DNA of 63,869 nt, filler included, from Deltaproteobacteria bacterium (GTDB lineage Bacteria > JACQOV01): NCBI GenBank assembly GCA_016202395.1. It is 8 parts of 8 records of this genome, joined end to end, with 100 filler letters (N's around TTAATTAATTAA, not from the genome) between each part and the next. Parts side by side here need not be neighbours in the genome. Positions count along the whole stretch, not along the records: positions 6,632 to 17,066 come from JACQOV010000001.1; 7 more parts are not named here. One strand, given 5' to 3'. The notes beneath the pieces were generated by a model, which ran no database searches, had not been told where the DNA came from, and saw only the letters and a list, made by a program, of their open reading frames with translations. A program made the position numbers and the translations under genes. Positions 1 through 63,869 of this stretch are shown here, piece after piece (positions within the stretch are counted from its first letter, which is position 1; each line of letters opens with the position of its first letter).

Positions 1-71
1 CATTAAAATTGTATTTGTTTATCATAGAGTTATAAATATATATTATTTTATGTTGATTTATACAATATCGC

Positions 72-503
72 GTGGTACGCTTAGGGCCTATGGGATCGGT
101 TCCTGAGAAGGCTCCGAATTTCAACTCGGAGAAGGTAAGAAGGGCGTTAACAGAGGCTTTTTTTAATCTGACAAAGCTTTGGGAACTAACGCGCCAAGAG
201 GAGGCTCGTCTGTTGGGATGGGACTATGCCGAGAAGCGGAGCACGCTGGATTACATGAGGAAAGGGAAGACGGTTCTCGACAAAGACCAAGACAAACTCG
301 AGCGCGTCATGGATCTCGTTAATGTTCATAAGTCGCTTCGGATCCTTTTCCCCAATGCTTCCTCGCGTCAAGAGGTTTACGATTGGATTAAAGTGAATAG
401 GGAGCGATTCGGAGGTTATTCCGCTCTAGATATTATGCTGGAAGAAGGGAAGGAAGGGATTGCGGCCATTCGAAATTACCTGGAGTTCGAAAGAACGCGA
501 TGA
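72..503 (+). CDS. Antitoxin, Xre/MbcA/ParS family
   Basis: C-terminal 'W...N..FGG.SALD.M......I..IR.YL' motif typical of the MbcA/ParS C-terminal domain; directly upstream of a RES gene. Confidence 0.85.
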   Translation: MVRLGPMGSVPEKAPNFNSEKVRRALTEAFFNLTKLWELTRQEEARLLGWDYAEKRSTLDYMRKGKTVLDKDQDKLERVMDLVNVHKSLRILFPNASSRQEVYDWIKVNRERFGGYSALDIMLEEGKEGIAAIRNYLEFERTR

Positions 504-507
504 TGCC

Positions 508-1209
508 ATGCCTTTTCGCGCCTATTCCAAAACAGTTTACCGGAATTTTGCGACCTCTTTTGAATCGCAAGAATTGACCGACGATCTCACAGAGAATTCC
601 CAGCATCAAGAGATTCTGAAACAGTTTTTTTATACGGATCGACCTGCTTTGGAGCTACTTCGGCCTATTGAAAGGGTTTTGCGAAAATCGGCTTATCAGA
701 TTATCCAAGAACAGATCGATTCCAAATTTAATCCTTTCACTTGGTATGGAACGCGTTATTCCGATGGGACGTGGGGAGTTTTGTATGCGGCAGAATCGGA
801 AGAGACCGCCTTAAAAGAGGCTCTTTATCATATGCGTGAATTTTATAAGGAGGAATTTCAGAAGAAAACGATCCAGGTTGATCGGCGTGTGGCCCGGCTT
901 CGAGTCAAATCCGAGCGAGCCTTCGATCTCTTGTCGGAAAAGGACCTGGATCGAGCAGCTCTTACTTCCCAAGACCCATCGGGTTATCCCTATTGCCAAA
1001 AGTTGGCTAAAAAACTTATCTCTCAGAAGGCAGAGCTTCTTCGAGCTCCGTCGGCGCGCGATTCTAAAGGGGTTTGCGTTCCCATCTTCAAAAAAGAGGC
1101 CATCCAAAAAGATTTCGGACATCTAAAATTCCTAAGATGTATCTTTCATCCCGATGGGAATGCCGACGTCCTTGGGATTAAGGTTCAAAGATGGATTCAA
1201 AAACGTTGA
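508..1209 (+). CDS. RES-domain toxin (NAD+ phosphorylase family)
   Basis: RYSDG..GVLYAA..E.TA..E, Y..CQ.LA and PSAR motifs; in-frame ATG at 508 just after the antitoxin stop. Confidence 0.85.
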   Translation: MPFRAYSKTVYRNFATSFESQELTDDLTENSQHQEILKQFFYTDRPALELLRPIERVLRKSAYQIIQEQIDSKFNPFTWYGTRYSDGTWGVLYAAESEETALKEALYHMREFYKEEFQKKTIQVDRRVARLRVKSERAFDLLSEKDLDRAALTSQDPSGYPYCQKLAKKLISQKAELLRAPSARDSKGVCVPIFKKEAIQKDFGHLKFLRCIFHPDGNADVLGIKVQRWIQKR

Positions 1210-1237
1210 AACAGAAGAGTAACTGTGTTAATGAAAT

Positions 1238-1338
1238 GGGGGCCAGGTCCTGCGCGACGGTAAGCGCTGAAAATCCCGCCAGGTCCGAAAGGAAGCAACG
1301 GTATCATTGCTGCCGGGTGCCGCAGGCTCCCTGGCTTT
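1238..1338 (+). ncRNA. ffs: Signal recognition particle RNA (small SRP, 4.5S)
   Basis: Conserved CAGGTCCGAAAGGAAGCAAC helix-8 motif inside a long hairpin (GGCCAGG...CCTGGCT); usual position upstream of dnaX. Confidence 0.92.
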
Positions 1339-1360
1339 ACCTATGGCTTTGGAGTGAGAC

Positions 1361-3034
1361 ATGGGATATCTGGTTTTAGCGAGAAAATGGAGACCCAAAT
1401 CTTTTGAGGAGGTGGTGGGGCAAAGGCCGATCATTCAGACGCTCACCCATGCCATCGAACAGGGGCGTGTGGCTCATGCGCTCCTCTTCACCGGCCCTCG
1501 AGGCGTTGGAAAAACAACGGTTGCCCGCCTTGTTGCTAAGGGGCTCAATTGTCAGCAAGGGTCCACGGCCCATCCGTGTGGTCAGTGCGCGAATTGCAAA
1601 GAGATCGTTCAAGGCTCCTCCATCGATATCTTGGAGATCGATGGGGCCTCTAACACCGGTGTCGATGATGTGCGAGAGTTGCGCGAAGGGGTTCAGTACG
1701 CCCCTGCTTCAGGACGCTATCGGATTTTTATCATCGATGAAGTCCACATGCTTTCAAACTCTGCCTTCAATGCGTTGCTAAAGACACTGGAAGAGCCCCC
1801 TTCGCATGTGATTTTTATCTTTGCGACCACAGAGCCGCACAAAATTCCTCTTACCATTTTATCTCGCTGCCAGCGGTTCGATTTTCATAGAGTGTTGGTA
1901 ACAGAAATCATGGGGCAGCTTCGAAAGATCGCTTCTGCGGAGGCGATCACCGTCGATGAAGAGGCCTTGCGCTTTCTGGCTCGAGAGGGGGATGGGAGTT
2001 TGCGCGACGCGGTGAGCCTCTTTGATCAAGCCATTGCCTGTTACGGAAAAACGATTGCTTCCACTAACGTTCAAGAGATGCTCGGGTCTGTGGAACACGC
2101 CGTGTATCGACAAGTTCTGGAGGCCATTTTCCAATGCGATGCAGCCCAGGCGATTCAACGGCTGGAGCCGATCAAAAGTCGTGGGACCGATCCTCACCAT
2201 TTCGCAAAAGAGCTTCTGGAGTATTTGCGTCATCTCACGATCTTAAAGGTGAATCCCGATTTGAGCTCCACACTTCCTTTCACTTCGGAGGAGATTGAAG
2301 AATGCAAACACCTTGTTCAATCTCTCTCTCCGGAGGATTTGCAGATGCGGTTCGAGGTATTTTTTAAAGGGTTCGATTCGTTGGCCCGTTATACCGATCC
2401 TTGGGTGGTCCTCGACATGTTAATCGTCCGTTTGGCCAAACTCCCCAAGGTCCAATCGATTGAGAGGCTTTTATCGGGTGTGGCGACAACGGAGGTCTCT
2501 TCGGAGAAGCCCTTGACTCAGGAACAGGCCTTATTCTCCGCTTCTGCCTCCCCTCTAGCCCCTGAACCGGGCCGTCTATCCTCTCCAAAAGTGGTGGCGC
2601 CTTCACCGGCCACTCCGAGCGCCTCTGCGGCGATGGAGGGAGCACCAAGCGCTGATTGGAGTCGTTGGCAGGGCTATGTAGAGTTTGTGCGGCGGCGGCG
2701 ACCTCTTCTTGCTTCGGTATTGGAGCATGGTATCCTTTCCAGCGAAAGTGACACGGAATGGGGGGTCGCTTTTGCGGCAGGGTCGATCTATCTCGAGTCG
2801 GTCTTGGACAAGGAGAACGCCGATTCGTTGAAACAGCTTCTTCAAGAGCATTTGGGGAAACCGGTGATCTTGAGAGTTTCTAAGGAAGAGAAAGAGAAAA
2901 TGGCTAGAAGAGAATCGCAACAGCCATCGGTGGATCTTAAAGAAGCGGCGTTAAAACATCCGGTCGTTCAGAAGGCTTTGACCCTTTTCCAGGGGGAGGT
3001 CGTTGAGATTCGCACCCCCAAAGGGAATGCATAA
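1361..3034 (+). CDS. dnaX: DNA polymerase III subunit gamma/tau
   Basis: LARKWRP, GPRGVGKTT, IDEVHML, SRC motifs. Confidence 0.98.
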   Translation: MGYLVLARKWRPKSFEEVVGQRPIIQTLTHAIEQGRVAHALLFTGPRGVGKTTVARLVAKGLNCQQGSTAHPCGQCANCKEIVQGSSIDILEIDGASNTGVDDVRELREGVQYAPASGRYRIFIIDEVHMLSNSAFNALLKTLEEPPSHVIFIFATTEPHKIPLTILSRCQRFDFHRVLVTEIMGQLRKIASAEAITVDEEALRFLAREGDGSLRDAVSLFDQAIACYGKTIASTNVQEMLGSVEHAVYRQVLEAIFQCDAAQAIQRLEPIKSRGTDPHHFAKELLEYLRHLTILKVNPDLSSTLPFTSEEIEECKHLVQSLSPEDLQMRFEVFFKGFDSLARYTDPWVVLDMLIVRLAKLPKVQSIERLLSGVATTEVSSEKPLTQEQALFSASASPLAPEPGRLSSPKVVAPSPATPSASAAMEGAPSADWSRWQGYVEFVRRRRPLLASVLEHGILSSESDTEWGVAFAAGSIYLESVLDKENADSLKQLLQEHLGKPVILRVSKEEKEKMARRESQQPSVDLKEAALKHPVVQKALTLFQGEVVEIRTPKGNA

Positions 3035-3043
3035 GGAGGGAAT

Positions 3044-3376
3044 ATGACATCCGGTCCTAATTTGGGGGCTATCCTAAAACAGGCTCAACAGCTCCAAACG
3101 AAACTTTCGGAGATTCAGGAACAGCTTCAGAAGAAGGTAATCGATGCCTCTTCTGGAGGGGGGATGGTGGTGGCTACCGTCAATGGCCGGCAGGAATTGG
3201 TGGGGCTTAAGATCGAGAAAGAGGTCATCAATCCGAATGAGGTGGAGATGCTTCAGGATCTCGTCGTGGCCGCTATTAATGCCGCGATGAAAAAGGCTCA
3301 AGCCATGATGCAAGAAGAGATGGGCAAGTTGACGGGAGGGATGGGTTTGCCCCCCGGTCTGTTCCCCACGTCGTAG
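3044..3376 (+). CDS. ybaB: YbaB/EbfC nucleoid-associated protein
   Basis: SGGGMV...EMLQDLVVAAIN motif; dnaX-ybaB-recR synteny. Confidence 0.95.
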   Translation: MTSGPNLGAILKQAQQLQTKLSEIQEQLQKKVIDASSGGGMVVATVNGRQELVGLKIEKEVINPNEVEMLQDLVVAAINAAMKKAQAMMQEEMGKLTGGMGLPPGLFPTS

Positions 3377-3378
3377 AT

Positions 3379-3966
3379 ATGGATCCCATTCAAACACTCG
3401 TTCAGGAACTGTGTAAACTCCCCGGCATCGGTGAGAAGACCGCCACGCGACTGGCTTTTCATATCCTCTATGCCTCGACCGACGAGGCGCTCGCTTTGGC
3501 TAAAGCGATTCAAGAGGTCAAAGAGCGGATTCGCCCTTGCTCCGTTTGTTTTAATCTTTCTTCTATCGACCCTTGCCCTATTTGTGCGGACATGCGGAGA
3601 GATCAGGATCTGATTTGTGTGGTTGAAGATTCAATCGGCTTGAATGCTGTTGAGCGAGCCGGAGTTTTTCGAGGAGTGTATCATGTGTTGTCGGGAGTGA
3701 TCGCTCCATTGGAAGGGATCGGGCCCGATCAGCTTAAAGTGAAAGAGCTCGTTGAGCGTGTACAGATGAAGCCTCCGCGGGAGGTCATTCTTTCCACCAA
3801 TCCCACGGTGGAAGGGGAGGCGACCAGCGCTTTTCTCTCCAAAATTTTAAAGCCCCATGTCCCGAAGATCACCCGAATCGCGCGCGGAGTCCCCAGTGGT
3901 TCGGATCTGGAATACGTCGATCGGATGACGCTCTCGAAGGCCTTCGAAAACCGCCGCGATTTCTGA
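3379..3966 (+). CDS. recR: Recombination mediator RecR
   Basis: LPGIGEKTA HhH, C4 zinc finger, Toprim NPTVEGEAT. Confidence 0.98.
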   Translation: MDPIQTLVQELCKLPGIGEKTATRLAFHILYASTDEALALAKAIQEVKERIRPCSVCFNLSSIDPCPICADMRRDQDLICVVEDSIGLNAVERAGVFRGVYHVLSGVIAPLEGIGPDQLKVKELVERVQMKPPREVILSTNPTVEGEATSAFLSKILKPHVPKITRIARGVPSGSDLEYVDRMTLSKAFENRRDF

Positions 3967-4061
3967 TCCTGCTAGGACTGGAGCCACTTTGCAAGAAATC
4001 CCATTTGTGATAGAACCTAAACTTATTCCCCGGTAGCTCAGTCGGCAGAGCGGGTGACTGT

Positions 4062-4611
4062 GGCCCGCGGAAGGAGCAAGACGTGGAGAAGAGAACCTAC
4101 GCCGATCGTCGGCTGAACATTATTGCGGCTGTTAGAAGACGTCGCAAAAAGGTTCGACAGATGGCTCTTGAGTACAAGGGCAATCGGTGTAGTCGTTGCG
4201 GGTATGATCGATGTGCTGAAGCGTTAGAGTTTCACCATTTAGATTCTTCCGAGAAAGACTTCGGGATTTCCGATAGAGGTTATACTCGAAGTTGGAGGAA
4301 AATTCGTGAAGAATTGGACAAATGCGTGTTAATCTGCGCGAATTGCCATCGTGAGCTCCATTCCAATACGCAGCATTCGTGGGAAACCATGAACGAAAAA
4401 TCGGGTGAAATCAGGGAAGCCGCAGCGCGTAATGGTGGCGGTAATCCTGAGCGAAGTCTGGCGAAACGCAACACCGTAGCCAGAAACGTGCAGAGACTAG
4501 GGTTTGAGGAGCGTTACCAATAAAAACCCACAAGCGCCCGACCTCTAATCCCGCTAATCGCAGGAAGAGGATGAGATAGTCCAGGCCTTAACGAAAGTTG
4601 AGGAGGTCCTG
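4062..4611 (+). mobile_element. Group I self-splicing intron in the tRNA-Asn anticodon (between positions 35 and 36)
   Basis: Exon ends in U that can pair U.G in P1; intron ends in G. P3 TCGGGTG(4401)/CGCCCGA(4535); P4 TCAGG/CCTGA; R element GCAGAGACTA; S element GAGATAGTCC; P7 GACTA/TAGTC; P9 CCTTAAC-GAAA-GTTGAGG. Confidence 0.92.
4083..4523 (+). CDS. Intron-encoded HNH (homing) endonuclease
   Basis: CxxC...LEFHH...CxxxCANCHRELH zinc-finger HNH signature; SD AAGGAG at 4071-4076; lies wholly inside the intron. Confidence 0.88.
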   Translation: MEKRTYADRRLNIIAAVRRRRKKVRQMALEYKGNRCSRCGYDRCAEALEFHHLDSSEKDFGISDRGYTRSWRKIREELDKCVLICANCHRELHSNTQHSWETMNEKSGEIREAAARNGGGNPERSLAKRNTVARNVQRLGFEERYQ

Positions 4612-4789
4612 TAATCACTAGGTCGCAGGTTCGAATCCTGCCCGGGGAGTTTTTGTTCCATGGCCCATCCGAAGCAAAATTGTTAAACCGATAGACTCTT
4701 GCATTTATCGCAAAGTAAGCTAAAGGGCTTAATTTTTACAACCTTTAGCTTATAAATAGGAGAAGAAGCTAATTTCCGAGACGTTTGCG

Positions 4790-5287
4790 ATGCAAAAAAT
4801 TGGTCCATTTTTGTGGTTCGATAAAGAAGCCGAGGAGGCCGCCCATTTTTATGTGTCGGTTTTCTCCGAGGCAGGTCAGGATGCCAAAATTTTGAATATC
4901 ACTCGTTACCCCAAAGCGGCTGAAAAAGTGTCTGGCAAATCTGCGGGGAGTGTGATGACCGTTGATTTTGAGTTAGACGCCCAGAGATTTGTTGCTTTGA
5001 ATGGCGGACCGATATTTAAATTTTCCCCTGCGATATCGTTCTTGGTGAATTGCAAGACACAGGAGGAAGTCGATCAGTTGTGGAAAAAACTCTCGGCTGT
5101 GCCGGAAGCGGAGCAATGTGGCTGGTTGCAAGACAAATACGGCGTCTCGTGGCAGATTGTCCCCACTGTTTTGAACGAGATGCTACGAGATGCAGACGCC
5201 AAAAAGTCGGAAAAAGTAATGGCTGCCCTGCTCCAAATGAAAAAGATCGATGTCGAAGCGTTAAAACGAGCTTACACGCAAGGATAG
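4790..5287 (+). CDS. VOC family protein (PhnB / 3-demethylubiquinone-9 3-methyltransferase-like)
   Basis: PFLWFD.EAEEAA.FY, LNGGP.F, CGWL.DKYGVSWQIVP. Confidence 0.92.
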   Translation: MQKIGPFLWFDKEAEEAAHFYVSVFSEAGQDAKILNITRYPKAAEKVSGKSAGSVMTVDFELDAQRFVALNGGPIFKFSPAISFLVNCKTQEEVDQLWKKLSAVPEAEQCGWLQDKYGVSWQIVPTVLNEMLRDADAKKSEKVMAALLQMKKIDVEALKRAYTQG

Positions 5288-5303
5288 TACGACGAAGTTT
5301 TTG

Positions 5304-5909
5304 TCACTTTTGAAGCGATCGATGCAGATCCATGAGAGGCCTAAAATTTTGATGATCTGCCTCCCGAAGAACTTTTAAATATTTTTGGCGTACCACTGAA
5401 GTATCCATTAAGCTTTTTTCTGGCCATTGAATCAGAGGTAGTTCGTTTTTCCTCAAGTGAATATTTGTAATCAAACGGGCCCATCGGCCATTTCCGTTTT
5501 CGAAGGGGTGAATCCACACGAGCCGATGATGTAGCCTCGCTGTAATTTCGTCCATAGCCATTTTCGATGCTATCCAATAGTGGTAATCTTTCTCTAACAT
5601 TTTTAAGGCTTCCGGAATTTGGGATTTATCGATGCCAATCGTTTTATTAGATTTCCGTATTTGGCCAGCCCAATTCCATACTTCTCTAAACATCTCTCGG
5701 TGCGTTTGTAAAAACCAAGAGTAATGAAAGGGGGCCATCTTCTCAGTAGGATGCCGAAGGAGATATTTTGTAATAGCCTTGTTGACGTTGGCAAATTCAA
5801 GAGCATTCAACTGCTCGCGTGAATGAACTTCTACCAACAGGCCAGAGGTATCGTCCAAAGGGGTTTTCCCTTGATTGGTATCGAACCTTCTTTGTTTCAA
5901 TCTTCCCAT
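5304..5909 (-). CDS. Fic-family protein (mobile mystery protein B-like)
   Basis: HPFENGNGRWAR Fic motif; N-terminal G.TPLDD...L...E..N; paired with an HTH gene. Confidence 0.88.
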   Translation of the reverse strand: MGRLKQRRFDTNQGKTPLDDTSGLLVEVHSREQLNALEFANVNKAITKYLLRHPTEKMAPFHYSWFLQTHREMFREVWNWAGQIRKSNKTIGIDKSQIPEALKMLEKDYHYWIASKMAMDEITARLHHRLVWIHPFENGNGRWARLITNIHLRKNELPLIQWPEKSLMDTSVVRQKYLKVLREADHQNFRPLMDLHRSLQK

Positions 5910-6349
5910 AGTAATGTTTTCTTTTTATCCATCAGTTCCTCTATCAAATCTTTAAGTTGTTGATGAGCGTAGAGATCCAAAGGCTCTTGCTCTTCGAGCG
6001 TTGCCGTTCCTTTCGACAAGGAGATAATCTGTTGTGCTTTTTCCTCTGCTCGTTTTTTTAGCAGTTTTATAATCGATTTTTTAGGGACAAAGCGCACGAT
6101 GAGATCACATTCCAAACCTTCAGCCGTTTTTTGAAGGGTAGAAAGACGAGGGTCCCCTTTTCCTGATTCAAGTCGACGAACCAGGCGTGGGCTCTGTGAA
6201 GCTCTTTTAGCCAGTTGAGCTTGAGTCATCCCCAGAATCGATCGAAGCGCCCGAATTTGAGCAGGATAATCTATTGATTTCTTTAGCCATTCTGGGAGAT
6301 GTTCCCGAGAGCGATAAACCTCGTCTGTAAAAAGATAATCCAGTTTCAT
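5897..6349 (-). CDS. XRE-type HTH protein (mobile mystery protein A-like)
   Basis: IRALR..LGMTQAQLA.R HTH, then A..L.C.L...FVP; start at 6349 inferred from promoter spacing. Confidence 0.82.
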   Translation of the reverse strand: MKLDYLFTDEVYRSREHLPEWLKKSIDYPAQIRALRSILGMTQAQLAKRASQSPRLVRRLESGKGDPRLSTLQKTAEGLECDLIVRFVPKKSIIKLLKKRAEEKAQQIISLSKGTATLEEQEPLDLYAHQQLKDLIEELMDKKKTLLWED

Positions 6350-6390
6350 AGGCTTATAATAGGACATATAATACCTATTGTCAACATAAA

Positions 6391-6442
6391 AATAGGACTT
6401 ATAAGTCTTATTCTACTCTATAAAAGAGGACTCAAAAGTCCT
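6391..6442. promoter_or_regulatory. Two palindromic operator-like boxes (AGGACT-N4-AGTCYT) next to a TTGACA-17-TATTAT promoter on the minus strand
   Basis: AATAGGACTTATAAGTCTTATT (6391-6412) and AGGACTCAAAAGTCCT (6427-6442). Confidence 0.55.
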
Positions 6443-6531
6443 ATAGTCGTAAACTACCCTCATGATTTTTTTAATCCTCACGCAACCAATGCCCTTCTGT
6501 GATCGATAGAGTAAGAGAAGAGCTAAAGCGC

Positions 6532-6631
6532 NNNNNNNNNNNNNNNNNNNNNNNNNNNNNNNNNNNNNNNNNNNNTTAATTAATTAANNNNNNNNNNNNN
6601 NNNNNNNNNNNNNNNNNNNNNNNNNNNNNNN
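6532..6631. other. Artificial contig spacer (also 17067-17166, 26371-26470, 46420-46519, 49477-49576, 59755-59854, 62436-62535)
   Basis: Identical 100-nt blocks of N with a central TTAATTAATTAA that stops all six frames. Confidence 0.99.
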
Positions 6632-7055
6632 GATCGATTACTTTAAGTCCTGAAAAACGATTAAAGTCTTCATCCGCTGTTAAGATTTGAAGAATCCCAT
6701 TTTCGATCAACAGCGCTGCAATATGAGCATCATGAAGAATATTCCCTTTGATGGAGGTCGCCTTTACCAAATCCGATAAGATGTGAGGATGCCGTTCTGC
6801 TTCCGATAAAAGGAGAATCATGGGAGATTGAAGTAAATTCTCAATGGCGGCCCAAGCGATTTCTGTTGGAGTCGGAGGATGGAAAACTTTAGGATGCGTT
6901 ACGACACGAAGGAATTCATAAATGCAAGGCCAGGGCAATACCCATGGATCATTTCCCTCGGCGAATTGAGTTAAAATCCGTTTTGCTTTTTGATGATGAG
7001 GGGCTTCCTCTCGATGAGCATAAATTAGGATATTCGTGTCAATAGCCGTAATCAT
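6632..7055 (-). CDS. vapC: VapC/PIN-domain toxin (3' end lost at contig edge)
   Basis: IDTNILIYA, EFLRVVT.P, HDAHIAA, TAD.DF.RF. Confidence 0.9.
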
Positions 7056-7291
7056 TTTTCATCCATGAGGTCAAAAAGGAAGTCGCGATCATCCAAGCGA
7101 ACCCCGGGTTGAATGGTCCCTCGATAAGTTTTCCATTGAAGACGGAATTTTCGTTGAGGGAAGGTGGCGCCTATTAAGGATTTACGAAGAAGGGCATTGA
7201 CCAATTCTTTCATGGTTTGTCCTTTCATCACCGCGCTCTCTTTAAGTTTTCGCGCGATATCATCCTCCAAAACCAAAGTCGTCCTTCTCAT
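7052..7291 (-). CDS. VapB-like antitoxin (ribbon-helix-helix)
   Basis: MRRTTL.L.DD...; overlaps the vapC start by ATGA. Confidence 0.8.
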   Translation of the reverse strand: MRRTTLVLEDDIARKLKESAVMKGQTMKELVNALLRKSLIGATFPQRKFRLQWKTYRGTIQPGVRLDDRDFLFDLMDEK

Positions 7292-7500
7292 ATGTTTAAG
7301 CATACATAACGCGCACATTTATGTCAAGGTGGCCTTTCTTACTTGACAAAGCGTATCGGCAAGGAATAGAACGATAACGGCATGTCCTTGGAATTATTCT
7401 TAAAACAGATGAAATTAGGGCCGATGGAGGGTTTTGTCTATCTGAATCTTCGATAGGGTGATTTGGAATCGTTTGTGAAATTTCGGATGAGACCCCGACG

Positions 7501-7902
7501 ATGAATCCTTCATACACCATTGTGGTGGCGGTGATTGAGGAGAATGGCGCGGTTTTCCTGGTGAAGAGACCTGCAGGGACCCATCTTCAAGGGTATTGGG
7601 AGTTTCCTGGAGGGAAAATAGAGGCTGGAGAAACACTCGAAAGGGCCCTTTTTCGAGAGGTTCGTGAGGAGGTGGGATGGGAGATCCTTGTGCTTGAAAA
7701 GATAGATGAAGTGGACTATAGTTACACAGACCGAGATGTTCATCTCCATTTTTATAGATGTGTTCGGAGGACACAAGAAGAGCCTGCCACTCCTTTAGAG
7801 CCTTTAGAATATGTTTGGGCGCCTATCCAAAAACTGTCACACTATAACATTCCTCCTGCCAATCAGAAGGTGGTTCAGAACTTAATCGAACGAGAAACCT
7901 AG
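7501..7902 (+). CDS. MutT-like NUDIX hydrolase
   Basis: WEFPGGKIE.GET...AL.REVREE Nudix box. Confidence 0.9.
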   Translation: MNPSYTIVVAVIEENGAVFLVKRPAGTHLQGYWEFPGGKIEAGETLERALFREVREEVGWEILVLEKIDEVDYSYTDRDVHLHFYRCVRRTQEEPATPLEPLEYVWAPIQKLSHYNIPPANQKVVQNLIERET

Positions 7903-9525
7903 ATGTCCACCTCTTGGGAACAATTGATTGATAATTTTTTAAAAGAACGATGGGAGCAATCTCCCGTCCTTGCTACAGCAGAGGGGATTCACAACTACGA
8001 TCATCAACTGGATTCATTGAATCCAGAGGCCATTGAAGAGAGGCTTCAAACCGTTCGTCGTCAGATTCTTGCGCTTGAAAAGGCGCGGCCTGTCGATCCA
8101 GACGAACAGATCGATCGAGAGGCTGTGCTGGGGGAGTGCCGCTCTGAGCAGCTGGAGTTGGAGCGGATCCAGCCTTGGCGTTCAGACCCCTCCGTTGCCA
8201 TCAACATCGGTTTGCAGGCGATCTATCTTTTAAGAGTTCGGAGTTTTGCTCCGATGGAAGAACGCGCAGAGTCGATCCTCTCCCGTTTGGAACAGTTTCC
8301 TCGGCTCCTTCAGGAAGGGCAGGCCGCCCTCGACCGGCCTGTGCCTGTCTTTTTAAAAGTGGCGGAGGAGGTTCTTCAAGGGGCGAAGCATTTTTTGGAC
8401 GACACCGCTGAAGAGTTGGGGCGCCAGCTCCCTCATTTGCAGAAGATCTTTCGAACCACAACGGATCGTGTCGTCTCTGTCTTGAATCAATACGATCATT
8501 TTCTGAAAGCGGGTGTGCAGCCCGCCTCCAAGGATCGTTTTGCCATTGGCGTTGAGGCCTTCCAGGGACTTCTTCAACATCGTCATCATCTTTCGTTAAC
8601 GCCGGAAGAGCTTGTCCAGATTGGAGAAGAGACGGCAAAGGGGGTCGAGGGAGAGCTCGCTCGACTGGCCAAAGCGATTGAGCCGCGATCCACCTGGAAG
8701 AAAATCATTGCGAAATTTAAGCAGGAACATCCTTCATCCAAAGAATTGGTGGAGGTCTATCGAAAAGAGATGGAGCGGGCGCGGGATTTTTGTCGCGATC
8801 GAAATCTGATTAGCTTTCCGAAAGTGGAATCGCTCCAGATTGTTCCGACCCCTGAGTTTGAGCGGCCGACGAGCCCTTACGCTGCTCTGATGTCTCCAGC
8901 CCCTTTTGAAAAAGATCAAACCAGTTACTTCTACGTCACTCCTGTGGAGGACTCCATGAGCCCTGAGGAGCAGGAAGAGAGGCTTCAGGGGCATTCGTTC
9001 ACGGGGCTTCCGGTGACCGCTTTGCACGAGGCCTATCCCGGACATCATTTGCAGCTTACGGTTGCTAACCAGCTCCCTTCGCGCGTTCGTCGTGTGATTG
9101 GGACCTCGGTTTTGTGGGAAGGTTGGGCCCTTTACTGCGAGGAGATGATGTATGAAGAGGGTTTTTACGCCGATCCGCGAGTGAGGCTGTATCAACTGAA
9201 GGATCTTTTATGGCGAGCTTGCCGTGTGATGATCGATGTGGGGCTTCATACGCAGGGATGGAGCGTGGAGAGGGCGGTTCAACTTCTGGTCGATCGAGCG
9301 GCTCTGGAGCCGGCCAATGCGCGTTGCGAGGTGTGGCGTTATTGCGGCACACCGACACAGCCGATGAGTTATTTGATCGGTCGTCGAGAGATTCTGGCGC
9401 TCCGCGAAGAGGTTCGAAAAAAGGAAGGAAAGGATTTTTCGCTCAAACGTTTTCATGATCGGTTGCTTTCGTTCGGAAGTTTTTCTCCGGCGTTAACCCG
9501 AAAATATTGGAATAAATTATGTTAA
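7903..9525 (+). CDS. DUF885 family protein (putative metallopeptidase)
   Basis: HEAYPGHHLQ, EGWALY.E, P.Q..SY..G. Confidence 0.9.
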   Translation: MSTSWEQLIDNFLKERWEQSPVLATAEGIHNYDHQLDSLNPEAIEERLQTVRRQILALEKARPVDPDEQIDREAVLGECRSEQLELERIQPWRSDPSVAINIGLQAIYLLRVRSFAPMEERAESILSRLEQFPRLLQEGQAALDRPVPVFLKVAEEVLQGAKHFLDDTAEELGRQLPHLQKIFRTTTDRVVSVLNQYDHFLKAGVQPASKDRFAIGVEAFQGLLQHRHHLSLTPEELVQIGEETAKGVEGELARLAKAIEPRSTWKKIIAKFKQEHPSSKELVEVYRKEMERARDFCRDRNLISFPKVESLQIVPTPEFERPTSPYAALMSPAPFEKDQTSYFYVTPVEDSMSPEEQEERLQGHSFTGLPVTALHEAYPGHHLQLTVANQLPSRVRRVIGTSVLWEGWALYCEEMMYEEGFYADPRVRLYQLKDLLWRACRVMIDVGLHTQGWSVERAVQLLVDRAALEPANARCEVWRYCGTPTQPMSYLIGRREILALREEVRKKEGKDFSLKRFHDRLLSFGSFSPALTRKYWNKLC

Positions 9526-10208
9526 AAGCGGTTATTTTGGATTGTGATGGGGTGATTGCCGACACCGAGCCGGTTCATCTCCGAGCTTTCCAAAAAATTT
9601 TGGATGAAGAGGGGATTGAACTCCTGGAGGAAGATTATTATCGAGAATACATCGGATTTAGCGACCGCGATTGTTTCTCGGCGGTTCTCTCTTTGAACGA
9701 TCGTGAGGTGGATACGCAAGGACTCCAAGATCTTCTTCAAAGGAAAGCGGTTTATTACGACGAATATGTGAAAGATTTTCTTAGGGTCTATCCCGGTGTC
9801 AAAGAATTTGTGGAGCAGGCTGCCGAAAAGTATTTATTAGCCGTTGTTTCGGGCGCTTTGAAGCCCGAGGTGGAATTTATCCTCGACAAGGCCGAGATTC
9901 GCTCTCACATCCCGGTGGTCATTGCGGCGGAGGATGTCGCGAAAGGCAAACCCGACCCCGAAGGTTATCTGAAGGCCTTCGAGACCCTTAAAAAGGGCTC
10001 GCAAAATGGGCTCGAGGCCAGGCAGTGTGTCGCTTTTGAGGATACTGCCATAGGCATTGAGGCCGTTTTGGCCGCAGGAATGAGATGCGTGGGGGTGGCG
10101 CATACCCTTTCTAAAGAAATCCTCTCGAAAGCCACTTGGGTGGTTTCAAACATGGCGGATATCAATATCAAAAAGTTAGAGCGCCTTTACCAATTAGGGC
10201 ATCCATAG
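9519..10208 (+). CDS. HAD-family phosphatase
   Basis: DCDGVIADTE, KPDPEGY, FEDT..G. Confidence 0.9.
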   Translation: MLKAVILDCDGVIADTEPVHLRAFQKILDEEGIELLEEDYYREYIGFSDRDCFSAVLSLNDREVDTQGLQDLLQRKAVYYDEYVKDFLRVYPGVKEFVEQAAEKYLLAVVSGALKPEVEFILDKAEIRSHIPVVIAAEDVAKGKPDPEGYLKAFETLKKGSQNGLEARQCVAFEDTAIGIEAVLAAGMRCVGVAHTLSKEILSKATWVVSNMADINIKKLERLYQLGHP

Positions 10209-10502
10209 ATGCTTCACAGGATGCCCTTCCATAATATGTTTCTGAACAATCTCTTTCACATCTTCTTCATTTCGAACCGTGTACCAAACTCCTTCCGGGT
10301 AGACCACCACTGAAGGCCCTTGGGCGCATTGATCGAGACAGCCGGCTTTGTTGGCCCGAACGCTCCCTTCCAGCCCCGCTTTTTTGAGTTCCTCCTTAAA
10401 AAGAGCGTGAATTTTTAGAGAGCCTTTGGCAAGGCAGCAGCCTCTGGGATCCTCCGGAGATCTTTCGTTGGTGCAAACGAAAATGTGGCGCTTCAATTTC
10501 AT
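10194..10502 (-). CDS. Thioredoxin-like [2Fe-2S] ferredoxin
   Basis: HIFVC...GCC...GCLDQC..GP.VVVYPEGVWY. Confidence 0.9.
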   Translation of the reverse strand: MKLKRHIFVCTNERSPEDPRGCCLAKGSLKIHALFKEELKKAGLEGSVRANKAGCLDQCAQGPSVVVYPEGVWYTVRNEEDVKEIVQKHIMEGHPVKHLWMP

Positions 10503-10517
10503 CGTACGATCCTTATC

Positions 10518-12068
10518 TTAAATCACGCGCTGAAACTGTGAAAGTGGGAGCTTCCACACCGGGATGCCGCAGAAGTGTTCTCCTTCAGGGCATTTAGGGC
10601 GAATCCCCGCAAGATGGCGGTGGCCGCACGGTGGCAGAAGATAGTTTCCAATGATCGGTTCAATCTTTGCAATCTGCTCCGCTTCATCGAGAGAGGCCCT
10701 CCAGATCTCCTCTTGAGCATTAAAACAAAGGCGCATGGCGTGTTTGTGATGAAGATTGAGAAGATCCGAGGACTCCGTAAACCGAATCGCGGCGGCATTC
10801 GGTAGAAGGTAAAGCACAAACTCCATCGGCACACCCCGTTTTTTAAGTTCTCCCATGTTTTCCCAGCTTCTCTCCATCACTTCCTGATACTCTTTGAGAA
10901 TTTTATCCTCTATTTGAATTAGCGCCGGTGTGATGTAATCGGGCTCTTCCGTCCAATGGGCCTCTAAACAGGGGCGCGAGGCCGGAGTCATTCGGTGCCG
11001 CTGGTCCTGAGAATCGGCCGTGTGGCTCAGTTTTTTCTGGAATGTGTAGCTGGCATGAAATAAAGATCGAGAGATTTTGGAAAGTGTTGTCAGATTTAGA
11101 TTTTCGCCAAGCAATTTATTTTGCCTCGGGTCCAGAGCCCACCGAATCGCCGTGGCATTATCTAGGCTGGAAGCCGGTCTTCCTAAAACCTCGCGGACGG
11201 CGTCCGCCACCAATTGTTCGTTATTCGATTTCCAGCCGGTGAGTTTCGAGACCCTTCCCCCCAGACCTCGATCGAATTCTTCTAAAAAAGGACGAGAGGT
11301 TGATGCGGGGCCGTTGGAGCGCTCTTTAAAAAATGGGTATTCCGGCGTCTCTTCAAGGGGGATCGGTTCCTCTAAAATAGTTTTGTACATCGGATCGATT
11401 TTGAGAAGCTCGTCAATCATCTTTCCAACCACAATCTGTTGCTCCATCGGGGTATCCAACTGCTGGCAAAGGCGCCAGTATCGGAGAAGCGTGATCCCGC
11501 TCACCGTGTGGTACAGGTGAGCAAACGTGGCTACGGGAACCGCATAGCGAGCCACTTCCTGGGCTTTTTTCTTGACTTCTTTGTGGAAACTTTCTCGCTC
11601 TCGTGAAAAACGTTTGGCATATTCGCTTTCGACGATCGGTATCAGTCGCTCTGTCAGTTCATGATAGGCCCTCATTTGGCATTCTGCGGTTTGAGTGTAG
11701 ATCTCGAGCGCTTGTCCCTGGAGAGGAGGGATGGCGTAGAGGCCGGTTTTAATCGGCACATAGCGTTGCGAAACCTGCTCGCTATTATAAAAGGGATGGG
11801 AGTGTAGAAACGACCAGATGAATTGTCGTGAAATGTTAGACATCGAAAATTCGAAATGGGCGTGTTGCAGGGTGGTGTGATGCCCCGCGCGGTAGAGACT
11901 TTTTGCGAGTTCCTCGGTTCGTGGAAAAGGCTCGTCATCTCGCACCACCCCCTTGCCCGAGTAACACGTCCGCGCCGCAGCAATAAAATTCTTAAACGGT
12001 GTGGTGAAACTCTTTTCCAGCCGTATCTCCGGCTCCACCGAAAAAAACTTTTGTAAGGTTTGGGCCAT
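10518..12068 (-). CDS. thyX: FAD-dependent thymidylate synthase, tandem two-domain ThyX type
   Basis: GHHT..QH, SQRY and QRHR motifs spread over two Thy1-like halves; 516 aa. Confidence 0.8.
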   Translation of the reverse strand: MAQTLQKFFSVEPEIRLEKSFTTPFKNFIAAARTCYSGKGVVRDDEPFPRTEELAKSLYRAGHHTTLQHAHFEFSMSNISRQFIWSFLHSHPFYNSEQVSQRYVPIKTGLYAIPPLQGQALEIYTQTAECQMRAYHELTERLIPIVESEYAKRFSRERESFHKEVKKKAQEVARYAVPVATFAHLYHTVSGITLLRYWRLCQQLDTPMEQQIVVGKMIDELLKIDPMYKTILEEPIPLEETPEYPFFKERSNGPASTSRPFLEEFDRGLGGRVSKLTGWKSNNEQLVADAVREVLGRPASSLDNATAIRWALDPRQNKLLGENLNLTTLSKISRSLFHASYTFQKKLSHTADSQDQRHRMTPASRPCLEAHWTEEPDYITPALIQIEDKILKEYQEVMERSWENMGELKKRGVPMEFVLYLLPNAAAIRFTESSDLLNLHHKHAMRLCFNAQEEIWRASLDEAEQIAKIEPIIGNYLLPPCGHRHLAGIRPKCPEGEHFCGIPVWKLPLSQFQRVI

Positions 12069-12121
12069 AAGAACCGTTTGATTATAACATAAGAAGAGGG
12101 TAAACGCTGGATCAGACTTAT

Positions 12122-12269
12122 TAGCAGGTTGTTGACAAATCCTTCTCTCGCAAGAAAATTGTCATGCCCGCGAAAGCGGGCATCCAGTAACATATTGAAA
12201 AGACTGGATTCCCGTTTTCACGGGAATGACGGCAAAAAGCCTGAGAATTAGTTAGTCAACAAACTGTTA
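12122..12269. repeat. MITE-like element with 15-bp imperfect terminal inverted repeats enclosing a GTCATNCCCG REP pair
   Basis: TAGCAGGTTGTTGAC ... GTCAACAAACTGTTA; inner GTCATGCCCGCGAAAGCGGGCATCCAG / CTGGATTCCCG...GGGAATGAC (12161-12230). Confidence 0.7.
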
Positions 12270-12665
12270 GGCTAAAGCGACGATGCCGGATCGGTGAATT
12301 CGTTCATCCACGGTTAAAACTCGGAGCCCATGACATCGAGCGGTAGCCACGATCAATTGATCTGCAGGATCCTTGTGGAAGTGGGGGCCTAAACGGCTGC
12401 TTTCAATAACGATTCGCGCAGAGAGGGGGATCATCCAGATCCCTGGGTCTTCTTCGAGTTCACCAAACCACTCGTCTAAAGAGAATTCGGGTCGAATCCG
12501 TCCGATCTCAGCCAGTTTTGCAATCTCCCACAGTGAGATAATCGAGACGGCTAAGCCCTCTTTCAGTTCTTCCGATTGAATTTTTTGAGCCATCTCAGGG
12601 GTAAGATCGGGCGCATCAAGATACCACCAAAGCAATACATGGGTATCCAGTAGTGGGGGGGGCAT
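12267..12665 (-). CDS. VapC/PIN-domain toxin
   Basis: LLDTHVLLW, SLWEI, HKDPADQLIVATA; TGATG overlap with the antitoxin. Confidence 0.9.
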   Translation of the reverse strand: MPPPLLDTHVLLWWYLDAPDLTPEMAQKIQSEELKEGLAVSIISLWEIAKLAEIGRIRPEFSLDEWFGELEEDPGIWMIPLSARIVIESSRLGPHFHKDPADQLIVATARCHGLRVLTVDERIHRSGIVALA

Positions 12666-12931
12666 CAGGAGCTTGCCTCCCAACTGGAGGCCGATGACCA
12701 ATGGATGATATCTCCTTTAAGGGTCGCCAACCCTTTTAGGGCTCCTCGGTGGCTCCCTCGAACTCTCCCTATCGGGATGACCCGAGCCACAGGCTCCGAT
12801 TTTTTGGTGATAATCCACTCCTTCCCTTTCCTACGGGTTTCCTCCAAGAGTTTTAAGCAACGGGCCTTAAATTCGCTCACTCCAATGGTTTCTTGATGTT
12901 GGATCGCTGCGGAACCTCGCTTTGTCATCAT
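12665..12931 (-). CDS. Phd/YefM-family antitoxin
   Basis: I..SEFKA.CL.LL......ITK...PVA. Confidence 0.88.
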   Translation of the reverse strand: MMTKRGSAAIQHQETIGVSEFKARCLKLLEETRRKGKEWIITKKSEPVARVIPIGRVRGSHRGALKGLATLKGDIIHWSSASSWEASS

Positions 12932-12987
12932 AGAATCCAGGATAGCAAAGACCTATTGATTAGTCAAGTGGTCAAAATGGTGAAATC

Positions 12988-13064
12988 TGGGGTCAGTTTT
13001 AAGTATTTAAGTAACGATTCAGAGGATGGGGTCAGCGTTACTTAAATACTTAAAACTGACCCCA
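12988..13064. repeat. Perfect 29-bp inverted repeat (GGGGTC-type REP)
   Basis: TGGGGTCAGTTTTAAGTATTTAAGTAACG / CGTTACTTAAATACTTAAAACTGACCCCA with a 19-nt spacer. Confidence 0.9.
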
Positions 13065-13137
13065 TCCCCTGTTAAGTTCCCTTGACAGGGTTTTCTAGTT
13101 CCTCTATCTATTACAATCGGTTTTATGGGCTAGGGGG

Positions 13138-14253
13138 GTGAGCCTCATGGGGCTTCAAAGCGGTAAAAAAAAAGGGGCCTTCTTCGTTGGTATCGTTGTG
13201 TTGAGCTACAGCCTCTCGGAGGCGGGGGTCACCTACCTTCACTCGGACCATCTTAACTCCTCCGTCATTCACACCGATTCTCTCGGTCGGGCCGTTGAGG
13301 TTCAATCCTTTACCCCTTTTGGGGAAGGAGGGGAGGGGTACACCGATCAGGAGTACGATTCCTCGGCAGACCTGCAATCCAACCACGCTCGGTATTACGA
13401 TCCTGTTCTTTCCCAGTTTGTGAGTGTCGATCCCGTTCAAGGGAATCTGCCTTACGCTTACGCCAACAACAACCCCGTCATTTTCGTAGACCCCGATGGG
13501 AACAACCCTTTGCTTATTCCTGTGGTCACGGGGATCGGATTTGTGGCCTTTGACTACGGGATGGCGAAGTGGACAGGGGAAGATGTTTGGTATACGAAAG
13601 GAGATGCGGCGGCCGCTTTCTTCACAGGAGCGCTGATGGGGTTTGGAGGGATGGGAATCGTGGCGTTATCGACCCGCTTGGGACTTTCAGGTGTGGGAGC
13701 AGCTGTTTTTCAAGGGGGGGCTAACTACGTCAATATTACGGTCAATAGGGCTGCCAGAAATATGGTGTATCGTGGAGAGAGACCTACAGAGGCTTTAGTA
13801 GAGAGTGCCCTCTGGCCTGCCTATCTCGTTTTAGCCCCCGTGGATTTTGTGGCAGCGCTAGGGTCTTATGTGGGTCGATACCATTTAGGGCCCGCACTCG
13901 AATCTTGGGGGTTTGTGCTTGACGATCCGGATGAGGATGTCCCTTCCATAGAAAACCTGATCGCGCAGTATCACGGCTCTTATCAAGCCGGTCGATTCCC
14001 TTTTGGAGATTTGACAGGTCGCAACCCTTTGCTTAAGCGTTTAGATCGGCTTGCCCATTTTCATCAGCGTTTGAGCGGTTCTCAAAAGGAGTTAACGTCG
14101 ATTTTGGATGGGTTGCGCAAAGGGGAGGTTGGGGAGTTATCAAGGGAAGATCAGATCGCTTTAGAAGAGGACATTCAACAGAGACTGGAAGGGATCGATT
14201 TTTTGATGGGGCAGATACAGCAGGATGTGACGAAGATCACTCATGAACTCTGA
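13138..14253 (+). CDS. Signal peptide + Rhs repeat-associated core + hydrophobic/coiled-coil C-terminal domain (mini-Rhs 1)
   Basis: SEA|GVTYLHSDHL, PFGE, ARYYDP, NNPVIFVDPDG. Confidence 0.85.
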   Translation: MSLMGLQSGKKKGAFFVGIVVLSYSLSEAGVTYLHSDHLNSSVIHTDSLGRAVEVQSFTPFGEGGEGYTDQEYDSSADLQSNHARYYDPVLSQFVSVDPVQGNLPYAYANNNPVIFVDPDGNNPLLIPVVTGIGFVAFDYGMAKWTGEDVWYTKGDAAAAFFTGALMGFGGMGIVALSTRLGLSGVGAAVFQGGANYVNITVNRAARNMVYRGERPTEALVESALWPAYLVLAPVDFVAALGSYVGRYHLGPALESWGFVLDDPDEDVPSIENLIAQYHGSYQAGRFPFGDLTGRNPLLKRLDRLAHFHQRLSGSQKELTSILDGLRKGEVGELSREDQIALEEDIQQRLEGIDFLMGQIQQDVTKITHEL

Positions 14254-14299
14254 ACAACAAGATGATGTGAAATTTGGGGTCAGTTTTATAGCTAGGGGG

Positions 14300-15370
14300 G
14301 TGAGCCTCATGGGGCTTCAAAGCGGTAAAAAAAAGGGGGCCTTCATTGTTGGTATCATTGTTAGTATCATTGTGTTGAGCTACAGCCTCTCGGAGGCGGG
14401 GGTCACCTACCTTCACTCGGACCCTCTCAACTCCCCTCTGATTGAAACCAATGAGGTCGGTTGGGTCGTTGGGGTTCAATCCTTTACCCCTTTTGGGGAG
14501 GGAGGGGAGGGGTACGTCGGTCAGGAGTACGATTCCTCGGCAGACCTGCAATCCAACCACGCTCGGTATTACGACCCCGTTCTCTCCCAGTTTGTGAGTG
14601 TCGATCCCGTTCAAGGGAATCTGCCCTACGCTTACGCCAACAACAGCCCTATCGTTTTCATCGATCCGAATGGGCGCGATCCAGAGGAGCCTGGTGTCAG
14701 CAGTATCGATGTCGACATCAATGATTGGTTCCTCACGCCGGCGATGCGCGAGAAAGTGGAATCGTTTATACTGGAAAACCATCGATGGCCCGATGATGAG
14801 GAATTTTCCCAGATGAAGGATTTCCACGCCCTTGCGCAGACTCTGGTGGGGCTTTTGGCGGTGTGGCAAGTTTCGAAAGCTACGAAGGCTTTTGGAATGT
14901 CTCGCAAGCTTCAAGCGGCAGACATACAACGCATAAGAGATGTTTTTCGGGAAGTCGGAACCCTCGCTGAAACGATACGACGGACCGGATTCAGTGAGGG
15001 TACGGTACGGCAATACATTAGATCAGCGGGGATGAAGGCAAACAGAGTCGGGAGGTACCCCTCCATTACTAATGAGGAGGCCCTCTCTTTGAGAGAGAAA
15101 TATGCAGAATTGCAGTCTGTGTCGGCAGTGGCAAAGAAGACGGGACGCAGTCCTGTTACTGTCTGGGGATGTGTCATAGGGAAGATTGGCCCGGCGTTTT
15201 CAGAGGAGAAGATCAGCGCTATTCAGGCCGCGTACGCAGAGCTGAAGGATATTAACGAAGCGGCCAGACGCGTGGGCCTTCCCCCCAAGGCGGTTCGTCT
15301 GCATGTGGAGGATGCAGGAAAGGGAGTGGGCAGAAAAACATATGAGGACTTCGATGAATGGGATTTGTAA
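14300..15370 (+). CDS. Signal peptide + Rhs core + tandem HTH C-terminal region (mini-Rhs 2)
   Basis: 5' part nearly identical to mini-Rhs 1; NSPIVFIDPNG; three HTH-like units. Confidence 0.85.
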   Translation: MSLMGLQSGKKKGAFIVGIIVSIIVLSYSLSEAGVTYLHSDPLNSPLIETNEVGWVVGVQSFTPFGEGGEGYVGQEYDSSADLQSNHARYYDPVLSQFVSVDPVQGNLPYAYANNSPIVFIDPNGRDPEEPGVSSIDVDINDWFLTPAMREKVESFILENHRWPDDEEFSQMKDFHALAQTLVGLLAVWQVSKATKAFGMSRKLQAADIQRIRDVFREVGTLAETIRRTGFSEGTVRQYIRSAGMKANRVGRYPSITNEEALSLREKYAELQSVSAVAKKTGRSPVTVWGCVIGKIGPAFSEEKISAIQAAYAELKDINEAARRVGLPPKAVRLHVEDAGKGVGRKTYEDFDEWDL

Positions 15371-16463
15371 AAACCTTTTGGCCATAGCGTGTCTCCCGTT
15401 GTTTTGGGCGGGGGGAGTCCCTTCTCTTTGCGCTGCGGCGGCGCAGTTCTACCATCCCGATCATTTGGGTTCTGTAAATGTTAGCACCGATGAGGGCGGA
15501 GATCTTGGAGGGCTTTCCACCTACACCCCTTTTGGCGAAACTGTCATTGCGAGGGAGCGCAGCGACCGAAGCAATCTCCCAACCAACCATCTCTACACCC
15601 ACCAAGAACTGGACCGTGAATCCAGTCTCTACGATTACGGCGCTCGGTATTATGATCCCGCGCTTTCTCAATTTGTGAGCATCGATTTGGTTGAAGAAAA
15701 CCCCCCTTACGCCTATGCTTTCAACAATCCGATTATTTTCATTGATCCCGACGGCCGTGATCCGAAGATGTATAGTCCTGATATTTATCCGAGCGTTTTG
15801 GACTATCGCGCCGAGCATAACGGAGAGGACCCTCCTAATTCTCTGATTCAACAATGGCAAGAAGAGATTAGCCTCGAACGGGCGTTACCTGTTGTTCTCT
15901 TCGGCATGGTGGTTAAAAAAGGGGCGCGTCCCCATCCGAACCAGAAGGTGACCGATGAACAGGTTCAAGTGGCCTATCGAAGGACGCCGAACTCCTATGG
16001 GGTGGCGGCACAATTGGGGATTTCTCAACATACGGCCTGGCGCAGGTTAGCAAGTTTATTCGGGAAAGGTTACAGGCCTCGCGGCCAAGAGCCACGAACA
16101 GCCTTGGGCAAAGTTTATGAAGAGATCGCGGAGGCGGATGGGAATTTCAGCAAAGCGGCCAGAGAATTGGGTTATAAAAAAAGCGCTATCAGCTCACGAC
16201 TTGGAAACCAGAAAATGCTCGAGACGTTGAGAATACTGTTTCCCCCAGCTTCCCCATCGGCGAAGGGATTGGAGTGGGAACCCATACTTTCCGCTCTTAA
16301 GGAACAGCAGGGGAATGTTCGAGTGGTGGCCAGGCAATTTGAGGTCGACCCTGCAACGATTAGAGGTTGGATTGAAGCTCATTATAAGGGGGGACAGGAG
16401 CAGTTTCGCGTGGATTTTCCTCCCCGTCATGATTGGCGTTGGAGGAATCGAGATGCCAAATGA
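15354..16463 (+). CDS. Signal peptide + Rhs core + tandem Fis-like HTH C-terminal region (mini-Rhs 3)
   Basis: SD GAGGA before ATG 15354; AAA|QFYHPDHLGS, YGARYYDP, NNPIIFIDPDG; GNFSKAARELG and GNVRVVARQFEV. Confidence 0.85.
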   Translation: MNGICKNLLAIACLPLFWAGGVPSLCAAAAQFYHPDHLGSVNVSTDEGGDLGGLSTYTPFGETVIARERSDRSNLPTNHLYTHQELDRESSLYDYGARYYDPALSQFVSIDLVEENPPYAYAFNNPIIFIDPDGRDPKMYSPDIYPSVLDYRAEHNGEDPPNSLIQQWQEEISLERALPVVLFGMVVKKGARPHPNQKVTDEQVQVAYRRTPNSYGVAAQLGISQHTAWRRLASLFGKGYRPRGQEPRTALGKVYEEIAEADGNFSKAARELGYKKSAISSRLGNQKMLETLRILFPPASPSAKGLEWEPILSALKEQQGNVRVVARQFEVDPATIRGWIEAHYKGGQEQFRVDFPPRHDWRWRNRDAK

Positions 16464-16470
16464 ACGGGCC

Positions 16471-16653
16471 TACTAAGGAGTTCATAAGTATCTATACATC
16501 TTTCGGCGTCTTTTGGCCTGCGACTTCGTCAGGCTTCACAGAAAAAACCTCAACGTATCGCAGTGGATACGCCTCGGTTTTTTCTGCTCGCCTTCCTCGT
16601 CTCGGTTCAAAATCCACTCGAATTCTGTATAGATACTTATGAACTCCTTAGTA
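16471..16653. repeat. 183-bp palindromic MITE with 28-bp perfect terminal inverted repeats (RPE-like)
   Basis: TACTAAGGAGTTCATAAGTATCTATACA ... TGTATAGATACTTATGAACTCCTTAGTA; related cores at 26252-26370 and 46330-46419. Confidence 0.85.
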
Positions 16654-16714
16654 AGTATTTTGTATGGCTATACAAAACACTTGAATTTATTTTGTATTCC
16701 TGTATAATTTACCT

Positions 16715-17066
16715 ATGGCTCTGAAGTCTCGTTATTTGGTTCAAGCCGTTGTAGAGGACCTTCAGCAAGGCAAGATGGTCTTTTTAGGGGGACCCCGCCA
16801 AGTGGGTAAAACCACTTTTGCAACCAAGTTAGTTGCCCAAGGGTATCAGAGTCAGTATTACAATTGGGATCAAATATCCCAGCGGCGCCAGGCTTTAAAA
16901 GGTCTATGGCCAGCAGAAACAAAATTGATTATTTTGGATGAGTTTCACAAACATCCCAAATGGAAAACGTGGCTCAAGGGGGAATACGATACCTATAAAG
17001 ATCGATTTAAATTTATTTTGACGGGAAGCGCGCGATTAGATCTCTATCGTCGAGGAGGAGATTCCC
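16715..17066 (+). CDS. AAA+ ATPase (AAA_14/DUF4143 type), truncated at contig end
   Basis: GPRQVGKTT, IILDEFH, FILTGSA. Confidence 0.85.
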
Positions 17067-17177
17067 NNNNNNNNNNNNNNNNNNNNNNNNNNNNNNNNNN
17101 NNNNNNNNNNTTAATTAATTAANNNNNNNNNNNNNNNNNNNNNNNNNNNNNNNNNNNNNNNNNNNNAAATTTTTTTC

Positions 17178-17280
17178 TTGTTTGGCCTCGCGGGTGGCAT
17201 GGGGGGGGGGACCCCAAGGCGCGCGGACTGTGGAGCACGCCTGGGGTATGCCCCATGACAGGACCCACGAGGCCAAACAA
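17178..17280. repeat. Long GC-rich nested hairpin at contig edge
   Basis: TTGTTTGGCCTCG...CGAGGCCAAACAA enclosing CATGGGG/CCCCATG and ACCCCA/TGGGGT stems. Confidence 0.6.
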
Positions 17281-17288
17281 CTACATTC

Positions 17289-18203
17289 TCAATCATGCTT
17301 TCCTCCAGCCATCATTCGATACGAATGCAAAATCGCCGGAAAGATCGCATCTAGCGATTCTGCGGTCCCCTTCGATGATCCTGGCAGATTCACGATCAGC
17401 ATCCCCCCCTTCAGCCCCGCTCTTCCTCGAGAGAGCATCGAATAGGGGGTCCTTTGTTGACCGAAGGAACGGGCCGCCTCCATAATCCCTGGAACCTCTC
17501 GATCCAGGATCCCTTCCGTGGCCTCCACCGTGACGTCCCTGGGACCTAACCCGGTGCCCCCTGTTGTTACAACTAAAGAAAAATCCTTTTTGTGGAAATC
17601 GAGCAACGCTTGCTGAATCTTCTCTTTTTCATCCGGAAGAATCAGATAATCCACACCGGAAATGCCAAATTTTTCTAATCGCTCTTTGATGATTTTTCCA
17701 GATCGATCTTCCCTTTTCCCTGCAAAAGTTCCATCCGAGGTCACAATCACGGCCGCTTTAAACCCTTTAGGAAGCATCTCTTGAAAACTCGACTTTCCTC
17801 CTTCCTTTTTCAGAACTTTGACATCGGTGATCTCCATTTCAGCGCTCAAAGGCTTGAGCATATCAAAAATAGTTGTCGCCGCAATCTGAGCCGCAACAAG
17901 CGCTTCCATCTCAATCCCAGTCTTCCCCACCGAGGTGACCTCGCTTGTGATTCGCGCGGAGTTTTCTTCAAGTTCGCAGTGAATCAAAACTTGATCGATC
18001 GGAATGGGATGACAATAAGGGATCAGCTCCCAGGTTCTCTTTGCAGCAAGCACTCCTGCAGCACGGGCAATCTCCAGGGCGTCCCCTTTGGGACCACTCT
18101 TAGAGCGAAGAGCCTCCACAAGCTGTGGAGTTAAACGTAAAACGGCCTGCGCCTTCGCCGTGCGTAATGTTGAGATTTTATGAGCTGTTGAAAACATATT
18201 CAC
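17289..18203 (-). CDS. moaC: Bifunctional MoaC-MogA/MoaB molybdenum cofactor biosynthesis protein
   Basis: LIPYCHPI and KTGIEMEAL (MoaC); TTGGTGLGPRDVT and NLPGS (MogA/MoaB). Confidence 0.93.
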   Translation of the reverse strand: MNMFSTAHKISTLRTAKAQAVLRLTPQLVEALRSKSGPKGDALEIARAAGVLAAKRTWELIPYCHPIPIDQVLIHCELEENSARITSEVTSVGKTGIEMEALVAAQIAATTIFDMLKPLSAEMEITDVKVLKKEGGKSSFQEMLPKGFKAAVIVTSDGTFAGKREDRSGKIIKERLEKFGISGVDYLILPDEKEKIQQALLDFHKKDFSLVVTTGGTGLGPRDVTVEATEGILDREVPGIMEAARSFGQQRTPYSMLSRGRAGLKGGMLIVNLPGSSKGTAESLDAIFPAILHSYRMMAGGKHD

Positions 18204-19192
18204 CCTCCCACAAAGCGGATCTTCGGAAGTTCCTCTGGATTCTTAGTCGTAATTGGATAAGTCATCCCATGCCCCGCGGGTTTCGACCGCACGGCTTGAA
18301 TGATGATCCTTTCAATCATTTCGTCTACAGGCTCTGCACCCCGAAGCCACGGTTTCAGTTCGACCTCGGCATTTGAAAAGAGACACGACCGCAATTTCCC
18401 ATCTGCGGTTAAACGCAGACGAGAACAGCTGTCACAGAAAGGCTCCGTCAGTGAGGCAATGAATCCGACATTCCCCTTTCCATTCTCAATCCGATAAGAT
18501 TCCGCAACCTCTTGACCACGAGGTATTGGCGCCAATGTAAAATTCTCTTTCAAGAGATCCCGGACCTCCTTTATCGGGAAAACCCACTCGGGACGCCAAC
18601 CGGTCCCGCACAGAGGCATAAACTCGATGAATCGAACCTCAATCGAACTATTTTTGGCCAACCCCCCAAAACGAAGGATCTCTTTTTCATTGATCCCCTT
18701 CATAATGACAACATTGATCTTCACTTTGAGGTCCGCCGTAAGCGCCTGTTCAATCCCCTCCCATACGTCCTCAAATTTGGAACATTTCGTAAGCTTCGAA
18801 AATTGAGTGTGATCCAAACTATCTAAACTGATATTGATCCGTTGCAAACCCGCATCTTTCAACGGTTGGGCCAATTTCGAAAGGAAAAAGCCATTCGTTG
18901 TCAGTGCCAAATCTTTCAACTTGGGAAGCCCCGCGAGTTGTTCTACCAATTCGACAACATTTTTTCGAAGAAGCGGCTCCCCGCCGGTGATACGAAGACG
19001 ACGTCCACCTAGTTTCAGAAAGATCCTAGCGACTCGCGCAATCTCTTCGAAGGTGAGGATCTCCTCCCGCGGAAGTGTAGGAATCCCCTCCGGAGGCATG
19101 CAGTAGATGCAACGGAAGTTACAACGATCGGTCACTGAAATACGGAGATAGTCAATCGTGCGACCGAACGAATCGGTAAGTATAGAAGACAT
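18200..19192 (-). CDS. moaA: GTP 3',8-cyclase
   Basis: YLRISVTDRCNFRC.YC radical SAM motif, FC..C.R.R, C-terminal GG. Confidence 0.97.
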   Translation of the reverse strand: MSSILTDSFGRTIDYLRISVTDRCNFRCIYCMPPEGIPTLPREEILTFEEIARVARIFLKLGGRRLRITGGEPLLRKNVVELVEQLAGLPKLKDLALTTNGFFLSKLAQPLKDAGLQRINISLDSLDHTQFSKLTKCSKFEDVWEGIEQALTADLKVKINVVIMKGINEKEILRFGGLAKNSSIEVRFIEFMPLCGTGWRPEWVFPIKEVRDLLKENFTLAPIPRGQEVAESYRIENGKGNVGFIASLTEPFCDSCSRLRLTADGKLRSCLFSNAEVELKPWLRGAEPVDEMIERIIIQAVRSKPAGHGMTYPITTKNPEELPKIRFVGG

Positions 19193-19198
19193 CGCGAT

Positions 19199-19384
19199 CC
19201 CCTTTCCAATTCATTTTGATGGGGACACGATACTTTGATCTGGGGACACGATACTTAATTTAGAATTAAGTATCGTGTCCCCAGATCAAATCCCCAGATC
19301 AAAAATCGGGAGGCAGAGCCGTTTCCAACTCCACCCATCGGCTTCCCCTTCCTAGGCGGCCCCTTAGAAAGAGAAGCTCAAGGT
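19199..19384 (-). promoter_or_regulatory. Moco/Wco RNA motif (riboswitch candidate) with a REP insertion
   Basis: Minus strand GAGCTTC..CTAAGGG..GAAGCC-GATGGGTGGAGTTGGAAACGGCTCTGCCTCCCG...TTGGAAAGGGG directly before the moaA ATG. Confidence 0.75.
19213..19306. repeat. GGGGACAC-type REP cluster containing a perfect 27-bp inverted repeat
   Basis: 19234-19260 pairs with 19264-19290; related element at 33376-33424. Confidence 0.85.
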
Positions 19385-19435
19385 TCTAATGCGCTGAAAC
19401 ATAGTCCAAGAAGCGAGTAACCTCCATGATAAGGA

Positions 19436-19789
19436 TCAAGTTGAAACATGATTTGCATCAGGACATTTACTAAGGACAATGTCTCCATTTTCTACACACA
19501 CATCATAAACCTGGACACTCTCCCCCTTTTCGCTCCCAACGCCGGTCCGAAATTCAAATTTCCGGGCGTGATAAGGACAGATCACATGATGATTATCGAT
19601 AATCCCCTCACAAAGTGGGGCATTGCGATGAGGACAACGATTTTGGAGCGCAAAAAGGCCTCCTGAACGGGGCCGAAAAACTGCGATCTCTTCTTTGCCG
19701 ACAACGAAACAGAAACCTTGACCCAGAGGAATCTTTTCAACGGAACCCAGATTCACCGATCGGTTCACAAGTTTGTTCTTCTCAACCAT
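19436..19789 (-). CDS. nirD: Nitrite reductase small subunit (Rieske)
   Basis: NRCPH and CPYH Rieske motifs; follows nirB. Confidence 0.85.
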   Translation of the reverse strand: MVEKNKLVNRSVNLGSVEKIPLGQGFCFVVGKEEIAVFRPRSGGLFALQNRCPHRNAPLCEGIIDNHHVICPYHARKFEFRTGVGSEKGESVQVYDVCVENGDIVLSKCPDANHVST

Positions 19790-22298
19790 GATGGACAGCC
19801 TCCTTTAAAACAGGAATCCACTCGGGACCTTTGAATTGCGCGGGATCGGCAGGAAGATCGGCCTCCTCCCTCCAAGGATCTTTGTAGCTTTGCACCGACG
19901 CTTCGATGGAGGTATCCAGTCGATTACAAATTCCCAATTCATCTTCAATAAGGACCGCTTTGAGTTGACCGATCCCGATCCGTTCGGCAAAGCCGTAGGT
20001 CCGTTCCATATATTTTGCATGTTCTCGGTAATATTGGATGAACCTTCCAACATACTTCAGCACCTCCTCATGAGTATCGACCGTACATAAAAGATCCCCC
20101 TTACGCACAGTGCCCCCCGCCGCTCCCCCAACATAGATCTCCCACTTCCCTCCCTCAATAGCAACGACCCCAACGTCTTTTACATACGCCTCGGAGCAGT
20201 TGCGTGGGCAACCGGCCGTCGCCATCTTGATTTTATGGGGAGACTCGATCCCTTGGTACCGGCGTTCAATCTCTTGTGCAAGTCGGATCGAATCCCCGAG
20301 GCCATAGCGACAAAAGTCGGTTCCAACACAACTCTTGACCGTTCGAACCGCCTTTGTGTAGGCATGGCCACTCGGGATGCCCAACTCCTTCCATACCTTG
20401 GGTAGGTCTTCCTTCTGAATTCCGAGAAGATCGATCCTTTGGCCTCCGGTGATCTTTACCATCGGAACCTTGTACTTTTTAGCGACCGTTCCGATTCGAA
20501 TCAGCTCCTCCGCAGAGGTGACTCCACCATAAATCCGCGGAACAACTGAAAAGGTTCTGTTCCTTTGGATATTGGCATGCACACGATCATTAATAAACCG
20601 AGCATCCCGTTCATCCTCATACTCTTCATTCCAAATCGATTTCAGAAGTGAAGCCAACCCCGCTTTGCTCTCGGCATGCTCTTTGCCACCGGCCAGCTTA
20701 CGAAATATCGCGCTGACCGACTTCAAACCCTTCTCCTGAATCGCCGCAATCAACTCCGATTTCTCCAACGGGACTCCTGGAACGTAGTAATGCTCACTCG
20801 GATTCGATACGATCTCTCCGGCATAGGCTCGAATCAGTTGAGCAATGACCATCTTACAGGAACCGCATCCCGTGCCGGCTTTGGTGCATTTGCCGATCTG
20901 TGCAACACTCGTGCAATTCTCTGTTCGGATCCTATCCCGAATCTCCCCTTTCGAAACCCCGTTACAGTTACAGATTTGGAGACTGTCCGGCATCTCGAGC
21001 ACATCGGTGAGTGAGGAAACCTCCGGCACCCCAAACAAAAGCTCGGATCGGTTATCGGAGACCTTCCTTTCCTCTTTGAAAGTCTGCATCAGGGTGTCGC
21101 CGACTTGAACATCACCCAAAAGAATCGCTCCAATCAGTTTATCGTTTCGTATCAAAAGCTTTTGATAGATACCCCGCTTCGGCTCCCGGTAAGTCACCAC
21201 CTCACCTGCGGGGTCGAAAGATTCGGTCTGTCCCATCGAAACGAGATCGACCCCCATTACTTTGAGTTTCGTCCCCAGCTTCGATCCAGTGTATTTGGCT
21301 TTTGGGTCCGCCTCCGTCATCACATCGGCCAAAACCTCTGCCTGTTCCCAGATCGGACCGACCAAACCGTAAATTTGCCCACGGTGTTCTACACACTCCC
21401 CCAAAGCAAAGATCTCAGGGTCGTTAGTTCGCATCTGGTCGTTACAGACAATCCCCCTTTCAACTGTCAATCCCGAAGCCTTTGCGATCTCTGTAACCGG
21501 GCGGATGCCGGCGCTGACAACGACCATATCAGTCTCTAGCGGCTCCCCTTCTTTAAAAATCAACCTCTGAATCAAACCGTTTTCTCTTTCGATGCGTGTA
21601 GTGATCTTTCCACAAAAGACCGCAATCCCCATCGCCTCAATCGCCGATCGAAGGAGACGCCCCCCTTTGGCATCGAGTTGCGCTGGCATCAACTGGGGAG
21701 CGGCTTCCAGGACTGTGACGTGAACATGATGGGTCATCAACCCCCGAGCCGCTTCGAGCCCCAGGAGCCCCCCGCCGATGACGGCCGCCTTTTTACAACC
21801 CTTCGCATACTCTTCAATCTGCGCACAATCGTCCAATGTCCGGAATAGAAAAGCGCCGGGACCGCCATACCCCTCCACTGGAGGAACAAAAGGGCGAGAC
21901 CCTGTGGCGATAATGACCGAGTCGTAAGGCACTTCAACAGTGGCTGCGCCGTTCAAAGGTGGGTTTTCCGCAGCATAAGGGGAATCGTTTTTGTTGAGAG
22001 ACCTCCCGACAACGACCTTCTTTTCTCGATCGATCTCGATTGCCTTGACCCCTGCATGCAGAGTAATCCCGTTCTCTTCATACCAGGAAAGCGGGTTTAT
22101 AAAGATATCGGTCGGTGTTTCCGTTCCGTTGAGTACGTTGGAAAGGAGAATTCGGTTGTAGTTGCCGTACGGCTCGGCGCCAAACATCGTGATCTCGAAT
22201 TTTTTGGCATCTCTTTTGAGAATCTCTTCAACCACACGAGCGCCGGCCATGCCGTTCCCGATGACAACGAGTCTTTTTCCTCGATTCATTTTGGACAT
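19782..22298 (-). CDS. nirB: NAD(P)H nitrite reductase large subunit
   Basis: GNGMAG, YNRILLS, CNCN..GTGCGSC, CVG..FC and GCPRNC siroheme motifs. Confidence 0.96.
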   Translation of the reverse strand: MSKMNRGKRLVVIGNGMAGARVVEEILKRDAKKFEITMFGAEPYGNYNRILLSNVLNGTETPTDIFINPLSWYEENGITLHAGVKAIEIDREKKVVVGRSLNKNDSPYAAENPPLNGAATVEVPYDSVIIATGSRPFVPPVEGYGGPGAFLFRTLDDCAQIEEYAKGCKKAAVIGGGLLGLEAARGLMTHHVHVTVLEAAPQLMPAQLDAKGGRLLRSAIEAMGIAVFCGKITTRIERENGLIQRLIFKEGEPLETDMVVVSAGIRPVTEIAKASGLTVERGIVCNDQMRTNDPEIFALGECVEHRGQIYGLVGPIWEQAEVLADVMTEADPKAKYTGSKLGTKLKVMGVDLVSMGQTESFDPAGEVVTYREPKRGIYQKLLIRNDKLIGAILLGDVQVGDTLMQTFKEERKVSDNRSELLFGVPEVSSLTDVLEMPDSLQICNCNGVSKGEIRDRIRTENCTSVAQIGKCTKAGTGCGSCKMVIAQLIRAYAGEIVSNPSEHYYVPGVPLEKSELIAAIQEKGLKSVSAIFRKLAGGKEHAESKAGLASLLKSIWNEEYEDERDARFINDRVHANIQRNRTFSVVPRIYGGVTSAEELIRIGTVAKKYKVPMVKITGGQRIDLLGIQKEDLPKVWKELGIPSGHAYTKAVRTVKSCVGTDFCRYGLGDSIRLAQEIERRYQGIESPHKIKMATAGCPRNCSEAYVKDVGVVAIEGGKWEIYVGGAAGGTVRKGDLLCTVDTHEEVLKYVGRFIQYYREHAKYMERTYGFAERIGIGQLKAVLIEDELGICNRLDTSIEASVQSYKDPWREEADLPADPAQFKGPEWIPVLKEAVHHG

Positions 22299-22299
22299 T

Positions 22300-24483
22300 T
22301 TAAAAACCTCCTCTTTCTGCGAAGCTCAATTTCTCAACTTTCACGGCGCACTGTTTGTAGTTCGGCTCACGGGAAATCGGATCGAACTCCGAGACGGTCA
22401 GATTGTTGGCGCACGCCTCGATGTAGTGAAACGGGATAAAGAGATGCCCCGATGGAACCGTCGAGGTAATGCGAACGGCAACCTTAGGAATCTCTCCCCT
22501 CTGAGATGCGACTCGGACAACCTCATGCTGCCTGATTTTCAACTGTCGGGCATCTTCCGGATTGATTTCGACCCATGCCTCGGGGGACATCTTCTCCAAA
22601 AGTTCGATCCGACCGGTTTTGGTCCGCGTATGCCAATGTTCCACCGTACGTCCCGTATTCAAAAGAAACGGGTACCGATCGTTGGGAGGCTCCGGCTCGC
22701 TACATCCATCGACAGCCCACAGCCGAGCCTTCCGATCGGACGTGGGATACTCTCCATTCGTATAAAGGCGTTCGCCCCCCCATTGGATTCCCCCTTGAGC
22801 CTCAATCGCTTCGTACGTCATATGAGAGTAATCACAGAGTCGACCTTGAGAAACCGTTTTCCACTCCTCAAAGGCATCACGGGGCTTTTTCCAACCTGAA
22901 AAAAGGGCGTTCGAGACCCCTAGTTTCTTTGCTATCTCCAAGAAGATGTCGAAGTCCGATCTGGCCTCACCCGGCGGATCGACCGCTCGATTGACCTTCA
23001 AAACCCTCCGCTCCGAATTGGTATAGGTCCCCTCTTTTTCCCCCCACATCGCTGCGGGGAGAACAAGATCGGCGACCTCGGTGGTCGGGGTTGGATGAAA
23101 TCCGTCCTGAACCACAAGGAACTCGAGCCGAGAGATTGCGTCTTTTAAAAGTTCCTGATTCGGATACGAGACAAACGGATTGGTCGCGAGGATCCAGAGG
23201 GCTTTGATCTTCCCTTTGACGATTCCCTCGATGATGTCGGGATAAGCCCAGCCTCTCTCCTGAGGAATCTCTTCCACAGGGACCTTCCAGATCCGGGCCA
23301 ACTCTTCACGATCCTGAAGATTCTCAAATTTACGATAGCCGGGAAGGCTTGAAGTGAATCCCGCTTCGCGCGTCCCCATCGCGTTGCACTGCCCTGTGAT
23401 CGAAAAAGGGGCTGCGCCCGGACGGCCGATGTTCCCCGTAATCAGGGCAAGCGTATTGATCGCATTGACCGTTTCGGTCCCCTGAGTGCTGTGGTTCACC
23501 CCCATCGTCCAGGCAATCAGGCCCGCCTTGGCATCTCCATAAGTATGCGCGACTTTCTTAATAAGGTCTCGGGGGAGACCGGTTTGCTCCGAAACGAAAT
23601 CGAGAGAATATTTTTTGAGATGAGAGACCAACTCCTCAAAGCGATGGGTGTGCCGAGCGATATAAATCCGATCAATCTTGCCGGCATCAATCAAAATTTT
23701 CATAATCCCATTGATCAGAGTGAGATCGGAGCGGGGTTTTACCGGGAGATAGAGATCGGCGAGCATCGCCGTTTTTGAAAGACGGGGATCGGCAACAATC
23801 AAGGTCCGGCTCGTATTCTTTCTGAGATGATCCCAGAGGATCGGATGATTGTCGGCGATGTTCGCGCCGACGAGAAAGATGCAATCGGCTACTTCGAAAT
23901 CGGCGTAACAACCGGGAGGTCCGTCACTTCCGAAAGAGCGTTTATAGCCGGCAACTGCGGTCGACATGCAGAGGGTCGTGTTGCCATCGTAGTTTGTGGT
24001 CTTAAATCCGAGTTGCACCAACTTACCCAAGGCATAAAACTCTTCCGTAACCAATTGGCCGGTGCTTAAAACACCGAGGGCCTGATTCCCATAATTCCTT
24101 TGAATTCGAACGAATCGATCGACCAAGGTGTTGAGCGCTGTCTCCCAATGGACCGGCCGAAGTCTCCCTTTGATTTTCAGAAGAGGCTCTGTCGCACGAT
24201 CTTTAGAATGGATAAAATGATGTTCGGTAAGCCCTTTGGGACAGAGAATTCCATGGTTCACAGGATGATCGGAGTCTCCGTGCACCGCAACGGCGTGTCC
24301 CTCTCGAACTCCGAGGTACATGCCGCAACCGACAGAACAGTAGCCACAGGTGGTTTTAACCCAGTGATCGGGAATTTTCTCTTGAGAGGTATAACCAAAT
24401 TGGGGATCGATGCCGTAACGGTATTTTTCCTTAGCGGTGTCGATACCGAGAAATCTAGAAATATTTTTTAGAGGTGACAGCAT
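22300..24483 (-). CDS. Molybdopterin nitrate reductase catalytic subunit (NasA/NarB-like)
   Basis: CGYCSVGC...LCPKG, LCM, GQCNAMG.RE, EPNYKQCAV. Confidence 0.9.
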   Translation of the reverse strand: MLSPLKNISRFLGIDTAKEKYRYGIDPQFGYTSQEKIPDHWVKTTCGYCSVGCGMYLGVREGHAVAVHGDSDHPVNHGILCPKGLTEHHFIHSKDRATEPLLKIKGRLRPVHWETALNTLVDRFVRIQRNYGNQALGVLSTGQLVTEEFYALGKLVQLGFKTTNYDGNTTLCMSTAVAGYKRSFGSDGPPGCYADFEVADCIFLVGANIADNHPILWDHLRKNTSRTLIVADPRLSKTAMLADLYLPVKPRSDLTLINGIMKILIDAGKIDRIYIARHTHRFEELVSHLKKYSLDFVSEQTGLPRDLIKKVAHTYGDAKAGLIAWTMGVNHSTQGTETVNAINTLALITGNIGRPGAAPFSITGQCNAMGTREAGFTSSLPGYRKFENLQDREELARIWKVPVEEIPQERGWAYPDIIEGIVKGKIKALWILATNPFVSYPNQELLKDAISRLEFLVVQDGFHPTPTTEVADLVLPAAMWGEKEGTYTNSERRVLKVNRAVDPPGEARSDFDIFLEIAKKLGVSNALFSGWKKPRDAFEEWKTVSQGRLCDYSHMTYEAIEAQGGIQWGGERLYTNGEYPTSDRKARLWAVDGCSEPEPPNDRYPFLLNTGRTVEHWHTRTKTGRIELLEKMSPEAWVEINPEDARQLKIRQHEVVRVASQRGEIPKVAVRITSTVPSGHLFIPFHYIEACANNLTVSEFDPISREPNYKQCAVKVEKLSFAERGGF

Positions 24484-24486
24484 CGG

Positions 24487-26064
24487 TTAAACATACCCTC
24501 CGGGTCTTTTCTTGGGCACAACGGTGACGAAAAAGAGATAGCGTCCCGCCAATTCACTCAGTAGCGCCATCACGGCGAAAAATGAAAGCGAACCGGCGAA
24601 CTCGAGCGACTCGATTCGATTCAGATCCGTTAGCGTAAATAGTGTTAATGGAGTTGCTAGAAGGACCATTAATAAAACACCGAGCCTTGAGAGAAAGAGA
24701 TTCCGAAACCTTTGAGTCAACAGTTGAGCTGAATGTTGCAGTTCCGGTTCATCTTGATTCATGGTATTGAGCAGCTTGACCGCTATCCCTCCAAGCTGAA
24801 AAAACCCTGCAACAAGAAGGCTCGCAATTAAAAAGGTTCCTGCCACTTTAAGGGTGACCACCGCTTCACCCAACGGAAGGGTCGCCTCATGAAGATACCA
24901 ACTGAGAACCATCAACACCAAAAATGGACCTAGAAGAAAAGCGGTAGCAAAAAAGGCAACGGGGGTGCACCAGTTGTCCCAGGAGGGGCGCGCAGGAACA
25001 CGATAGATCATCGCAGAACAAAAAACTCCCACCCATCCAAAAGATATCACCCCAATTCCCAAGATCGATCGGACCCAAAGAGGGACGGAAAGAAAAGTTT
25101 GCCAGCTCAAGAGGCTGTAGAGCATCGCTGTCCCCGCAAAAAGTGTGAAGAAAAGAACCTCTCGTGAGAGCCAGGAGCGTTTCCACATTTTGATGGCTCG
25201 AATAGCGTAGAGGGGACGACCCAAGTGGAAGACGGAAGCATGGAGGGCTAGAAGCGCCGTTCCGAGCATCGTCAGATGGCCTATTTTAAGAAAGCTCTCA
25301 CAAAACGAATGGAGATGGAAGAACCGATCGAGCCATTCTAGAGCGAACAGACAACTGAACCCTCCCACCGCCAGCTGTGTGAGAACCGTGAGCAAAATCA
25401 GTGAATAGTGAGGCTTTTCCGGCTTCACACGGGAGTCATCGATCCGGTTGAGAGCAATCCCTTTTTCTTTGGAAAGCGTAATCCGAGTGGTTGATTGAGT
25501 GATCGAAGAGTCAGGCACGCCTGGAGCATTGGCTTCCGTGGAATTTTCCCTCCACTCTTCTACGTTAAAACGCTCTATCGTGAGCGCCTCTGAAGGACAG
25601 GCCTCAACACAAGCCGGCCGATTCCCTTCGGCAATTCGGTTGTGGCACATGTCGCATTTGGTAACCATTTTTCGCTCTTCGTTGTATTGTGGCGCTCCAT
25701 AAGGGCAGTTCCATGTGCAGTATTGGCAACCGATGCAGGTATCCTCTTTCATCAGCACGACACCGGTTGTTTTATCTTTATAATAAGCATCGACCGGACA
25801 CCCTTTTAAACAGGAGGGATCCTGACAATGGTTGCACGACATCGAGATATAGAAATGCTTTGTTTCGGGAAACTCACCTCCCGCAATCTCCCCCACTTGA
25901 CGCCACTGGACCTCTGGAGGGTTGTTGTTCTGCTCATGGCAAGCGACGACACAGCATTTGCATCCGATACATTTTGTGGCATCGAAGTGAAACCGGTAGT
26001 TCTCACCCGGCTGTAGTGGGATCTCCGGAGTTTCACCCTCGATGGGCAATGGTTCAGGATTCAT
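24487..26064 (-). CDS. 4Fe-4S dicluster protein fused to a DmsC-type membrane anchor
   Basis: Four Cys clusters, then L..TVLTQL.VG, S..HLGRP, SWLSRE and E..GRYLFF. Confidence 0.9.
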   Translation of the reverse strand: MNPEPLPIEGETPEIPLQPGENYRFHFDATKCIGCKCCVVACHEQNNNPPEVQWRQVGEIAGGEFPETKHFYISMSCNHCQDPSCLKGCPVDAYYKDKTTGVVLMKEDTCIGCQYCTWNCPYGAPQYNEERKMVTKCDMCHNRIAEGNRPACVEACPSEALTIERFNVEEWRENSTEANAPGVPDSSITQSTTRITLSKEKGIALNRIDDSRVKPEKPHYSLILLTVLTQLAVGGFSCLFALEWLDRFFHLHSFCESFLKIGHLTMLGTALLALHASVFHLGRPLYAIRAIKMWKRSWLSREVLFFTLFAGTAMLYSLLSWQTFLSVPLWVRSILGIGVISFGWVGVFCSAMIYRVPARPSWDNWCTPVAFFATAFLLGPFLVLMVLSWYLHEATLPLGEAVVTLKVAGTFLIASLLVAGFFQLGGIAVKLLNTMNQDEPELQHSAQLLTQRFRNLFLSRLGVLLMVLLATPLTLFTLTDLNRIESLEFAGSLSFFAVMALLSELAGRYLFFVTVVPKKRPGGYV

Positions 26065-26095
26065 AAATGATCGATTCCTCCAAGGTTACCGAACT

Positions 26096-26111
26096 TGCAA
26101 TTACTGTGCCA
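26096..26111 (-). promoter_or_regulatory. sigma54 (-24/-12) promoter of the nitrate/nitrite operon
   Basis: TGGCACAGTAATTGCA; NtrC-like palindrome TGCCTAAATAGTGGGCA about 90 bp upstream. Confidence 0.8.
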
Positions 26112-26689
26112 ATTTGGCAAATCTTGCGAAATATAAAAAAGTCTCTATTAATTCATGGACTTATGATTTTTAACTGAAACGCTAACCTCTTCTAATTGCC
26201 TAAATAGTGGGCAGCTCTGCTCAATAAATAAGCTGAGGAGATGATTTATATCAGGGCACCTCTAAAAACTATGTTCGTGACGAAAAATCATGATCTGAGC
26301 CGAGACAAGGAGGATGAGCAAAAAGCCCGGAAACGTACCTAGAAGGTACGTTGAGGACTTTTTGTGAAATNNNNNNNNNNNNNNNNNNNNNNNNNNNNNN
26401 NNNNNNNNNNNNNNTTAATTAATTAANNNNNNNNNNNNNNNNNNNNNNNNNNNNNNNNNNNNNNNNNNNNGTTTGGCTTTGCTAACTGTCCCCACAGGGG
26501 TCGCTCTAGCAAATACGACCCACCTGGGGACAGGTAGCTTCGCAACCTGTCCCCAGGTTCGCCAAGAGGGGTACCCCAAAAATCTTGCAACGTTCGCTCA
26601 ACAAAAACATTCCCGTGAACTTTTCCTACCGATCTGATTCTAACTCTGTTGCTTGACACGCAGTTTTGAAAACAATAGCCTCGGGAGGA

Positions 26690-28996
26690 ATGAAAGAGAA
26701 GATCGTCCGCTTCATCCTCCAAGGCCGCTTTCTTTGGCTCGGCCTAACCCTTTTGCTCTTAGGATTTGGAGGGTGGCGGGCTTCGCAGATTTCTTTCAAT
26801 CTTACCCTCACCGCCTTAAAGATTGCTAATGATCCTGAGGCCGATTTTACCGACCAGTTCAATCAAAAGTTTGGACAGCTTTTCAGCCAGTTCGTTGTTG
26901 CAGCCATCGAGTCTCCCCAGGGGCTCACCTCTGATCTTCTTCAACGTGTAGACAGAATAACTCGAGCCTCTCAGGAGATTTCTGGGGTCTCTGCAGTGAC
27001 CAGCCTCACCAATGTGAATGACATCTTCCCCGATGCGGAAGGGTTTGCCATCCGCCCCTTAATCGAATCTGTCCCCGAGAAATCAGAGGAGATCCAGGCT
27101 CTTGAGGAACGGGTGCTCCACAACCCTTTAATGGTCCATCGGCTTCTCTCTCCCGATGGGAATTACATCGCTATTTATCTGGATTTGGATAGAGGATTGC
27201 AGAGAGAGAAAGAACGCCGATTTGCGGTAGAGCGTTTCGAAGAGATCCTTGAGGAAGAACTGGAGTCCCGCTATCCATTCACACTGGCAGGGGTTCCTTA
27301 CGTGGAATCTCAATACTCCAAGTTAATTATGCAAGGATTAAGGGATTCGACCCTCCTTCAGGTCCTTATTGCTTTTATTGCTCTTTTTATATTTTTCCGT
27401 AGTTTCGCCCTCGCTCTTATTCCCCTGATCATTTCGGGGGTGAGCATCCTTTTGACCCTGGCCGTGATGGAGTTGCTGGGCTATTCGATCACGATTGTGA
27501 GCAGCGCCGTTCCTCCGGTGGTGATGGTGATCTCGATTGCGGAGAGCACTTACTACATTGCCCGTTATTTGGAGGAGCGCGGGAGAGGATTGGGTAAGAG
27601 TGAGGCTCTTTTTGAAGGGTTAAACGGAGTTTTGGTCGCGAGCCTTGCAACGAGCCTCACAACGGTGGTCGGATTTTTGTCCCTGATCAGCGCGAAGTTA
27701 GAGATGGTCCGGGACTTTGGAATCGATCTGGGGATTGGGATCACCCTCAGTTTTCTAGTCACACTTTTTTTAGTCCCTTCAATCCTTTCTTTTATTCCGA
27801 TATCGAAATCTGTTCTTCGACAACAAGAACCGAGTAGTTTTATCCTTCGGCTGCTGGCGCGGATTGCCCATTGGAACGAGCATCACACGAAGACCATTTT
27901 TGGGGTGACATTGTCCTTATTCATCGTTGCTCTTATGGGGGCTCCTCAATTGGAGTTGGAGCAAAAATTAACCGAGGAGGTCGGAGCCAATCATCCCGTT
28001 CGACAAGGGCAAAAGGTTGCGGAGGATCACCTCACGGGATTCCTAGGGGCTTACATGAGCCTGAAGTCTTCGGAGCCTGGAGCTTGGGAGGATCCTGCTG
28101 TGCTTCGAAAAATCAAGCAGATCCAAGAGAAGGCGATGGAAGATCCAAGTGTTATCAAAGCTTGGTCTGTGGTCGATTACATCGAGCAGATGAATTGGGC
28201 TTTCTTTGAAGGGAAGCCGGAGGCTTGGAAAATTCCAGAGAGCGTGCGTCCCATAGCGCTTTACTACATTTTAATGGAATCTTCTGATCTCTCGATTGGA
28301 GCCAAGGATCTTCTCGATTCGGACCACCAATGGGGGGCGATTGTGTTGACCACTCGCGATGATGGCTCCGAGCCCTTTCTGCAGCTCATCGAAGAGTTAA
28401 AAAAATATGCCTCCGATCTTTTGGGGCCGAGTTTTGAGGTTCGATTCGCGGGAGATGGCGTTCTAGCGAATCGCGGCAATATCCGATTGATTAAAGACAT
28501 GATTGCCAGTTTTTTAAGCTCCTTCGTGATGGTCTTTTTTGTGATGGCGCTGATTTTTCGATCGCTTCGATTGACCCTTCTGAGCATCCCTCCTAATATC
28601 CTTCCGATGCTTTTGATCATCGGTTTCATGGGCTATGTCGGGATCTCTCTCCGAATTGGAACGGCCATCATCCTCCCCGTTGCGTTGGGGATCGCGGTCA
28701 ACGACACGATCCATTACTTCATGCGATACCGCGAGGAGCTGCGTGGAAAAGATGGGAAGGACAAAAGAGAGGCTGTGGCCGCCATGCGCCGAGGTCTTTT
28801 AGGAACGGGGAGCGGGATGCTTGTCTCTTCTGTCGTGTTATGCCTTGGCTTTCTCTCCTTGCTAACGACAGAATTTGTGGCTCTTCAGCATATGGGGATC
28901 GCCGCCAGTTTAACCCTCTTTGTGGCTCTGTTAGCCGATCTTTTTTTAGGCTCCGCTCTTCTGGTCCGGTTTTTCACCTGTGAAAAGAAAAAATGA
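26690..28996 (+). CDS. MMPL/RND family transporter
   Basis: Two membrane repeats; TSLTTVVGFLSL and GIAVNDTIH; SD GGAGG before ATG 26690. Confidence 0.9.
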   Translation: MKEKIVRFILQGRFLWLGLTLLLLGFGGWRASQISFNLTLTALKIANDPEADFTDQFNQKFGQLFSQFVVAAIESPQGLTSDLLQRVDRITRASQEISGVSAVTSLTNVNDIFPDAEGFAIRPLIESVPEKSEEIQALEERVLHNPLMVHRLLSPDGNYIAIYLDLDRGLQREKERRFAVERFEEILEEELESRYPFTLAGVPYVESQYSKLIMQGLRDSTLLQVLIAFIALFIFFRSFALALIPLIISGVSILLTLAVMELLGYSITIVSSAVPPVVMVISIAESTYYIARYLEERGRGLGKSEALFEGLNGVLVASLATSLTTVVGFLSLISAKLEMVRDFGIDLGIGITLSFLVTLFLVPSILSFIPISKSVLRQQEPSSFILRLLARIAHWNEHHTKTIFGVTLSLFIVALMGAPQLELEQKLTEEVGANHPVRQGQKVAEDHLTGFLGAYMSLKSSEPGAWEDPAVLRKIKQIQEKAMEDPSVIKAWSVVDYIEQMNWAFFEGKPEAWKIPESVRPIALYYILMESSDLSIGAKDLLDSDHQWGAIVLTTRDDGSEPFLQLIEELKKYASDLLGPSFEVRFAGDGVLANRGNIRLIKDMIASFLSSFVMVFFVMALIFRSLRLTLLSIPPNILPMLLIIGFMGYVGISLRIGTAIILPVALGIAVNDTIHYFMRYREELRGKDGKDKREAVAAMRRGLLGTGSGMLVSSVVLCLGFLSLLTTEFVALQHMGIAASLTLFVALLADLFLGSALLVRFFTCEKKK

Positions 28997-29008
28997 TGCG
29001 AAAAAGAA

Positions 29009-29041
29009 AAGCCCCGTTAAAGAGAAGCTCTAACGGGGCTT
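29009..29041 (-). terminator. Rho-independent terminator between convergent genes
   Basis: AAGCCCCGTTA..TAACGGGGCTT stem followed by a T-run on the minus strand. Confidence 0.75.
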
Positions 29042-29060
29042 ATTCCCTGATCCGTCTTTC

Positions 29061-30989
29061 TTATTCGTCCAGAATGATGATCGCTTCCACAATACCGGTC
29101 AAGCCGGTGTCAAAGTTGGTCTCTCCCGTCTCAATATCGACGGCTCCGAACACGTAGCTGTTATCCGAGAATCGCAATCCGTTAACCGTCAGCTCTTCGT
29201 CGGAGGAACTCGGACCCACTTCATACATCTCAATCCCTTCGACCAGGTCGGTTGCGGTTGGATTTCCGTCTTCATCGAACGTAACCTTCTTTAGGACGTA
29301 GGTTCCGTTATCGACATAGCTATAGTAGATATTATCATTGACAACCCAGCCGTTGACGACCGTTTCATTTGTTGCGGAGATCACATCGAGCGATTCATCC
29401 TCAACGCAAGCCAGAGCGGAGTAGCTGTTGGACCAATCTCCTGTGTCTTGGCACCAGTTGTGGTTCAGATCCCAACCGGTTGGCATGCTGGTTCCGAGGG
29501 TGCAGGCAGAGGTCGTCACATCATTGTAACATTCATTTGTGCTCACCCAGGTGTTTCCTGTTGTCGCTGTGCAAGCGCTTTGGGTGATGTCCCCCGTAAC
29601 CACGCCCGAGGAGTTTTCACAGTTGCTCCCCGAACTGACACAGATGTTGCATCTCCACTCTCCGGCAACCTTTTTCTCAACATCGGCGATAACGCAGACC
29701 TCCTCAGCGTCATTGACCGTTGGAAGTAGTATCTTGTCAGGGGAGTTCCCTCCTTGAAGGGTGTAGAATTCTTGCGCGCACCGCTCGTTTTCCGTATCGT
29801 TAGCGGCCGTGGTTTCGTCCGGACCAAAGGTCACGTACTCCCACCAGTTATTCGTACAACTCACGATGGGGTCGTAAGCCGCATCATCACCCGCCAGATC
29901 GGGATCAAAGTCGAAGAGACAAGCGCTGTCCCAAGAGGGGGCTCCATCGATCGTAGGATCTGGGCCATAAAAGAGGACATGTCCGTTGGCGCGGGGCTCG
30001 AAGACATAATCCCACCAGTCCCGAGTGATTTCAACCAGGCTGCCGCCAGAGGTGACCATCCGGAAGAAGCTATCCCCATTACAAGAGCCGCTCGTCGAGG
30101 TTTGTCCTGTATAGAGCACCGCTCCATCATCCGTGACAAGATATTCCCAAGAACAGATATTGGAATTGATCGCCTCCGATTGATCGTTGGTGTCGGCCCC
30201 ATATTCGTGTTTGAGAAGAACGTTCTTCCAATTCCCAGGGACGTGGGCCCAAAAATAAACGTCTCCAGCATCGTCCCCTTGGATCTGCCCGGAGCGATAA
30301 TCCCAAGTGTTGATCTCAAGCTCGTTGTTGACGCACTCCAGATTCGATTGCTTCACCCGATCGCTCGAATCGTACTCATCGTACGGTTTGTCGACCTTAA
30401 AGATCTGACAGGTGAAAGGAGAGGCGCAAGACCAAGGATCGTCATATTCATCGATGGTGGTGCCGTCATCGGAGGTTTCACGGTAGATGAGGCATTGGCT
30501 GAAAGCGAGAAAGACATCTTTTTTGGAGCTGACAAAGATGTAAGAGATCTGAGGGAGATCATCAAGGATGTCAGGATCCAGGCCGGATTCTTCATCGGTA
30601 GCGCTTTGTCCTCCAAACGATTCACCGTCGTCAGCGGTGTTTTCGTACCACGCGCGGAGTAAGTTAACGAATCTGCCGCCGCTGATTTCACCCATAACGG
30701 GAGAGATGTCAGTCCGACTCGATGCGGCCCCCTCTTTCGTTAGCGCTCCTTCGTGTTGGAGCGCCCTGCTGGTTTCATCGCCGCTATCGTATTGGAAAAG
30801 GGAGAGGGCCTCCGTGTCTAAATGAAGCTCTAACGCCTGGCTCCCTCCACAATCAAAGCAGGTGTCGAAATCCTCGTTGGGGCCTTCGCCCCCACCCTCA
30901 TCCCCACCCCCCTCGTCAAAAATACCGCAACCGGTGAAGGCTAGAGTTAATGTGCTCAAAATGGCTATTAAAAGTTTTAAAAATTTCAT
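29061..30989 (-). CDS. Large acidic, Cys-rich lipoprotein of unknown function
   Basis: Lipobox FTG|C; SD AGGAGG; no recognisable family. Confidence 0.75.
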   Translation of the reverse strand: MKFLKLLIAILSTLTLAFTGCGIFDEGGGDEGGGEGPNEDFDTCFDCGGSQALELHLDTEALSLFQYDSGDETSRALQHEGALTKEGAASSRTDISPVMGEISGGRFVNLLRAWYENTADDGESFGGQSATDEESGLDPDILDDLPQISYIFVSSKKDVFLAFSQCLIYRETSDDGTTIDEYDDPWSCASPFTCQIFKVDKPYDEYDSSDRVKQSNLECVNNELEINTWDYRSGQIQGDDAGDVYFWAHVPGNWKNVLLKHEYGADTNDQSEAINSNICSWEYLVTDDGAVLYTGQTSTSGSCNGDSFFRMVTSGGSLVEITRDWWDYVFEPRANGHVLFYGPDPTIDGAPSWDSACLFDFDPDLAGDDAAYDPIVSCTNNWWEYVTFGPDETTAANDTENERCAQEFYTLQGGNSPDKILLPTVNDAEEVCVIADVEKKVAGEWRCNICVSSGSNCENSSGVVTGDITQSACTATTGNTWVSTNECYNDVTTSACTLGTSMPTGWDLNHNWCQDTGDWSNSYSALACVEDESLDVISATNETVVNGWVVNDNIYYSYVDNGTYVLKKVTFDEDGNPTATDLVEGIEMYEVGPSSSDEELTVNGLRFSDNSYVFGAVDIETGETNFDTGLTGIVEAIIILDE

Positions 30990-31030
30990 CAGAGTTCCTC
31001 CTTATAATTTAGACTTATGGCTTAGGGATA

Positions 31031-31046
31031 TGCAATTTCCGTGCCC
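31031..31046 (-). promoter_or_regulatory. sigma54-type promoter of the lipoprotein gene
   Basis: GGGCACGGAAATTGCA with an AT-rich IHF-like tract upstream. Confidence 0.65.
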
Positions 31047-31206
31047 AATGCGGCTTTTTATCTATTTGATATTAAAAAGGAATTTTAGGAGCTTTTTTGG
31101 AAATCCGCGGATTTTGTGTCAAAAGTGGCAAAATTAGGAACTTTTTGCGCACATTGCATTTGCTCAGAGGGTGTTATATAAAAAATGCCATGGAGGGGGT
31201 ATTGTT

Positions 31207-31509
31207 ATGGCATTTGTTAAAGTGGCTACGATAGAAGAACTGGAAGAGGGGATTGGCAAGTTAGTGGAAACGGAGTCCAAGCGGCTCGCCCTTTTTAAGG
31301 TCGATGGAAAGTTTTACGCAACGGACGAAGTATGTCCTCACCGAGGAGGGCCTCTTTCAGAAGGGGACATCGAGGAGTGCGAGGTGGTTTGTCCTTGGCA
31401 TGGATGGCGTTTCAATCTAGAGACAGGCGTCTCGCCGGTCAATCCTAACGTTAAGATCCAGATCTACACGGTCAAAGTGGAAGGATCCGATATCTTGATA
31501 GAGGTGTAA
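31207..31509 (+). CDS. Rieske [2Fe-2S] ferredoxin
   Basis: CPHRGGPL and CPWHGW. Confidence 0.92.
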   Translation: MAFVKVATIEELEEGIGKLVETESKRLALFKVDGKFYATDEVCPHRGGPLSEGDIEECEVVCPWHGWRFNLETGVSPVNPNVKIQIYTVKVEGSDILIEV

Positions 31510-31510
31510 T

Positions 31511-32275
31511 ATGAAAATATCTCACACTCTGAATATTATGAGTTCAACCGTCGCTTCGACCGTATGTCTCTGGCGTGGGACACAGACGCATCCCGCTCGC
31601 ACACGACCTGAAAAGATTTTGGAGCTCTACGACATGGAGGGCTGCCCCTTCTGCCGATTGGTGCGCGAGGTAATTAGCGAATTGGATTTGGAGGTGATGA
31701 TTTATCCCTGCCCCAAAGGGGGGTCCCGTTTTCGTCGTGAAGTGGAAAAGAGGGGAGGGAGGCAGCAGTTCCCTTATTTAGTGGATCCCAATACCGGGAC
31801 CGAAATGTATGAATCTCGTGACATCATCGATTATTTATTTAAAACTTACGGCCAGCGTTCTGTTCCGCCAAAATGGAAGGCTCGTCCGATCAGTTTGGCA
31901 AGTTCGATAGTGGGGAGTGTGCTCAGGGGAGGACGTGGCGTAAGACTTAAAAAAGCATCTCAAGTGGAAAAGCCGTTGGAGCTCTATAGCTTTGAGTCAA
32001 GCCCTTATGCGCGGCCTGTTCGAGAAAAGCTTTGCGAACTCGAGATCCCTTATCTTTTGCACAATGTGGGGAAAGTACAGCTGGCGGACTATATTCTTCC
32101 TAATATTCGGAAGAGATATTTCCCTCAAATTCCGGTTAAAGGCGAGATGCGAACGAAACTTCAGGAACGGGGCGGCCGTTTGATGATCCCTTACCTGGTC
32201 GATCCAAACACAGGAAAGTCGTTCTATGAATCTGCCGATATTTTGGACTATTTAACCGTGACCTATTGTCATTAA
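31511..32275 (+). CDS. Tandem GST-N/glutaredoxin-like domain protein
   Basis: CPFC and SPYA active-site positions; PYLVDPNTG..YES.DI..YL occurs twice. Confidence 0.88.
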   Translation: MKISHTLNIMSSTVASTVCLWRGTQTHPARTRPEKILELYDMEGCPFCRLVREVISELDLEVMIYPCPKGGSRFRREVEKRGGRQQFPYLVDPNTGTEMYESRDIIDYLFKTYGQRSVPPKWKARPISLASSIVGSVLRGGRGVRLKKASQVEKPLELYSFESSPYARPVREKLCELEIPYLLHNVGKVQLADYILPNIRKRYFPQIPVKGEMRTKLQERGGRLMIPYLVDPNTGKSFYESADILDYLTVTYCH

Positions 32276-32330
32276 TTAAATGATCGAGGTTTTTGATATT
32301 AACGCTCATAAATATTAGAGGCTATCTATA

Positions 32331-32588
32331 ATGAAGAGAGGATATAAAAAAGCAACAATAAGAATTGATGTTTCTGTGGGAGAGTCTGTTCGAATCATTC
32401 GAGAATTGCAGGGATTGTCCCAAGAAGAACTTTCTGAGCGAACTGGAATTCCCCAAGCGACTATTTCAGCTATTGAGAATGAACGAATTAACTTAGGTGT
32501 AGAACGAGCAAAAACTTTGGCGCGAGCTTTAAAATGCCATCCTGCTGTCCTTCTTTTCCCAGGTTGGGAATTAAAAGCTGCAGCGTAG
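32331..32588 (+). CDS. XRE-family HTH regulator (orphan antitoxin-like)
   Basis: RELQGLSQEEL...GI.Q.TIS.IEN. Confidence 0.85.
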   Translation: MKRGYKKATIRIDVSVGESVRIIRELQGLSQEELSERTGIPQATISAIENERINLGVERAKTLARALKCHPAVLLFPGWELKAAA

Positions 32589-32709
32589 GTCCATTAAGAT
32601 CTGAACACGAATGGGGTCCAGTCGTTTGTTGACTAGTACTTAGGAATCCGACAACCGTTCAACACGCGACTTGACCCCGTAGCTCGAAGTTGCAGAAGAT
32701 GAGGCGTCG

Positions 32710-33342
32710 GTGAAGAAACTTATTCAAGGGATTATTGATTTTCGAAAACATCGACTTGCCGAGTATCGGGAGAAATTCTCGAAGCTCGCTTTAGGGCAAT
32801 CCCCGGATGCTCTTTTCATTACGTGTTCGGATTCTCGCGTGGTTCCGAACCTCTTTGCTTCCACCGATCCCGGCGATTTGTTCGTGATTCGCAATGTCGG
32901 CAATTTCATCCCTCCTTGCAATTCGGACGGACACTCCGAAGGGGACCGATCCGAATGGGCTGCCATCGAGTTCTCAATCCTTCAACTCCATGTTTCCGAC
33001 ATGATCGTATGCGGTCATTCCGAATGTGGGGCGATTCAAGCGATTCTCCAAGGGCTCCAAAAAGTCTCTGGAAGTCACCTCCAATCTTGGCTTCAGTACG
33101 GGGAAAACGCCCCCTCTATGTTAACAGGCATTGAATTTTCTAGTGAGCCTCTCGCCCAGCATAACAAAATCTCCCAAGCCAACGTTCTTCTTCAGCTCGA
33201 ACATCTCAAAACCTATCCTCTGATCCAGAAAAGAATCCAAATGGGGCGCCTGCATCTCCATGGCTGGTGGTTCGATATCGGCTCAGGGGATGTCTATTCC
33301 TTTAATAAATCCACCCAACGCTTCAATCTGATTGCTGAATAA
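32710..33342 (+). CDS. Beta-class carbonic anhydrase
   Basis: CSDSR, RNVGN, CGHSECG. Confidence 0.95.
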   Translation: MKKLIQGIIDFRKHRLAEYREKFSKLALGQSPDALFITCSDSRVVPNLFASTDPGDLFVIRNVGNFIPPCNSDGHSEGDRSEWAAIEFSILQLHVSDMIVCGHSECGAIQAILQGLQKVSGSHLQSWLQYGENAPSMLTGIEFSSEPLAQHNKISQANVLLQLEHLKTYPLIQKRIQMGRLHLHGWWFDIGSGDVYSFNKSTQRFNLIAE

Positions 33343-33475
33343 AACGAGCTCTGAAAGTTCTGAGGAAAGTTCTGAGGACACGATACTTCATTGAGAAAAC
33401 ATTTCGTAGATAAGTATCGTGTTCACGGAGGATGCTTGCTCCTCGTTTGCAAATTCAGTATCCTATGCCCCGAGT

Positions 33476-33582
33476 ATGAAAATATCTCACAGCTTGGATA
33501 TCGCGAATTCGATCCAAACACAGGAAAGTCGTTCTATGAATCTGCCGACATTTTGGACTATTTAACCGCAACCTATGCTTAG
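33476..33582 (+). pseudogene. Internally deleted remnant of a paralog of the GST-N gene (31511-32275)
   Basis: Starts ATGAAAATATCTCACA as at 31511; 33509-33576 matches 32199-32266 with 3 mismatches. Confidence 0.8.
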
Positions 33583-33586
33583 TAAT

Positions 33587-34813
33587 ATGATTCCTTTTTG
33601 GACTGTTTTTCCATTTGTTTTTTTACTTCTTTCGATCGCTCTTTTGCCGATTGTGGCGCCACATTTTTGGGAGTCCAATGGCAAGAAGGCCGTTGTTGCT
33701 ATTCTGCTCTCGATCCCGATATTTGTTTGGCTCCTCGCAAACGACCCTGAAGGTCTTCTGCATAGTGTGGAAGAGTACATTTCCTTCATTGTCCTTCTGG
33801 GATCGCTTTACACGATCTCTGGAGGAATCGCCTTATCGGGCGATCTTCAGGCCACTCCAAAGGTCAATACCCTCTTTTTGGCTTTGGGGGGGGTGTTGGC
33901 TAGCGTTATTGGAACAACCGGGGCTAGCATGGTTTTGATACGCCCTCTTTTAAGGACGAATTCCGAGAGGAAAAACACAAAACATCTGCCGATCTTCTTT
34001 ATTCTGATCGTGAGCAACTGCGGAGGGTTATTGACCCCTTTGGGAGATCCACCGCTGTTTCTTGGATATTTGCGTGGCGTTCCTTTTTTCTGGACCCTGA
34101 GGCTTTTCCCCTATTGGGCGCTTGTCGTTGGCGCTCTTCTATTCGCCTTCTATCTTTGGGATCAGCGAGCCTATCATTCCGAATCCAAAGAGGCGCTTAG
34201 GAAGGATCAGGCTGCTGTCGCGCCCCTCCGATTGGAGGGATCGAGAAATCTCTTATTTCTTGGAGGCGTGTTGTATGGCGTTTTTCTCCCCACCCCTTGG
34301 CGGGAGATCTTGATGATTCACATGGCAGCTCTCTCATTTTTTATGGGTTCCAAGACGGCCCGTCACCACAATCACTTCGCCTGGCACCCGATCATTGAGG
34401 TCGCGATCTTGTTCGCGGGGATTTTCATTACAATGGTTCCGACCCTGATGCTTCTGAAGGAGCGCGGACCGGAGTTTGGAATTACGCAGCCGTGGCATTT
34501 CTTTTGGCTGACGGGATCTCTTTCATCCTTCTTGGATAACGCTCCCACTTATGTGACGTTCCTCTCGCTGGCCCAAGGCTTGGGACTTCCGGGGGAGGTT
34601 GTTGGAGTGCCGACAAGGATATTGGAGGCCATCAGCATCGGCGCGGTCTTCATGGGAGCCAATTCCTATATCGGCAACGGACCCAATTTCATGGTCAAAG
34701 CGATCGCGGATCATAGTGGTTTTAAAATGCCCTCATTCTTTGGTTATATGGCCTACGTAGCCCTGATCCTTTTTCCCTTATATGGGGTGATCACCTTATT
34801 ACTTTTGCGTTAG
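33587..34813 (+). CDS. Sodium:proton antiporter / IT-superfamily permease
   Basis: GTTGASM, GG.LTPLGDPPL.LG, SSFLDNAPTY, YIGNGPNFMV. Confidence 0.88.
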   Translation: MIPFWTVFPFVFLLLSIALLPIVAPHFWESNGKKAVVAILLSIPIFVWLLANDPEGLLHSVEEYISFIVLLGSLYTISGGIALSGDLQATPKVNTLFLALGGVLASVIGTTGASMVLIRPLLRTNSERKNTKHLPIFFILIVSNCGGLLTPLGDPPLFLGYLRGVPFFWTLRLFPYWALVVGALLFAFYLWDQRAYHSESKEALRKDQAAVAPLRLEGSRNLLFLGGVLYGVFLPTPWREILMIHMAALSFFMGSKTARHHNHFAWHPIIEVAILFAGIFITMVPTLMLLKERGPEFGITQPWHFFWLTGSLSSFLDNAPTYVTFLSLAQGLGLPGEVVGVPTRILEAISIGAVFMGANSYIGNGPNFMVKAIADHSGFKMPSFFGYMAYVALILFPLYGVITLLLLR

Positions 34814-34841
34814 AGGCGCCCGTTAACAAAAAGGGAAGTTG

Positions 34842-35738
34842 CTATTTGAAGAAGCCGTTTTGATAGAAGTGACTGAGCAAGCGGTCTTTTTCTTGAAATC
34901 GTTCCATGAGCCACGAGGCGAGGGCATTTTCCTCGGTCGGGAGTTTATCGATTGAGAATCGTCGCACGTGAAGATGAACTTTATGAACGTAGCCTTGAGT
35001 CCATTGCCAAACGGTTGGAACTCCATCGACATAGCCGATGGTGAGGTCATAGATGGCGTCGATAGGATCGCGCAATGCTTGTACCGTAGCCACAAATCCT
35101 TTGGTTCGGGGGGTGAGCACGTGTTCCAACGGCCTGAGCCCATTCTTTTGAGCGTATTCTTGGCTCTGATGTAGTTTGGCAGGTTTCATTCTTGTTCCTT
35201 CCACAAAACTGATAATCCAAAATGGGATGTCGTGATCAATAATATTTTTGAAGACGCGATGAATCCGCTCGCGGTCGGCAAGCCAATTCCGTTTAATGAA
35301 GAGACAATCGAGAAAAAGCATCCCCCAGCCAATGCCCGGCACGTATTTTAGGATGTCTTTGACAAACCATTTGAGATCTCCGAGGCGTTCCTTACTTCGT
35401 GCCAATGAAAAAAGGACGGGAATATCGGCCATCTCTTGATGATTTAGAATAACGAGCGCATTTTCACGCATCGGAACGGAATCTCCTGTATACTTCGTCT
35501 GAATTCCGTAGATTTTCTCCGCTCCGATGGCGCACCATCCCCACCAGGTATTGGCAATGAATCGATTCAACCGGCGGAAAGCGGTTGGAGAAAAAGGCCT
35601 AAGGATTAAGCTCGCCATTTGCAATCCATTGAGGGCAATCAAAGTGGGGAACAAAAAACTAAACGCAATCGATCCCTTCATGAATCCCAGGATTCGCTCT
35701 ATTCGACTTTTTGGCTCCGGTAATGGATGGAGAGGCAT
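34842..35738 (-). CDS. Lysophospholipid acyltransferase (PlsC/YihG-like)
   Basis: NHQ...D, F.EGTR, PRTKG. Confidence 0.9.
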   Translation of the reverse strand: MPLHPLPEPKSRIERILGFMKGSIAFSFLFPTLIALNGLQMASLILRPFSPTAFRRLNRFIANTWWGWCAIGAEKIYGIQTKYTGDSVPMRENALVILNHQEMADIPVLFSLARSKERLGDLKWFVKDILKYVPGIGWGMLFLDCLFIKRNWLADRERIHRVFKNIIDHDIPFWIISFVEGTRMKPAKLHQSQEYAQKNGLRPLEHVLTPRTKGFVATVQALRDPIDAIYDLTIGYVDGVPTVWQWTQGYVHKVHLHVRRFSIDKLPTEENALASWLMERFQEKDRLLSHFYQNGFFK

Positions 35739-36715
35739 TATTGGGAAACTCCTGTTCGGCACCATTCGACGATTTGCCGGCCCACATGGCTGTTATGGGT
35801 CAGGCCAATGTGAGAAACGCCCGCGAATATTCTCAGATTTTCTTTTGGGAATGCGATAGGATTGGACATTAAGAAACTTTTTCCTGTGGCGCTTGAAGGG
35901 TGAACCATGCCATCCCCCCATAATTGAGCCATCAGACTTTCTGGATTTTTGGAGAGTGTTGCGGCGATAATATAATAATGGACCCCATCCAGAAGGGGGA
36001 CGGACCGGCCCATTCCCAACAGTGGATCGGGATCTTTCCCTTTCCAATCTTCATCGACAAGATATCCGTGACGCAGATCTTTAATCCCGTCACTGCGAAT
36101 ATTGCCTAGTTTGGCAATAATTTTTGTGTAAAAGTTAGGGATGGTCTTTAAGACATTCGTCGCCAAGTTTCCCAATTTCTCGACATGGCTTCCCGAGTGC
36201 GGGGCCCCCAAAAGGAAAATTTTTGAAACCTTTTTTACCCATTTTTCATGTCCCTTTTTCCCATAATAGCCAGCGCTTCGGATGACAAGCCCTCCCATGC
36301 TGTGACCGATCAAGACCATCTCTTTAATTTTCTCGGAATGACTGCGAAAGAGTTTTCGCAGCAAGCGTGACAACTTTTGACCATTCGTCGAGATATGCAA
36401 TCCAGAATTGTAGCGCACGTAGAGTGGAGTATAGCCCAGTTTTTTCTGAAGGATGAGGCCATAGCCCTTATGGGATTGCCAGCTCTCCTCGTTGTCGCAA
36501 CTTCCGTGAACAAAAACGCAGATCTTTTCAGTTATTTTTGGGCCCATTCGAATCCAATCGATAGACTTTCCATTCGCATAGAAATCCATTTCAATGGAGA
36601 AGCGACTCTTTTGTTTTTCTAAAGAGTTTCCGACGACTCCATTCAATGCGGCAATGTAGCGATCTTTTGAGATCGACGCAACGGCTTTTCCAAAGGCCCT
36701 AAGGCTTTTCCTCAT
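35738..36715 (-). CDS. Alpha/beta hydrolase (lipase/PGAP1-like)
   Basis: GHSMGG, G.PH.GS, GDGMV; start codon uncertain. Confidence 0.85.
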   Translation of the reverse strand: MRKSLRAFGKAVASISKDRYIAALNGVVGNSLEKQKSRFSIEMDFYANGKSIDWIRMGPKITEKICVFVHGSCDNEESWQSHKGYGLILQKKLGYTPLYVRYNSGLHISTNGQKLSRLLRKLFRSHSEKIKEMVLIGHSMGGLVIRSAGYYGKKGHEKWVKKVSKIFLLGAPHSGSHVEKLGNLATNVLKTIPNFYTKIIAKLGNIRSDGIKDLRHGYLVDEDWKGKDPDPLLGMGRSVPLLDGVHYYIIAATLSKNPESLMAQLWGDGMVHPSSATGKSFLMSNPIAFPKENLRIFAGVSHIGLTHNSHVGRQIVEWCRTGVSQ

Positions 36716-36771
36716 TTCAGGCTCGACTGTAGCATTTTTTGGCTTAGAATAGTACAATAGCCTAATTCATT

Positions 36772-37392
36772 ATGGGTAGAGAAGAAATATGGAATAGTTT
36801 GACTCATCTCATCGGTTTTTTAGCCGCGGTGGCGGGTCTTGTGGTATTGGTGATTATAGCGGCTCGCCAAGGGGACCCGTGGAAGATTGTGAGTTTTTGT
36901 CTTTATGGGGCCTCTCTTGCGCTTCTCTACGCCTCTTCCACGCTCTATCATAGCTTGCAAGGCCCGATCCGGAAAATCTTTCGTCGGCTCGATCACTATG
37001 CCATTTATCTGCTCATCGCTGGAACTTACATGCCCTTCGTTTTGGTCACACTTCGGGGAGGTTGGGGATGGTCTTTGTTTGGAGTGATTTGGGGACTCGC
37101 GATTCTCGGTATTGGATTGGAGCTTTTGTTGAGAAAAGGGCCTCGCGTTTTCTCGGTGGTGGTCTACTTAGCGATGGGATGGCTCATGCTTGTTGCCATC
37201 TATCCCTTGTTTCAGGCCCTATCCTTAAAAGGGCTCATCGGATTATTTCTCGGAGGGTTGTTTTATACCGTGGGGGTTGTTTTCTTTTCCATGGAAGGCC
37301 GATTTCGCTACGCCCATAGCATCTGGCATCTTTTTGTTTTACTGGGAAGTGTCAGCCACTATCTGGTCATCCTTTTTTATGTCGCAAAATGA
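36772..37392 (+). CDS. Hemolysin III / PAQR family membrane protein
   Basis: EE..NSLTH, SSTLYH, DH.AIYLLIAGTY, H.IWHLFV. Confidence 0.93.
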   Translation: MGREEIWNSLTHLIGFLAAVAGLVVLVIIAARQGDPWKIVSFCLYGASLALLYASSTLYHSLQGPIRKIFRRLDHYAIYLLIAGTYMPFVLVTLRGGWGWSLFGVIWGLAILGIGLELLLRKGPRVFSVVVYLAMGWLMLVAIYPLFQALSLKGLIGLFLGGLFYTVGVVFFSMEGRFRYAHSIWHLFVLLGSVSHYLVILFYVAK

Positions 37393-37420
37393 GAGGACCC
37401 GGTGATAAGTAGGATTCGAT

Positions 37421-38005
37421 ATGGTGTATAGAATGTGGATCCTAACGTCCTTTTTTGTTTTTTCCACTTTAATTGGAGTGGAAATACTGCATGCAGAAGA
37501 CGTCCCTCATCTCTATGTGGATCTTAATGCGGGGTACTCTCTTTATGTTGCAAGCGATCTCAACGGTGGAGAAGGGAATGGTTTCGGGCTCAATCTTGGA
37601 TATCGTTTTGTCCCTCGTTTTGCGGCTCAGATTTCATATTTGGGGGCTATTGTCGATGGAGAAGGGGGATTGATTTCCAAAGTCGAAATGGACCAAGTCC
37701 ATTTTTTGACAGTGGGTGGGAGAGTGAGCTTTTGGCCGGGAACGAAAGATCGACATGAAGTGTTTAGTTTGTTGGGGATGGGGATGGGATGGGTGTATGG
37801 CAAAGAAGGGGGACAATCCTTCAGTAAAAGCGGATTTGCGGTACGTTGGGATATCGGTTATCTCTATCATTTATCTGATGATTTTGGAGTGGGAGTTTCC
37901 TACGATGCTCAGGTAGCCACTTCACTTCTGGACATCGATCAAGATGGGGAGAATGAGGTGGGGATTCTCCAATCTTTCTTATGGGTTGGAACCTACAAAT
38001 TTTAG
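37421..38005 (+). CDS. Outer-membrane beta-barrel protein
   Basis: Signal peptide, alternating beta strands, terminal YKF. Confidence 0.75.
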   Translation: MVYRMWILTSFFVFSTLIGVEILHAEDVPHLYVDLNAGYSLYVASDLNGGEGNGFGLNLGYRFVPRFAAQISYLGAIVDGEGGLISKVEMDQVHFLTVGGRVSFWPGTKDRHEVFSLLGMGMGWVYGKEGGQSFSKSGFAVRWDIGYLYHLSDDFGVGVSYDAQVATSLLDIDQDGENEVGILQSFLWVGTYKF

Positions 38006-38050
38006 ACTCTGATTGAATCAACTACGCTTTGTTGTGGAGTTTTATTAGTC

Positions 38051-39103
38051 ATGGCACAGAAATCCATAGCTTTTCTTATATTTGTTTTTTTCAGTTCCAT
38101 AGTCCCTGGAGCTTGTACAGAGGATCATTCAAAGGAGAGTAAAGCAATGACTCATGCTAAAGATCTAAAAAAAACCACGTTGGCTGGCGGGTGTTTTTGG
38201 TGCATGGAGGGGCCTTTCGAGGCGCATGTGGGAGTCTCCGAGGTTTTATCGGGTTACACGGGAGGAGACCAAGAGAACCCCACTTATGAGGAGGTTTCTG
38301 CAGGGGGGACAGGCCATGTGGAGGCCATTCAGATCACCTATGATCCCCAAAAGGTTTCCTATCAAGAGTTGTTAGAGATCTTTTGGAGACAGATTGATCC
38401 AACGGACGACGGAGGACAGTTTGTCGACCGGGGAGGGCAATATAAATCGGCCATTTTTTATCACGATGAAGAGCAAAAGCGATTAGCGGAGGCTTCTAGA
38501 AAAGAGTTAGAAGCCTCCAAACGCTTTGACAAACCGATTGTTACAGAGATTCGGCCTGCCACCGCTTTTTACAAGGCTGAAGATTACCATCAGGATTATC
38601 ATACAAAGAATCCTTTGCGTTACAAATTTTATCGCTTCAACTCCGGTCGAGATCAGTTTTTGAAAAAGGTGTGGAAAAGTGAAGAAGAGCTTAAAAAACG
38701 CCTTACCCCTCTGCAATACAAAGTGACTCAGGAAGAGGGGACGGAGGCGCCTTTTCAAAATGAGTATTGGGATAACAAACGGGAAGGGATCTATGTCGAT
38801 ATTGTTTCGGGAGAGCCTCTGTTTAGCTCCAAGGATAAATTCGACTCCGGGACCGGTTGGCCCAGTTTTACAAAACCACTAGAACCTGAAAATATTGTAG
38901 AACGGGAGGATCGCAAGCTTTTCTCTGCCCGTACCGAGGTTCGAAGCCAACATGCCGATAGTCATTTGGGGCATGTCTTTCCGGATGGACCTGCCCCCAC
39001 AGGACTTCGTTATTGCATGAACTCTGCGGCGTTACGGTTTATTCCCAAAGAGGATCTTGAAAAAGAGGGCTACGGAGAATATCTCAAACTGTTCGATGAA
39101 TAG
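38051..39103 (+). CDS. msrAB: Exported bifunctional methionine sulfoxide reductase
   Basis: GGCFWC (MsrA), HLGHVF and RYCMNS (MsrB); N-terminal signal. Confidence 0.95.
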
Positions 39104-39857
39104 AATCCATTTTCCCCAAAAGTCTTAGGAAGCCGTCGAGTAGAGTTAAGGGATGGGGAGGGCAGCCGGGGATGTAGAGATCGACGGGAACTACAGAACT
39201 AGCGCCGTTAAGAACCTCAGGGCTTCCTTCGAAAGGGCCTCCTTGAATGGCGCAAGCCCCCACCGCAATGACAATCTTAGGATCGGGGACCGCTTCGTAG
39301 GTTTTTTGAAGGGCGAGCTTCATGTTTTGAGTGACAGGGCCTGTAATCACAAGTCCATCGGCATGTCGAGGGGAAGCGACAAACTGGATTCCAAAACGGG
39401 AGAGATCAAACACCACGTTATTTAAAGCCTGCAGTTCCAGATCGCAGCCGTTACAGCTCCCCGCACAGACCTCGCGGAGTTTGAGAGAGCGACCGAAGAG
39501 TTGTTGCATCTTCTGGTTCAAGGCCTCTGCCAGTTGGAGTTCCTCTCCTTTTAAGTAAAGGTTTTCCCGTCGGCGGACGGCCATCCGATAGTCTTGCGTG
39601 TATTCAATCGCTCCTTCCGGGCACGCCAAAACACATTCCTGGCAAAAGAGACATTTTCCAAGATCGAGTTGAAGAGGTTTTTCAGAGATTGCTCCTGTGG
39701 GGCAAACCGCACGGCAGCTATGGCAACCCTCAACACATTTTTCGGGGTGGAGAGCCGGCTTTCCACGGAATCGTTCTGGCATCGTAATGGAGTCCGGAAA
39801 AGAGATTGTTCGATATCCTTGTTGCCAGCGATTTTTTAAGATCGATCCCATAGTCAT
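39084..39857 (-). CDS. Ehr small subunit: 2x[4Fe-4S] ferredoxin fused to a NuoB/HycG-like domain
   Basis: Ferredoxin CxxC motifs, GSCNGC, SPRHAD, PGCPP. Confidence 0.88.
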
Positions 39858-39863
39858 TCCTTC

Positions 39864-41333
39864 TTAAAGGTCGTGCCCTGCATACGATAGGTTAAAGCTC
39901 TTATTGCACAAAGGGAAATCGGAGATCTGTCCCTCCCGCATCGCCATGGCAAGGGCCATCCAGTTATGAAAAGAGGGATCAACGATCTTGTAATTCGTGA
40001 TTTCCCCCTGTTCATTCGTGAAAACGATGTGGGCAATCTCGCCCCGCCATCCTTCGATGAGGCTTACTGAAAACGAGGAAGGATTTAAAGCATGGCAAGG
40101 AGTAAAAATCTTGCCCAGAGGCAACGATTTCAATTGTTCTGAGATAAATTCTAAAGATTTCTTGCTTTCGAGGGAGCGGATTCTTGCTCTAGCATAGACA
40201 TCTCCCGAAGAGAGTCGCATTGGGGGGATGTATTCGAAACGATACGCCCCCGTGGGGTAGTCGTGGCGGATGTCTCGCAGAAGATTACTCGCTCTGGCCG
40301 CGGGGCCGACTAGCCCCAAGTCCTTGGCTATTCCTGTAGAAACGCTTCCTGTGTGTTCCAGTCGTGAGAGGACCGAGGGGGTCGAAAAGAAAAGCTCTGC
40401 CACCTCTTTCATTTCCGTTGCCGCTTGCGCGATTCTTTTTTGAAAATTTGCAAGGGACTCCTTTGCGATATCGAAGAGAACCCCTCCCGGCCTCACCAAG
40501 GACCGTCCGAACCGATTTCCTGAGATCTCCATGAGGAGGTTTAGAAATTCTCCACGTAGCCTGCCAAAGTAGGCGTTGGCGGGGAGAAAGCCGATGTCCC
40601 CTGCCAGAGCTGAGAGATCACCGGCGTGATTAGCGAGTCGCTCCAGTTCCAAGGCGATGGCCCGAAGCCTTTTGGCCCTTTGGGAGACCGATTTTCCACA
40701 GAGCCCTTCAATGGCATGGCAGTAAGCCAACCCGTGACCGAGGACGGTATCTCCCGCAATCGATTCCGCAAGGGTTGCGCATAGGGAAGGTTTTGCGGCC
40801 GCCATGAGCTTTTCAACGCCACGATGTTGGTAGCCCAATTGGATCTCGAGGTTGAATACCTTCTCTCCATGGCACTGAAATCGGAAATGTCCTGGCTCGA
40901 TGATGCCGGCATGGACCGGTCCCACCGCCACCTCGTGCACCTCTTCTCCTTCAAATCGATAGAAAGGATAGCCCTCTAGTTTGCGGACCGGTTTGAGCCA
41001 GGGATGTCCTTCACAGAGAATTCCATGATTTTCTGCAAGTTCCCTTTCAAAGAGGTGAACCTCAGGGATTTCTGGGGTGAGTGAGGAATAACGTAAACCG
41101 TTCGTTGGAAGATCGGTTGCAGCTACACGTATCTCCCCTTTCACATCGATTCCCAAAACAGCGAAAAGGCGCAGCTCGGGGTCCTTTTTGGGGATAGCGA
41201 ATAAGGCAAGGACCCTTCCACCCGTTTTGCAGGTCTCTAGAACCCACGATCGCCAAATCTCCATGGAAAGAATTGGAATCATTTCTGTTGGGGTCGATGC
41301 CGCGTTTTTGATGACTACGAATAGAGCGCTCAT
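39864..41333 (-). CDS. Ehr large subunit (HycE/NuoCD-like, lacking Ni-binding cysteines)
   Basis: GPVHAGIIEPGHFRF; ESIAGDT and DFPLCNKSFNLSY in place of the CxxC motifs. Confidence 0.88.
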   Translation of the reverse strand: MSALFVVIKNAASTPTEMIPILSMEIWRSWVLETCKTGGRVLALFAIPKKDPELRLFAVLGIDVKGEIRVAATDLPTNGLRYSSLTPEIPEVHLFERELAENHGILCEGHPWLKPVRKLEGYPFYRFEGEEVHEVAVGPVHAGIIEPGHFRFQCHGEKVFNLEIQLGYQHRGVEKLMAAAKPSLCATLAESIAGDTVLGHGLAYCHAIEGLCGKSVSQRAKRLRAIALELERLANHAGDLSALAGDIGFLPANAYFGRLRGEFLNLLMEISGNRFGRSLVRPGGVLFDIAKESLANFQKRIAQAATEMKEVAELFFSTPSVLSRLEHTGSVSTGIAKDLGLVGPAARASNLLRDIRHDYPTGAYRFEYIPPMRLSSGDVYARARIRSLESKKSLEFISEQLKSLPLGKIFTPCHALNPSSFSVSLIEGWRGEIAHIVFTNEQGEITNYKIVDPSFHNWMALAMAMREGQISDFPLCNKSFNLSYAGHDL

Positions 41334-42775
41334 GAAGGCCCTCCAAGGGATGTGGAGGCTGATTTCAAGAGCTCAACCATCGAAGAGGGAAGATAGAGGC
41401 CGAAGAGTAAAACAAAGAGGGCTAGGAAAATCGTTGGAAGGATCATTAGCCAGGAAGGACGCTCTCCCTGAGTGACCCCCTCTTTTCTTTCCCCTTGGGT
41501 CATGTCGAGGATAATGCGTGACATCGAGACGAAGAGAATCCCTAAGAGAAGGAGATAGAGAGAGCTCGCGATCCAATGTCCTTGCGTGAAGCCTTCTTTC
41601 AAGATCAGGAATTCACTTACAAAGAGGCCAAAAGGGGGAGATCCCATCATCGCGAGCCCTCCAATAACGAAAAGGGTTCCGGTGATCGGGATTGTTTTTA
41701 GCAAGCCATGGACATCGGAGGCCATTTTCGTTCGATAGACGATGAGTACTTGTCCTGCCGTGAGAAACAGAAGCCCTTTCGTGAGCGAATGATTGACGGC
41801 ATGCAAGAGAGATCCGAATCCCGCTCCAAATCCAACCCCAAGGGCAAGGATGCCCATATGCTCTACACTGGAATAGGCCAGCAGTCGTTTGTAGTCCCGT
41901 TGTCGCGTGATGAAGATGGCCGCGATGAGTAATGAGAAGAGCCCCAAAAGGATGAGGAGTTTATTTGCGAACAGAGCCAGCCCTGCAGCCGAAAGGAGGG
42001 TGTAGAATCGGAGAATCCCTAAGAAAGCGCAATTCAAGAGCGCTCCAGAGAGAAGCGCAGAGACTGGGGAAGGGGCCTCGCTGTGAGCGTCCGGAAGCCA
42101 GTTATGGAGAGGAGCGAGCCCCATCTTCGTTCCAAAGCCAACAAGAACAAGAATAAAACCGATCCGAAGCCCATGAGGATCTAGAAATGCCGCAGAACGA
42201 ATGAGTGTCGGAAAAGAGAGATCCGACACATCCCCTTTTGCAGAAGCAATGATAAAGAATATGCCAAGAAGAGCGATGGCGATCCCGACGGAGCCAATCA
42301 GAAGATATTTCCAAGCGGCCTCCAAAGCTTGGTGATGGTGATGATAATAGATGAGGGGTGCGGAGGCCACCGTTGTGGCTTCGATGGCGATCCAGAGAAT
42401 AGTGGGCTGCGAGCTGATTGTGGTGAGTGTCATCGAAGCGAGGAAGAAGAGCATACAAGGGGTAAAGAGATGGCTCACCCCCTCCTCGGTATATTTCTCA
42501 CGTTCGTGATGAAAATAACCCACGCTATAGATGGAGACAAGGAGAAAGAGCAAGCTCGTGATCGACAAAAAGAGCAGCCCCAAGGAGTCTAATTGAAAAG
42601 TCTTTCCCAGAGTCTCTTGAGGAGCAAAAAAATACAGCGAGATCGTTCCTCCGGTGTGAAGGAAGGCGCCGATAAGCAAAACAAGTCGGCGCCATTTTCT
42701 CCTTTTCTCTCCTCGAATAAAAAGGGTGAGTATTCCTAAAATCGTGGGCGCTATGACAAGGAGAATGGGGTTCAT
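41330..42775 (-). CDS. hyfF: HyfF-like antiporter subunit
   Basis: EATT, EAAWKY, WLPDAHSEAP, RLLAYSSVEH. Confidence 0.85.
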   Translation of the reverse strand: MNPILLVIAPTILGILTLFIRGEKRRKWRRLVLLIGAFLHTGGTISLYFFAPQETLGKTFQLDSLGLLFLSITSLLFLLVSIYSVGYFHHEREKYTEEGVSHLFTPCMLFFLASMTLTTISSQPTILWIAIEATTVASAPLIYYHHHHQALEAAWKYLLIGSVGIAIALLGIFFIIASAKGDVSDLSFPTLIRSAAFLDPHGLRIGFILVLVGFGTKMGLAPLHNWLPDAHSEAPSPVSALLSGALLNCAFLGILRFYTLLSAAGLALFANKLLILLGLFSLLIAAIFITRQRDYKRLLAYSSVEHMGILALGVGFGAGFGSLLHAVNHSLTKGLLFLTAGQVLIVYRTKMASDVHGLLKTIPITGTLFVIGGLAMMGSPPFGLFVSEFLILKEGFTQGHWIASSLYLLLLGILFVSMSRIILDMTQGERKEGVTQGERPSWLMILPTIFLALFVLLFGLYLPSSMVELLKSASTSLGGPS

Positions 42776-43404
42776 TCGGTGTCCTTCAGTGAAGCGAGTT
42801 TCGTGGTGTCGATGTGATCAAAGGTTCTGTGGATGTGATAGATCATAATTCCCATCACAAATATTCCAACCAACAGATCGAGCAAGATCCCGATCTCGAC
42901 TGTTGTGGGAAAATCGGCGGCCAGTGTCATTCCAAAAATAAAAACGCCATTTTCTAAAACGAGGAATCCGATGACTTGATGAACCGCTTTCTTTCGAGAG
43001 ACCAGGAGGAGGAATCCGAGAAGAACCATGGCCAAAGCGGTTGGGACGACCAAAGGGGTTGAAAAGTCAGGGGAGGGATAGAACTTCCATGAAAAGGCAA
43101 TGACCGTGACGATTCCACCCGTCAAAAGAGAAAGATGACGGCTCGCGGTGGATTCCGTCTCTTCGGAGAGGGTCGTTTCTCGAATGGAACGGAAGAGCAA
43201 AAAGGGGATCAGAATCGCTTTGACAAAGAGTGTTCCCAAAAACATCCCAAGGCTGTGAAAATCTGTGAGAGATCCCCGAATCAGAATGGGAAGAAATGAG
43301 AGTAAGGTTCCTTGGACTGCGGCAGCCCGAATGCAGGCTGAAATTCGGAAAGAGCCGAGGATAAAGAGTGTTGTTAAGATGACGCCACTTAAAATCCAAT
43401 CCAT
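42772..43404 (-). CDS. hyfE: HyfE-like membrane subunit
   Basis: GFL.LENG, E.GILLD; operon position. Confidence 0.82.
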   Translation of the reverse strand: MDWILSGVILTTLFILGSFRISACIRAAAVQGTLLSFLPILIRGSLTDFHSLGMFLGTLFVKAILIPFLLFRSIRETTLSEETESTASRHLSLLTGGIVTVIAFSWKFYPSPDFSTPLVVPTALAMVLLGFLLLVSRKKAVHQVIGFLVLENGVFIFGMTLAADFPTTVEIGILLDLLVGIFVMGIMIYHIHRTFDHIDTTKLASLKDTE

Positions 43405-43407
43405 ACA

Positions 43408-44331
43408 TTACCCCTGTTTGTGAAATAAAACGATGAGTAAAGCAAAGGCCACCAGAACGAAATTCGCGATCAGGATTTGTGGAATTTTGATCAGCCGAAA
43501 ACGGGCCAAGGTCGATTCCACAACGCCAATGGCAATGGCCATCCCTATCCCCTTTAAAAATAGGAAGCCCATGGCTCCGCCGAGTGAAGATCCCATAGAA
43601 GGCCATAGAAGGGAAGTGGCCCATACCGCAAAGATCCAAAGTTTCATCGAGGCTCCGTACAGGATCAATGCTAAATCCGGTCCACTGTAATCGAGGATCA
43701 TCACTTCGTGGATCATTGTTAGTTCGAGATGTGTTGTGGGATCATCGATCGGCATCCGCGAGTTTTCCGTGAGGAGAATCAGAAAGAAGGCCGCAAAAAG
43801 GAACAAAAGGGCCGGCTGCAGGAGAGAGTGGTTTCGGTTCCATCCTAAGATCTCCGTGAGGGAGGTTGAATGAGTGACCATTGCAAGAACGATGAGCCCC
43901 AGAAAGAATGCGAGTTCCGAGAGGGCTCCGAAAGTCGCCTCACGGCTGGCCCCCATCCCCTCAAAACTAGAGCCGACATCCATCGCGGCTAGAAGGGTTA
44001 GAAAACGGGCTAAGGCCAGAAGATAGGCAAAGAGGAGGATATCCCCTTCAAAGTGGAAAAGGGCTTGTCCCTGGAAGGGGAGGAAGAGCCCTGAGAAAAA
44101 GAGCGCTGAGAGAATGATAGAAGGGGCCCATCGCAGAACGAGCGAGGAAGATCGGCTGTAGACGGCCGATTTTCTAAGGAGCCTCCAGAGATCATAGTAC
44201 ATCTGAAAGAGCGAGGGACCTTTTCGGCCCGCAAAAAAGGCCTTTGTCTTGGCAATGACTCCCATGAAAAAAGGGGGAAAAACCAAGAGCATCAAGATAT
44301 GAGAAATCAAAAACAAAATATTAGATTCCAA
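43408..44331 (-). CDS. hyfC: HyfC/HycD (NuoH-like) membrane subunit
   Basis: R.GP...Q.Y.D, GASRE, ELTMIHE. Confidence 0.85.
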   Translation of the reverse strand: MESNILFLISHILMLLVFPPFFMGVIAKTKAFFAGRKGPSLFQMYYDLWRLLRKSAVYSRSSSLVLRWAPSIILSALFFSGLFLPFQGQALFHFEGDILLFAYLLALARFLTLLAAMDVGSSFEGMGASREATFGALSELAFFLGLIVLAMVTHSTSLTEILGWNRNHSLLQPALLFLFAAFFLILLTENSRMPIDDPTTHLELTMIHEVMILDYSGPDLALILYGASMKLWIFAVWATSLLWPSMGSSLGGAMGFLFLKGIGMAIAIGVVESTLARFRLIKIPQILIANFVLVAFALLIVLFHKQG

Positions 44332-46285
44332 ACCAAACCTCCCAAAATAGGAGAGCGAGCAATGTTACGAAAATTAAAGCAAGATAGCTCTGGATTCTCC
44401 CTTTCTGCAACCTGCGTGCACGAAGAAATATTTTATCGATAGCGTTAAAAAGGGGAGCAAACCAACGGTGTTCCGCCAAATCCTCCACCCATTCTGAAAA
44501 ATGCCCACGCTCGGGGAAGAGGGAAGAGGATTTTTTGAGGTTCGAGATCGGTTTTAAAAGGCCTCGAAAGACCTCTTCGAGAGGCTCGGCAAAAGAGGAG
44601 GCGGTGTATTGCATCCTGGGCGAGGGTTTTGCATATCCGCAATCCCATGTGACCGCCTCTTTTTGTCCTTTTTCTCGGATATGCGATCGATGAAGTAAAG
44701 TTAAGACAACACAGAATCCAAGAAAGAAAAGAGATAGAATTCCTAGGGAGGTGAGAGGGAGAGAAATAAGAACCCGATCGGCATCCCATTCTCCTAAAAC
44801 CTGCGCGAGGGGGCCTCTTGCGACAATCTGCGGAAAAAGCCCGATAAAAAAGCAGAGAGCCGCTAGAATCGCCATGGGGATCAAAAGGCTGATTGGAGCT
44901 TCATGACTTTGAGCCGCCTGTTCGCTCCGGGGCTCCCCCAAAAAGACTACGCCACACACTTTTGAAAAACAGGCGATGGCAAGCCCCCCCGCAAAGGCGA
45001 TCCCGACAATCCCCGCCACTGAAAAGAAGAGAGGCAAGCCGTAGAATTCTTGAATGCCCTGGAAAAGGCCGAGGTAAATCAGCCATTCGCTAATAAAACC
45101 GTTGAGAAGGGGAAGACCGCAGATGGCCGCGGATGCAATCAAAAAGGTTGTTCCGGTGAGGGGCATTTTCTTGAAAAGTCCGCCTAAATGATCGATCACC
45201 CGTGTTTGGGCTGAGTGAATCATATGGCCAGCCCCAAGAAAAAGGAGCCCTTTGAAAATCGCGTGGTTCCAAACATGGAGAAGGGCCCCTCCGAATCCCA
45301 AAATTAGAATCGATGGATTATTCCGGGTTGTTCCAACGAGTCCTAATCCCACACCGATGGCAATAATCCCGATGTTCTCAACACTGTGATAGGCAAGAAG
45401 TCGTTTGAGGTCATGCTGTAGGAGCGCGTATAAAACTCCCAGCACCGATGAGAGGATTCCCAAACCCATTAAAAGTTCTCCCCACCAGAGAGGCGGCGGG
45501 CCTAAAAAAGTGAGCGCGCGCAAGATGCCATAGATCCCAGTTTTAATCATGACTCCGGATAAGAGCGCTGAGATGAAACTGGGAGCTGCAGGATGGGCAT
45601 GAGGAAGCCATACATGAAAAGGGAAGATCCCCGCTTTGGTTCCAAAGCCGATCAGAGCAAAAAGAAAGAGAGTTCCTGCAAGAACAGGGGAAATCGATCC
45701 GAGGTCTACAAAATCGTGGAACGAAAAAGAGCCAGATTCTTTGAAAAGTAACACGAAAAAGGCCATGAGAAACGCCGTGGCAAGATGGGTCGCAATGAGG
45801 TAGACCCAGCCTGCGTGACGCACCTCCCGGATTTCATGTTCCGCCGTTACCAGGAAAAATGAGCTCAGTGACATAATCTCCCAGCACACCAGAAAAAGAA
45901 ATCCATCACGGGCTACCGTAACAGCCGCCATTGATGCTACGAGAAGAGGGAAGAAGGGGAGGCTTGGAAGGAATCGATCTTGGTCTTTGAGATAACCCCA
46001 ACTATAAATGGCAATGATTCCTGAAAGCCCAAAAATGGCCATCAAAAAGAAAGCGCTGAGAGGATCGATCCCTAGAGCGATCGTGAGATAAGGCAACGGA
46101 GATCCCAGGCTCTTTTCTAGCAAGCGAGTTGTTGAAAGGACCTGGATTGCCGGAATCAACCCCAAGACCGATCCCACAAACACGCCACCGCACCCAAGCG
46201 CTTTCCTATAGGTTCGATTTTTTGAAAGTGTCATCAAGCCCGCTGAGGTCAGAAAGATGGCAAAAGATGAGAGCAGATAGATCAT
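44321..46285 (-). CDS. hyfB: HyfB/HycC-like antiporter subunit
   Basis: WLPHAHPAAPS, KRLLAYHSVEN, W.CG.....RMQY. Confidence 0.87.
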   Translation of the reverse strand: MIYLLSSFAIFLTSAGLMTLSKNRTYRKALGCGGVFVGSVLGLIPAIQVLSTTRLLEKSLGSPLPYLTIALGIDPLSAFFLMAIFGLSGIIAIYSWGYLKDQDRFLPSLPFFPLLVASMAAVTVARDGFLFLVCWEIMSLSSFFLVTAEHEIREVRHAGWVYLIATHLATAFLMAFFVLLFKESGSFSFHDFVDLGSISPVLAGTLFLFALIGFGTKAGIFPFHVWLPHAHPAAPSFISALLSGVMIKTGIYGILRALTFLGPPPLWWGELLMGLGILSSVLGVLYALLQHDLKRLLAYHSVENIGIIAIGVGLGLVGTTRNNPSILILGFGGALLHVWNHAIFKGLLFLGAGHMIHSAQTRVIDHLGGLFKKMPLTGTTFLIASAAICGLPLLNGFISEWLIYLGLFQGIQEFYGLPLFFSVAGIVGIAFAGGLAIACFSKVCGVVFLGEPRSEQAAQSHEAPISLLIPMAILAALCFFIGLFPQIVARGPLAQVLGEWDADRVLISLPLTSLGILSLFFLGFCVVLTLLHRSHIREKGQKEAVTWDCGYAKPSPRMQYTASSFAEPLEEVFRGLLKPISNLKKSSSLFPERGHFSEWVEDLAEHRWFAPLFNAIDKIFLRARRLQKGRIQSYLALIFVTLLALLFWEVWFGI

Positions 46286-46523
46286 GGTTTTTCTCTTACT
46301 ACTTGGAGCGGAAAATATATGACACTTTGGCTGAGCCGATTTTGAGGCGAGACAAGGAGCGAGGACGAAGGCGTAGCCGAAGTGCTACGTCGAGGACGAG
46401 CGACGCTGTCGCAGCCCAANNNNNNNNNNNNNNNNNNNNNNNNNNNNNNNNNNNNNNNNNNNNTTAATTAATTAANNNNNNNNNNNNNNNNNNNNNNNNN
46501 NNNNNNNNNNNNNNNNNNNCGCC

Positions 46524-47624
46524 ATGAAGGTAAGGTTTGAAAAAATAGCGTTGTTGTCCTTGGTCTGTGCCATTTCCTGTCCAATGGCACGAGCGGAGGT
46601 GAGCTATGTCCATTCGGATCATTTGGGTTCGACGGCAGTTGTCAGCCATTCGACTGGTGCGGTTCAGCAGATCGAGCATTACAACCCATTTGGAGAGATT
46701 TTAAGGGGAGAGGAAAGAGGTGAGGGGGCGACGGCCCATCTCTACACCAACCAAGAGCTCGACCCCGAATCCGCTCTCTACAACTACGGCGCCCGGTATT
46801 ATGATTCCGCTCTTGCAAGATTCACCGCTCCAGATCCCGTTTTATCCGAACCTCCTTATGCTTATGTGGCGAACAATCCTGTGAGCTACACCGATCCCAC
46901 GGGAGAGCTCTTGTGGGATGTAGTGGATGTCGCTGTTTTTGTCATTAACTACAAAGCCTATCAGGACGATCCCACGACATGGAATGCCTTCTGGCTTGTC
47001 GTCAGTGGAGTGGGGCTGTTACCCGTTTTACCTTCCGGAGGATATTTTAATCCGAACGCGACTGCGGAAACTCTCGAAGCAACCATGGCCGTTGGAAACA
47101 CAATGGTGCAGGCTTTGCGGGTTGGAGCTAAGGGAGAAACTGCAACGGATCTGGTTGCTTCGTCGGCCGATTCCGCCGCGATGATCGGAAACTCCTCCAT
47201 GAGTTCTACGGGGGATGGAAAGAAGAGAGGTGAAGTCATTTCACTGGATAAGGCAAGGATGACTCGAGCTGTGAGGCAAGCGCAAATGGGGAGCGCTCGA
47301 GCGATGAAAGTAAAATCTTCTTTTACAGATTGGAGTGATAGGATCGCTCAGATGAGTAGATTGCAAGAGAGCAAAGAGCTTCGGTTGCTCTATAATGCTT
47401 CTCAAAATAGGGGTTTAATGGAAAAGATTACAGAGAATGCAAATTACTTCAGAGCGTTTATGGAAAGGGAGCCCATAACGGAACTCACCCCCCTTCAGCT
47501 TCCCGACGCGATTTCTGACGCGATTGAAGGGAGCCAACTGAGGATTCTTGACACGATGAAAAAAAAACAAGTCCCTTCTGCGGAGATTGGCAGGTTTTTA
47601 AATCAATTAGGCACGTTATTTTGA
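46524..47624 (+). CDS. Signal peptide + Rhs core + unknown C-terminal domain (mini-Rhs 4)
   Basis: ARA|EVSYVHSDHLGS, YGARYYD, NNPVSYTDPTG. Confidence 0.85.
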   Translation: MKVRFEKIALLSLVCAISCPMARAEVSYVHSDHLGSTAVVSHSTGAVQQIEHYNPFGEILRGEERGEGATAHLYTNQELDPESALYNYGARYYDSALARFTAPDPVLSEPPYAYVANNPVSYTDPTGELLWDVVDVAVFVINYKAYQDDPTTWNAFWLVVSGVGLLPVLPSGGYFNPNATAETLEATMAVGNTMVQALRVGAKGETATDLVASSADSAAMIGNSSMSSTGDGKKRGEVISLDKARMTRAVRQAQMGSARAMKVKSSFTDWSDRIAQMSRLQESKELRLLYNASQNRGLMEKITENANYFRAFMEREPITELTPLQLPDAISDAIEGSQLRILDTMKKKQVPSAEIGRFLNQLGTLF

Positions 47625-47673
47625 AATTGGGCGTAAACGTGAATAAGCGGGGTCCGGCTTCGGTAATTTATGC

Positions 47674-47781
47674 GTCATCCTGTGAAAACGGGAATCCCGT
47701 CATTCCCACGGAAGTGGGAATCCAGTGCTGGTTCCCCGCTTTCGCGGGGATGACGAATTCTCCCGTTTGCACGGGAATGAC
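47674..47781. repeat. Cluster of four GTCAT(T/C)CC-type REP units (two forward, two reverse)
   Basis: GTCATTCCCACGGAAGTGGGAATCCAG, CCCCGCTTTCGCGGGGATGAC etc.; same family as 12161-12230. Confidence 0.8.
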
Positions 47782-47825
47782 GGATGGGGGCCTTTTGCGG
47801 TCAACTTACAGATGAGGGTTGTTCA

Positions 47826-49022
47826 ATGATACGATGGAGTTTCATTTTTGCGTTGTGTTTTGGCATGGCTCATGCCGAGATGAGCTATGTCCATTCGGAT
47901 CATTTGGGTTCGACGAGTGTGGCGACGAACGAGGGTGGGAATGTTCAGCAAGTGGCAATCTATTCCCCTTACGGTGAGATTCTAACCCCTCACCTTTCAT
48001 CCTCTCCCCAAAGGGGAGAGGAAAGAGGTGAGGGGGCGACTCCCCATCTCTACACCGGTCAAGAGTTTGATGCCGAGGACGGTCTCCATTACTACGGCGC
48101 CCGATATTACGATCCCATGCTTTCTCGTTTTCTCAGTGTTGATCCAGTTTTCGATGGTTTTACCTCCTACGGTTATGTCGGAAATAATCCAATTTTATGG
48201 GTTGATCCCACAGGAGAGACAGCTAAGGACGCCGGCGATTTCCTTTATTGGTCCTTTATCTCTTTTGGGAGGACGATGACTTGGCAATCGGTTCCTCGCG
48301 ATCTCTCATTGAATACGGCCTCTCTTCAAGGCTATTCCTATGGCACGACCGCCGCGACCTTGCTTGGGATGATCATGAATTATACTGGAACGGGGGGGAC
48401 AGCTGCTGCTTTGGCTACGGGAGGTGGGGTGGTGGTGACTCCAGCTACTTTGACCCTCGCGGCCTATGGGACTACGGTGGTAATCAATGGAGCTAGGACG
48501 CTCTCAGAGCTGGGTTTAAGCTTATCAGAGGATACAGCAAGCAGTAGCGGCTCCGGTGGAGGGGAAGACGTTGGGGATGAAGATTCTTCGCAAATTCCAT
48601 TGGAGACTGTTCCCAATAATTTAAGGGATGCGAATGGTGTGGTTCGGGTCCCAACTACGGGTGGCGATCCAGAGTATGCGTTTCATGAGCGTAGCAGTGG
48701 TGATGGTGCAAGCCATAGGGATGTCGCTAGGCAGGCATTTGGAAGGCCCACAAGGGGTGCTTCGTACTATGGGCTCAGTGGTAAGAGCGGAAAGGTAACT
48801 TATTTAGGTCGGTCATCTGTTGGGGAAGGTCCGTCTCTTGAAGAGGCGAAACGAATAGTGGCTGATATGCAACGGCAAGGATGGATTAATGAACAATTCC
48901 TTGAGGTTATGACTGAAGATCGAACGGGATATAATCTCGGACCTCAATGGCCAACGCCAATGCGGAGCGCTAGTGGAAATTGGATGATGACAGTCGGAGA
49001 TTTTTTGAAATTAGGAGAATAA
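47826..49022 (+). CDS. Signal peptide + Rhs core + unknown C-terminal domain (mini-Rhs 5)
   Basis: SD GAGGG; AHA|EMSYVHSDHLGS, YTGQE.D, YGARYYDP, NNPILWVDPTG. Confidence 0.85.
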   Translation: MIRWSFIFALCFGMAHAEMSYVHSDHLGSTSVATNEGGNVQQVAIYSPYGEILTPHLSSSPQRGEERGEGATPHLYTGQEFDAEDGLHYYGARYYDPMLSRFLSVDPVFDGFTSYGYVGNNPILWVDPTGETAKDAGDFLYWSFISFGRTMTWQSVPRDLSLNTASLQGYSYGTTAATLLGMIMNYTGTGGTAAALATGGGVVVTPATLTLAAYGTTVVINGARTLSELGLSLSEDTASSSGSGGGEDVGDEDSSQIPLETVPNNLRDANGVVRVPTTGGDPEYAFHERSSGDGASHRDVARQAFGRPTRGASYYGLSGKSGKVTYLGRSSVGEGPSLEEAKRIVADMQRQGWINEQFLEVMTEDRTGYNLGPQWPTPMRSASGNWMMTVGDFLKLGE

Positions 49023-49159
49023 ATGGGGTCAAGTCGCGTGTTGCAGAATGGGGTCAGGCTTCGGATCCCATTGGTTTGCGGATTCGAATGCGATTTTTTT
49101 GAATAATAACGAGGGAGCCAAATTTTGTTCTTTGGCGAGTTGATATACTTCGTCTGAGA

Positions 49160-49396
49160 TCACAATTGAGGGATAAGATCTTGTTCGTTGGCCAACACGG
49201 CAGCATAAAACATACAGGCGTGGATGTCTTCGTCTGTAATAGGAGGGAACTCTTCCTTGATCTTTTCAGATGTCATGCCCATAGCCAGCGCTTCCAGAAT
49301 AACATAAACTGGGGTACGTGTTCCTTTGATGCAAGGCTTGCCATGTTGGGTTTTTGGGTCAGTTACAATGTGCTCAAGGATCTCTTCGTGTTGCAT
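49160..49396 (-). CDS. DUF433 family antitoxin-like protein
   Basis: I..DP....GKPCIKGTR.PV..IL..LA.G. Confidence 0.9.
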   Translation of the reverse strand: MQHEEILEHIVTDPKTQHGKPCIKGTRTPVYVILEALAMGMTSEKIKEEFPPITDEDIHACMFYAAVLANEQDLIPQL

Positions 49397-49730
49397 ATAA
49401 GTAATGATAACGGAAGTAAACTTGGAAGTAAAGAAGGAGAATGGGGTCCGGCTTCGGCATTTTGAATAATAATGAGNNNNNNNNNNNNNNNNNNNNNNNN
49501 NNNNNNNNNNNNNNNNNNNNTTAATTAATTAANNNNNNNNNNNNNNNNNNNNNNNNNNNNNNNNNNNNNNNNNNNNGGGTCAAAAATCTTGCGAGTGAAG
49601 CGAGAAAAAACATCCCCGTGAACTTCTTCCACCGACAAGTCCAAAAATCTCTTGCGTGGGCGAGACCCTAAATTCCCTTGACGATAGAATGAAACAACGG
49701 TAGGCTGGACTTTCCGTTAAAGGAGGCTCA

Positions 49731-50183
49731 ATGGAAATTAATCTGGAGACTTTGGAAACCTTTATCATCGAAAATAACCCCTATGCGAAAAAGACAGGGG
49801 TTCGGATTCTAGAGGCGGAACCCCGAAGAGTGAAACTCTCGTTCCCTTACGACGGCACCAATTTTAATCCTTTCGGAAGTTACCACGCGGGGGCCCTTTT
49901 CACCTTTGGAGAGACGGCGGCAGCGGCCCTCATCGGCATGACCTTTGATCTTACAAAATTTCAGATGTTGGTTCGAAACGGCTCGATCCGATATTTAAAG
50001 CAGGTTCGAAACGAAATCACCATTGACGCAAGCTTCCCTGAAGAAGAGGCTAAGAAAACTGAAGAAAAGATCTTAACGGCAGGAAAAGGGGACGTTCCCG
50101 TCACTGTCCAGATGAAAGATCAAGAGGGAGATATCGTCTGCGAATTCACCTGCGCCTTCTACATGCGACTCCCTAAGAAATGA
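49731..50183 (+). CDS. Hot-dog fold thioesterase (PaaI/YiiD-like)
   Basis: N..G..HAGALF...E. Confidence 0.8.
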   Translation: MEINLETLETFIIENNPYAKKTGVRILEAEPRRVKLSFPYDGTNFNPFGSYHAGALFTFGETAAAALIGMTFDLTKFQMLVRNGSIRYLKQVRNEITIDASFPEEEAKKTEEKILTAGKGDVPVTVQMKDQEGDIVCEFTCAFYMRLPKK

Positions 50184-50844
50184 GCGCTAGAACCGCTTTT
50201 ACCAATTTCTCGATCCCCTGCGCCACCTCTTTAATCCCCGGCCCTAACATGTAGGCAGGCGTTGTTACGATTTTGTTTTCTTTGTCGACAACAAACTCTT
50301 GGACAGGACACTCCTGGTGAGAGCTCCCCATTTTTTGCAGATCTCCCGCAACACCTCGGTCACACCCAATGGTTAGAGTCGGATGAACAGCCCCATCCAC
50401 CTGCATCGCCTTGGCTAGCACAACAGGAGAAATACAGATAGCCCCAATCGGTTTTTTAGCAGCGGTCATCTCTCGAAGCAACCTCGAAACCTCCGGATCC
50501 ACTTCGCAGTCGGCCCCTTTAACGGCGTAATCAGAGAGATTCTTGGCCGCTCCATAGCCTCCCGGCAAAATGACGGCATCGATATCTTTAGCGTGAATTT
50601 CTTTAATATCTCGGATCTTGCCGCGCGCGATTCGGGCGGCTTCAATAAGGACGTTCCGTTTTTCCCCCCTCATCGGCTGATTCGTCAGATGGTTAACGAC
50701 ATCTCGCTGATCCTTATTAGGAGACATGCAAACCGCTTCGGCCCCAGAGCGATCGAGCGCCAACAAGGTTAAAACCGATTCATGGATTTCAGCCCCATCT
50801 AGAACACCACAGCCGGATAAAATAACCCCCACTTTCTGTGGCAT
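50173..50844 (-). CDS. elbB: Glyoxalase ElbB / ES1 (DJ-1 family)
   Basis: LSGCGV.DGAEIHE, PGG.GAAKNL, TTPAYM. Confidence 0.93.
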   Translation of the reverse strand: MPQKVGVILSGCGVLDGAEIHESVLTLLALDRSGAEAVCMSPNKDQRDVVNHLTNQPMRGEKRNVLIEAARIARGKIRDIKEIHAKDIDAVILPGGYGAAKNLSDYAVKGADCEVDPEVSRLLREMTAAKKPIGAICISPVVLAKAMQVDGAVHPTLTIGCDRGVAGDLQKMGSSHQECPVQEFVVDKENKIVTTPAYMLGPGIKEVAQGIEKLVKAVLALIS

Positions 50845-50870
50845 AGATTTCTCTCCTCAAATCACCTTCT

Positions 50871-50924
50871 CCCCTCATCCTTAACCCTCTCCCCGCGGAG
50901 CGGGGAGAGGGAATGGGTGAGGGG
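50871..50924. repeat. CCCCTCA...CCTCTCCCC-type palindromic REP
   Basis: CCCCTCATCC..CCCTCTCCCCGC/GCGGGGAGAGGG..GGGTGAGGGG; same family as 47986-48035. Confidence 0.8.
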
Positions 50925-50930
50925 CCATCA

Positions 50931-52214
50931 CTAACCAATCCACTCATTAACAAGTTCTTCGGTTTCCGTCACCTGAAGCTTTTCAAACAAGAACCGAAAT
51001 TTCTCCTCTAATTCCTTTCCAATCGGTTCCCGAACGGATTCAGGAAGATCCCAAAAATCTTTCTTTAAAAACCCAAAGGCTTTTTTGCGGGTTTTATAGA
51101 AAAACTGCTCTTCCGTCTGCTCCTCTTTCCATTCCTCTTTGCAACGTTCTCTTAAGACGCCGTAAACCCTTTCCAAAAAATCCAGCGGAAGGTGAGGACT
51201 CTCGTAGATCATGTTCTGGAATCCTGTGGCCAAGTGAATCTCCGCCGTTTCAATCTTCGGGAAACGATCGAAAGCCTCCTCAGGCAATGTCGAGGCCCCA
51301 TGCTGCACCGCTCCACTCAAACCATAGTGATCGCGCGCCACCGAAGAGAGGCGAGCTAAGACATCAAAGTCAAGCATCACCTTGGCGATGCGGCCATCCG
51401 GCAAGGGAACTCCCCCGTGGGTCGTTCCCGTTTGAACACTCACTTTACTCAACCCTCGCGCCGAATCTCCCATTTTTTCACGGTAAAGATCCAGAAAAGC
51501 CCGCAACTCTTCAACCGTGCTATTTCTTCCCCCAACCTCTCCAATCTCGCCACCCACAGAGAGGGACATCCCCTCTGGCTCTAGGCTTCGGACGCATCGA
51601 GTCATCTCAGCGGTTAGTGTTGCGTTCAACTCTTGTTGTTCGCGAATGGTCGGTTTTGAAAGATCCACCAGTGTGGAGGCATCGATATCCACATTGTAGA
51701 ACTCCGCCTCGATCGCCTCTTTAATGAGATTTCGAATGGCTTGAATCTCTCCTTCAGGATCTTTTTGGTAAGCGGAAAGACGAAATTGAAAATGATCTCC
51801 TTGAAGAAAGATCGTCCCGCCAAAATCTTCCTTGATCGCCGCGGCTAAGACACAAACGGCGTATTCGTCAGGACTCTGATCGGTGTAGCTAATCTCGGAT
51901 CGAGCGATTTCAAAGATAAAGGCTCGAGCCTGCGCGCTCTTTGCCGCTCGAAACACTGCGCGAGCCACATCGTAGGTAAGACCTCGAATATTAAAGGCTG
52001 GAACGGTAAAACCCTGGCAATTCCCCTCTCCTCGAGCTTTGTAGAGAGGGCCGATCGACTTCGAAACAATCCCTTGCGTCTTGGCCATCTCTCGGATTTT
52101 TCTCCGAGCCAGCTGCTTTAACGACGGGTCGGTCTGAAAGACAGCCTGATATACCCATTCATCAATGCCACAGTGTCCCTCTAAAGAGTGAGCGATTACT
52201 GCCGATGAATTCAT
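50931..52214 (-). CDS. Class II fructose-bisphosphate aldolase family protein
   Basis: VPA.N.R, QGDH, GEIGEVG, GTTHGG, VQHGAS. Confidence 0.85.
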   Translation of the reverse strand: MNSSAVIAHSLEGHCGIDEWVYQAVFQTDPSLKQLARRKIREMAKTQGIVSKSIGPLYKARGEGNCQGFTVPAFNIRGLTYDVARAVFRAAKSAQARAFIFEIARSEISYTDQSPDEYAVCVLAAAIKEDFGGTIFLQGDHFQFRLSAYQKDPEGEIQAIRNLIKEAIEAEFYNVDIDASTLVDLSKPTIREQQELNATLTAEMTRCVRSLEPEGMSLSVGGEIGEVGGRNSTVEELRAFLDLYREKMGDSARGLSKVSVQTGTTHGGVPLPDGRIAKVMLDFDVLARLSSVARDHYGLSGAVQHGASTLPEEAFDRFPKIETAEIHLATGFQNMIYESPHLPLDFLERVYGVLRERCKEEWKEEQTEEQFFYKTRKKAFGFLKKDFWDLPESVREPIGKELEEKFRFLFEKLQVTETEELVNEWIG

Positions 52215-53101
52215 AGAAGATCCCTCAGCCGTTGAAGATTTTTCTTGTAAGCCCGGTCTTCTTTTTTATCGGGCTTTTTACCGGGCTTGTTGCCGGGCTC
52301 TTTGTCGGGAGGAGTCTCTAGAACCGCAGGTGTATCCTTAAACCGACGATCTTGCAGAAAAAACCGGAAAGGCTCACTACCAATGAAACCCTCGCCGATC
52401 TGTTCATGACGATCCACCCGACTTCCCAGATCCTTCTTGGAATCGTTCACATGAAACGCTTTAATCCATGGGACCCCAACGATCCGATCAAATTCCTCAA
52501 TCATCTTTTCGTACCCTTGTTTTGTGCGAAAGTCATAGCCCGCAGCAAAAACATGACAGGTATCCATGCAAACACCGATCTGCTTCTTAGGTTCAATCCT
52601 CTCGATCAAGTCCGAAAGGTGTTCGAAACGATACCCCACGTTACTCCCCTGCCCTGCGGCGCTCTCAATCAAAACGGTCACGGAAGCCACCTCCGTCGAA
52701 TCAAAGATTTCGGTAATCGCTCCGGCAATCCGCTCAATGGCCTTGGCCTCCCCCTCCCCCAAATGAGATCCTGGATGCATGACAAGATACGGAATCCCCA
52801 GCTGATCGCACCGTTGCAACTCATCGGCAAAAGCGGCTCGGGACTTCGAATAGGCATCGGGATCGGAAGCCCCCAGATTGATCAAATAAGAGTCGTGCGT
52901 CATCAGATAAGAAAACTTCGATTTTTTAAACGCCTCTTGGAACTGCTCCGCCTCTTCCCGCGCGATCGGCTTGGACTTCCATTGATTGTTGCTCTTCGTG
53001 AAAATCTGGATCCCTTCGCAACCATCCTCGATCCCTCTCTCAAGAGCCTTGTCGAAGCCGCCTGCGATAGATTCATGCGCCCCTAACAACATAAAGGTCA
53101 C
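52211..53101 (-). CDS. nfo: Endonuclease IV
   Basis: GAH.S, H..YLINL, DTCH.F, H.NDSK..DRH. Confidence 0.95.
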   Translation of the reverse strand: MTFMLLGAHESIAGGFDKALERGIEDGCEGIQIFTKSNNQWKSKPIAREEAEQFQEAFKKSKFSYLMTHDSYLINLGASDPDAYSKSRAAFADELQRCDQLGIPYLVMHPGSHLGEGEAKAIERIAGAITEIFDSTEVASVTVLIESAAGQGSNVGYRFEHLSDLIERIEPKKQIGVCMDTCHVFAAGYDFRTKQGYEKMIEEFDRIVGVPWIKAFHVNDSKKDLGSRVDRHEQIGEGFIGSEPFRFFLQDRRFKDTPAVLETPPDKEPGNKPGKKPDKKEDRAYKKNLQRLRDLL

Positions 53102-54078
53102 TGAATGAGACGAACGGCCATCGCCTCTGGATCCTCAAACTCTTCCTCTTCCACCAGTTCAACCGGTTTCTTCCTAGAAACCGATTTTTTGACACGCACT
53201 AAGGGTCCGATTCTCTCCTTTAAAAACTTCTCGATTCGAAGATTCACAAGATCGGGGTGCTCTAAAGGGCCCGTGTGTTGCCCTTTGGGAAGCAACTGGA
53301 ACTCGGAATTGGGAATGAGCTCATGCATCCGAATCGAAAGCCAAAGAGGGGTAAAGGTGTCCTCTTCCCCAGCAATAATGAGTGTTGGAGCCTGAATCTC
53401 TTGGAGATAAGGCTTGGCCGTGTGCTTTCCTGCGCTTTGCATCATGTGAAGGAAAACGCCAAAATCAATCTCAGAGAGGTCACGCATGTAGGGCATTAAG
53501 TCCTCGATGCGAAGAAGTTTATCACTCATTCCAAAGTTTGCCGCTTTTCCAACCCAATAACTCAAGCGTGTGGGAAAAACGAGTTTTCGAAACAGATCAA
53601 AAAGCAGATGCCGGCGTTTAAAAATAGAGGCGAGCGGAGGAACAACCCATTTGAGAATGGGGGTGTCGAAAAAGGTGTTGAGAAGGTGCCCATAGCTGCC
53701 ACAAATGGGGACAAGCCCTAGAACACGGTTGGGATAGCGATGGCAAAACTCTAAAATCACTTGCACTCCCATGCTGTGCCCCAGAAAAACCGCCTTTGGA
53801 ACGTTCAAAGCGTCTAAAACTGATTTGAGGTCCTCTGCGCAATTTTCAATGGTGAGCTCTTCGTAGTTGCGAGGATTGGGGGAGGCTCCATGGCCACGGT
53901 AATTCCAAAAGAGGAGTCGATAATGGGGCCGGAGATGCTCCCGAGCATACTTCCAGATGTACTGATCACATCCCACTCCATCACAAAAAACAAGTGGGAT
54001 CCCCTCTTCCTTGCATTCCCGAAGATAGTAAATCTTCGCCCCGTCGCGACTGGTGGCAAATCCTTCCTGGCGCTCCAT
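53098..54078 (-). CDS. Alpha/beta hydrolase
   Basis: YRGHG.S, GHSMG, G..D and H catalytic positions. Confidence 0.88.
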   Translation of the reverse strand: MERQEGFATSRDGAKIYYLRECKEEGIPLVFCDGVGCDQYIWKYAREHLRPHYRLLFWNYRGHGASPNPRNYEELTIENCAEDLKSVLDALNVPKAVFLGHSMGVQVILEFCHRYPNRVLGLVPICGSYGHLLNTFFDTPILKWVVPPLASIFKRRHLLFDLFRKLVFPTRLSYWVGKAANFGMSDKLLRIEDLMPYMRDLSEIDFGVFLHMMQSAGKHTAKPYLQEIQAPTLIIAGEEDTFTPLWLSIRMHELIPNSEFQLLPKGQHTGPLEHPDLVNLRIEKFLKERIGPLVRVKKSVSRKKPVELVEEEEFEDPEAMAVRLIQ

Positions 54079-54128
54079 ACAACCTAAACCTACCTAAAAC
54101 CGATCAAAGAGGCAAGTCCCATCCATTT

Positions 54129-54476
54129 TCAACCGGGGGGCCATGAAAAAGGGCGACCTGCCAGCAAATGCAGGTGAAGATGAAAAACCGTTTGCCCAGC
54201 CCCTCGATTACAATTCAAGACCAAACGATAACCTTCCTCAGAAATTCCTAGATCCTTCGCAATCGACTGAGCCTGAAGAACCATCTCGCCGATTAAAATC
54301 TTATCCCCTTCTGTGAGATCATTGACCGTCGGAATGTGCCGGCGCGGAACGATGAGAATGTGATTAGGAGCTTGAGGATTAACATCTTTGAAGGCAACGA
54401 ATTCCGGAGTTTCCACAACCCTCTGAGAAGGAATCTTCTTCTCTAGGATCTTGCAGAAGATGCAATCATCCATCAC
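54129..54476 (-). CDS. hinT: Histidine triad nucleotide-binding protein
   Basis: CIFCKI, GQTVFHLHLH. Confidence 0.93.
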   Translation of the reverse strand: MMDDCIFCKILEKKIPSQRVVETPEFVAFKDVNPQAPNHILIVPRRHIPTVNDLTEGDKILIGEMVLQAQSIAKDLGISEEGYRLVLNCNRGAGQTVFHLHLHLLAGRPFSWPPG

Positions 54477-54485
54477 ATCTCACCT

Positions 54486-55331
54486 TTAGGCGTAACGTTG
54501 GAGAAGGTCCTCTAAGTTGCCAGGTTTCTGTGAGGCCTGATCCCAAACCTCTTGCCAACGATCGTTATAGCTTTTCTTCTCCATTTGATAGAAAACTCCG
54601 AGATGAATCGCGTTAGAATCTAAGGCGAGATCGAGAGCTTTTCTCAAGTCCGTCGGATCGTGGCCATGGACCGCTTGAGTTTTGGCTCGGATCGATTTAA
54701 AGGTAACGACTTTATTGAAAGTGGGACAAGGGCTTAACACATGAATAAAAGAAAATCCTTTGTGCTCGATCCCTTTCTGGATTAGTTCCGCAAGCATTCC
54801 AGGATCCCCCGAAAAGCCACGCGCCACGTAAGTGGCTCCATAACTTAACACCAATGCCACAGGGTCGATCCCACTCTCCAGATTGCCAAATGGGGCTGTA
54901 GAATAAGATTGGCTTAACGGACTGGTCGGCGCCACCTGCCCTTTGGTGAGTCCATAGATCTCATTGTCCATCACGATATAGGTGATGTCGATGTTTTTGC
55001 GCGCAACGTGGGGGATATGCCCTCCACCGATCGCGAAACCATCCCCATCCCCTCCAGCCGCTAAAACCGTGAGCTCTGGGTTAGCCAATTTTATCCCCAT
55101 GGCCGTTGGAAGAGATCGGCCATGAACGCTATGAAAGGAGTAGCACTTTGTAAAATACGGCAGGCGCCCTGAGCAACCAATGCCAGAGACAATGGCTACC
55201 TTGTCGGGGTCTAACTGAAGATTCAACATCGCCTCATAAACCCCTTTTAACACTCCGAAGTCTCCACAACCCGGGCACCAAACCGGCTTAAGATCGCTCT
55301 TATAGTCGTTAGCTGTTCGCTGTGGCTGCAT
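54486..55331 (-). CDS. korB: 2-oxoacid:ferredoxin oxidoreductase beta subunit
   Basis: WCPGCG, GIGCS, GGDGD, YGLTKGQ. Confidence 0.92.
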   Translation of the reverse strand: MQPQRTANDYKSDLKPVWCPGCGDFGVLKGVYEAMLNLQLDPDKVAIVSGIGCSGRLPYFTKCYSFHSVHGRSLPTAMGIKLANPELTVLAAGGDGDGFAIGGGHIPHVARKNIDITYIVMDNEIYGLTKGQVAPTSPLSQSYSTAPFGNLESGIDPVALVLSYGATYVARGFSGDPGMLAELIQKGIEHKGFSFIHVLSPCPTFNKVVTFKSIRAKTQAVHGHDPTDLRKALDLALDSNAIHLGVFYQMEKKSYNDRWQEVWDQASQKPGNLEDLLQRYA

Positions 55332-57075
55332 ACTTTTGCCTCTCTAAGGAGTCCCCCCCCAGTTCGTGCAACTCTCGAATCTTTGCAAGAATCTCAACCG
55401 GTGTAAATGGCACTCCTTGACATTTGGTGTAGGAAATTAAGTCAACAGATACCTGGGTTCGAATTAAAGTCGCAAGCTGCCCCGTAAAATTCAGCTCTGG
55501 GACTAAAATTTTCCGAAAGCATGATACGAATTGCGAGATCTCTCGGCTGCGGACGGGATAAAGCATTTTTGGAATCAACGTTCCTACCGAAAGCCCTTCA
55601 GCCTGTGCCTCTTCCACCGCTTCCCGCACAACCCCTGCTGTCGATCCCCAACAAATGATGCCAATCTCTCCAGACTCCGCTCCATACTGAGCAACAAAAC
55701 GAGGCTCTTCAACCGCTTTCTCCAACTTCTTGAATCGCTTGGCCATCATCTGTTCATGGATTTCTGGATCATATTGGGGATTCCCCTCTTCATCGTGCTC
55801 CAAGCCCGTCGCGATATAACGCCCTCCGGGATCTCCCGGAAGAGAGACTGGAGAAACACCATCTTCGGTAATCGCATAACGTTTGAGAGCCTCCCCATTC
55901 AAATGAATGGCTCGCGATCGTTGAACCACCGAAATTTGGCTCAGAATGGGGCGTGGAATCGTCTGCGTCCTTTGCGATAACGACTGATCCGTCAATAGAA
56001 CCACCGGAAGTTGATATTTCTCAGCCATATTAAAGGCCTGAACCGCCTGATAGAAACAATCCTCCACATCCATCGGAGCGATTACAATCCGCGGCCCCTC
56101 TCCATGAGCGCCATAAACCGCAAGATTTAAATCGCTCTGCTCTGTTTTGGTGGGCATCCCTGTGCTCGGACCCGACCTCTGAGAATCGACCACAACGACA
56201 GGGATCTCGGCCATCGAGGCAAGCCCCATCAGCTCTGTCATCAAAGAAAACCCTGGTCCGGAGGTGGCCGTCATCGATTTCTTGCCGGCATAAGAGGCCC
56301 CAATGGTTGCAGAAAGGGCCGCAATCTCATCCTCGGTCTGAACCACAATCCCTTGGAAGCGTGGAAGCTCCCGTGACATCCATTCTAAAATATCGGAAGC
56401 CGGTGTGATAGGGTAACCGAACATCGCGCGGCATCCTGCCACCACAGCCCCTAAACAAATCGCCTGATTCCCTGAAACAACAATATCATCTTTCTTCCGG
56501 GAAGGAGATTCCAGCCGGAACTCGGGACGAGCGGGGAAATTTTCCTGAACGTACTTCCAACCGGTTTCCAAAGCCAGAAGATTTTTCTCAATGAGGAGAT
56601 CCCCTTTGGAGGCGAATTTAGATCGAAGAATCTCTCGAACTCGGTCCATAGGGGCTCCCAAAATCTGAGAAATCGCCCCCAGGCAAACGATATTCTTGGT
56701 TAAAGGATTCCCAATTTGTTCACGGGCAATCTTCCCTAATGGGATAGCGTAAGGGAAACAAGCCTCTTGAGGCTCAAACTCTTGGGAGTCATAAATCAAA
56801 AGGGTGTCTTTTTCGATGAGGGAGGCGTTATTCTCATAGGCCTCTCGATTGAATAGGACAAGAAGGTCCGGATTTTCCCCCGCGGAGGGAACAGGGCCTT
56901 GAGTGGAGATCCGAACTTGGAACATGGCATATCCCCCTTTAATTTCAGCGGGATAGGTCCTATAGGTAAAAACGTCATAGGAGGATCTGGCAAGGGCCTG
57001 GGTGAGGATCTCACCGGTGCTAATAACCCCTTCCCCTCCTTCTCCTCCAACACGAACTAGAACCTCTTTTTTCAT
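55309..57075 (-). CDS. korA: 2-oxoacid:ferredoxin oxidoreductase alpha subunit
   Basis: GEGGEG, YPITP, EDEI, TSGPG, GPSTG.PT. Confidence 0.92.
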   Translation of the reverse strand: MKKEVLVRVGGEGGEGVISTGEILTQALARSSYDVFTYRTYPAEIKGGYAMFQVRISTQGPVPSAGENPDLLVLFNREAYENNASLIEKDTLLIYDSQEFEPQEACFPYAIPLGKIAREQIGNPLTKNIVCLGAISQILGAPMDRVREILRSKFASKGDLLIEKNLLALETGWKYVQENFPARPEFRLESPSRKKDDIVVSGNQAICLGAVVAGCRAMFGYPITPASDILEWMSRELPRFQGIVVQTEDEIAALSATIGASYAGKKSMTATSGPGFSLMTELMGLASMAEIPVVVVDSQRSGPSTGMPTKTEQSDLNLAVYGAHGEGPRIVIAPMDVEDCFYQAVQAFNMAEKYQLPVVLLTDQSLSQRTQTIPRPILSQISVVQRSRAIHLNGEALKRYAITEDGVSPVSLPGDPGGRYIATGLEHDEEGNPQYDPEIHEQMMAKRFKKLEKAVEEPRFVAQYGAESGEIGIICWGSTAGVVREAVEEAQAEGLSVGTLIPKMLYPVRSREISQFVSCFRKILVPELNFTGQLATLIRTQVSVDLISYTKCQGVPFTPVEILAKIRELHELGGDSLERQKYAATANS

Positions 57076-57162
57076 GATTCCTCCTCCATCATAAATAGCA
57101 GAGATATTAGCTGTTTTCAATGGTTCCCAGTATGATCCTCATCATACCTCCTCATGATCCTT

Positions 57163-57783
57163 TTACCGGATCGGCATACCGATCCGGACGCGCCGAAGTT
57201 CCTTGATCTCGCTATCCCATGACCAATAGAGGATCCATGCCCTCCCTTTAACTTGAAGGGGATCGACAAAACCCCAGAAGCGGCTATCGTGACTATCATC
57301 TCGATTGTCCCCCATGACGAAAAGTTTCCCTTCAGGGACCGTAACGGGCCCAAAATAATCGCGGTTGTACAATCCTTGGGGGACCATTCCTGGATCGCTA
57401 TGAACCCCCCAGGGATCCGAAATCTCCTCCCCGTTGATATAGATTTTTTTGGCCCGAACCTCCACTGTTTCTCCACCTACAGCGATCACGCGCTTGATGA
57501 AATCGATGGAGGGGTCTTTGGGGTACTTAAAAACAATCACGTCTCCTCGTTGAGGAGTATGATCCTGAAAAAGCTCCAGATCGATAAGAGGGATATGAAC
57601 CCCATAGGCAAACTTGAGGACAACGAGCTGATCCCCCACCAGCAAGGTCGGTTCCATGGAGCCGGAGGGAATTTTAAAAAGTTGGAATACAAAAGTTTTC
57701 AAAAGTAGCGCAAGCAAGAACGCAAAGAGGATCGCTTCTCCAAATTCCCGCGCCGCCCCTTTTTTCTTTTTACTTTGGTCCAT
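57163..57783 (-). CDS. lepB: Signal peptidase I
   Basis: IPSGSM.PTL, IKRVI, GDNRD.S.DSR. Confidence 0.95.
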   Translation of the reverse strand: MDQSKKKKGAAREFGEAILFAFLLALLLKTFVFQLFKIPSGSMEPTLLVGDQLVVLKFAYGVHIPLIDLELFQDHTPQRGDVIVFKYPKDPSIDFIKRVIAVGGETVEVRAKKIYINGEEISDPWGVHSDPGMVPQGLYNRDYFGPVTVPEGKLFVMGDNRDDSHDSRFWGFVDPLQVKGRAWILYWSWDSEIKELRRVRIGMPIR

Positions 57784-57791
57784 AAATCTCC

Positions 57792-59591
57792 TTAGTCTTT
57801 CGTTTTTAACACCGCTAAAAAGGCCTCTTGAGGGATCTCCACCTTTCCGATTTGCTTCATCCGTTTCTTTCCCTCCTTTTGCCGCTCCAAAAGCTTTCTT
57901 TTCCGAGTGATATCCCCTCCGTAACATTTGGCCGTCACATTTTTCCGCAAAGCCGCCTTCGTCTCGCGCGCAATCACACGGTTCCCAATGGCCGCCTGAA
58001 TCGCCACCTCATACATCTGCCTCGGGATCACCTCTTTCATCTTTTCCACTAAAACACGCCCTCGCTCATAGCTCTTCTCTCGATGGACAATAGTCGACAA
58101 CGCATCGACCGGCTCCGCATTGATGAGAAGATCCAGACGGATCAAATCCGAGGGACGGTAATCCAAAAACTCATAATCCAAAGAGGCATACCCCTTCGTA
58201 ACTGATTTCAACCGATCATGAAAATCAAAGATCACCTCGCTTAAAGGAAGCTCGTAGGTAAGAATCACTCGCTCCTGGGTGACATAACGGATCTCTTTCT
58301 GAACGCCACGACGATCGGCGCAAAGCTGGATCACCGCTCCAACGTAACCGTTGGGAAGATGCATGGTCGATAAAATATAAGGCTCCTCAATCCGCCCGAT
58401 CTTGGACACCGGCGGCAATTGAGCCGGGTTTTGAACCTCCAGGGTCTGTCCCTCTTGTGTGATCACTCGATAGTCCACAGTAGGGGCGGTGGTGATGAGA
58501 TTCAAATGATACTCCCTCTCGAGTCGCTCTTGGATGATCTCCATGTGAAGGAGTCCTAAAAATCCGCATCGAAATCCAAACCCTAGAGCGGCAGAGGTCT
58601 CTGGCTCGTAGCTAAAAGAGGAATCGTTGAGCCGAAGTTTTTCCATCGCATCCCGCAAGGCCTCGTAATCGCCAAAATCAACCGGATAGAGCCCTGAGAA
58701 GACCATCGGCTTGACCACACGAAAGCCAGGCAGAGGGGAATGTGTGGGACGCTGCGCCTCGGTAATCGTATCCCCAATCTTGGTGTCGCGAACTTCGCGA
58801 ATCGCAGCGACCATAAACCCGACCTCCCCTACCGAGAGACTCTTCACCTCTTGAGGATGTGGAGAAAAAACACCGAGTTTCTGAACCTCAAACACCTTGC
58901 CTGTAGAGATGATCTGTATTTTCATTCCCGGCTGCAACACTCCATCAAAAACCCGAATCAGAGTCACCACCCCTTGATAAGAATCGAACCAGCTATCAAA
59001 AATGAGGGCCTTGAGCGGGGCTTGAGAATCCCCTTTAGGAGGAGAGATTTTTTCGATGACTTTTTCGAGGATCTCGCGAATTCCGATCCCCTCTTTGGCG
59101 CTGGTAGGGATGGCCTCCGAGGCATCAATGCCAATCACCTCTTCGATCTCTTTGCGAACCCGGTTGGGATCGGCGGCAGGCAAATCGATTTTGTTTAAAA
59201 CAGGGACGATCCCAAGATTGTTCTCCACGGCAAGATAGGCGTTGGCCAGTGTTTGAGCCTCGACCCCTTGAGAAGCATCGACCACAAGGATCGCCCCCTC
59301 ACAGGCCGCTAAAGACCGCGAGACTTCGTAGCTAAAATCGACATGTCCGGGGGTATCAATGAGATTGAACTGATATTCCTCTCCATTCAATGCGTTATAT
59401 CGAAGTCGCACAGATTGAGCTTTGATCGTAATCCCACGCTCCCGCTCCAAATCCATCTTATCGAGGAATTGATCGACCCTTTCTCTTTCACTCAAGGCCC
59501 CGGTCAGCTCTAGAATCCGATCGGCTAGTGTCGATTTTCCATGATCAACGTGAGCAATAATGCTAAAGTTCCGAATGTGAGAGATGTCCAT
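57792..59591 (-). CDS. lepA: Elongation factor 4
   Basis: [26 protein letters not shown]. Confidence 0.98.
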
Positions 59592-59854
59592 AAAGTAGGT
59601 TTTTGATAATAGGATCCCCTCCCAAATTTGTAAAGCAGCCGCCATCGCTTTATCCACCGGAATGAACTTGTTCACACAAGAAATTTTTGACTGATTCAAT
59701 TGGAAAAGTTCACGGGAATGTTTTTTCTCGCTTCACTCGCAAGATTTTTGACCCNNNNNNNNNNNNNNNNNNNNNNNNNNNNNNNNNNNNNNNNNNNNTT
59801 AATTAATTAANNNNNNNNNNNNNNNNNNNNNNNNNNNNNNNNNNNNNNNNNNNN

Positions 59855-60620
59855 CTATGACGGAGCCATCCTCTTCGTCGCCGTCATCGAGTAGGTCGGT
59901 AACATCGTCAATGGTGTTTTCAAGGGTGTCTAGGATTTCATCGGTGACCTCGCCTAAAGAGAGTTGATAATCGAATGCGAGGCACCCTTTGTTAGGAGTA
60001 TCGCTGGGATCTTCAGGATCGTCATAGTAAAGGTCGATTCGTTGTTCTCCTTTGTAGATCTCGATACCTACCCAGCCATCTGTTTTTAATGAGGGGACCG
60101 AAAATTCGAGAGAGGTACCGCGTTTTGTGAATTCCTCTGAGCCGAGGGTGGCCAGTGGCTCCGATCCCTCAGGCATTTGACAATCGGTGTGTCCTTGATC
60201 ATCCACAGTGATTATAGGGATGAATCGAATCTGGTCCACGTTTTCTAAACTAAACTTCTCGGTGGCGCAGCCAGTAACCCCTTTGATTTTCACAACATCC
60301 TCTACCGTTCCGCTTTTGGGTGTGTATTGGAGAACAAGAACTCCACCCCCTAATGTGGGATCAAAACCGAGGGAGCTGCAGATAACCCCTCCAAGCAGTT
60401 CGCCCAAGGTCGGGGATTCTTCTGTTCCATCGGTCGAAGAGGGGTCTTCAGGTGAGCCGGCAGGAACCTCCTCTGCAGGTTCTGTGGAAGCGGCGCCGGA
60501 TCTTGATTCCTCGTCCCCACACCCCGTAGTCGTCACAAGGGGAACTATTAAGAGTAAGAAGGGGAGCATGCCGCTCAACAAATAGGTTTTATAACTTCTC
60601 AATGGCTTCAATCGGCTCAT
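59855..60620 (-). CDS. Acidic lipoprotein of unknown function (3' end lost at contig edge)
   Basis: Lipobox-like TTG|C; SD AAGGAG. Confidence 0.7.
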
Positions 60621-60690
60621 AATTTTCTCCTTTTTGGGTCAAAACGTCCCTTTTGTTATCCAACAAGGACCTCTTCCATAGAGAGGAGAA

Positions 60691-60706
60691 TGCAAGGGGC
60701 GTGCCA
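60691..60706 (-). promoter_or_regulatory. sigma54 promoter
   Basis: TGGCACGCCCCTTGCA. Confidence 0.75.
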
Positions 60707-60914
60707 TTCTTAGGTTTGAAGGGGTGATAGTATAAGTATATGAAATTAAATGAGATTTTTAATTTCTTTTTATGAAACAATGTGTCAGGGTGTCAAGTTT
60801 TTTTAACAAAAATAGGCCCATTTTGAACTAAGTGCCTGTTTTTTATATGGAATTCATCGTTAAGTTCTGTTCATACCCCAGTGTCAAAGAAGTTTCACAC
60901 TTCTGTGGGGCCTT

Positions 60915-61607
60915 CTATGGGGTGGTGATGTGAGGATTGGCGGTTAAAGCGATATCTACGGAGAGGGAGATCTTGGTTCCTGTGGGGCAAGGTAGCCCCA
61001 GCTCGTCCTCAAGAAACCGAACCACCTCGCTGTCCGAGTCGTTGCAGTCTACGGTGGTAGAGAGATCCTCCAGGCCGATCTTGTACGAACCGAAATCGTA
61101 GACCATTAGAATGGGAGAGGAGGCCCCCTGTGAGATGGTTTCATTTTTCAGGGGGATGTCGAGCCTGATCTGGACTGCGTCTCCGGAGAAGGTTCCTTTC
61201 GTCTTGCTACTATTGACAGAAAAAAGAACCTCTTCGCAGGGCGGGATCGTGGGATCGTTGCAGGTGAATGTCAGCGTAGCTTTTACCGCAAGGGACCCTA
61301 TTTTACACTCCCAATCGGTGGTTCCTTCGAGCTGCGCATTGGTTTGAAGATCGTCCCCAAACGGGGCGAGAGTTGCCTTCAAAGTGCTTTTTGTTAAGAG
61401 ACACGAGGCGAGATTTGTCCCTTCGGAGGTGAGTGTGATCGAGTTTGTGGCATCCGATGCCGGTGTAAAGGTGATCGCTTGAGCATTGTCTTGGGGGACA
61501 GGCTCGGGGGTTGTTGGCACATCTTCGTCATCGGTGGCGCTGCCGCATCCCGATAAAGCCAGTCCCAAAATAACCGTGATAAAGGCGTTTTTCATTTCCT
61601 TCTTCAT
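60915..61607 (-). CDS. Lipoprotein of unknown function
   Basis: Lipobox LSG|C; Thr/Cys-rich beta-like body. Confidence 0.72.
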   Translation of the reverse strand: MKKEMKNAFITVILGLALSGCGSATDDEDVPTTPEPVPQDNAQAITFTPASDATNSITLTSEGTNLASCLLTKSTLKATLAPFGDDLQTNAQLEGTTDWECKIGSLAVKATLTFTCNDPTIPPCEEVLFSVNSSKTKGTFSGDAVQIRLDIPLKNETISQGASSPILMVYDFGSYKIGLEDLSTTVDCNDSDSEVVRFLEDELGLPCPTGTKISLSVDIALTANPHITTP

Positions 61608-61628
61608 AATTTCACAACCTCTTGGGTT

Positions 61629-61976
61629 TTACCCATTCTTAAGAAGAAACTCCTGGAGCCACTCTCTCTCCTGGGGTTGGAGGGGCTCAAAAAGGACAGA
61701 AACCTCTTCCGTTCCACTGGCGTTTTGGATCGATTGGATGGTCCCTTTGAGAGACACGCGCCCTGTGCTCGGGAAAAGATCTATCTGCAATTGGCTCCCC
61801 TTTTGAACGGCCGATCGGAAAGGGAGACCTCTCACATTCTGTGTGGTAATCTCCGAGATCTCTAACCCGCTGGATCGGATGGAGGTTACAACACCGCGGA
61901 ACCCCACGTCAAGAAATCGACAGGATTCTGTCAGCAGCGTTGCGGGAATTGCAAGTGAGGGGATGGTTTGCATCAT
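61629..61976 (-). CDS. PilZ-like domain protein
   Basis: SI.SSGL.I, G.I......V.F.......L..FL pattern; RxxxR motif not evident. Confidence 0.5.
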   Translation of the reverse strand: MMQTIPSLAIPATLLTESCRFLDVGFRGVVTSIRSSGLEISEITTQNVRGLPFRSAVQKGSQLQIDLFPSTGRVSLKGTIQSIQNASGTEEVSVLFEPLQPQEREWLQEFLLKNG

Positions 61977-62335
61977 TATTGCAACCCCCTTTGAACTGCG
62001 TCCAGAAGCGTTGGAACAGAAAAAGGTTTTGTGAGGACGTCGATGGCTCCAATCGCTTTGAGTCGTTTTTGGTCTGAAGGGCTCAGGAATCCAGATAAAA
62101 CAAGCGCTGCGGTTTGGATCCTCTTCTTTCTCATGTGTTCCAGGAGTGTCCCACCATCCATGTCGGGCATCCTGAAATCGGTGATCACCAAATCAAAAAA
62201 TTCCCCCTCCATTCGAGACAGGGCCTCTCCCCCACCGTCTACCGTGGAGACGATGTATCCATTCATGGCTAGGATCTCGTAGATAGCCTCCCGAACGGAG
62301 GGGTCGTCATCAACAATTAAGATCTTATGCGACAT
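61976..62335 (-). CDS. Single-domain response regulator (CheY-like)
   Basis: ILIVDDD, DLVITDFRMP, KPF. Confidence 0.92.
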   Translation of the reverse strand: MSHKILIVDDDPSVREAIYEILAMNGYIVSTVDGGGEALSRMEGEFFDLVITDFRMPDMDGGTLLEHMRKKRIQTAALVLSGFLSPSDQKRLKAIGAIDVLTKPFSVPTLLDAVQRGLQ

Positions 62336-62350
62336 AGCACTTAGGAGAAA

Positions 62351-62419
62351 TGCAAGAGTCATGCCAAAGTCGGCGCATGGCAAAGTTTAATCGAGCGAAA
62401 AGTGTATAATATTTTGATT
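62351..62419 (-). promoter_or_regulatory. sigma54 promoter with an IHF site
   Basis: TGGCATGACTCTTGCA (62351-62366); AATCAAAATATTA (62407-62419) fits WATCAANNNNTTR. Confidence 0.72.
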
Positions 62420-62535
62420 TTAAATCGTTTTTATANNNNNNNNNNNNNNNNNNNNNNNNNNNNNNNNNNNNNNNNNNNNTTAATTAATTAANNNNNNNNN
62501 NNNNNNNNNNNNNNNNNNNNNNNNNNNNNNNNNNN

Positions 62536-62575
<40 letters not shown>

Positions 62576-62594
62576 TTCCAACATTGCATTCACC

Positions 62595-62667
62595 TGGGCG
62601 GAACAGGGATCGAACCTGCGACCTTTGCCTTGTAAGGGCAACGCTCTCCCAATTGAGCTATCCGCCC
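62595..62667 (-). tRNA. tRNA-Val(UAC)
   Basis: Full cloverleaf, anticodon arm TTGCC-CTTACAA-GGCAA. Confidence 0.95.
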
Positions 62668-62681
62668 TACAAACAAAAGAC

Positions 62682-62709
62682 AGCCCAGGAACCAACGGAA
62701 TCCTGGGCT
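62682..62709 (-). terminator. Terminator-like hairpin after hup
   Basis: AGCCCAGGA/TCCTGGGCT stem followed by GTCTTTTGTTT. Confidence 0.55.
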
Positions 62710-62757
62710 ATCCGTAAACCACTCACCCACAGATGAAAAGATCCAAAACGTCAAATC

Positions 62758-63033
62758 TTAGCGATTGACCTGATTCTTGAGGTCTTTGCCCGCTTTAAAT
62801 TTAACGTTTTTCGATGCCTTAATCTTGATCTGTTCCCCTGTCTGAGGATTTCTCCCCATCCGAGCTGCTCTCGAAGAGAGCCCAAAAGTGCCAAAACCGA
62901 CGAGCGTCACCTTATCTTTTCTTTTAAGGGCTGAAGCTACGGTTCCGGTAAAGGCATTGACGATATTCTCAACGGCTGCCTTTGAAGACTTTGCCTTGGC
63001 AGCGACGGCTTGAATCAGCTCTGCTTTATTCAC
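62758..63033 (-). CDS. hup: HU DNA-binding protein
   Basis: MNK.ELI, GFGTF, GRNPQTG. Confidence 0.95.
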   Translation of the reverse strand: MNKAELIQAVAAKAKSSKAAVENIVNAFTGTVASALKRKDKVTLVGFGTFGLSSRAARMGRNPQTGEQIKIKASKNVKFKAGKDLKNQVNR

Positions 63034-63159
63034 GGATTTTCCCCCTTTTTAGAGTTGTTATGGAATTTAACTGATGTTGCCACTATAATCAACGCGGAAA
63101 GCGCTTGTCAAGTGATTTCTCAATATGGATAAGGCTTCCAGGGAATGTGGGCCCTTAAA

Positions 63160-63869
63160 TTAATGGCGAAACGAGGGGGTGCGGTTTTCTTCCTCATCCG
63201 TCTGAGGATAAACAGGCTCCTCAACCCCCTCTTTTTCGGGAGTCTCTATCTTCTTCCAAATCTGACTTGGATCCTCCATCGCAAGGGCATGATTCAAAAC
63301 CTCATCCATGTGTTCCACACAAACAATTTTGAGAGAATTCAATATCTTTGAAGGGATCTCTTTGAGATCCTTCTCATTCTCCTTCGGAATCACCACCGTT
63401 TTAATATCCCCTCGATGAGCGGCAAGGAGTTTCTCCTTTAACCCTCCAATGGGAAGGACACGCCCTCTCAAAGTGATCTCTCCCGTCATTGCCAGGCTGT
63501 ACTTCACAGGGATCTTCAAGAGCGCCGAAGCAATGGAGGTTGCCATGGTAATCCCGGCGGAGGGCCCATCCTTGGGGATTGCCCCTTCGGGAATATGGAT
63601 ATGGATGTCCAATTTTTGATAAAAGTCTTTGTCAAAGCCCAACTCCATGGCACGCGATCGAACGTAGCTCAATGCCGCCTGCGCTGACTCTTGCATAACG
63701 TCTCCCAGTTTTCCGGTGACGATCAGCTTTCCTTTTCCAGGCATCACGGTCACCTCTGTTACCAACAGCTCTCCCCCCACCTCTGTCCACGCAAGCCCAT
63801 TCGTAAGACCGACCTGGTCCTTCTCTTCAATCCTGCCATATCGATACTTAGGAACACCGAGATACTTTG
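63160..63869 (-). CDS. lon: Lon protease, C-terminal part (start outside window)
   Basis: [23 protein letters not shown]. Confidence 0.97.

Follow-up and report, generated by a model that had tools for sequence, protein, structure and literature searches.

A group I intron carrying an HNH endonuclease gene splits the anticodon of a tRNA-Asn(GUU) gene in a groundwater bacterium

I-Ssp6803I, from the tRNA-fMet group I intron of Synechocystis PCC 6803, provides a precedent for a tRNA-intron endonuclease (PMC1995217). Twenty-one intron-interrupted bacterial tRNA types have been described together with a U-1/omega-G rule, and introns longer than ~400 nt may hold genes (Williams 2020, bioRxiv 10.1101/2020.01.27.920355); the terms 'Asn', 'HNH' and 'endonuclease' are absent from the main text of that preprint, as distinct from its Table 1, Fig. 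3 and supplements. The title of a second preprint announces a new intron site in tRNA genes of Patescibacteria (Nakagawa et al. 2025, bioRxiv 10.1101/2025.07.03.662931, cited in PMC12641178). T4 SegB is a free-standing nuclease of a phage tRNA cluster that spreads tRNA genes (PMC2330249), and F-CphI is a free-standing nuclease encoded beside an ORF-less intron that blocks self-cleavage, an example of collaborative homing (PMC6083498). Free-standing and collaborative models are reviewed in PMC3943268 and PMC2988022; PMC11809585, in the part cited here, concerns rRNA introns only.

Here we describe a tRNA-Asn(GUU) gene in the draft genome of a groundwater bacterium that is split within the anticodon by an HNH-carrying group I intron, of the same class as the introns of Williams 2020. 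It differs from the I-Ssp6803I intron in its host gene (tRNA-Asn), its site (35/36) and a ribozyme with a P7 extension, and its nuclease is an HNH protein of ~100 aa, whereas I-Ssp6803I is a PD-(D/E)XK enzyme. SegB is a GIY-YIG nuclease recognising the T-arm (PMC2330249) and F-CphI targets psbA (PMC6083498), whereas the nuclease described here is of HNH type and linked to tRNA-Asn; unlike either, a single HNH family is found free-standing, adjacent to an intron and inside an intron at one tRNA gene. The intron class is known and the insertion site appears to be in print already, while the HNH family appears to be uncharacterised: a literature search returned neither an HNH in a tRNA-Asn intron nor a tRNA-Asn-linked phage HNH family, although subscription papers and preprint supplements may hold a description of either. 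We consider it highly probable that the element is a self-splicing, homing intron whose HNH protein targets intron-less tRNA-Asn genes.

The window, by which we mean the whole stretch of 63,869 nt that was analysed, contains the following features of the locus.

4027..4061, + strand: tRNA-Asn(GUU) exon 1; its 3' end is U35 at the 5' splice site, and U35 pairs with G4370
4062..4611, + strand: group I intron of 550 nt at anticodon position 35/36; its last base is the omega-G, G4611
4071..4076, + strand: Shine-Dalgarno-like sequence 6 nt before the GTG start, of putative function
4083..4523, + strand: HNH endonuclease ORF of 146 aa with a GTG start, in the P1 loop (L1)
4369..4373, + strand: internal guide sequence, 3' strand of P1; pairs with 4058-4062 across the 300-nt ORF-bearing loop
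4376..4393, + strand: P2 hairpin with a GAAA loop (covariation and pair check)
4401-4407, + strand: P3 5' strand (RF00028, covariation and pair check)
4411-4489, + strand: P4-P5-P6-P6a domain (RF00028, covariation and pair check)
4493-4499, + strand: P7 5' strand with the guanosine-binding G (RF00028, covariation and pair check)
4500..4529, + strand: P7.1/P7.1a extension, an IA-type feature (pair check)
4535-4541, + strand: P3 3' strand (covariation and pair check)
4542-4570, + strand: P8 (covariation and pair check)
4577-4582, + strand: P7 3' strand (covariation and pair check)
4583-4610, + strand: P9.0 and P9 (covariation and pair check)
4612..4649, + strand: tRNA-Asn exon 2, U36 through the discriminator G; CCA is not encoded

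The first-pass annotation had placed the tRNA halves 550 nt apart, with an insert that follows U35 and ends in G, and these boundaries proved exact (4062-4611). With introns allowed, ARAGORN finds a tRNA gene at 4027-4649 and calls the joined exons tRNA-Asn(gtt) with a normal cloverleaf, the reference used here for acceptor stem pairing. At default settings its output for 4027-4649 contains no tRNA, as expected from the earlier suggestion that standard annotation would lack this tRNA-Asn. An unbiased enumeration of U|...G junctions yields several ARAGORN-callable products among the rows listed; the proposed 35/36 junction, giving tRNA-Asn(GUU), is favoured because it retains a 5-bp anticodon stem and 7-nt loop and because it is conserved in relatives. 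The region 3700-4770 is also spanned, with zero differences, by a contig from another sample of the study, and the intron allele is thus not a misassembly. An intron-less allele in the same population was considered and rejected: the DNA-contig joints at 4061/4612 have short sides and a depth far above that of the host contig, and are therefore attributed to other community members. The contig of the tRNA-Asn gene also carries an Xre/MbcA-like plus RES gene pair (72-1209, + strand) and an HTH plus Fic gene pair (5304-6367, - strand).

Whether this is the only tRNA-Asn gene of the host had been raised as a check, and neither the 34 calls of uninterrupted tRNAs nor motif scans of the genome, which is 89% complete, revealed a second one; the host would therefore need splicing. 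A dead intron in a pseudogene, with a working tRNA-Asn lying in the unassembled 11% of a genome whose assembly lacks other tRNAs as well, seems to us extremely improbable, given that the core helices and the two splice-site bases are all intact, that the exons fold as a normal tRNA, and that the gene sits on contig C1 behind dnaX-ybaB-recR.

The covariance-model check returned an Rfam RF00028 match at 4334-4603 (73.9 bits, E 3.2e-18, gathering threshold 50), and the proposed P3-P9 core with an extra stem between P7 and P3' held up when its pairs were checked one by one and in covariation among 53 relatives. The pair-by-pair check covered P1, P2, P3, P4, P5, P6, P6a, P7, P7.1/P7.1a, P8, P9.0 and P9, with a single failure at one P6a end pair. 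Both group I hallmarks are present, namely the U4061-G4370 pair in P1 and G4611 as the last intron base. The stem at 4500-4529 is of a kind typical of subgroup IA, to which the ribozyme may belong; among 75 classed relatives the P7-P3' region resembles this form in 16, has two hairpins in 43 and none in 12, with four unclassed. When 53 of the 76 intron cores are aligned with plain MAFFT, 94.3% of cells are paired and 36 of 48 pairs are changed on both sides; none of 500 shuffles scores as high, and slid structures are paired at 32–45%, a control over which the real structure has the advantage of having been derived from the same 53 sequences. In one relative (L074) both strands of P7, otherwise invariant, are altered, so that this guanosine-binding helix seems to have undergone a compensatory change.

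P1 has only five pairs and closes over 300 nt. The guide GCAG is present in all 76 intron copies, 35–40 nt behind the last CxxC codons, where it is read in three different frames (47, 15 and 14 copies), which argues that it is kept as RNA; it occurs in none of 12 free-standing bacterial or metagenomic HNH copies. The first nucleotide of the intron can form a Watson-Crick pair with the one preceding the guide G in 62 of 76 copies (36.7 +/- 3.3 in shuffles), which supports the closing of P1 over the ORF, and ORF-less relatives have 6–9 nt at the ORF position, which identifies that position as L1. A longer P1 reaching into P2 could form in the window copy, but the required base is found in only 3 of 76 relatives, and this candidate was rejected. 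Nor does P1 extend at guide +4, since there is no covariation with tRNA position 31, which is always C. P10 is weak here and across relatives is not conserved in one register.

That the intron carries an HNH gene is supported by a match to the PHROGs HNH families at E 1e-28, while the Pfam HNH score of 19.6 bits is below the cut-off of 21.4. The conserved part of the ORF spans approximately aa 1-97, with a basic N-terminal helix, C36/C39/C85/C88, H51-H52, H89 and H93; across 85 sequences the four cysteines, H51 and H52 are invariant, and H89 and H93 are each conserved in at least 90%. The remaining tail, which is unconserved, continues through the ribozyme as far as a stop codon in the P7.1 region; measured from the 3' splice site, the stop of intact relatives lies anywhere between -221 and +10. 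In the same 85-sequence comparison Lys80 occupies the apparent position of an Asn that precedes strand 2 in many HNH nucleases, and the activity or mode of this protein may differ as a result. In an AlphaFold model (pLDDT 87) a beta-beta-alpha unit comes after a long basic helix; the best fold matches of the model are HNH domains, all of them weak (top Z 4.2, rmsd 3.3, 62 aligned); Foldseek returned no close solved relative at E <= 0.001, and a predicted homodimer scored 0.37 against a mark of 0.42. The protein search listed 1772 relatives, and the protein is often annotated as hypothetical or McrA-like.

Judged by dN/dS, with a median of 0.07 and a maximum of 0.33 in the 41 of 78 close pairs that have measurable dS (pairs involving the window copy are saturated and were left out), the HNH gene is under purifying selection among the relatives; an internal stop is present in two of 76 intron copies. 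Such strong selection, the very basic N-terminal helix and the need for a five-pair P1 to close over 300 nt could also be read as signs of a maturase, retained for closing the long-range P1 or folding the ribozyme and not as a DNA nuclease. We regard this as very unlikely, since 11 Nitrospira-family genomes have the intron without the ORF, the protein family occurs in phages without the intron, and the catalytic-type histidines are conserved.

Expression signals fall into two kinds. In groups set by record title and tree, and for patterns picked after the data had been seen, a -10-like box lies 5–12 nt before the ATG in 37 of 47 CPR-like copies and in 0 of 29 others, and a Shine-Dalgarno-like sequence is present in 3 of 47 and 20 of 29 respectively. 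In the CPR-like copies (L049-L113) the extended -10-like box within the first 25–45 intron nt suggests an internal promoter and a leaderless nuclease mRNA. The window copy is of the second kind, and no internal sigma-70 promoter match was found on the + strand.

Among the best 80 of 103 genome loci with the HNH protein, 75 are the same intron at tRNA-Asn 35/36 (74 by script and one by eye), one is at a contig end and four are free-standing. For metagenomes, the best 80 of 574 loci comprise 55 inside the intron (54 by script and one misclassed), 12 more with exon 1 in which the locus is truncated or escapes the pattern, five just upstream and one downstream of an intron-bearing tRNA, two adjoining an intact tRNA-Asn, and five others. 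By record title the hosts include Nitrospirota, Omnitrophota, Bacteroidota, Acidobacteriota, Elusimicrobiota, Aminicenantes, Bipolaricaulota and many Patescibacteria. Titles can mislead: the flanking proteins of loci titled Bdellovibrionales (4), Methylomirabilota (1) and Gammaproteobacteria (2 of 5) are 64–96% identical to those of CPR loci, so these seven (L086, L090, L093, L106, L051, L113 and L073) are probably CPR, and the flanks of the three further Gammaproteobacteria-titled loci are uninformative. The first-pass annotation had treated an ORF-bearing intron outside the CPR as a rarity, which was an overstatement; among relatives of the HNH protein, bearing the ORF is the rule, in CPR and non-CPR phyla alike. 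The introns of Nakagawa and colleagues reportedly lie at 35/36 of tRNA-Asn and tRNA-Asp, self-splice in vitro and belong mostly to subgroup IA; the site is said to be rare outside Patescibacteria, and most tRNA introns to be without endonuclease genes. In contrast to introns of that description, the HNH-bearing form is common here and occurs in several non-CPR phyla.

The Nitrospira family contains all stages of the element. Of its 101 genomes, six have the full element, one has a part at a contig end, 11 have an ORF-less intron and 83 have no intron match, from which it follows that the ORF is dispensable for persistence of the intron and that empty targets are plentiful. Among fifteen regions inspected, including one (L152) viewed on the wrong strand, there are short loops, intact ORFs and two remnants. 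Alleles with the HNH gene, with an ORF-less intron and with no intron occur side by side in this sample, as a homing cycle predicts. One Nitrospira-family locus (L138, G130:C14:192800-195300) has a tandem duplication in which exon 1 with a truncated HNH is fused to other DNA, and 1.6 kb past the truncated copy there is a complete tRNA-Asn with an ORF-less intron.

The host had been described as outer-membrane-bearing, and BamA and LpxC genes are present in the bin, on contigs other than that of the intron. The HNH protein of the window is 70–78% identical to proteins of other phyla, and up to 76% to Nitrospira proteins, whereas RecR, encoded next to the locus, does not exceed 60% identity outside two close relatives; named RecR matches at 55–60% are mostly of Thermodesulfobacteriota type and do not place the host. 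Ribozyme cores from three phyla (Nitrospira, a Bipolaricaulis and a Deltaproteobacteria record) are 82–86% alike. These identities favour a past transfer between phyla and make the earlier proposal of cross-phylum homing plausible, if indirectly. A recent jump finds no such backing, and neither it nor a donor can be named, because synonymous sites are saturated between the window copy and its nine nearest relatives, the ribozyme core is only 69–76% like those of eight compared relatives, and the HNH tree clusters by phylum.

Matches were found in 435 phage records, the best being free-standing HNH genes 63–67% identical to the nuclease core, and tRNA-Asn is the annotated next neighbour in five of seven annotated phage regions inspected. 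A crude similarity filter reduced 105 viral loci to 69, of which 59 have a tRNA within 2 kb; in 41 of these 59 tRNA-Asn is the immediate neighbour. Asn accounts for 44 of 109 adjacent tRNA slots and 10 of 314 non-adjacent ones, a contrast that its Fisher p value overstates, in that the loci are best hits and kin are not independent. The phage neighbourhood provides independent support for tRNA-Asn as the target of the HNH family.

Most free-standing phage copies lie next to an intact tRNA-Asn that shares this anticodon loop and is apparently spared, so their target may be a site other than the point of insertion. The nuclease could be tied to tRNA-Asn through a site that the intron leaves unbroken, in the T-arm or a flanking gene, with the intron serving as a safe harbour and not as a shield; SegB likewise recognises a conserved T-stem-loop motif (PMC2330249). 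We judge this improbable, as all intron-borne copies occupy one site and free-standing copies recur beside 35/36 introns (L050, L105, L188, L256, L282, L288, L291, L313 and L315), an arrangement as in F-CphI (PMC6083498). In one of these (L188, viral) a phage-type HNH directly precedes a tRNA-Asn with an ORF-less 35/36 intron, and an IMG/VR contig (L175) carries the full intron and HNH element. Self-immunity of phages through tRNA-Asn positions 30-31, which are more varied there than in intron hosts, was considered and set aside because the comparison has no proper control. A Paceibacterota locus (L077:2995-3410) with a free-standing HNH directly upstream of an intact tRNA-Asn offers a natural test of self-immunity.

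A 76-column tree places 26 of 27 intron copies and four bacterial free copies in one branch (SH-aLRT 94), which includes three viral rows and is nested within viral diversity, and a phage origin of the intron-borne nuclease is suggested. The free-standing bacterial copies do not form one clade (AU p 1.6e-104); like the free-standing metagenomic ones, they are interspersed with copies inside introns. As far as trees of fewer than 100 columns with weak deep support can tell, the nuclease gene has entered or left the intron on more than one occasion.

Under the homing reading, the pre-tRNA would be transcribed through the intron, and the guide at 4369-4373 would pair with the end of exon 1 (U35-G4370). 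By analogy with its family, the ribozyme would then excise itself with a guanosine cofactor and restore tRNA-Asn(GUU). The L1 ORF could use a ribosome-binding site of its own for translation, either on the precursor or on the intron after excision, and the product, a small putative zinc-binding HNH nuclease, would cut or nick intron-less tRNA-Asn genes near the anticodon arm; repair of the cut gene would copy the intron in. The nuclease represents one arm of a tRNA-Asn-linked family whose other members stand free in phage tRNA clusters or next to ORF-less introns.

The 1.9-Mb host genome has three tRNA introns at three different positions. The second (L002, G000:C62:36977-37605, + strand) is a group I intron of 629 nt at 33/34 of an initiator-type tRNA-Met, with an ORF of the PD-(D/E)XK type (PF11645, E 4e-44) like I-Ssp6803I. 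The third (L003, G000:C76:10765-11059, - strand) is an ORF-less group I intron of 295 nt at 34/35 of the only tRNA-Arg(UCU) found, a tRNA that is not among the four classical types named in the text of Williams 2020. A second tRNA-Arg 3' half follows the intron's last bases at G000:C76 ~8380-8450 (- strand), 2.3 kb downstream of the gene, and could be the attR of a small island whose recombination took place within the intron end; just inside it are two small genes resembling a toxin-antitoxin pair.

The element is widespread, and the window copy itself adds a lineage and not a mechanism. It is conceivable, if rather doubtful, that the intron acts as armour, its insertion at 35/36 destroying the site of the free-standing nucleases of this family that phages widely carry and that would be aimed at tRNA-Asn genes. 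If so, those nucleases would otherwise cut an essential locus in a host with a single tRNA-Asn, and the host would gain even after loss of the ORF, which would account for the persistence of ORF-less copies and their retention by groundwater bacteria with small genomes; incoming phage tRNA-Asn genes could in addition be cut by the nuclease that the intron encodes. Because of the intron, default annotation misses an essential tRNA gene, and the HNH family would be a second, uncharacterised endonuclease family beside the tRNA-intron homing enzyme I-Ssp6803I. A nuclease of ~100 residues with what would be a long target is of structural interest, and, since its family occurs free-standing, next to an intron and within one, all at a single tRNA gene, the steps proposed for the assembly of a mobile intron become testable with one enzyme and one target.

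Follow-up and report, generated by a model that had tools for sequence, protein, structure and literature searches.

Five short Rhs core genes in two clusters

The window, meaning here the whole 63.9-kb stretch of DNA that was analysed, is a string of MAG contigs joined by spacers of 44 N, 12 nt and 44 N, and its two clusters of Rhs core genes therefore lie on different contigs: genes 1-3 on the contig at 6632-17066, and genes 4 and 5 on a 2957-nt contig at 46520-49476. The original prediction described five genes with a common architecture of leader, Rhs repeat-associated core and variable tail. All five open reading frames exist, and each matches TIGR03696 at 56.2-79.8 bits (E 1e-15 to 2e-22), the curated cut-off being 32.5 bits.

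13117-13485, + strand: duplicated 5' module (ribosome-binding site, leader, plug); second copy at 14280-14659
13147-14253, + strand: gene 1, open reading frame of 368 aa; TIGR03696 57.9 bits
13147-13224, + strand: gene 1 leader (MGLQSGKKK...SEA)
13225-13500, + strand: gene 1 last YD hairpin and Rhs core plug, ending in DPDG
13501-14250, + strand: gene 1 payload, with three hydrophobic segments and a helical tail
14309-15370, + strand: gene 2, 353 aa; TIGR03696 56.2 bits
14309-14398 and 14399-14674, + strand: gene 2 leader and plug
14675-15367, + strand: gene 2 payload, three weak helix-turn-helix units whose HTH matches lie under the Pfam cut-offs
15354-16463, + strand: gene 3, 369 aa; TIGR03696 66.0 bits
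15354-15443 and 15444-15755, + strand: gene 3 leader and plug
15756-16460, + strand: gene 3 payload, an array of three helix-turn-helix modules
46524-47624, + strand: gene 4, 366 aa; TIGR03696 72.0 bits
46524-46595 and 46596-46904, + strand: gene 4 leader and plug
46905-47621, + strand: gene 4 payload, helical
47826-49022, + strand: gene 5 (P0001), 398 aa; TIGR03696 79.8 bits
47826-47876, 47877-48215 and 48216-49019, + strand: gene 5 leader, plug and payload

The starts at 13147, 14309, 15354, 46524 and 47826 are corrected ones, set through ribosome-binding sites and paralogue alignment. That of gene 1 follows from the ribosome-binding site GGGGGGTGAG and the alignment with gene 2; GAGGA lies 5 nt 5' of the gene 3 ATG at 15354, and GAGGG lies 7 nt 5' of the gene 5 ATG, a start identical to that of the gene call in a public collection. 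The ATG of gene 4 is only 4 nt from the contig edge, so that its 5' end is open.

A gap of 55 nt separates genes 1 and 2, which do not overlap, whereas genes 2 and 3 do, as had been claimed, by 17 nt; the 201-nt gap between genes 4 and 5 is filled with REP-like palindromes. With spacers of 55, -17 and 201 nt there is no downstream cognate immunity gene of the canonical Rhs kind, and ORF calls at both clusters bear out the earlier statement that no immunity ORF fits between the genes: no gene-like ORF of at least 60 aa can be accommodated. The neighbours upstream of genes 1-3 are DUF885, HAD and VapBC genes together with one that we take to be ThyX-like; the 6.5 kb upstream on this short contig hold no rhs gene.

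Genes 1 and 2 share 337 of 383 nucleotides (88%, BLASTN; repeat families D1-D3) across the duplicated module, the identity running from 30 nt 5' of the ATG to just short of the DPxG codons, beyond which the two genes are unrelated.

Leader, core and selection

In each of the five proteins a signal-peptide-like leader is followed by the last YD hairpin, the Rhs core and an unrelated tail of 231-268 aa. The leaders, assessed by a crude rule, all have a basic n-region, a hydrophobic h-region and small residues at -1 and -3; they end in SEA, SEA, AAA, ARA and AHA, two to three residues ahead of a Y/F-x-H-x-D motif. The same rule flags 14 of the 43 other window ORFs of at least 150 aa, mostly membrane proteins and lipoproteins, and so can claim no more for the five genes than a leader-like segment. 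A lipoprotein reading was discarded, the leader Cys of genes 3-5 lying outside any lipobox.

Both protease aspartates, D98 and D118, are invariant in all five cores, as are P119 and G121. As set out in PMC10684867, the protease motif consists of two catalytic aspartates in DPxG-x18-DPxG. The window cores lack the Gly of the first DPxG (gene 3 also lacks the Pro), and the spacing is 16-17 residues rather than 18; the mosquito SGS1 core has a first motif and spacing of the same form. We counted the degenerate first motif and short spacing against the two-part cage proposed below.

A Pfam scan of the five proteins found neither a YD-repeat shell nor an RHS_repeat match, and there are no YD repeats elsewhere in the 63.9-kb window. 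The proteins thus lack both the cage of about 1000 residues that canonical Rhs proteins carry in the same chain and the N-terminal RHS-repeat half-cage of TcC, while they do possess the core and variable region of the C-terminal part of TcC. In the AF2 model of gene 4, residues 25-110 form β hairpins (pLDDT 84-96), and this plug superposes, with rmsd values of 1.6-5.4 Å over 80-114 columns, on its C-terminal counterparts in Rhs, TcC and teneurin structures.

Leader and core together give dN/dS values of 0.29-0.44, indicating purifying selection, and the same architecture is present in 23 of the 120 homologues listed. The five genes, with ribosome-binding sites of their own, belong to a genuine family under selection rather than being decayed fragments, in agreement with the original prediction.

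Payloads

The tails after DPxG measure 250, 231, 235, 239 and 268 aa in genes 1-5 and show no BLASTP similarity to one another at E<=0.01, confirming that they differ between copies. A conserved N-terminal part, a sharp break and unrelated C-terminal domains make up the polymorphic-toxin pattern in the sense outlined in PMC3482391. Known Pfam toxin families are nonetheless missing from all 14 window-clade payloads, those of the five window genes and of their nine nearest relatives alike, and two of the 14 are helix-turn-helix arrays. The gene 3 payload matches HTH_1 (29.6 bits) and HTH_Tnp_ISL3 (27.7 bits), both above cut-offs, and its relatives are tandem-HTH proteins. Its AF2 model consists of three tri-helical units (pLDDT 74-93), for which Foldseek returned nothing at E<=0.001, the top, non-significant matches being tandem HTH DNA-binding domains. 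No Pfam family was found in the payloads of genes 1, 4 and 5, which have membrane-type hydrophobic segments after DPxG (19-residue window), and the ESM Atlas gave no usable match, gene 5 included.

A split operon in two genomes of another phylum

Short and long frames with the core occur together in two genomes, G123 (4.1 Mb) and G113 (5.7 Mb), of a phylum other than that of the window organism. Of the 29 TIGR03696 matches of G123, 23 fall in frames of 232-413 aa, five in longer ones (1875-3477 aa) and the last in a 61-aa fragment; G113 has 31, of which 14 are in long frames and 17 in short. In 23 of the 24 short genes inspected in the two genomes a leader leads directly into (A/V)EY(R/H)FYHPD, and those of G123 stand in tandem, overlapping by 4-10 nt with no intervening gene. 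The known toxin domains among these 23 are one Scabin-like and one Gln_amidase domain.

One G123 operon (contig C1, + strand) opens with a 1790-aa protein that has a leader, SpvB, FG-GAP, TcdB_midN and RHS repeats and no core match to TIGR03696. There follow, in order, an exported Ig-like protein, two small exported paralogues and three plug-cargo genes. This order is kept on contig C5 of G113, with identities of 59% at the shell end, 39-43% in the Ig-like protein and 46-50% in the small proteins. The search for a stand-alone YD shell, suggested earlier, thus yielded core-less B-type shells on these two contigs, in G123 and G113 only, and none in the window.

The end of the G123 shell (1784-1790) aligns 0-12 residues before the YxHxDHLGS motif of nine full-length BC fusions (for example P0161, 1660 vs 1670, and P0152, 1527 vs 1536), a position that coincides with the start point of the mature short proteins. 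A split operon with an exact junction is therefore present in these relatives. Complex prediction for shell residues 1000-1790 with residues 40-170 of the neighbouring plug gave a score of 0.89, the best of three controls scoring 0.00; the mark applied is reached by 58 of 80 solved complexes and by 2 of 110 mismatched pairs. Runs shared at least 91% of contacts, partner pLDDT was at least 82, and shell strand 1780-1788 was predicted to pair with plug residues 40-49. The halves resemble solved Rhs/TcBC structures, and the docking result may reflect that likeness.

Most G123 arrays (contigs C95, C36, C9 and C45) are not adjacent to the shell. The 14 fused BC proteins of G113 have cores of their own, so that the short genes could serve other ends. 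Shell and short family were each found in 2 of 301 genomes, the same two, which are possibly related to each other. The TcA families PF18276 and PF03538 are matched in neither genome, nor were they matched in any of 14 control genomes.

A second split type and the phylogeny of the core

An HMM (built from A6) recovered seven exported DUF6531-type shells of 1196-1332 aa without a core, all ending in one common strand, ...Y-[IVL]-x-L-x-D/N-x-P-V-x-V... A gammaproteobacterial-type clade of leader and core proteins, including two Dyella species, starts with the following strand, TVTYVYTDPQGTP, and the two halves map to adjacent segments of fused proteins. Toxin domains in this clade are Colicin_D, Peptidase_M91 and NucA/NucB.

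A quick tree of the core segment (120 columns) joins the window clade (support 92) and the G123/G113 plug clade as sisters, this key fork having 83% SH-aLRT support. Within the short clade cores are 53-68% identical, whereas long Rhs cores reach at most 47% identity to those of the window, and the nearest long relatives are mostly of BC type by Pfam. That the loci might be the 3' ends of long Rhs genes accordingly finds no close long core to rest on in the window clade, but the sister clade does have a long, fused relative, P0261.

By LepA the window organism is 71% identical to G327, 67% to G004 and G001, 66% to G113 and 62% to G123. Profile A3, used to look for window-clade relatives, scored no higher than 119 bits in three sets of genomes: 301 from the phylum of G001, 301 from that of G004 and four from the class of G327. 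Among the matches listed from genome and metagenome contigs there was likewise no close relative, only generic Rhs loci, 50% identical at best. The class of G605 (genomes of 0.7-1.8 Mb) had no match.

Comparison with known systems

In the Tc BC cocoon (Photorhabdus TcdB2-TccC3; Yersinia entomophaga YenB with YenC1, YenC2 and YenC3) the cage is built from two polypeptides, as it would be here. TcC resembles the window proteins in its Rhs core, aspartyl autoprotease and hypervariable payload, and Tc BC toxins, like the window genes, have no immunity genes. The domains of the G123 shell are those of TcB. The cage is divided differently, however: TcC supplies roughly 650 residues of cage wall, whereas the C-like window subunit is reduced to a single hairpin with the plug (about 100 residues), and all of the remaining cage falls to the relatives' B-like subunit, in contrast to TcB. 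Also in contrast to Tc BC, both halves have Sec-type leaders (by the crude test in the case of the window), and the present hosts are uncultured groundwater bacteria. The packaging by a single B subunit of C subunits encoded at distinct loci is an established principle in Yersinia entomophaga (PMC11067744). While that much is known already, the literature searched appears not to describe the minimal, exported form, in which a leader is followed directly by plug and cargo.

Rhs orphan cassettes (Enterobacteria, Serratia, Streptococcus suis wapA loci) are also short ORFs made of a core end and a variable tail, with identity breaking at DPxG as here. As PMC12704120 describes them, they lie downstream of a full-length gene, without start or signal peptide, and are followed by immunity genes. 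The window genes, by contrast, have their own ribosome-binding sites and leaders and no immunity genes, and on their short contigs they do not lie 3' of a full-length rhs gene. WapA of Bacillus and Streptococcus is alike in that a signal peptide exports an Rhs-family toxin whose core cleaves off the C-terminal toxin, but it has the whole cage in one chain (>2000 aa) and an immunity partner. Neisseria MafB shares a leader, a conserved module of 100-300 aa, a swappable C-terminal domain and multi-copy arrays; its module, DUF1020, is unrelated, an immunity gene follows each toxin and there is no cage.

Proposed plug and cargo of a divided cage

We lean towards regarding the five genes as plug-and-cargo subunits of a split Rhs/Tc-BC-type toxin cocoon. 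A Sec-type leader would carry each protein over the inner membrane; its mature N-terminus would be the last β strand of the YD spiral, and the next 100 residues or so, the Rhs core, would act both as the plug sealing the cage and as aspartyl autoprotease, ahead of a hypervariable payload of 230-270 aa. A separate exported shell without a plug of its own would supply the remaining cage, which the plug would complete through strand pairing, with the payload inside and cut after DPxG. A single cage chargeable with many different cargoes is what the separate gene for a plug-less cage in related genomes suggests. Export, docking, cleavage and encapsulation are all inferred for the plug-cargo proteins, and the shell of the window organism is deduced, from sequence, from a sister clade in another lineage. 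The missing immunity genes suit Tc-like toxins, because the payload would never meet the producer's cytoplasm in active form.

The original prediction called the proteins shell-less. This holds in so far as the window has no YD shell, but is probably wrong for the working proteins, given the core-less shell of the relatives. Loading in trans into a separately encoded shell, one of the options it raised, is the one that the evidence favours: the relatives' shell has a signal peptide of its own, ends at the junction and docks in silico.

The payload follows the plug in the chain and would have to enter a pre-formed shell after Sec export; this order, too, was counted against the divided cage.

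Unlikely, though by some way the strongest competitor, is the view that these are stand-alone secreted effectors, in which the core folds or oligomerises alone and serves as a self-cleaving release module, like HINT or ZU5, for a soluble or membrane-inserting payload that no cage encloses. Such proteins would account for a window without a shell and for G123 arrays mostly distant from the shell gene, and the hydrophobic segments after DPxG in genes 1, 4 and 5 mean that payloads could insert in membranes unaided. PMC3482391 and PMC10684867, moreover, recognise a class of polymorphic toxins that use Sec only ('T2SS') and have short conserved N-domains. AF2 folds the plug confidently as a single chain, but that confidence may derive from the model's knowledge of whole cages, and in the solved structures treated in PMC8765631 the core belongs to the wall of the cage and to its plug. 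A free release module would also have no need of a particular strand boundary, yet three clades place the leader cleavage site near the same one, and the core-less shell ends at exactly that boundary in an operon with such genes.

Improbable in our estimation is a mainly silent reservoir of orphan cassettes, recombining through the core into full-length rhs or BC genes and bearing functionless leader-like N-termini. The halt of gene 1/2 identity at the core end is a classic mark of C-terminal displacement, metagenome contigs join the gene 3 core to the cores of genes 1 and 2, and the 14 fused BC genes of G113 are possible recombination partners; for Streptococcus suis, PMC12704120 calls orphans without signal peptides undeliverable. 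Leaders, however, are found in all five window genes and in 23 of the 24 inspected relatives, against none of 19 short core ORFs from other taxa (157 loci). The window genes have ribosome-binding sites, and selection acts on leader and core. No rhs gene lies upstream within reach on the contig, core identity to long proteins does not exceed 47%, and the downstream immunity genes of typical orphans are absent.

That genes 2 and 3 alone encode membrane-tethered regulators, with a periplasmic core, a stop-transfer anchor after DPxG and a cytoplasmic HTH array freed by cleavage, is very improbable: the payloads are DNA-binding-type HTH arrays, each gene has a short hydrophobic stretch and then Lys/Arg, and P0250 pairs a membrane segment with HTH_8 repeats, but a 19-residue window finds no membrane-type segment after either core, the stretch of gene 3 is only some 11 residues, cleavage would take place across the membrane from the HTH array and could not release it, and genes 1, 4 and 5 and the toxin-domain payloads of relatives are left unexplained.

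Implications

Rhs/Tc toxins are thought to enclose their payload as one chain or as two large half-cages that fold together. If the plug-and-cargo interpretation is true, loading and sealing can occur in trans and after export, and the smallest portion of the core sufficient for docking and self-cleavage would be defined. As a wider and more tentative proposition, to which we give a little less than even credence, Rhs/Tc cocoons may occur in nature in a split form in which docking and sealing are universally the task of one module, a plug of about 100 residues exported by its own signal peptide. A single exported shell could then be loaded, beyond the cytoplasm, with dozens of alternative cargoes encoded separately, non-enzymatic HTH arrays included; the split would have at least two origins, in a TcB-type and a DUF6531-type lineage, both at one strand boundary. 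With payloads that are not enzymes, such as the HTH arrays, and with immunity genes missing, one may ask which cells these proteins target. The many leader-bearing short proteins annotated as 'RHS repeat-associated core domain-containing', so far unexplained, would find an explanation, and toxin repertoires would be read differently: in the 4.1 Mb of G123 a single split shell would stand beside 23 candidate cargoes.

Gene layout and repeats

All five open reading frames named in the original prediction are present in the sequence. Its observations were confirmed with corrections, while its interpretation held in part and is sharpened here. Genes 1-3 lie on the contig at 6632-17066 and genes 4-5 on a 2957-nt contig (46520-49476), with starts assigned from ribosome-binding sites and paralogue alignment. 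Each joint between the eight contigs consists of 44 N, the 12 letters TTAATTAATTAA (a stop spacer) and a further 44 N; since the window is made of joined contigs, neighbourhood across the joints is meaningless.

Features of the window
1241-1339, SRP RNA
4334-4603, group I intron
6532-6631, joint
12267-12931, - strand, VapC (PIN)/Phd-YefM pair flanking the array
13147, start of gene 1
14309, start of gene 2
15354, start of gene 3
16715-17066, cut AAA_14 ATPase gene flanking the array
17067-17166, joint
19276-19395, Moco riboswitch, 5' of a moaA-like gene
26371-26470, joint
46420-46519, joint
46524, start of gene 4
47826, start of gene 5
49160-49396, DUF433 gene flanking the array
49477-49576, joint
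59755-59854, joint
62436-62535, joint

With the corrected starts, genes 1 and 2 are separated by 55 nt. Genes 2 and 3 do overlap, as had been stated, by 17 nt, and the 201-nt gap between genes 4 and 5 is occupied by REP-like palindromes (inverted repeat at 47697-47783). The ATG of gene 4 lies only 4 nt from the contig edge and lines up, in the alignment, with the starts of the relatives P0005 and P0006. The flanking VapC/Phd-YefM, AAA_14 and DUF433 genes are typical content of variable regions.

Further repeats were seen around and within the genes. A perfect 29-nt inverted repeat lies 5' of gene 1 (12988-13064; contig depth around 100 compared with around 10 in its surroundings), and a 22-nt motif at 12980-13001 recurs ahead of gene 2 (14267-14288). 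Two REP-like elements are read in frame, each in the loop that connects the core to the last YD hairpin: a 34-nt element in gene 3 (15543-15576), whose summed contig depth in four groundwater runs is around 800 against around 10 in the flanks, with numerous loose ends, and a palindrome in gene 5 (47985-48043) with arms of around 23 nt, encoding TPHLSSSPQRGEERGEGAT, a loop conserved at the protein level in the relatives P0002-P0008. Leader codons include a run of nine A in gene 1 (KKK, 13187-13195) and one of eight A in gene 2 (14349-14356); these are possible slippage tracts, and no length variants of them occurred among the metagenome contigs compared. Metagenome contigs from runs X1, X2 and X4 link position 15658 to 13416 or 14590, with 12 letters between, so connecting the gene 3 core with that of gene 1 or gene 2; such joins are genuine recombinants or, alternatively, arose when assembly crossed from one paralogous core to another.

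Protein architecture

All five proteins match TIGR03696, the core that seals Rhs/Tc cages as a plug and carries an aspartyl autoprotease with the motif DPxG (56.2-79.8 bits; cut-off 32.5), and Pfam gave no RHS-repeat or YD-shell match in any of them. The two protease-motif aspartates do not vary among the five; in Tse5 the equivalent pair is catalytic, and cleavage takes place four residues beyond the second aspartate (PMC10684867). In each protein a hydrophobic leader with an A-x-A end stands 2-3 residues ahead of the Y/F-x-H-x-D strand. We infer export from this leader, and only infer it because the leader test was crude and non-specific, also flagging 14 of 43 other window ORFs of 150 aa or more, largely membrane proteins and lipoproteins.

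The tails are of 231-268 aa and mutually unrelated. Genes 1 and 2 share 88% nucleotide identity over a stretch that begins 30 nt 5' of the ATG and stops at the codons immediately preceding DPxG; downstream of it they are unrelated. Over leader and core, dN/dS is 0.44 for genes 1/2, 0.29 for genes 4/5 and 0.40 for genes 3/4. In the AF2 model of gene 4, residues 25-110 form beta hairpins (pLDDT 84-96) that can be overlaid on the C-terminal plugs found in structures of Rhs, TcC and teneurin; the tail is modelled as helical, with low confidence. The Rhs core is described as part of both cage wall and plug in PMC8765631.

Payloads

No Pfam toxin family was matched by the five window payloads (the tails after DPxG) or by those of the nine nearest relatives. 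In genes 1, 4 and 5, hydrophobic segments follow shortly after DPxG. The payloads of genes 2 and 3 each comprise three helix-turn-helix (HTH) units, of which HTH_1 and HTH_Tnp_ISL3 exceed Pfam cut-offs in gene 3. The AF2 model of the latter payload has three tri-helical units (pLDDT 74-93), for which Foldseek returned no significant match. A full-library search with the gene 3 payload gave 19 matches. Among them are P0242, an orthologue that has a core, the stand-alone tandem-HTH proteins P0243 and P0246, and tandem-HTH proteins whose N-termini resemble leaders (P0244, P0247). The last two continue into 4-6 tandem HTH repeats, as does P0250 after an internal membrane-like segment; exported or membrane-bound HTH arrays may form a wider, unexplained class.

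Relatives in other genomes

Gene 5 was searched against proteins of similar length, giving 182 matches, 120 of which were sorted by architecture. The closest among the matches listed are proteins of 329-403 aa from MAGs labelled Deltaproteobacteria, with 53-68% identity over the first third; several of them share one contig, and accession ranges place at least six in a single MAG. Against long proteins (698-2000 aa), the gene 5 core scored 47% identity at best.

Architecture of the listed homologues (n=120)
Leader directly before core: 23 (by eye, P0012 and P0082 also fit)
Short, without leader: 19 (including P0009-P0011, whose gene calls begin at internal starts)
Longer N-terminus: 50
Motif not found: 28

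A set of 157 loci from numerous taxa contained 146 core-bearing ORFs, 19 of them short. No leader precedes the motif in any of these 19, so that the leader-plus-core form belongs to particular clades and is not the usual short Rhs ORF. A profile of the window clade matched 4 of 301 genomes in the phylum of genome G001 at E<=1e-28. Two genomes of another phylum, G123 and G113, are rich in such genes.

TIGR03696 matches in the two genomes
G123 (4.1 Mb): 29, namely 5 long frames, 23 short (232-413 aa) and one 61-aa fragment
G113 (5.7 Mb): 31, namely 14 long frames and 17 short

The short genes of both genomes stand in tandem arrays with overlaps of 4-10 nt, and 23 of the 24 read encode a leader followed by (A/V)EY(R/H)FYHPD. 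Known toxin domains among 23 of their payloads are one Scabin-like and one Gln_amidase; Colicin_D, Peptidase_M91 and NucA/NucB occur in another, gammaproteobacterial-type clade.

A core-less shell beside leader-plus-core genes

The five genes had been called shell-less, which is probably not the case, given a core-less shell beside such genes in G123 and G113. On contig C1 of G123, one operon on the + strand encodes, in order, the shell, an Ig-like protein, two small paralogues and three leader-plus-core proteins. The shell, encoded at L168:4819-10191 and 1790 aa long, comprises leader, SpvB, FG-GAP, TcdB_midN and RHS repeats, without a core; a neighbouring plug-cargo gene spans L168:13126-14244. 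The same gene order is found on contig C5 of G113, in which shell N-termini also occur at two contig ends. The end of the G123 shell aligns 0-12 residues before the YxHxDHLGS motif of nine fused BC proteins (shell and core in one chain), and the gene is thus split exactly at the start of the mature short proteins. Shell type and short family are each present in 2 of 301 sampled genomes, and in the same two; this co-occurrence is statistically weak because the two may be kin.

The conserved accessory genes between shell and plug-cargo genes (L168:10191-13184 in G123; L176:577-4516 in G113) encode an Ig-like protein of 648 or 963 aa and small paralogues of 166 and 185 aa without Pfam family, all predicted to be exported; they may serve in assembly or targeting. 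The window itself yielded no homologue of the shell or of these accessory genes.

A complex of shell residues 1000-1790 of G123 and neighbouring plug residues 40-170 was predicted with a score of 0.89, the best of three controls reaching 0.00; of 80 solved complexes 58 attain the tool's mark, as do 2 of 110 mismatched pairs. Runs agreed in at least 91% of contacts, with partner pLDDT of at least 82, and the shell's last strand is predicted to pair with the plug's first. Such a pass shows likeness to solved cages, and is no proof of binding, because the inputs are split-gene halves resembling these cages.

When the core HMM was run on 240 long proteins, 12 were without core: the G123 shell, seven DUF6531-type shells and four others whose ends are not at the junction. 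The seven, predicted to be exported and of 1196-1332 aa, share the end strand ...Y-[IVL]-x-L-x-D/N-x-P-V-x-V..., and the gammaproteobacterial-type leader-plus-core clade, which includes two Dyella species, starts at the following strand, TVTYVYTDPQGTP. Shell end and cargo start are adjacent segments of the fused proteins P0277 (1296, 1302) and P0142 (1582, 1587).

In a quick core tree (121 rows, comprising all 51 short proteins and, out of 212 long ones, the 70 with the best scores; 120 columns; SH-aLRT support; midpoint root), the window clade forms one group (support 92), sister (83) to the G123/G113 plug clade (100), and the gammaproteobacterial-type clade is separate (96). This tree, a modest link, is the only one that may tie the window genes to a known split system. 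Within the plug clade lies P0261 (2094 aa), in which shell and core are fused. Its core nests among the split plugs, and its shell has 40% identity to the split one of G123; the change between fused and split forms seems to run in both directions.

A proposed split cocoon and its rivals

The most economical account is that the five genes are probably detachable plug-and-cargo halves of a split Rhs/Tc-BC cocoon. One rival is a stand-alone self-cleaving secreted protein. Another is a silent orphan reservoir; orphans without signal peptide are undeliverable according to PMC12704120. A membrane-tethered regulator is a rival for genes 2 and 3 only.

Naturally split Rhs/BC proteins with plug-only cargo subunits, or proteins of leader and core only, appeared in no title or abstract found. 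The leader-plus-core form is absent from the portions of PMC3482391 (whose architecture tables might list it) and PMC11435725 examined. TcB with alternative TcC, as presented in PMC11067744 and PMC8765631, follows the same logic as the split cocoon proposed here, which differs in the position of the split, in its smaller C-like part and in that both halves bear leaders. In the split cocoon, a shell would be exported without a plug, together with many exported plug-and-cargo subunits, each of which would be able to complete it; the missing immunity genes fit a payload that at no time acts in its producer's cytoplasm.

Follow-up and report, generated by a model that had tools for sequence, protein, structure and literature searches.

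Cocoons of the Rhs/Tc class are known to carry enzymes and pore formers, and the subunit that bears the cargo normally builds half of the shell. TcC likewise normally builds about half of its shell, and known TcB-TcC cocoons are put together inside the cytoplasm, their proteins having no signal peptides. Orphan rhs-CT cassettes, located downstream of rhs genes, join the end of a core to a new C-terminus and are normally accompanied by immunity genes. In the available part of a TcC survey (PMC7861908), 97.2% of TcC proteins are sized 851-1050 aa, 97.9% of the hypervariable regions fall within 201-400 aa, and no HTH payload is named for the 171 clusters in the text or the supplementary material, including the S1 table. 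According to the first-pass annotation of the locus described here, the C-termini of Rhs proteins normally act as enzymes or form pores. This is broadly right, except that Tox-HTH, an HTH-fold toxin domain, was already known in polymorphic toxins, with no immunity family given in the available part of its source (Zhang et al. 2012, PMC3482391). A literature search for 'Tox-HTH' returned this paper alone, and searches for signal-peptide mini-Rhs families (short Rhs genes, as described below) and for HTH payloads of Rhs proteins returned no paper.

The window, the whole stretch of 63,869 nucleotides that was analysed, comes from an uncultured groundwater bacterium, whose 1.9-Mb genome is a metagenome bin of 108 contigs and 89% complete. 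In the genome collection it has distant relatives alone, all 30 of which are labelled 'same domain'. Three adjoining mini-Rhs genes sit on a 10.4-kb contig, and their order 1-2-3 is bridged by contigs from two sequencing runs of one study, which may include the source sample. As seen in Table 1, genes 2 and 3 each consist of a signal peptide, an Rhs-associated core and a payload with three HTH-like units. The first-pass annotation had set the start at 14690, which falls just inside the C-terminal region of gene 2; every sequence string that it quoted from the two genes was recovered at its place in the translations. The open frame of gene 2 starts at 14243, ahead of the MGLQSG start. Genes 1 and 2 are 55 bp apart, gene 3 begins inside gene 2, whose last 29 bases it shares, and no cognate immunity gene lies directly downstream within the trio (gaps of 55 and -29 bp). 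The C-terminus of gene 1 contains several hydrophobic, glycine-rich segments (19-residue Kyte-Doolittle windows of 1.59-1.74), is 31% identical to the C-terminus of the first gene in another trio, on contig C43, and matched no family in a Pfam search.

Table 1. Positions of the three mini-Rhs genes and their parts, counted along the window
Feature	Position	Strand	Remarks
Gene 1, mini-Rhs, first of trio	13147..14253	+	Signal peptide, Rhs core, 247-aa C-terminus
Gene 2, mini-Rhs with HTH-array payload	14309..15370	+	353 aa from MGLQSG start
Gene 2 Sec-type signal peptide	14309..14401	+	KKK n-region, hydrophobic core, SLSEAG c-region
Gene 2 Rhs-associated core	14402..14674	+	Predicted plug with aspartyl autoprotease; DPNG at its end (14663-14674)
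Gene 2 acidic helical linker, hydrophobic stretch (14831-14866), basic patch	14675..14908	+	Translation
Gene 2 three HTH-like units	14909..15313	+	About 14909-15028, 15062-15178, 15194-15313
Gene 3, mini-Rhs with HTH-array payload	15342..16463	+	373 aa from MRTSM start
Gene 3 signal peptide	15342..15443	+	Hydrophobicity window
Gene 3 Rhs-associated core	15438..15755	+	Ends DPDG (15744-15755)
Gene 3 linker helices, hydrophobic stretch (15882-15914), basic patch	15756..15953	+	AlphaFold2 model, translation
Gene 3 three tri-helical HTH units	15954..16415	+	15954-16061, 16101-16202 (Fis-type motif), 16275-16415

All three genes match the Rhs-associated core profile TIGR03696 (Rhs_assc_core), with 57.9, 56.2 and 66.0 bits for genes 1, 2 and 3 against a cut-off of 32.5. 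The matches of genes 2 and 3 end in DPNG and DPDG. Both Asp columns and the Gly of DPxG are invariant in 58 of the 58 mini-Rhs cores of this genome, and we take the two Asp to be the catalytic autoprotease residues. In an alignment with TcdB2-TccC3, the core of gene 3 pairs with the terminal part, and both Asp positions coincide (TccC3 segment 'SSDP ... DPDG'); the best sequence match of this core among solved structures is mosquito SGS4 (E 5.5e-13). Rhs cores form the top rows of the gene 3 Foldseek search, and the PDB titles among the matches name TccC3-D651A and Tse15 D1369N/D1391N. Within the polypeptides of genes 2 and 3, a YD-repeat shell was not found (no RHS_repeat or YD_repeat match in Pfam and NCBIfam), and about 100 residues separate the signal peptide from DPxG. 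The signal peptide of gene 2 reaches 2.21 in a 19-residue window and 3.43 in an 11-residue window that ends 11 aa before the core, and that of gene 3 reaches 1.85 in a 19-residue window. Across the family, 52 of the 58 genes carry a strongly hydrophobic 11-mer, frequently accompanied by an AxA motif; the median distance from its end to the core is 10 aa.

In the payload behind the core (228 aa in gene 2 and 232 aa in gene 3), a helical linker leads into three HTH units, and no enzyme fold was found there. The earlier count of three HTH-like units per C-terminus is borne out by Pfam HTH signals at three separate places in both genes. For gene 3, HTH_1 scores 31.5 bits (cut-off 26.6, E 1.8e-7) and covers only 22 of 60 profile positions; this match represents the motif only, because no LysR effector domain is present. 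HTH_Tnp_ISL3 (29.6, cut-off 27.4), HTH_8 (24.7, cut-off 22) and HTH_Tnp_1 (25.8, cut-off 24.1) also exceed their cut-offs in gene 3. The HTH matches of gene 2, at C-terminus residues 97-116, 143-164 and 181-213, all fall just below cut-off (best HTH_23, 24.1 vs 24.6; HTH_1, 19.3 vs 26.6), and the Pfam search gave no HTH_8 match there. Additionally, unit 1 of gene 2 shares 43% identity, across 37 aa, with P0015, a stand-alone HTH protein that holds two copies of a three-unit module. An AlphaFold2 model of gene 3 from a 60-row alignment (pLDDT only 36 when a single sequence was used) displays three tri-helical units with pLDDT of 91-93, about 56 and 88-95, respectively; in its linker, helices are placed at model residues 149-158 and 166-187, and pLDDT is 71-87 for model residues 141-180 and drops to 37 beyond 181.

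Pfam and NCBIfam searches of genes 2 and 3 turned up no toxin family, nucleases and deaminases included, as the first reading of the translations had indicated, and the structure search that it recommended placed no known toxin fold among the gene 3 matches (Foldseek, VIA). In a Foldseek search of the PDB with the gene 3 model, no match reached an E of 0.001; the VIA-align matches are DNA-binding HTH domains with Z of at most 5.3, and in the ESM Atlas the feature search returned nothing usable for the payload while the structure search stayed under TM 0.4. These model-based matches, weak on their own, are consistent with small HTH domains. Comparison of the two payloads with each other gave no significant hhalign match of gene 2 to the gene 3 profile and a BLASTP E of 0.059. 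Judged from sequence, the payloads appear to share their HTH units, and homology beyond these is not claimed.

Orthologs of both genes come from other metagenomes. P0068 is 53% identical to gene 2 over 98% of the C-terminus, passes HTH_1 (27.9 vs 26.6) and has HTH matches at three positions; P0010 is 44% identical to gene 3 over 294 aa. A profile search of 1.84 billion proteins returned, beyond the family's own members, HTH-array proteins only. Word-index searches with the payloads of gene 3 and P0010 returned just the query proteins themselves, and a scan of the genome collection with P0068 returned nothing but the core of one Rhs protein, 3281 aa long, from a Brevinematales MAG. Two further HTH paralogs occur on contig C43. 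The dN/dS of their payloads is 1.29 vs 0.25 for their cores, both payload frames are open, and the chance that the 126 observed changes, if placed at random, would have produced no stop is 0.0085. A payload dN/dS near 1 fits relaxed constraint as well.

The genome holds 58 mini-Rhs genes, genes 2 and 3 among them, and every member of this family combines a signal peptide, a lone Rhs core equal to about the final 100 residues of an Rhs/Tc shell, and a hypervariable payload. TIGR03696 has 61 matches here vs 0-7 in 30 other genomes, and the mini-Rhs genes take up about 3.5% of the genome DNA. Payload length has a median of 236 aa and an interquartile range of 219-249. In comparison with Pfam, 55 of the 58 payloads gave no family match, 47 of the 58 are acidic (pI below 6), and those of the other 54 members are unrelated to the four HTH payloads. 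Same-strand neighbours are separated by 191 bp or less in 26 of 34 cases; the genes are packed back to back and leave no room for immunity genes. Shine-Dalgarno-like tetramers were seen upstream of 21 of the 58 guessed starts and are uninformative.

Three other loci of the genome encode TcB-like YD proteins of 1666-1832 aa with a signal peptide and no core, the best of which scores 89.7 bits for SpvB, 25.4 for TcdB_toxin_midN and 82.4 for RHS_repeat. By alignment, these shells appear to end exactly where the core should begin; for one of the three, the match to a fused shell runs to about 30 residues before the fused core. Two of the three have mini-Rhs arrays within about 100 bp downstream (contigs C28 and C95), and no shell gene is present near genes 2 and 3 on the 10.4-kb contig. 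At the C-terminal end of the shells lies a hydrophobic segment together with a cluster of basic residues, a run of Arg in two of the three. A rhombosortase profile gave a generic rhomboid-like match below cut-off, and this profile matches all 14 control genomes too. BamA is present. In this genome, 89% complete, searches for T6SS sheath and PAAR genes were negative, and so was that for a TcA-like translocator, for which the profiles PF18276 and PF03538 are silent in all 14 control genomes as well.

The reading that we prefer, tentatively and at somewhat less than an even chance, is that genes 2 and 3 encode minimal TcC-like subunits, plug plus cargo, of a Sec-exported split Tc/Rhs cocoon, with the HTH arrays as cargo. 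The mini-Rhs proteins would be exported by Sec, the predicted signal peptide would be cleaved, and the mature N-terminus would begin right at the first core strand. The core would then complete in trans a Sec-exported TcB-like YD shell, in parallel to TcC completing TcB, with the split shifted to the core boundary. The protease would cut at DPxG and leave an HTH cargo of about 26 kDa free inside the cocoon; because the cargo would be enclosed after the cut, an immunity gene would be unnecessary. Speculatively, the cargo may then be passed to another cell and bind nucleic acid there. Of the two options in the first-pass annotation, that of an exported DNA-binding payload fits the signal peptides, the autoprotease motif, the HTH folds and the missing enzyme fold. 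By analogy, the cytoplasmic assembly of known TcB and TcC, which have no signal peptides, would count against such a cocoon, and so do the failure to find a TcA-like translocator with profiles that are silent in the controls too, the lack of a shell gene on the contig of the trio and the acidity of most payloads. Further points against it are the larger share of the shell that TcC supplies, the HTH scores of gene 2 below cut-off, the poorly modelled unit 2 and low structure scores of gene 3, the lack of demonstrable homology between the two payloads, the fit of their paralogs' dN/dS to relaxed constraint and the fragmentation of the genome bin into 108 contigs.

Two other accounts involving export are each considered unlikely. 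One keeps the cocoon and tethers it to the surface: a few shells would be closed by any of 58 interchangeable plugs, and genes 2 and 3 would supply sequence-reading HTH arrays that enter other cells and act on the DNA there. The other dispenses with the shell, such that the proteins would be free, self-cleaving products of the periplasm or the medium, and the HTH array would act outside the cytoplasm, for instance on extracellular DNA, or be taken up by neighbours. The signal peptides and intact Asp motifs argue for shell-free proteins, as do the missing shell gene near the trio and the negative search for a translocator; also, secreted tandem-HTH proteins with signal peptides (P0008, P0009) exist in metagenomes. 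However, a core of 100 residues outside a shell may not fold or cut, and both the coreless TcB-like shells upstream of mini-Rhs arrays and the narrow range of payload size would be left unexplained.

The 58 genes could also be silent orphan cassettes, a reservoir from which new C-termini are recombined through the core into the three full-length (fused) Rhs genes. Several observations point in this direction: 20 of the 58 lie on contigs carrying large Rhs genes, core DNA is 72-87% identical among paralogs with a match that stops near the DPxG site (86.9% over 396 nt for genes 1 and 2), and in the fused genes, too, a hydrophobic segment precedes the core and a C-terminus follows it. Yet the mini-Rhs genes have their own start codons and a signal peptide whose median distance from the core is 10 aa, none of the 58 frames is interrupted, immunity genes, normal for orphan modules, are lacking, and both orthologs, P0068 and P0010, are found on other contigs with annotation as short proteins in their own right. 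Silent cassettes are rated as quite unlikely. The cassette and split-cocoon readings are compatible with each other.

The second option of the first-pass annotation was a type I membrane protein, with a periplasmic Rhs core, a single span and cytoplasmic HTH units acting on the cell's own DNA. The features on which it was built, acidic linkers, hydrophobic stretches (residues 197-208 in gene 2 and 194-204 in gene 3) and basic patches, are all present, and acidic residues before and basic residues after the stretch in genes 2 and 3, P0068 and P0010 follow the positive-inside rule. The membrane-span threshold for a Kyte-Doolittle window is 1.6. The best 19-residue windows of the stretch reach 1.08 in gene 2 and 1.06 in gene 3, compared with 1.85-2.21 for the signal peptides of these genes. 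For gene 3, whose stretch has just 11 apolar residues between Arg and Lys and whose ortholog P0010 scores 0.72, the topology is unsupported, and the two C43 paralogs have neither the linker nor the stretch. For gene 2 the topology may still hold: its own window argues against it, but that of P0068, at the same place, reaches 1.71 and argues for it. Moreover, a cut at DPxG would fall on the periplasmic side, outside the membrane, and would not release the HTH part; the payloads of the other 54 members are unrelated, most of them acidic. This topology had also been offered as the reason for the missing immunity genes; their absence is family-wide and not special to genes 2 and 3, and encapsulation of the TcB/TcC type accounts for it better. 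Membrane-tethered regulators are judged very improbable. Scarcely credible is a payload captured as a functionless fragment of a transposase DNA-binding region, as weak NCBIfam matches to IS21, IS3 and IS481 N-termini (E 0.003-0.04, far below cut-offs), Mos1 and IstA among the fold matches and the dN/dS near 1 might suggest. Against it, the three units and an uninterrupted frame are retained in four HTH paralogs and in two orthologs (44-53% identity), a catalytic transposase part was not found, and P0015 has the three-unit module twice.

If the split-cocoon reading is true, cocoons allow a split at a new point as well as combinatorial loading, which would account for a large polymorphic arsenal without immunity genes. 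HTH arrays as cargo would bring non-enzymatic, DNA-reading payloads into the Rhs/Tc class, and the surface-tethered variant, if true, would place bacterial nucleomodulin-type cargo in a toxin cocoon. With 55 payloads lacking a Pfam family, the mini-Rhs family represents a pool of unknown protein domains. Even without assembly in trans, an unusual lineage-specific expansion is present in a genome with only distant relatives in the genome collection.

Among described systems, Tox-HTH resembles the payloads of genes 2 and 3 in its HTH fold, its C-terminal toxin position and the absence of an immunity family, and differs, by the description in the available part of its source, in that it consists of one domain, has the motif RxxY, R, [ST] and is linked to FilH repeats and not to RHS, in contrast to the three units found here (PMC3482391). 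The metagenomic tandem Fis-type HTH arrays P0006-P0013 share HTH_8-type repeats and a GN..AA..LG motif, some behind signal peptides, but are composed of 5-8 or more near-identical repeats and have no Rhs core. Like orphan rhs-CT cassettes, the mini-Rhs genes are short, are arrayed beside full-length genes and lose DNA similarity near DPxG; unlike them, each begins with a start and a signal peptide of its own, immunity genes are lacking, and the trio is not beside a large Rhs gene. Bacterial teneurin-like proteins, in the available part of the report on them, are also Sec-exported, surface-anchored YD shells around a polymorphic C-terminal toxin, but each is one polypeptide, its C-terminal domain measures about 15 kDa, and its gene is directly followed by one for immunity (PMC13018210). 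Compared to TcC and TcB, genes 2 and 3 are only 353 and 373 aa long with about 100 residues before the cut site, the family numbers 58 copies, both putative partners carry Sec signal peptides, no TcA was found, and a hydrophobic segment plus basic cluster terminates the shells. The likeness to TcC is that an Rhs core with a two-Asp autoprotease is followed by a hypervariable region of 200-400 aa, that many paralogs exist per genome, some far from a B gene and none with an immunity gene, and that B-type genes with SpvB, TcdB_midN and RHS repeats adjoin the sister arrays on C28 and C95, as distinct from the trio itself.

Genes 1 to 3 lie on contig C2 (window 6632-17066) of a 1.9 Mb genome in 108 contigs, eight of which, with N spacers, form the window. 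Four groundwater-metagenome runs from one study contain C2 DNA, no RNA run being among the sequencing runs listed with it, and contigs from two of the four join gene 1 to gene 2 and gene 2 to gene 3. In all three genes, an N-terminal hydrophobic segment is preceded by basic and followed by small residues (19-residue Kyte-Doolittle scores 1.56, 2.21 and 1.85, respectively). A TIGR03696 Rhs-associated core ending in DPxG (57.9, 56.2 and 66.0 bits; cut-off 32.5) is followed by a payload of about 230-250 residues.

Several features of the surroundings were also recorded. Contig depth over a short segment is 53-1825 in the four runs, against about 5-10 on its flanks, which suggests that a very high-copy repeat lies immediately upstream of the PIN gene; a spurious frame crossing it encodes an 'RFRGHDN'-type peptide. 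At the paralogous trio on contig C43, large multi-haem (CxxCH-rich) cytochrome frames, recognised by eye, adjoin on the minus strand of locus L001.

Features of the trio, its surroundings, paralogs and the shell loci, with the best 19-residue Kyte-Doolittle window behind DPxG
Feature	Location	Strand	Remark
Trio, genes 1-3	window 13147-16463	+	three closely packed genes, gaps 55 and -29 bp
High-depth segment	window 12169-12337
PIN-domain gene beside the C2 trio	window 12267-12701	-	Pfam 47.5 bits
AAA_14 (+DUF4143) ATPase gene	window 16715-17066	+	directly 3' of gene 3; truncated by contig end
Full AAA_14 (+DUF4143) ATPase copy	L027 172-1410		directly before the C29 shell locus
Open frame flanking the C43 trio	L001 about 4081-4575	+	PIN-like by eye
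Two further mini-Rhs genes (contig C5)	window 46521-49019		payloads without Pfam match
Pro/Ser-rich insertion, example	window 47880-48224		alignment A3, columns about 215-255
Pro/Ser-rich insertion, example	L007 1295-1636		alignment A3, columns about 215-255
Sigma-54-dependent activator (C95)	L029 2280-5123		PDZ, GAF, AAA+, HTH_8; directly upstream of the apparently fused shell gene
Shell locus L025	C28 29876-42414		apparently fused gene, then coreless gene
Shell locus L026	C95 5167-20305		apparently fused gene, then coreless gene
Shell locus L027	C29 1718-16224		apparently fused gene, then coreless gene
Hydrophobic window, gene 2			1.08
Hydrophobic window, gene 3			1.06
Hydrophobic window, P0010 (gene 3 ortholog)			0.72
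Hydrophobic window, P0068 (gene 2 ortholog)			1.71

The payloads of genes 2 and 3 each contain the acidic linker, the hydrophobic stretch and the basic patch quoted in the first-pass annotation, whose three HTH-like units per payload were borne out by HTH profile matches at three separate positions in both genes. The gene 3 payload exceeds four Pfam gathering scores: HTH_1 (31.5 vs 26.6), HTH_Tnp_ISL3 (29.6 vs 27.4), HTH_Tnp_1 (25.8 vs 24.1) and HTH_8 (24.7 vs 22). That of gene 2 falls just below the cut-offs (HTH_23, 24.1 vs 24.6); its ortholog P0068, 53% identical across 98% of the payload, passes the HTH_1 cut-off and also has three HTH sites. An AlphaFold2 model of gene 3, built from a 60-row alignment, contains three tri-helical units (pLDDT 91-93, about 56 and 88-95) and two linker helices (71-87 over model residues 141-180). 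Fold searches (Foldseek, VIA) matched the N-terminal part to Rhs cores and the C-terminal part to DNA-binding HTH domains, among them Tn3 resolvase, Myb/SANT, GcrA, the NtrC1 DNA-binding domain, LysR domains and the paired HTHs of Mos1 and IstA, all with low scores (no Foldseek E <= 0.001; Z <= 5.3); an Atlas search returned HTH families only, at TM < 0.4. Neither the profile searches nor the fold searches turned up an enzyme or a toxin, in agreement with the earlier statement that no nuclease or deaminase catalytic motif is evident. The assignment as HTH is well supported for the gene 3 payload and likely for that of gene 2.

Among 1.84 billion representative proteins, a profile of the gene-3-type payload found 63 matches (E <= 0.001), two being proteins of the genome itself and one, P0010, a mini-Rhs ortholog 44% identical to gene 3. 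Most of the 15 top matches scanned are tandem arrays of 4-8 Fis-type HTH units, in two cases behind a signal peptide, and all are singletons without a name. P0015, a stand-alone protein of 324 aa, has two copies of a three-HTH module, the first unit of which shows 43% identity with the first unit of gene 2. The metagenome representatives P0006-P0013 have 534-833 aa and 4-8 or more such units, placed behind signal peptides in P0008 and P0009 and behind glycine-rich hydrophobic N-terminal regions in others.

The trio belongs to a large family. TIGR03696 matches number 61 in the genome, compared with 1 to 7 in each of the 6 matching genomes among 30 related to the host at domain level only. Sorting with our own profile gave 58 short frames (246-456 aa), three large frames (2485, 3061 and 3192 aa) and one contig-end fragment. 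All 58 short cores keep the two catalytic Asp and the Gly of DPxG, and these columns align with the TccC3 motif. A strongly hydrophobic 11-mer, often with an AxA motif, is found in 52 of the 58, its end lying 10 residues (median) ahead of the core; therefore, the mature mini-Rhs protein would begin at the first core strand. Payload length is narrow (median 236 aa, interquartile range 219-249). Most payloads are acidic (pI < 6 in 47/58); pI exceeds 8 in only six, three of which are gene 3 and two C43 HTH paralogs. At E <= 0.01, Pfam recognised nothing in 55 payloads, and the other three all matched HTH. All-against-all BLASTP of payloads gave only ten related pairs; among these, gene 1 pairs with the first gene of the C43 trio and gene 3 with another of its genes. 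The two trios are thus alike, each with a hydrophobic payload first and two HTH payloads after it. Between genes 1 and 2, DNA identity is 86.9% over 396 nt, the match stopping near the DPxG site. Many paralogs share a Pro/Ser- and 'RGE.(R/W)GEG'-rich insertion inside the core, absent from genes 1-3. The immunity genes reported missing at genes 2 and 3 are indeed not there. This is nothing special to the two genes: since 26 of 34 same-strand neighbour gaps in the family are <= 191 bp, the absence is a family-wide trait. As to selection, the two HTH payloads of C43 differ from one another at 126 positions of a 729-base alignment, evenly over codon positions (46, 45, 35), with dN/dS of 1.29 vs 0.25 in the cores. 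When 126 changes were placed at random, the frame stayed open in only 0.85% of trials; therefore, the payload frame has been kept while its protein sequence was free or driven to change.

Three loci, on contigs C28, C95 and C29, each carry two giant signal-peptide genes in tandem. The first (2485-3192 aa) encodes a core with a highly hydrophobic payload; the core is immediately preceded by a segment resembling a signal peptide, and this in turn by a hydrophobic segment with basic residues. Such an order suggests the fusion of a shell gene with a mini-Rhs gene. In the second (1666-1832 aa), YD repeats are present but a core is not. On C28, this coreless protein has the make-up of a TcB subunit (SpvB 89.7 bits, TcdB_toxin_midN 25.4, RHS_repeat 82.4) and aligns to its neighbour until about 30 residues before the neighbour's core. 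The three coreless proteins each finish with a hydrophobic segment and a basic cluster (an Arg run in two) that together resemble a C-terminal sorting signal. A mini-Rhs array begins within about 100 bp downstream of the coreless shell on C28 and C95. Additionally, the sigma-54-dependent activator on C95 may control that shell locus. BamA is present in the genome; searches there for TcA families, a T6SS sheath and PAAR drew a blank, TcA profiles being silent in every control genome as well.

Taken together, the parts suit a Tc-like BC arrangement divided at the core boundary, in which docking in trans would bring to the shells just the piece that they lack and that the 58 short proteins carry. 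This model would explain why the core stands alone, why the mature protein starts at the first core strand, why cargo size varies so little and why, in common with Tc toxins, immunity genes are lacking. Because of its departures from known Tc toxins and because docking is putative, the full model is favoured only tentatively, at a little under an even chance. The signal peptides would also suit a secreted protein independent of the shells, a reading that we regard as unlikely and that does not explain the coreless shells upstream of the arrays. Still less probable are silent recombination cassettes. The membrane-tethered regulator, proposed earlier as a type I membrane protein, is improbable. 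The usual Kyte-Doolittle threshold for a membrane span is about 1.6. In gene 3, a span is unsupported because window scores are low, the stretch has just 11 apolar residues from Arg to Lys, the two gene-3-like C43 paralogs lack linker and stretch entirely, and in the structure model the stretch closes a linker helix with poor prediction confidence; the gene 2 type may have a span, gene 2 scoring below the threshold and P0068 above it. That the HTH payload is a functionless captured fragment is scarcely credible beside its orthologs on other contigs.

Known systems offer partial parallels. In the Tc survey, 97.9% of TcC hypervariable regions have 201-400 aa, 99.8% are below 40 kDa, and 97.2% of TcC proteins have 851-1050 aa (PMC7861908), against 246-456 aa for the mini-Rhs frames. 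Immunity genes are absent from both systems; unlike in Tc toxins, both partners here carry signal peptides, and no translocator is known for the proposed split system. The survey's main text does not mention an HTH or DNA-binding hypervariable region, and a text search of two supplementary files, including the S1 table, did not find 'HTH', 'helix' or 'transcription'. A 'Tox-HTH' domain of polymorphic toxins, listed in the table of Zhang et al. 2012 (PMC3482391) with no immunity family, goes with FilH repeats rather than RHS; the term was not met elsewhere in the literature searched. Bacterial teneurin-like proteins are Sec-exported surface YD shells, but single polypeptides with immunity genes (PMC13018210). 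Relative to these precedents, the HTH payload on an Rhs core and the cargo subunit cut down to plug plus cargo are thus new, within a known kind of system.
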